A stretch of DNA of 20,000 nucleotides, taken from Seison nebaliae (lineage: Eukaryota). The stretch covers positions 45,081-65,080 of the forward strand of contig JALJEE010002582.1 of assembly GCA_023231475.1 (NCBI GenBank), given 5' to 3'. The position numbers and the translations under genes were made by a program. The stretch's first letter is position 1, and every line of letters begins with the position of its first letter. Positions 1 to 20,000 of this stretch are shown one piece after another. The notes under the pieces are model-generated. The model had not been told where the DNA came from. It saw nothing but the letters and a program-made list of their open reading frames with translations, and searched no databases.

Positions 1-3000
1 TTATCTCATAATTCTTTTTTTATTAGTACACTATAAAAGACACAATGTATGAAATATTTCTATTTCTCAAAGAGGAAGAGATTAAAGCAATCAATTAAAA
101 GAACGTTTAAAATGCCTGATTCCAGATAATTTCCTTATCATAACAAAATGGAAGGTTAGTCCTAATTGAATTATAATAAGAAAGACAATAACCAAAACAA
201 TAACTCTAGGGAATACTATCTACAACTGACCATTGCTCACAGTCTAAATATTTATGAGCAATAACGTTTCCTTATAATTGAGTTAATTCCCCTCAGTTCG
301 ATGGAGATGGAGATATACTATGAGCATACGCCATTCACAAAAATACGTCAAAGAAACATTTCAAATGAAGCATTCTTCTCCCACCAATGGTGGGCCACCA
401 TAACACACATAATAACAGTTGTTTCATTAATGAGTTGTTAAGTTGTTCATTCGACAATTTATTATCAACATGTGAATGAAATGAATGAAATTTTTAAACA
501 GGATACTTTTCTATTTAAATTCATACGAAATAATAAATTTTGAACTGAAAGAAAGAAAGAAGAAATCGAATAAGAGAAATTATGTAAATGACAAGTTTAT
601 CGATTACCTAATTAAAATGCACCAGTTTTTTTCTGGAATGATATTCTAATAATAAGAATTTATTAATATTTACTTGTATTAGTTACGTTAATATTTCTTC
701 GTACATATTTCATTTCTAATGAAATTGAACACGAGTATCGAAACAAATAATTACAATGACAACTACGAAATGAATATTCTATGAATATTCTACGCCCATC
801 CTTTGCCCATAGACTAGACTTCGGGTGTGTAACATGACTCGAATAACGAAATTTAAAAATTCAAAATGAGCAAACCTGTTTGGATAATAATAGATTAAAA
901 TGAAAAGAATTAATGTCACTCCTCAATCTCCCCAACATAAGAATAGATTTGGAAGAAGACTTATTAGAATTTGTGTTATTGGAACAACAAAGTAGTAATC
1001 AGTCTTCAAGGTTCAAAAATCAAAGTTTATTTTGAAGAATATTGTGAAGCATTATGTAATTGAAAGGGAATTCCGGAATTTTTTAATTAGATTAATCGGC
1101 TATTTTATCCTCCATATTTTATCACAACTCTAATTATTGAGATGATTTAATAATTTTTCCCATTCTTAGCATTATGAGATGTTAGTCCAATTCATAAATT
1201 TCTGCCTCACAGCATAAAAATGTTATATAACTGAAATTTTATTCTATGAATGTTTTTTAACTAGTGCGACGAATCGACATCAATCATTAAAGAAGAACGA
1301 TGGGAAATCTTTAACATTTTCCCACATTCGTTTGATTTCCCTTATGCCAACGGGGAATGGTTCGTTCTCCAACTTAAATTTTCCTGCGGGAAACATTTAG
1401 GTCATCACAATAATAGTTTAATTGTACTCCAAGATAATGAAACTGCTCCTTACATAAATCTCCAATATACATTAAGTGGATATTCAATAAGGAATTGTTA
1501 GTCGACTAAAACAATGGTAGTCAGTACAAGAGAGGAAATTAGTCTAGCTAATCAAACAGAAAAACTTTTTTTGGATATTATGAATAATTGAATGGGAAAC
1601 AGTATAATTGTGGAAATAAACCAACAGCAAAAAAAAGTACACCGAGAATTGAATTAAATTCCATGAGAATGAAAATGAAAATTACTGATTGATTTTACGA
1701 GAATATGTGAAGCATATATTATAGTGAAGTATAATATATGAGTTAATGTTCTGGTGCACTTTCTAAATCCGATGTGAAGCAAGTAACCGATTGCTAAATT
1801 CAGGATTAACTCTTAATAATGGAATCTATCTACAACCTTATCCTCCGCTAAATAAGCCGAGTTAGAAATTAGAGAATAAGTAAGCAAAACATCTTGAATA
1901 TTATGATTGGAATTTAGAAGAGGAGAAATGCAGTGCAAATAAACAATGTGCACGGATTCTTTTTTCAAGAAGAAACCCCTAAGAAACCTAGAAAATGTTT
2001 TAGTTGGTCTCTATATAAATTTCCACTTGGATTCTCTCATTTTAAAGTCACAAAGAACAATAAGGAATTTTTTTCGAGAGAATATTTTTCAAGAATAAAA
2101 GAGAATATTAAATTCCACGAGATTCTTGAAACACAAAGTTTCTCCTGAAAGAAAATTTAGAAGTTTAATAAAATTGTTATTAATTTTATCACTACTAAAC
2201 TACATCTACCAAAAACTCCGAGAATTTCTCATAAAGAACAAAAATCTTTTATAGAGTCTCCAAATAATCGATTGTCAGTTGTCTTCGACACTTAAAATCG
2301 GATAACTCTAACTAACTACTAGTAATTATTCTTGTCTCAATATGTTTCAAATTAGACCTGTATTTTCCCACTTGTCAAAAAGATAAGAAAAAATATTTTT
2401 CTTGATTCTTTTTTCGGATATGATTGATTAGTCTTTCCTATTCGAAAGCTAATCGATAGAGAATGACAATAATATCTTACTGCGTTGCATTTGTGCTTAT
2501 TAAGGAAAAAAGTTTTATTTAGTTATGTGAGTTATTTATTATATTTATAATTGTTCATCATAGTCCACTTATTAATTTCGTCAATAAGACAATTTTAGTC
2601 TCCTAGTTTTCCCACTCGATTCATCTCCACAATTGGAGAGAAGTGAATAATCTAAGAAAGAGGATTGCAAGATTATTAATCTTATTTCTAATAGTTACGA
2701 AATAGTTCTATTCACCATTCCAAAAGAGACCACAATAACACTTATTCAACTTCATAATCAACAGTCACCTACTGTTTCATTCATGATACATAACTTTATC
2801 GGTTTTTTTTGAGATAAGAAAATGAGAATTTCTCTTATAGAAATTGAAGAGAAATGAAATATGATAGAAATTTATCATAATCTCTTATAAGTTAAATATA
2901 TGCAATTTTGAAAGATACATAGATCCCACTTATACTTCTTCCGAAGGCAGCCGAATATGAGAGATAAGACGAAATGGACGAACAAGAAAATAATAATCTC

Positions 3001-4200
3001 ATCTATTTGTTTTCGATGGCATTAAGAGAGAAAGAATAAGTGATAATAACATGGAGATTTCCTTTCAATGTATGCAGTGTATACTATGCACCCATAACAC
3101 AATTCCATTCCATTTCATATACACTAACAAGATAAGAACGAAATAATTGAGAGATTATGGATCGAAATACTACAACTATCATTTTCTCCGTTATATTACG
3201 GAATTAAGTGGTCAACTTCTCCAATTTTCTCCTTCATATATCACAATTATCCAACTTCCGAATATGGCTTCCATGGCAAAATAACAAAAAATTAAGCTAG
3301 AGATAACTAGGAGATAAGTTTGATATCCGATTTCCCTTTCACGTACAATTAACTCGTAAATTCAATTAATGTCAAAAGAAACTGTACTTCCTGTGGTTCT
3401 TAATTGAATAGAATTTACGAAACTTATTACTTACATATTATTACGCTAGACCTATCTGATTGGAAGTGCTATCGCCTGCCGAAAATGATTATATCTGGAT
3501 GAAACAAAATAAACTTCTAAGTTTTTTCATAAAGTGCATCTTATTATTATTCCTAAATGTAAATGAATGAAATTAATCATTATATTCTTGACCAAATCTC
3601 AATGTGAAAATCCAAATTAAAATTAAGAATAAACACACATGTTCAAAACAGTCTATTGTTTTTGAGGCATAACTTTTCCCTAACACAAAATAACACAGTG
3701 GATATATCATTAAAACTATCATTCCACATTCCATAAATTATGTAAAATAATTCTAACGATGGAGAAGTAAACAGTGGAAACCGAAAAATTGGGAACCGAA
3801 AGAATAACACTGCTTCACGTATCAAGACAAAAACTAAAACATGAATTTTTCTATGTTATAAAATATACATCATAGAATTATAGTTTTCAAGAATTTAGCA
3901 ACATTATAAAATAGTTTAGATTTGCTCATTATATTATTGAACAATTGGGATTGGATTGATAATTAAAAAGTTTGTCGTACTCCATCGAACTCACAAGAAC
4001 AATAATGAAATAGTTGCAATTTTAAAGAAAGTGAAACCCTTGCAATCTAAAAAGTTTTAATTCTTTAGCAAAAGAAAAATTTAACCTTTTAAAATATAAT
4101 ATGTTATAATCCATACAGGATCCTGTAAAGTTGTGAAGACAAGTAAAATGACGTTATTGATGTGGGAACGATTTGTCGTTAACACGAACAATAAGAGAAA

Positions 4201-4256
4201 TCGGTAAGACAACTTTATTAATTGAAAACATTTGTTTCGGTAAGACAAATCGGTAA
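4201..4256 (+). repeat. Short direct repeat TCGGTAAGACAA x2 plus partial TCGGTAA
   Basis: Copies at 4201-4212 and 4237-4248, with a partial copy at 4250-4256. Confidence 0.8.
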
Positions 4257-5515
4257 CATATGTTACCCAAATGATAATAACAATAATAGTATTAGGTTTT
4301 CATTATTAAATGGTATCGTTATCTCCATATCTATCAATAAATATCTCCACTCCCACATAATAATTACATTGTTAGACAATCATCAATTCCTCATTGGTTG
4401 AGAAATATCAAACTTTTCTGCGTGAACTGTCTTTGAATCAGATGCTCTTGATGGGTTCAGAAAACATACAATAAACTTGTGTTTTGCATCCTCTAATTAT
4501 AATATGCATTCCTGGTTTAAATAAAATTATATGTTAGCTACAAATTACATAATTAGAGAATATTAAATAAATCAAAAATTATGAAAATTAATAATATTTC
4601 TGGTTTTTATTATCTTTCAAAATGGATATATCAATTCTCATAAACATTTTATATATTTATGTGCCAATGTATAACAGATATTTATATAATTATTTGTCAT
4701 CACAGTTTATAATTAATAGGGAATTTTTTAATTTCTTTTTGAACGAAAACTATGGTGAGGAAATGTTTGAATTGATTATTTTACTTAATATAAGTTACTC
4801 TATATGATTAATTATAAAACTTAATAATTTTGAGTATTATCGAATCGATTTTATTTCGTTTTCTTATTTATTAGGAGAAAAGTAAAGGAATAAAATGAAT
4901 TAGTTGAAAGAGAATTTATGTTGAAGCCATGAACCATTGTTTCTGATATGATGAAGGAATCCTTGTCAATTCGGATGGGAAATACTCATTATTAGTTTTC
5001 TTTCTCCAATTGAATCCCAAATGGAAAACATGAAATTGATAATTTGAAAATAGTCCATTACAATTGACCATAAATAAGCGAAACCTCTTTTATACATTTT
5101 TTTCATCAACAGACGCTTTTTATCAATAATCTCTAATGCAAGATGATATGTATGTGGGTGATAAATGGATAGATTAATAAAGAATTGGTCGATCTTTGGG
5201 CGATTTTAAGTATTTAATAATTTTAAGTAGATGAGCAAAAAGAAAAAAAAATTTAATATAAGATTTTTAGGCTGAAAAAAGAAATGTGAAGAACGAATTT
5301 TTTTAGTTTGTTTTGAATTCTCCATTAATCGTCAGTGAAATTTCTGGTATTTTCTTTATTGAAACATTTAATGGAAATTATCGCCACTATTCATAATTAG
5401 TTGTAAAAATAAAAAATTATTGGGAATAAAACAAAAGATAAATTTGTGGACATGTTCATTGTGTGACGTGTAATATTTAAAATTCTTTCGAACACAAATT
5501 TATTAATTCGACTGA

Positions 5516-6593
5516 ATGGCACTACCTATCAATTTAGAAGAGACTTTGGGGAAATTATTCAACTCTTTCAATCCAACGACATCAATACCAGATGAGTTAA
5601 ATGATCGAATAGATGCCAATCATTTCCTCAAACAATTACAGGAAACAATAAACGTTTTCCAGCAACTTTATGATCGTTACAAGTTTTCACTTTATTTCCT
5701 CTGGGAATTATATTATATCTCTTGTGTGAAGGTGTAATGAGATTAGTGTAGCATTTGATGGAGGAAAAGATGGGAGTGTCGTTTTATTTCTCTATTATTT
5801 CATTCAATTCATTCGCACTTGTAACAAACAACAATCTTTAGTTCTTTTCCGTGTGGTAGCTCCGGATAAGAATGATCATTTTAACGAATTGAATGAATAT
5901 GTGAATTTGATAGAAGAAAAGTTTCTTTCTCTTTTTCTCTTTTCTCAAACTAAATTTTCGTTCATTCCCAAGTTATAATTGTCGGATACGAAAATATGAA
6001 ACGAATTTGAAAAATGCATTATATCAATTTCAGGAGGATGAACCCGAAATTAAAGTGGTGTTAATGGGCAATCGACGTAAAGATCCTTATTCATGTTCAA
6101 TTTATTCACTTTCAAAAAATTAAAATTTTTTTAAAAACAGATAATATGAAATACGAAGAATGGACTGATAACAATTGGCCGAGATATTTACGTGTCTTTC
6201 CCATTCTCAATTGGACTTATCACGAAGTTTGGTATTTTCTACTTCGTATGAATCTTCCTTATTGTTCTTTATATGATCAAGGGTTTGTATTTTTATATTC
6301 TTCTATTTATATATTTAACTTTTATATATCAATTTTTCACTAAAATTTTTTAAAAATTTTTCTTTTCAAATATTTGTTTGAGATTTTTTTTGATTATAAA
6401 ATCTTTCTAGATATACGTCCTTGGGACGACGAAGTTGCACGAACAGAAATGAGAAATTATTTATAAAAGATCGATATCTTGCCGCTTATTATCTTGAAGT
6501 TTCCATCTTTATATTTCGATGAGATTTCAAAAGAAAAATTGATAAAAATTATTTAATCAGAATGAAGACGATGAACGGCATGGTCGTACTTGA
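5516..6593 (+). CDS. FLAD1: FAD synthase (FMN adenylyltransferase, PAPS-reductase-like domain only), 246 aa, 6 exons: 5516-5682, 5732-5920, 5973-6094, 6141-6282, 6411-6498, 6561-6593
   Basis: Manual splicing at GT..AG introns gives one open frame (741 nt). Family motifs appear in order: ISVAFDGGKDG (cf. SFNGGKDC), MGNRRKDPYS, TDNNWPRYLRVFPILNWTYHEVWYFL, LPYCSLYDQGYTSLG, and C-terminal YLAAYYLENEDDERHGR. Confidence 0.93.
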
Positions 6594-6611
6594 TATAAAA
6601 CATTACTTAAT

Positions 6612-6617
6612 AATAAA
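6612..6617 (+). promoter_or_regulatory. Candidate polyadenylation signal AATAAA of FAD synthase
   Basis: AATAAA starts 19 nt after the TGA. The AT-rich background lowers specificity. Confidence 0.5.
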
Positions 6618-6723
6618 AATTATATATTAATTTTATGTTGAAGGAAAATGAGTAAATTTAATGATTGTTTAGTTCAAACTTTTAGTTTGTTGATGAAAAT
6701 ATTTCTCGACAACTTATCATCGT

Positions 6724-9700
6724 ATGACTTCGTTTAACATTTCTATTGATCGTGGTGGAACGTTTACGGACGTCTTCATCAGCGACGAGAAAAGAAACGA
6801 ATATTCATATAAATATTTATCGGAAGATCCGAAGAAATATGAAGAAGCGACAGTTCATGCAATTGAGGAATTTGGGAAGAATGAAGGAAATGGTAATAAT
6901 TTAAGTTCGGTTCGTATAGGCACAACGATAGCTACGAATGCTTTATTGGAGAGGAAAGGTAATCGGTTCGCTCTGATTGTGACGAAAGGTTTTCGGGATC
7001 TATTATTGATCGGTCATCAACAACGTCGAGATTTGTTTGATTTGAATATAAAGAAATTGAAAGAATTATATGAGGAGGTTATAGAAATTGATGAAAGATT
7101 CATTATGGAAAGTTCTTCATATAAAATTGAATTTGACATTTTTGATAAATTGAAAAAGAATTCGAATGAGAGAAATGTGTTAGAAATCAAATCATTAGAT
7201 TTGGAAGAATGTCGAAGAGAATTGAGAAAGTTGAAAGAAAAAGGTATTCGGACGATCGCTATTTGTCTCCTTCATTCTTACGTGGAAGATAAACATGAGA
7301 AAGAATTGAAATTAATTGGAGAAGAATTGGAGTTTGATAATATCATTCTATCTAGTGAATGTATGCCAATGATCAAATATGTAGAACGAGCAAGAACAAC
7401 ATCGATTGACGCTTATCTGATGATTCTGATAAAGAATTATGTGGAGAGAATTGAAAGAACAGTGGAATTATTATCGAAGCAATCACCAGTACTTTATATG
7501 CAATCGAATGGCGGATTGACGAATGCTAATCAATTTCGTGGTAGTAATTCCATTTTATCTGGTCCAGCTGGTGGATATGTTGGATATTCGAAGAGTATCA
7601 ACCAACATTATGGAAATGAAATGTCATCAGTTGGATTCGATATGGGTGGTACGTCAACAGATATTTCTATTTTCAATGGTAAATCTTATGAGCATGTTCT
7701 AGAAACTGAACATGATGGAATCAAATTTTATGCACCAGAATTGCAAATTAAAACTATCGCTGCAGGTGGAGGATCATTACTTTCTTATGACGATTGCCTA
7801 ATGAAAGTTGGACCGGAATCGGCAGGATCTTTTCCAGGACCTGTATGTTATCGGAATAACGGAAGTTTAGCGATAACAGATGCCAATCTAATTCTTGGTC
7901 GAATTCAACCGAAATATTTTCCTCATCTGTTTGGGAAGAATCGAAATGAACCATTGGATGTAGTTGAAACGAGAAAAAGAATGATGGAAATGACAACTTT
8001 GATCAACGACGATCGACGTAAACGATGGAAATTGGATGAAAGTGAATTTGAAAAATTTTCTTGTGAGAAAATTGCTCATGGATTCGTTCGTGTGGCTAAT
8101 GAAGCGATGGCAAGATGTATTCAATCTCTTAGTCAAAGTAAAGGAGTTGACATTAGAAATTATCATTTATGTGCATTTGGTGGTGCCGCCGGGCAACATG
8201 TGTGTGATGTTGGTGAGATTTTGGGAATGAAAAAAGTTTTCATTCATCGACATGCCAGTATTCTCTCATCATTTGGACTATCGTTAGCAGATATTGTTAA
8301 TGAGAAACAATTGACGTTTCAATGTAATTTAACGGAAGAGAATTTGAGAAAAATGAACGAAACTTTTCTGAAGTTGAGAAACGATTTATTAGAAATGATG
8401 AATAATTATCAGAAAGATAATAATTCTCAAATCTTATTAGAATATTTCGCTATCATTCGTTATGAAGGCAGTGATTATCATATTCAAATAAAATGTTCAG
8501 AAGAATTTTATGATGGTAAATCGATAAATATTAAAAATTCTGTCGATTTCATTTATAATCAATTTGTTCAAAAGTTTTTTTTAATTTCAAATTTATTTTA
8601 TCCAATTTCTTTTTTGTTTTTAGACATCAACAACAATTCGGTTTTATTTTAGAAGATAATCGATTATTTATCAATGATTTACGTTCTGTTTGTCATTTGA
8701 AAACTGGAATATCTGACAATGAATTGAATGGAATGAAGAAAATAAATTTAATCAATTCCAATTTGATCAATGCTAAAGATGTAGTAAATTGTTATTTCGA
8801 TGATGAGATACGGAAAGTGCCTCTGTATAAATTGGAAGAGATTTTAGAAAAAATTCCAAACTCTGATAATTCGATGAATATGATGGAAATTGCAGGACCA
8901 TCAATAATCGTTCATCCGTTTAGTGTAATTGTGGTGAAAATAAAATGGATAAGTGAAATATTTGCGAATGGAAATATTTGTCTGAAGAAAAAAAATGAAA
9001 AAGAAAAAGATGAAATAAAAAAGATTCGTTTAGATAATGAAGATAAATATGATCCGATAGAAACATCATTATTTTCTAATCGATTTACTGGAATCGCAGA
9101 AGAAATGGGTAGAGTTCTCCAAAAAACTTCATTGTCAACGAATATTAAAGAGAGATTAGATTTCTCATGTGCATTATTCAATCCTGAAGGATTATTAGTA
9201 GTTAATGCACCACATATTCCTGTTCATCTCGGTGCAATGCAATCTGCAATCGAAAAACAAATGATTTTTTTCAATAAAAATAATCCTTTGAAAAAAGGTG
9301 ATGTGATTTTATGTAATGATCCAAAATTAGGTGGATCTCATTTACCTGATTTGACGGTCATCACACCAGTCTTTATTGAAAATAAAATAAAATTCTATGT
9401 TGCAAATCGTGGTCATCATGCTGATATTGGTGGGAGTACACCAGGAAGTATGCCCGCATTCTCCACTCACTTATTCGAGGAGGGCGCTCTTTTCTCTCAT
9501 TTCAAATTAGTTGACGAAGGGAAATTTATGGAGGAAGAATTGAAGAAAATCTTCATGGCGCCAGGTAAATTTGATGGTTGTTCAGGAACGAGAGCTTATC
9601 ATGAAAATTTATCGGATTTGAAAGCACAAATTGCTTCGAATAATATTGGTTGCGAATCTTTAATTGAACTATGTTCCATTTATGGTTGTGACGAGATAAT

Positions 9701-10768
9701 TCATCAAATGAATTTAATTCGAGAGATTGGGAAAGAATCGGTTGAAAAATTCATTTCGTCTTGGAGACCACCATCCAATCAATATGTTGTTAAAGAAGAT
9801 AACGAAATATTGGAGTTGTTTGGAGAAGATATGATGGATGATCCAAATATCATATTACGATTACGATTATTTTTGAATAAAAATGAAAATCGATTAATTT
9901 TGGACTTTTCTGAAACTTCTGATCAATCAAATAAAACGAATTTGAATACACCTTTCGCTATTGTTATATCTGCCGTCATCTATGCAATCCGTTGTCAACT
10001 ATTAAGAGACATACCTCTAAATCAAGGAATTCTTGATAGAATTGAAATTAAAGCAAGGAGTGGTTGTCTATTAAATCCGAGCGGTGATTGTGCAGTCGCA
10101 GCTGGAAATGTATTAACTTCTCAACGAATTGTTGATATAATTTTCAAACTCTTTGGATGTTGTGCAGCATCTTCTGGTTGTATGAATAATATCACTTTCG
10201 GTACGAAGAATTGGAGTTATTACGAAACTGTTTGTGGAGGATCTGGTGCCACACCATCAGCTCATGGTACCGATGCCGTTCATACACATATGACGAATAC
10301 GAAGATAACAGATGTCGAAATTCTCGAGAGTCGTTATCCAGTCGTTCTTTTAAAATTTTGTATTCGTAAAAATTCTGGAGGAAAAGGTGAATGGAATGGT
10401 GGAAATGGAATTGAACGATTATTTCTATTTAGATCAGAATTAGATATATCAATATTGACGGAAAGACGACTGAATGCACCTTGGGGTGTTTCACTTAAGT
10501 CGAAGGAAAATAATGAAATTAATGGACAGAAAGGAATAAATCTTATTCAAAATATTCCTGAACGATTAATTGATGACGTTATATCGATATTTTCAACAGA
10601 AACGAAAGATTTGAAAGAAGACATGAAAGTTTGTCCAAGTCGATTCCAAATGAAATTATTTCCTGGAGTTATTAATTTCTACTTTCTTCCACATGTTTAA
10701 TTAATTTATTTATTATTTAGGCAATCTTCCTTTTAGAGACACCTGGTGGTGGTTCATGGACGAATTAA
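6724..10768 (+). CDS. OPLAH: ATP-dependent 5-oxoprolinase (fused HyuA/HyuB-type), 1313 aa, 3 exons: 6724-8573, 8624-10667, 10721-10768
   Basis: Motifs IDRGGTFTD, GTTIATNALLERKG, SGPAGG, FDMGGTSTD, AAGGGS, FGGAAGQH, NIKERLDFSCALF, NAPHIPVHLG, GSHLPD, GHHADIGG, YYETVCGGSGA, HTHMTNT and terminal ETPGGG. The two track ORFs join in frame through a 50-nt intron (8574-8623). A 53-nt intron (10668-10720) supplies the TPGGG tail. Confidence 0.96.
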
Positions 10769-10793
10769 ATTCTGAGGGAAATTATTAGAACAT

Positions 10794-10799
10794 TTTATT
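10794..10799 (-). promoter_or_regulatory. Candidate polyadenylation signal AATAAA of the M13 gene
   Basis: AATAAA on the minus strand ~28 nt after the stop at 10827. Confidence 0.5.
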
Positions 10800-10826
10800 T
10801 ATTTGGAATTTTATAACAACATTAAA

Positions 10827-13779
10827 TTAGAATACGGTACATTTATCGCCATGATTCATTAATGTTCCTTTGGAACAATTGAACACTTTCTGAAATTCCG
10901 GCATGTAGCTTAGGGCACCATTCGTTCTTTTTATATTTCATTTAATTAAAATTCAAGAAATAAAGAAAGAACCTCGTATCTAATTGATATTTTCCTCTCA
11001 ACGTTTGAGAATATTTATAAAAATCTAAAGCCGTAAAACAATTCGTCTAGAGAAGAAATAAGATTTCTAGTAATACGATTATTCAATAAAAAGACAACTT
11101 GAGCGAAAGCGAGAAAGAACACTTTATCATTATTATCAAATCCATTTAGTAACATATTCTTTTGATGTCTTGATTTCCACAACTGGTACGCCTATTTCGA
11201 AATGAATTATTATGTTTCTTTCTAGTAAAATAAAAAGAAGAGAAACTTCATAGGCGATAGCAACACCTCCAGTTTCTTTAATACTCTCTGGAGAGAATGT
11301 AGCACCGTGCATTTTTATCTAAATTATAAAAATTGTTTAAAAGAAAAAAATGAAAATTTTAAACATTTTTATCTTGTTTCTTCCCACTCACATAAACATT
11401 GAATGGTCCTATCGTTTTATTTTGATAAGCGTTGATCACACATTGTTTCTTCCCCACATATCTTTGTCTAGTGAAATTTGTCCAATAGTTAGCATGATTT
11501 CCAAAATATCTACCCATTCGATTATATTGACGTCCTTGTTTTATTAGAGAGAAAATATTTAAATATAAAAAAAGAAAAGCGAACCATATTCATCGATACC
11601 ACCCAACATCCGATAAGCGATAAGTGAACCCAAACTTCCATATTTTAAAGCTTGTGGCCAATCGGGATTAAAGAATTGTGGTTGAGCCATTCCGATTGAA
11701 ACGAGTAATTCATTTCCAGTTGTATAATATTGTGCTTTTGCATCAAATGCATTTATTCCAGACCAGTCATCTTTTTCTATTACCCCAATAATTAGACGTC
11801 CAACAAATAGATTTCTTTCCCATTGATTCCATCGAATAATCGTTTCGAAATATGTATTATGCATATCGAACTAAAGAAGATAATAATAATAAAAGAAAAG
11901 AAAAAAATAAAACTCTAGAATAATATTTGTCGATAGCCATATCTGATCCTAACATATTGTAATAACCGAGAGATAATTTCATATTATCTAATTTAGCGAA
12001 AGTGTATTGTTTTGTTTGGTCGTCCATCCAATCCCATTTTCTACTACGACGAAGTATCGCGTTCTTTAAATCGCTAACCATCTCCGAAATCTTTGGAATA
12101 TATAAGGAATGAAAGATTATGAGAGAATCATAAATTTCAAATTAAACATAATCCTTCGTAAATGGTTGAACAACTTTCGAAATGTACAATCGACTTAATG
12201 CGGTTGGCATATAAATTCTCATCTGACGGAAACATTCATCAGCTGTCGAGAGAAAACTTCGAGTACGCGATTTCTCACTACGATATTGTCGGTACAAATC
12301 CATATATTTCACGCCCATTTTATCCACATATCGGAAGACAAATTGCCAAATTAAATAATTGTGCAATTGTCTTGAAAATGAATTATAAAGAAATGAGAAA
12401 AAAAACTGACTGAAATTTGAAACCTTTTCGAGTTATCATCGCCAAACTTCTTTGTTTTGTAAAATCCCATAACCTGACTCAAATAATCTTTCTCGGACAA
12501 GAGAATAACAGTGTCATTGTGGAAATTGGCTTCTTTGAATAATTCTTTAAAGAATGAATTAAAATCGAACTAATCAATTTATACAATTATATAAAATGTA
12601 TAAATTATAATAAATATCAAAATTATTAATAACATCATCTCCTAATTGCGTTGTCAAATTTTTCAATGTAATCGACTTATCCTTTTGGTCACCTGGAACT
12701 GGTATTGTACCTCCAATCGTCTTAGAAATTCAGAAAATTATTAAAAATACAATATAAGAAATGTACTTTAGCAATTGCTGTCTCCATCAATAATATATCA
12801 TCGACGACTTGATCTCTTGTAGCATTGTTAATGGGAACACCAGTATCTTGCTGCATCATAGTCACCACACGACCTATGAAATTGCGCAAAGCTGGGATAC
12901 TCTAAATGATTAATTGATTTATGATGAATATGGATTATGAGAGAAAAACAATTGAACTTTGTTTTTACTAGGTGAATATAAATAATCAGAGAAAGACATA
13001 GATATACCTCCATAATCAATCTAAAAAAGTTTTAAAGAAATTTTTTGAAATTTTCATAAGAAATAACATCTAATAATTTCGATCGTTGATCTTGGGCAGA
13101 TATGCGAGTACTGAAAGTAAATAATACATCCGTCCAATAATCGATATGGAGCATTCGAACGACATTATCAAAATCATAATTGGCAAAATTCATGGTTGAT
13201 AAAGCATACCAGCCGCCCAATTTAGTAAAGATTTTTTGGATTTGAGGTATCGTATTTTTCGAATTACCAAAATCGTCAAGACATTTTCGATACATTAGCT
13301 AATGAGAATATCATATAATAGTGAAGAATTCGATACAATTCGAATGAAAATAATTAAAGAACTTTCAATTTTCTTTCATAGGATTCCGATGAATATCGAT
13401 CGATAGAATCTTGTAATAATCCTTCCATTTTTTGTCTTTCATTCGATCCGATCAAACTGAATTGATTATAATAATAAGAAGCACTTGGCACGTTGTGACT
13501 CTCTGTCCATTTCTGACAGGCATATTCATAAAAATTGTCACAAGGATATAATTTCTGATTCATATTGCTCAACAACTGATTTGCAGCGTTAGCACAACCT
13601 AAACTGCTACAAACTCCCACGTTACTTCGAGCAACGTCAGTTGGTGAAGAATTGGAATTCGAAGACGATCCATTTCCTGCAGTTAACCATGCGACTAATG
13701 CAAGAATGGCAAATAGAATTGTTGTTGCAGTGAGAGCAGCTATCGTTTGCAATTTCCGTTTATCGTTAAGTTCTACCAT
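10827..13779 (-). CDS. Neprilysin/endothelin-converting-enzyme-like type II membrane protein (peptidase M13), predicted catalytically inactive, ~757 aa, 14 exons; introns 13299-13362, 13021-13067, 12902-12957, 12721-12766, 12570-12633, 12371-12423, 12091-12147, 11871-11913, 11535-11584, 11319-11364 (donor ambiguous), 11192-11246, 11047-11098, 10927-10972
   Basis: N-terminal hydrophobic anchor (TIAALTATTILFAILALVAWLTA) and Ser-rich stalk. M13 motifs: CSSLGC, PCDNFYEYAC, LGGW, HNYLIW, WMDDQTK, INAF, QPQFF, YGSLG, FFLAFAQ, EFQKVFNC and terminal CTVF. All 13 junctions keep frame (2274 nt). Confidence 0.92.
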
Positions 13780-13874
13780 TTCTTCTTGGCTATAAAGTAA
13801 ACATGAAAAATGTGATTATTACTCGTTACCGAATATTAAGATAATTAAAAAAGAAGTTGACGAAAAAATGAGGA

Positions 13875-13880
13875 TTTATT
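13875..13880 (-). promoter_or_regulatory. Candidate polyadenylation signal AATAAA of NOL9
   Basis: AATAAA on the minus strand ~60 nt after the stop, followed by U-rich sequence. Confidence 0.5.
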
Positions 13881-13938
13881 ATTACTACAAATATAAGAAA
13901 TAGTTGATGAAAAGATAAACAAAAGAATAGAAATTTTT

Positions 13939-15975
13939 TCAATTAGAAGTTGATTGTTTATTCAAATAAGATTCGCGCTCACGTCGTTTGAATGGCGTCT
14001 GTCCAAATATATGGAAATTATCATTCTCCATTGTCGTATTAGCCGATTGGGAGATGGTTTGGAAATTTCGGGTGAAACGGTCATAGACGAATAAATCCAA
14101 ATCAGGAAGAATAATACAATTGACTGAATCAATTTCAATCGGTTGTGTAGAATAAAAATTAATAAAATTATCATCAGAAATCTCATCAAAAATCGCTAAA
14201 GATTGGAAGTGAAATCTTTTTGGAAATTGTAAAGAAATCTTACAAAATCCATTTAAATGTAGAATTGATGAATTTCCATTTCCATTTTCATGTGATGCTG
14301 ATGCTAGAACAATGATATGTTGTTTCCAATGACTAAAATAATTTTCGATTGTACAAGTTGTCTGAGTTGTTTGTAAGAATTCCGTTCCGATCACGATATT
14401 CAAATCAGTGATATCGAGATAAAATAGAATTTTATTTAAATTTAATCGACATCTCTTTCCATTATCATAAGAGAGTGACGGTGGAATTTGTGAGTTAAAT
14501 TTCAAGACATTCGAGAAACTTATCAAATTATTGATCAATCTCATCGATTTAGGATTTTTTAGTAATCGGTTTTGTGGAGTGATTAAATCATTATTCGATT
14601 TATTATATTGGTTGATAATTTGATGAAAATGAGTGGAGACCAATAATTGATAATTCATTCGTTGATAAAAGGTCAAACGACTGATAATATAATTGATTGA
14701 TGGATTTTGACATAAGACATCCAATTTAGATTTTCCCATTATCATCATAAATTCTGCATTGAGTAAATCATTATAAAATTTCTCATTCCGTCGAACTGAT
14801 TCACAATAAATGATTTGATTACATTGTGTGAGAAATATGAGAATTTGAATAATATTCAATCCGAAATGATGAATGAATCCCATCGTATTGATGAGAAGTA
14901 TAGATCGTTCCGTTTGGTTATTCGATTTATATTGACGTCGATTGAATTCAGATATTAAATTTATTAAAATTCTCATGTAAATGTTATAACTGGAATGTGA
15001 AACGGATTTATAACCATAATATTTTGAAGAAATATTAAATTTGTAATCCGATTCTTCTTTCTCATCCAATTCATTCATAATATGTAACCAAGAACTGGAA
15101 TGAATACAATTAATGGATTGAAATGATAAATTCTTTGAATTCTCTTCTTTAGAACGTTGACAATGAATTAATGATAAGAAACCAGATGCTGTAAATTCTG
15201 GTTGTCCAACATCGCAATCCAAGAATGATAAATTGTATTTTGATTGATGTGTCAACAAATAATTCCATGTGTATCTCAATCTGGTCGACTTTCCTGTATG
15301 TCGATCGCCAACAAATAAAAGAGTTGACGGGAAATGATCACGATTATTAATTCCATCAGTTAAATTCAATAAATATTCATAAAACGATTCCTCAAATATC
15401 TGACACATATTCAATTCAATTTCAGGAGATATTCCCTCAACTTCATTATCGTTTTCTGGAAATAGTGATGGTAACATTGGATTATTCAAATAGAAATCTC
15501 TCAATTTTCCAAAAGTGAATGTTCCGTTATGTTTCTCTAATTTTCTTGTACGAAAAATAGAGATGAATTTGCAGTGAGAATTTTTTACATAAAATTGATC
15601 GATAATTCCCGATACTTCTATGGCAGTTCGATTTAAATAGTTGGAAATTGATGAAAGAAATTGTTTATGTTGTTTTACTTTTATTCCAGTTCTAAATGCG
15701 ATCGGAATCGCCATCATATTCTCCAATGAAATAAATGGAGTCCACTTTTCATTTTCTACGAAAATTCCTCCATTCACCACAATTTCACCACAAATCACAT
15801 TGAACTCAAATACTCCATGAGCATAAATCGCTTCAAATTCATTTTGACGATGTCCAACAAAAACAACATCATTTGAATTTCCCGATACTTTATTTTTGAT
15901 AATAATCGATCGAATTTGAGATTTAGGAATTGGAGAAATCCATGACAAAGTTTTCATTGAATCTGACTCCGACAT
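13939..15975 (-). CDS. NOL9: Polynucleotide 5'-hydroxyl kinase NOL9/Grc3 (Clp1 family), 678 aa, intronless
   Basis: P-loop GDRHTGKST, FLDCDVGQPEF (cf. DxDxGQxEF) and LINTMGF (cf. NTxGW). The length and long N-terminal extension fit NOL9/Grc3 better than Clp1. Confidence 0.85.
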   Translation of the reverse strand: MSESDSMKTLSWISPIPKSQIRSIIIKNKVSGNSNDVVFVGHRQNEFEAIYAHGVFEFNVICGEIVVNGGIFVENEKWTPFISLENMMAIPIAFRTGIKVKQHKQFLSSISNYLNRTAIEVSGIIDQFYVKNSHCKFISIFRTRKLEKHNGTFTFGKLRDFYLNNPMLPSLFPENDNEVEGISPEIELNMCQIFEESFYEYLLNLTDGINNRDHFPSTLLFVGDRHTGKSTRLRYTWNYLLTHQSKYNLSFLDCDVGQPEFTASGFLSLIHCQRSKEENSKNLSFQSINCIHSSSWLHIMNELDEKEESDYKFNISSKYYGYKSVSHSSYNIYMRILINLISEFNRRQYKSNNQTERSILLINTMGFIHHFGLNIIQILIFLTQCNQIIYCESVRRNEKFYNDLLNAEFMMIMGKSKLDVLCQNPSINYIISRLTFYQRMNYQLLVSTHFHQIINQYNKSNNDLITPQNRLLKNPKSMRLINNLISFSNVLKFNSQIPPSLSYDNGKRCRLNLNKILFYLDITDLNIVIGTEFLQTTQTTCTIENYFSHWKQHIIVLASASHENGNGNSSILHLNGFCKISLQFPKRFHFQSLAIFDEISDDNFINFYSTQPIEIDSVNCIILPDLDLFVYDRFTRNFQTISQSANTTMENDNFHIFGQTPFKRRERESYLNKQSTSN

Positions 15976-16606
15976 CTTCTTTCTATTCTTCTAATAAACA
16001 AACCTCATCAATTTACAAAAAAAAACAAGATAATGCTGCAAATTCCACGTTTATTTACCCGCTCAAAATTTAAATTAAATATTTTTGTAACAAACTTAAT
16101 GAAAAACATTTTAATTAATTCATTCATTTAATTATGTTTAATTATTCGTTATTAATCGATTAACACATTTAATTTCCCTGGAAACTCAACAAGTGAAATC
16201 CTCCTATAAATTCTCAAGTTTTTCCGAAAACGTTTTTGAAGATTTGAGCAAAAATATAATTTAATTATCGCTAAACAATTTAGGAAACAAGAATATTAAT
16301 TAATTAATTTATTTATTTATTAATATACAATTTTTTAAAAATTATATTTCTAACATACTTGGAAATAAAAATAAAAATTTTTGATAATTCATCAAAAATA
16401 AATTGAAGAAAAATATATATTGCAGTTCATCGATTAATTAGTGGAGTGAAGAATCTTCGTATTTACTATCTACGTATATTTAAAAAAAAATCATATTCGT
16501 ATTATTAATTGGGATAAAATTGAAAGGAGAAATGTGAACCTCAATATTTTTCAATTTATAGAACAATTGAATTTGGTTTATCACAATTATTGGTCGAAAT
16601 TTCATT

Positions 16607-17404
16607 ATGTCTAATTTCAAAACATTTATACTTCTCTCATTTTTACTTCATAAAGTTTGGGAAGTAGAAAATTCGAACTGCGGGAAGACTGTTGGAGGTC
16701 GAATTGTTAACGGTTATGAAACAAAGACCTATTATCCATTCATGGTTGCTATAATGGTGAATAATCAACAAGTGTGTGCCGGTAGCATTATTTCTGAAAG
16801 AACTGTAATGACTGCCGCTCATTGCGTACGAGGTTTCCAAGCATCCCAAATGCAGATTATCACTGGGACGAATAATCTTGTACCACCATTTCCAAAAAAT
16901 TCGCGAAGAATTAAAGTAGCGTGGACAAAATATCATCCCAATTACGCTCCAAATATTCAACATAACGATATAGCTGTCATTCGATTGCAATGCGCAGTAC
17001 CATTTACAGGTCCGAATCAAATAGGAGATATAGTTCCTGCATGCTTACCTCCAGCAGGAACAGAATTCACAGGTCGTTCCAATTGTATTTTGATTGGTTG
17101 GGGACAATTGTCGAAATATGGACAATCCGTACCCAGATTAAGGGAAGTTAAATTACCTATTCAAACTCCTTACACATGCACTAAAAAATATGGTGGTTCT
17201 TTTGTTCCAAAGACAATGATTTGTGCCGGTGATCAATCTGCAAGTGGTTGTCATGGCGATTCGGGTGGACCAGTAATATGTACACAAGGGTCGACTAATT
17301 ATGTGGCGGGTGTTGTGTCTCACGGAGATAATTATTCCTGTAAAGTAAACGGAGTATACACAAAAGTCAATGCATTCTTATCATGGTTAGGAAAGTATAA
17401 ATAA
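16607..17404 (+). CDS. Secreted S1A (chymotrypsin-fold) serine protease 1, 265 aa, intronless
   Basis: Signal-like N-terminus, propeptide CG...R|IVNG, and intact triad motifs TAAHC / NDIAV / GDSGGP. Confidence 0.95.
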   Translation: MSNFKTFILLSFLLHKVWEVENSNCGKTVGGRIVNGYETKTYYPFMVAIMVNNQQVCAGSIISERTVMTAAHCVRGFQASQMQIITGTNNLVPPFPKNSRRIKVAWTKYHPNYAPNIQHNDIAVIRLQCAVPFTGPNQIGDIVPACLPPAGTEFTGRSNCILIGWGQLSKYGQSVPRLREVKLPIQTPYTCTKKYGGSFVPKTMICAGDQSASGCHGDSGGPVICTQGSTNYVAGVVSHGDNYSCKVNGVYTKVNAFLSWLGKYK

Positions 17405-17552
17405 AATTATTCAATACAATTAAACATCAAATAACGAAATTAGCGAAAATTGAATAAGTATTTATACGAACGAAATTTGTAGTATAAAGATAATGTATTA
17501 GTTTTTATATAAAGCATTTTCGAACAATTAGAATATAAACTGAAAATATCAA

Positions 17553-18341
17553 ATGAACATTCAAATTCCATTTATCATATTATTCCTTCTTTTTCATCGA
17601 TCTGAAAGCAACCAATGTGGTAAAGTATTATCTTCGCGCGTCGTTAAAGGCTATGAAAGTAAAAATTATTATCCTTTTATGGTAGCATTGACAGTTAATG
17701 GTGGATTGACTTGTGGTGGTAGTCTTATTAGTGAAAGAACAGTATTGACAGCTGCCCATTGTGTTTATGGTATGAATGCAAGGATGTTCCAGGTCGTAAC
17801 CGGCACAAATGACCTTCGTAATAGAGGTAAAAACTCTCGTTTAGTGGGAGTTGCTTGGTTTAAATATCACGAATCTTTTGATCATGAAATGCTAACCTAT
17901 GATATAGCAGTAATGAGATTAAAATGTTCAGTACCATTTACAGATCCTAAGCAGCCCGGAGATTTGATGCCAGCTTGCCTTACACCCGTGGGAAAAGAGT
18001 TCGTTGGCAGCCAAAACTGTCGCTTGATTGGTTGGGGTAAAACATCTACGTACGCTTCAACCGTCACTAAATTAAGGGAAGTTAGTTTACCGATTAACAG
18101 TGCGTATACATGTCAGCTGCTTTATGGAAATACTTTTAATGGGCAGAAGCAAATTTGTGGTGGGGTAAAACATGGAGTCACTAGCTGCAATGGAGATTCC
18201 GGTGGACCTCTATTGTGTAAGGAAGGCACCACAACTTATTTAGCGGGACTCGTATCATATGGAACAAGATTAGGTTGCATTTATCCTGGTGCTTTTACCA
18301 AAGTGAATGCATATCTTTCCTGGATAAACAAATATAAGTAA
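17553..18341 (+). CDS. Secreted S1A serine protease 2, 262 aa, intronless
   Basis: Signal peptide, CG...R|VVKG, TAAHC / YDIAV / GDSGGP. Collinear paralogue of its neighbours (same KYK* end). Confidence 0.95.
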   Translation: MNIQIPFIILFLLFHRSESNQCGKVLSSRVVKGYESKNYYPFMVALTVNGGLTCGGSLISERTVLTAAHCVYGMNARMFQVVTGTNDLRNRGKNSRLVGVAWFKYHESFDHEMLTYDIAVMRLKCSVPFTDPKQPGDLMPACLTPVGKEFVGSQNCRLIGWGKTSTYASTVTKLREVSLPINSAYTCQLLYGNTFNGQKQICGGVKHGVTSCNGDSGGPLLCKEGTTTYLAGLVSYGTRLGCIYPGAFTKVNAYLSWINKYK

Positions 18342-18668
18342 ATGATTCATATTGAATTTTATCATGTTAATTTGATTCTTATAAAACTGAAATTATAGAA
18401 ATTAACACGAACGACATCTAACTTGCTCTATAGAATACAATCATTCCATAGAACAGAGACCGACTGTTTCTTTTAATATTGTCAACTAATTTAGTAAATT
18501 AAAAATTTTATATATGACGACACTTATTTTAGGAGCAACCAATTCCTCTACAAAGCGAACTACGTATAATTATTTTATGTTCAATTACTTCAATTGTTAA
18601 AGATATGTTCAATTGTTCTACCGTGCATAAGGAATCGAATTATTCACTTTTTGTCTAATGATCCTACA

Positions 18669-19457
18669 ATGAAATTTTCATTTATTTCTCTCATAATCAT
18701 TAGTTGTTTAAGAATTGCTTATGGAACTGCGTGTGGCGAAGTGATTAATGGTAGAATCGTGAATGGATATCAAACTAAAAAAATTTATCCTTGGATGGTT
18801 GCAATATTTGTAAATGGACAAATATTCTGCGGTGGTACTCTTTTCAACGAACGAACTGTGTTAACGGCGGGGCATTGTGTTAAAGAAATGTATGGAGCTA
18901 GTGCATATAGTGTTCTTACAGGAACCAATTGGATATATGATAAAACTCGGAAGAATATTAGAAGAATTGGAGTACAATGGATGAAACAACATGAAAATTT
19001 TGGTAATTATCATAATGATATTGGAATACTTCGATTGAAATGTTCAGTTCCGTTTACTAGCTCACCGAAGCAAGCTGGAGATTTGATGCCTCCATGTATT
19101 CCAAGTAAGGCCAGCGATTATTCAAACCATAAAAATTGTTACGTTATTGGATGGGGTCAAGTAGCGAAGAATGGTTTCCCTATGGCTCACTTGAGAGAAG
19201 TCAAACTCCCAATGAAAACTAATTATATGTGTAAAAGTAAATATCATCAGCAATATGATGAACATCAAATGGTTTGTGGTGGTGATTCAACGGGAGCCTC
19301 TTGTCATGGGGATTCGGGTGGCCCCTTAATGTGTCTAAGTGGAAGTCTTATGTATCAAGTAGGAATAGTTTCTAGAGGTAGCTTAACTACTTGTAAAGAC
19401 CTCACAGTTTTTACCAGAGTCAGTGCATTTCTTAGTTGGATAAATAAATATAAATGA
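18669..19457 (+). CDS. Secreted S1A serine protease 3, 262 aa, intronless (ATG start at 18669, not the TTG at 18594)
   Basis: MKFSFISLIIISCLRIAYG signal peptide, CG...R|IVNG, TAGHC / NDIGI / GDSGGP. The length from this ATG matches the two paralogues. Confidence 0.93.
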   Translation: MKFSFISLIIISCLRIAYGTACGEVINGRIVNGYQTKKIYPWMVAIFVNGQIFCGGTLFNERTVLTAGHCVKEMYGASAYSVLTGTNWIYDKTRKNIRRIGVQWMKQHENFGNYHNDIGILRLKCSVPFTSSPKQAGDLMPPCIPSKASDYSNHKNCYVIGWGQVAKNGFPMAHLREVKLPMKTNYMCKSKYHQQYDEHQMVCGGDSTGASCHGDSGGPLMCLSGSLMYQVGIVSRGSLTTCKDLTVFTRVSAFLSWINKYK

Positions 19458-19816
19458 ATACAATTAGTAAAATTTCCGAATAAACTTTGCCTTCTTTTCC
19501 TTTCTTTTCAAACAGAGGATTTATAAAAGTATCGAACAAAACATTTCATCTCCAAAATTTACACCTACAACCAAATCATAAGTGCAAATTTTGAATCTGG
19601 GTATCGAAGGCACCCTTTTATATTTTTTTCTAAACATTGGAAAATTCGTACCCGAAAATATCCTTTTTTATATAAAATTTTAGAGTTTATTCTATTGAGT
19701 GAGAGAGTAAAAGTATATAAACCAATATATAAAAAGATTACCTTCGAATACGAATTTTTCAATTTTGACAAAAAAGTATAATAAGGCGCCTTCAAACCCG
19801 ACAACCCAAATTATAA

Positions 19817-19821
<5 letters not shown>

Positions 19822-19848
<27 letters not shown>
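19822..19848. repeat. T27 homopolymer (poly(A) on minus strand)
   Basis: 27 consecutive T counted directly. Confidence 0.95.
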
Positions 19849-19884
19849 GCAAAACCCCACGGGGTAAATTAAAAAGAAAAAAAG

Positions 19885-19905
19885 ATAACTCCTTAAAGGA
19901 GTTAT
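19885..19905. repeat. Perfect 10-bp inverted repeat ATAACTCCTT-A-AAGGAGTTAT
   Basis: Arms are exact reverse complements with a 1-nt spacer. Confidence 0.9.
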
Positions 19906-20000
19906 TTGAAATTAAATTCCTGCCCGTCTCAACAAATTGTTTGAGAGCTTCAGGGACATGGTAAGAAATATCAAAATTGGAGGTCAACGATAAAGAATGA

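Follow-up and report, generated by a model that had tools for sequence, protein, structure and literature searches.

The window analysed here, a stretch of 20,000 nucleotides from one contig of Seison nebaliae (Syndermata), provides a sample of 20 introns in three adjacent genes, with both strands covered. On the forward strand lie a FAD synthase-like gene (PAPS_reduct, PF01507) of 246 aa with 5 introns (5516..6593), deposited as P0303 (SNEBB_010635), and a 5-oxoprolinase (OPLAH) gene of 1313 aa with 2 introns (6724..10768), which carries the Pfam hydantoinase domains and is 100% identical to P0001 (SNEBB_010636). The reverse strand carries an M13 (neprilysin/ECE-like) gene of 757 aa with 13 introns (10827..13779), deposited as P0121 (SNEBB_010637), in which PF05649 and PF01431 were found and which is also supported by a homolog profile. 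An Rfam search of the window returned no RNA family and no snRNA match.

Nineteen of the 20 introns are short and uniform (43-64 nt), and their interiors are poor in G and rich in T. Written as exon end/intron start, the FAD synthase donors on the forward strand are caa/GTTTTC (intron 1, 5683..5731, 49 nt), aaa/GTTTCT (intron 2, 5921..5972, 52 nt), cat/GTTCAA (intron 3, 6095..6140, 46 nt), agg/GTTTGT (intron 4, 6283..6410, 128 nt, the sole long intron) and gaa/GTTTCC (intron 5, 6499..6560, 62 nt). An in-frame GTAAAG, unused by the deposited model, lies 18 nt upstream of the intron 3 donor, and intron 4 interrupts the YDQG-YTSLG motif of the protein. The two OPLAH introns, also on the forward strand, start with aaa/GTTTTT (8574..8623, 50 nt) and gga/GTTATT (10668..10720, 53 nt). 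In the M13 gene, read on the reverse strand, introns 1 to 7 have the donors aaa/GTTCTT (13299..13362, 64 nt), gat/GTTATT (13021..13067, 47 nt), aaa/GTTCAA (12902..12957, 56 nt), aaa/GTACAT (12721..12766, 46 nt, the only non-GTT donor of the 20), gat/GTTATT (12570..12633, 64 nt), aag/GTTTCA (12371..12423, 53 nt) and tat/GTTTAA (12091..12147, 57 nt). Introns 8 to 13 follow with aga/GTTTTA (11871..11913, 43 nt), atg/GTTCGC (11535..11584, 50 nt), aat/GTTTAA (11319..11364, 46 nt), gaa/GTTTCT (11192..11246, 55 nt), caa/GTTGTC (11047..11098, 52 nt) and gag/GTTCTT (10927..10972, 46 nt). All 13 M13 introns are placed by both the deposited protein mapping and the homolog profile; introns 2, 10, 11 and 12 are also reached by a diverged haplotype.

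The junction evidence consists of homology and gene models. A first-pass annotation had reconstructed these 20 introns and listed their donors, and all of them are placed identically in the deposited gene models: P0001 and P0121, mapped onto the window, yield 2 and 13 introns, and the 5-intron FAD synthase model translates exactly to the 246 aa of P0303. GT and AG termini that restore the conserved reading frame are present in 20 of 20 introns, and read-through meets an in-frame stop in each of them. Within 36 nt, no alternative GT donor that keeps the frame is available for 8 of the 20 introns (FAD intron 2 and OPLAH intron 1 among them), and for 4 more all such alternatives are themselves GTT. 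For M13, a profile of 17 non-Seison homologs, drawn from a representative search, was aligned with splicing under any GT or GC donor and with no donor score; this donor-blind profile recovered 13 of 13 introns under all four penalty settings. A word search with the M13 exons matched a Seison protein only. Mis-called junctions and read-through were rejected.

M13 intron 10, which had been called ambiguous earlier, is settled by the homolog profile and the diverged haplotype as GTTTAA at 11364. A consensus GTGAGT (11386..11391, reverse strand) stands in frame within a conserved exon, 27 nt upstream of this donor. Its use from 11391 as the intron 10 donor is contradicted by homology and by the haplotype, and we infer that splicing passes over it.

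Across eukaryotes, only GT itself is better conserved in donors than the purine at +3 and the G at +5. The donor counts of the first-pass annotation were reproduced in full (+3T 19/20, +4 pyrimidine 16/20, +5G 2/20, -1G 4/20, -2A 16/20), and its observation stands: GTT recurs in all three genes, which are unrelated and together cover both strands, and the GTRAGT-type consensus is absent, with a +3 purine in 1, +4A in 3 and +5G in 2 of the 20 donors. Its statement that AT-richness would favour GTA as much as GTT proved incorrect, as T makes up 53% of the intron sequence and A 30%. Composition does lean toward GTT, though far too weakly for 19 of 20: the +3T count gives p=6e-5 against the intron T of 0.53, and p=3e-6 against 0.45, the highest rate at which GT is followed by T (in the flank 1-5400). 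The -2A count likewise far exceeds the 7.1 that codon position would predict (p=6e-5). The remaining positions stay close to background, namely +4 pyrimidine (p=0.12, 20 donors), +5G (p=0.23), -1G (4 against 3.4 expected, p=0.45) and +6, with +6G in 0 of 20. At +4, U equals background T (10/20), A is low at p=0.10, and C shows a nominal excess (6/20, p=0.025, uncorrected). No C occurs at +3 (p=0.02 given a pyrimidine). The donor signal boils down to an A-rich exon end plus GTT. Branch-point motifs showed no enrichment in Seison or in the rotifer contig used for comparison (3 patterns each, p 0.16-0.94).

The same counts bear on the reading that selection has relaxed or the sample is a fluke, so that donors have decayed to GT plus the local T-rich composition and three neighbouring genes overstate GTT. 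Positions +4..+7 carry as little as 0.06-0.20 bits, the sample comes from one contig, and GTT is already a sizeable minority in the rotifer contig described below; all of this is in its favour. However, decay to composition sits poorly with 19 of 20 donors against 0.53, and inside the introns GT is followed by T in just 6 of 15 cases. The pattern also spans three unrelated genes, both strands and the diverged haplotype. This reading appears very unlikely.

The haplotype is of low depth, and its exons are about 82-90% alike to those of the window. Among the pieces listed, its alignment extends to exactly +3 at all four donors reached, ending at 13065, 11362, 11244 and 11096 in M13 introns 2, 10, 11 and 12. 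By itself this is modest evidence, since by a hand estimate (0.53^4) the chance of four in four is about 0.08 if the introns are saturated, and higher if they are not. High-depth contigs near-identical to the window may be its source rather than independent support, and the four runs represent one sample.

The wider comparison drew not on Acanthocephala, the sister group, but on a contig (L014) judged bdelloid-like by its 84% identity with Rotaria OPLAH. Among 30 donors of this contig, GTA is dominant (19/30), GTT accounts for 8, and +4A (18/30), +5G (14/30) and -1G (18/30) are retained. The 30 do not include the first PSMC1 intron, which the anchor missed and which, on inspection by eye, begins with GTACGA. 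Fisher tests separate Seison from this contig at +3T (p=1e-6), +4A (p=0.003), +5G (p=0.012) and -1G (p=0.008). In OPLAH of L015-L020, GTT was found by hand count at 5 of 18 distinct intron positions. The bdelloid-like introns (L014-L020) resemble those of Seison in their lengths of 43-65 nt and in being AT-rich, with GTT as a minority. With GTT at 8/30 and +5G at 14/30, a predominance of GTT is therefore no general trait of rotifers; the first-pass annotation had listed such a trait in related taxa as a point against its own claim.

OPLAH intron 2 has the position and phase of an L014 intron; its donor is GTTATT in Seison and GTAAAT in the bdelloid-like gene. This shared position, the one compared, argues against the idea that a single introner element gave rise to the introns by recent copying, and so do the 190 intron pairs, whose similarity is at the level of shuffles (18.1 against 17.9 on average, with a maximum of 33 against 29-40). 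Introner origin was rejected on these grounds. The companion idea, that ordinary sites are read by a U1 register shifted by +1 (GTT-RAGT), was rejected on the absence of +6G (GTT-NN-GT). For these 20 introns both ideas are largely refuted and hardly credible. U12-type introns, whose donor motif is RTATCCTT, were rejected as well, with +3T in 19 of 20 donors and GTATCC in none.

Because the signal is an A-rich exon end plus GTT, unlike that of the bdelloid-like relative, and the haplotype stops at +3, the sequences support the view that donor selection in Seison departs from the usual. The GTT pattern is inferred to extend genome-wide. A partner RNA that has changed along with its donors is known so far from an amoeba: Entamoeba GUUUGU donors accompany a U1 ACAAAC arm, according to the accessible text of Roy and Bowser (bioRxiv 10.1101/2022.06.08.495308). 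Entamoeba and Seison share near-universal +3U (19/20 here), a pyrimidine bias at +4 and AT-rich introns. They differ in that the amoeba Entamoeba has few introns, a positioned branch point and a strict hexamer (GUUUGU 88-90%, GUUUGN 97-98%, as far as described there), whereas the animal Seison has an intron-rich gene (M13), an A-rich exon end, no enriched branch motif and +5G at background, and GTTTG occurs in 1 of its 20 donors. The U1 change was shown directly in Entamoeba and is a proposal for Seison, where an altered partner RNA may well read the intron starts too.

The reading that we favour, to which we give a little less than an even chance, is a minimal donor (A-rich exon end plus GTT) in which a co-evolved U1 would present an A to +3U, with U6 pairing relaxed and U5 acting on the exon end. 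The major spliceosome would define introns across their short length, and a U1 arm whose position 6 is A, and whose position 5 is perhaps a purine, would pair with -2, +1, +2 and +3, and often with +4. At the hand-over, U5 loop 1 would grip the A-rich exon end; U6 pairing at +4..+6 would be relaxed, its ACAGA helix adding little beyond A:U at +4. Mean U1 pairing over 8 positions of the 20 donors is 4.0 for the canonical arm, 4.9 with a change at +3 only and 5.2 for the Entamoeba arm. Pairing would be weak even for an altered U1, since -1G and +5G, the partners of U1 C9 and C4, are at background. Motif scans for U1 and U6 gave no match in viral contigs, and a U6 scan of genome contigs found 13 loci of other eukaryotes, all with a canonical box by construction and none informative on Seison.

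The proposed mechanism would also fit a likely loss of METTL16, the U6 m6A methyltransferase, which elsewhere moves donors off +4A and GURAG. The first-pass annotation had proposed a splicing-factor inventory that named METTL16 and SNRNP27. In the published BUSCO table, as given in the PMC12256650 supplement, Seison is the one genome of 25 in which METTL16 is Missing; the acanthocephalans Pomphorhynchus and Neoechinorhynchus have it Complete. SNRNP27 is among 26 inspected spliceosomal rows that are Complete in Seison, and Complete entries include PRP8, SNU23/ZMAT2, SF3B1, U2A' and PRP31. The minor-spliceosome factors ZCRB1 and ZMAT5 are Missing, and SPF45 and SNRNP40 are missing in Seison and present in both acanthocephalans. 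A 'Missing' entry is weak evidence for METTL16 loss because the Seison genome is long-branch and lacks 76 of 526 BUSCOs found in an acanthocephalan (computed from the PMC12256650 figure legend).

In the available portions of the literature, +4U goes along with a lack of METTL16 among yeasts (PMC10581693), and one site of a C. elegans mett-10 mutant shifts from UU//GUGAG to AA//GUUGU (PMC11347140). Seison resembles such cases (PMC10581693, PMC8163875, PMC11347140, PMC11732430) in its rare +4A (3/20 vs 18/30 in the bdelloid-like contig), absent GURAG, A-rich exon end and BUSCO-missing METTL16. The known cases differ in that they concern +4, retain a purine at +3 and G at +5, and prefer exons ending in AG; SNRNP27 is kept in Seison. 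METTL16 mutants shift to AG//GU, yet -1G is unraised in Seison, which counts against this step. Yeasts that lack METTL16 retain GUAUGU (10.1101/2022.06.08.495308, in the text available), and METTL16 loss by itself does not account for +3.

These observations also bear on a reading in which the snRNAs are canonical and U1 is marginal, and in which, after METTL16 loss, the donor is chosen at the hand-over by U5 loop 1, acting on the A-rich end of the exon, and by a U6 ACAGA box that lacks methylation, with U6 G44 wobbling with +3U and A43 pairing with +4U. The METTL16 entry speaks for it, as do the mean number of Watson-Crick or wobble pairs with U6 over +3..+6 (2.05 in Seison vs 1.43 in L014), although the higher score is partly plain T-richness, and the mean A count at -3..-1 (1.85 vs 1.23). 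According to the accessible text of the sources, atypical donors stand alongside a canonical U1 in Micromonas, Thecamonas and 69 yeasts, GUUUGU can pair better with ACAGA (both 10.1101/2022.06.08.495308), canonical U1 is also kept in Fritillaria (PMC13326754), and donor commitment has been argued to occur at the U5/U6 transfer (PMC11732430). However, +5G, the main U6 pair, is present in just 2 donors, and the GUAUGU of METTL16-less yeasts indicates that +3 does not follow from the loss. Moreover, G44 would accept C, and would suit it even better than U, so the lack of +3C is better explained by an A partner. This reading is possible but rather unlikely.

A protein might instead read +3U and the U-rich tract behind it, be it a TIA-1/Nam8-type factor, a Prp8 pocket, or a U1C or Luc7 that has diverged; snRNA pairing would then play a lesser part. 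In its favour, T occupies +7..+12 in 12-15 of the 20 donors, the missing SPF45 and SNRNP40 suggest a changed protein set, and the accessible text on Entamoeba describes a diverged U1C with TIA-1 kept (10.1101/2022.06.08.495308). The downstream T-richness is, however, close to the interior value of 0.53, and a tract binder would not fix one exact position; this reading is improbable.

The co-evolved U1 has a broader form, in which the whole Seison intron set would be recoded to (A)A(A)/GUU in an intron-rich genome, the U1 5' arm changed (A opposite +3, possibly also changes at +4 and -1), METTL16 and U6 m6A lost, and canonical GTRAGT ignored. This is more tentative than the favoured reading. 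Known donor rewrites come mostly from intron-poor protists and from yeasts with strict signals. Seison, by contrast an animal whose short introns are numerous, has apparently dropped +4A, +5G and -1G and fixed +3U, and its bdelloid relatives kept the usual form. It would offer a natural experiment on which step settles the donor, U1 binding or the U5/U6 hand-over, and on whether losing METTL16 shapes donors in animals the way it does in yeasts. For the Seison lineage, a gene finder trained on GTRAG would give wrong scores. The question is cheaply testable, because genome, mRNA-seq and small-RNA data are reported for S. nebaliae (PMC8351084, PMC12256650, as far as these texts are accessible).

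Our search of literature listings, in which few subscription papers are covered, showed no animal with GTT-dominant donors and no paper joining Seison with the spliceosome. Among the titles listed since 2021, none concerned Seison splice sites, although supplements of intron surveys may hold a Seison logo, and the accessible parts of PMC8351084, PMC10125929 and PMC4901422 yielded nothing on Seison donors. Fritillaria borealis resembles Seison as an animal with rewritten donor signals, and its U6 m6A is reduced, as described in the available text of PMC13326754. It differs, by the same source, in having non-GT-AG termini in 95% of introns, G-rich donors, and METTL16 and canonical snRNA motifs kept, whereas GT-AG termini and U-rich donors mark the 20 Seison introns without exception.

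All 20 introns lie where the first-pass annotation had placed them. Exact mapping of the deposited proteins returns the 2 introns of OPLAH (SNEBB_010636, plus strand) and the 13 of M13 (SNEBB_010637, minus strand), and the five-intron model of FAD synthase (SNEBB_010635, plus strand) translates letter for letter to the deposited 246-aa protein. The long OPLAH exon and an M13 exon are 100% identical to the corresponding Seison nebaliae proteins, and the FAD synthase exon matches SNEBB_010635. Because deposited models could share the bias of a gene finder, donor-blind junction tests were performed. Spliced alignment of M13 against a profile of 17 non-Seison homologs (the top of a longer homolog list), with any GT or GC donor allowed and unscored, recovers the same 13 of 13 introns in all 4 settings. 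The M13 homologs run through the junctions without large gaps, and 7 OPLAH homologs stay colinear with the gene product across both of its junctions. Read-through is possible in 0/20 introns; 8 lack an alternative GT donor within 36 nt that would preserve the frame, and in 4 more the alternatives are all GTT.

In these 5' splice sites (+n, nth intron nucleotide; -1 and -2, last exon nucleotides), +3 is T19 A1, +4 T10 C6 A3 G1, +5 T9 A5 C4 G2, +6 T10 A6 C4, -1 A11 T5 G4, and -2 A16 G3 T1. AT-richness had been said to favour GTA equally with GTT; with 53% T, 30% A, 12% C and 5% G, the intron interiors (899 nt) tilt towards GTT by composition more strongly than this assumes. Even so, +3T exceeds composition (p=6e-5 against intron T; p=3e-6 against the 45% rate at which GT is followed by T in the flank), and -2A is enriched, with 16 observed against 7.1 expected by codon position (p=6e-5). 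The counts reported for +4 pyrimidine, +5G and -1G were correct and lie at background (p=0.12, 0.23 and 0.45); +4C reaches a nominal excess (p=0.025). Measured over background, +3 carries 0.52 bits of information and +4 to +7 carry 0.06-0.20 bits. Thus, the Seison donor signal is an A-rich exon end plus GTT. Acceptor position -3 (T11 A7 C2) is close to what the introns contain overall, leaving the 3' site poor in signal as well, and no branch motif enrichment was found in the 20 introns. Intron length is 43-64 nt in 19 cases and 128 nt in the remaining one. A register shifted by +1 fails, with +6G in 0/20, and an introner origin fails in an intron-similarity test. A fluke, the last of the alternatives, has on its side a sample of 20 introns on one contig and against it the p-values at +3; it is very improbable, and within the window the donor phenotype is solid.

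DNA contigs aligned to M13 at 80% likeness include pieces of low depth, from a diverged haplotype, whose exon sequence is about 82-90% alike. At 4/4 donors reached by the pieces listed (13065, 11362, 11244 and 11096), the alignment ends exactly at +3 and the contig continues unlike the window, GTT being common to both and +4 not. This stop alone gives modest support among those pieces, with a chance probability of about 0.08 if introns are saturated. One piece (11362-11537) spans the 27 nt from a perfect in-frame GTGAGT (11391) to the GTTTAA donor (11364); most M13 homologs shown have residues there, and the donor-blind profile chooses 11364. Together these observations suggest that the consensus donor at 11391 is passed over.

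Seison, an epizoic member of the seisonid rotifers that groups with acanthocephalans, comprises two distinct lineages and has a genome of about 46 Mb (PMC8351084, available part). For comparison, metagenome contigs were scanned with part of Rotaria OPLAH, giving 7 loci (L014-L020) from 148 pattern matches; these are 79-86% identical to Rotaria OPLAH and probably come from bdelloids. L014 (30 introns of 46-65 nt, six genes) has +3 A19 T8 G2 C1, +4A in 18, +5G in 14 and -1G in 18. Seison differs at +3T (Fisher p=1e-6), +4A (p=0.003), +5G (p=0.012), -1G (p=0.008) and -2A (p=0.04). A hand count in L015-L020 gives GTT at 5/18 distinct OPLAH intron positions. GTT in these relatives is a common minority without dominance, so the possibility that its dominance is already general in related taxa does not apply to bdelloids. 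One orthologous OPLAH intron (phase 0, after PG of the C-terminal motif) begins GTAAAT in L014 and GTTATT in Seison. Intron G content is 5% in Seison versus 14% in L014. Intron density is very uneven: OPLAH has 2 introns in Seison (6724-10768) versus 13 in neighbouring M13 and 12 in L014 OPLAH (8042-12530), and the OPLAH introns of L015-L020 occupy 18 or more positions. Contigs L001-L013, filed under bacterial MAGs, carry eukaryotic U6 genes, several beside tRNAs, a sign of eukaryotic contamination; one U4 gene lies in L007.

Transformed donors are known already, both with a co-evolved U1 and without one. In Entamoeba, near-universal GUUUGU is accompanied by a U1 ACAAAC arm (10.1101/2022.06.08.495308, available text). 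Canonical U1 would pair on average at 4.0 of 8 positions in Seison donors versus 5.7 in L014. In Seison the mean would rise to 4.9 with an A opposite +3, and to 5.2 with the Entamoeba arm of that preprint. We tentatively favour, at somewhat below an even chance, a mechanism in which +3U would be read by an A in a co-evolved U1, U5 loop 1 would hold the A-rich exon end, and U6 pairing would have relaxed following the probable loss of METTL16. The A partner is favoured because Entamoeba, the one +3U case examined in the available text, changed its U1, and because +3C at 0/20 (p=0.02) disfavours U6 G44, the base facing +3 (PMC11732430, in part), which could wobble with U and pair better with C. 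The main rival, canonical snRNAs with the donor chosen at U5/U6, meets the same objection from G44; it draws on the canonical U1 described despite atypical donors in Micromonas, Thecamonas and 69 yeasts (same preprint, where the Thecamonas and yeast deviations are at +4) and likewise in Fritillaria (PMC13326754, in part), and we consider it rather unlikely. Any U1-centred model is weakened because -1G and +5G are not kept in Seison. A protein reader of the donor, next in order, seems improbable.

Splicing-factor states were taken from the BUSCO table in the PMC12256650 supplement, whose columns were matched to genomes by their order beneath the header. In the part covered, METTL16 (the U6 m6A methyltransferase) is scored Missing in Seison while all 24 other genomes have it; SNRNP40 and SPF45 are Complete in both acanthocephalans and likewise Missing in Seison; ZCRB1, ZMAT5 and LSm1 are Missing in all three, and U6 phosphodiesterase in Seison and most rotifers, all with the large caveat that 76/526 BUSCOs present in the acanthocephalan are missing in Seison. 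SYF2 is Fragmented, and 26 spliceosomal rows are Complete, including SNRNP27, PRP8, PRP6, PRP31, ZMAT2 and Dim1; luc7 was unmatched in the table and a U1-specific protein row absent among the rows covered. In the available parts of the sources, METTL16 absence in yeasts tracks +4U (PMC10581693), and in a worm mett-10 mutant one site shifts from UU//GUGAG to AA//GUUGU (PMC11347140). Against the METTL16-loss step, METTL16 mutants favour AG exon ends.

In the literature searched, Seison and the spliceosome were not found treated together, and among the records listed no animal with GTT-dominant donors was found. What appears new here is the combination, in an animal rich in introns, of a fixed +3U with a lost +5G, and the tests that would decide the mechanism are simple.

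M13 (10827-13779, minus strand) carries AYRMLGG at about 11610-11590 in place of the HExxH zinc motif expected there. HExxH is also absent there in the homologs compared (Owenia, Haliotis, Branchiostoma, Tubulanus), which suggests that Seison M13 and these homologs likely form a catalytically inactive ECE-like subfamily. Positions 1-5400 contain no ORF of at least 80 aa, 5.4 kb being long for so compact a genome. Gaps between same-strand genes are small, about 130 nt from FAD synthase to OPLAH (6594-6723) and about 160 nt from the NOL9/Clp1-like ORF to M13 (13780-13938); in both, T-rich tracts ending in AG directly precede start codons, and the gaps could mark either spliced-leader acceptors within operon-like units or an intron in the 5' UTR. 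The NOL9/Clp1-like ORF (13939-15990, minus strand) is intronless and encodes 683 aa with a CLP1 P-loop domain, and three tandem intronless trypsin-like genes, the first matching PF00089, occupy 16571-19457 on the plus strand.
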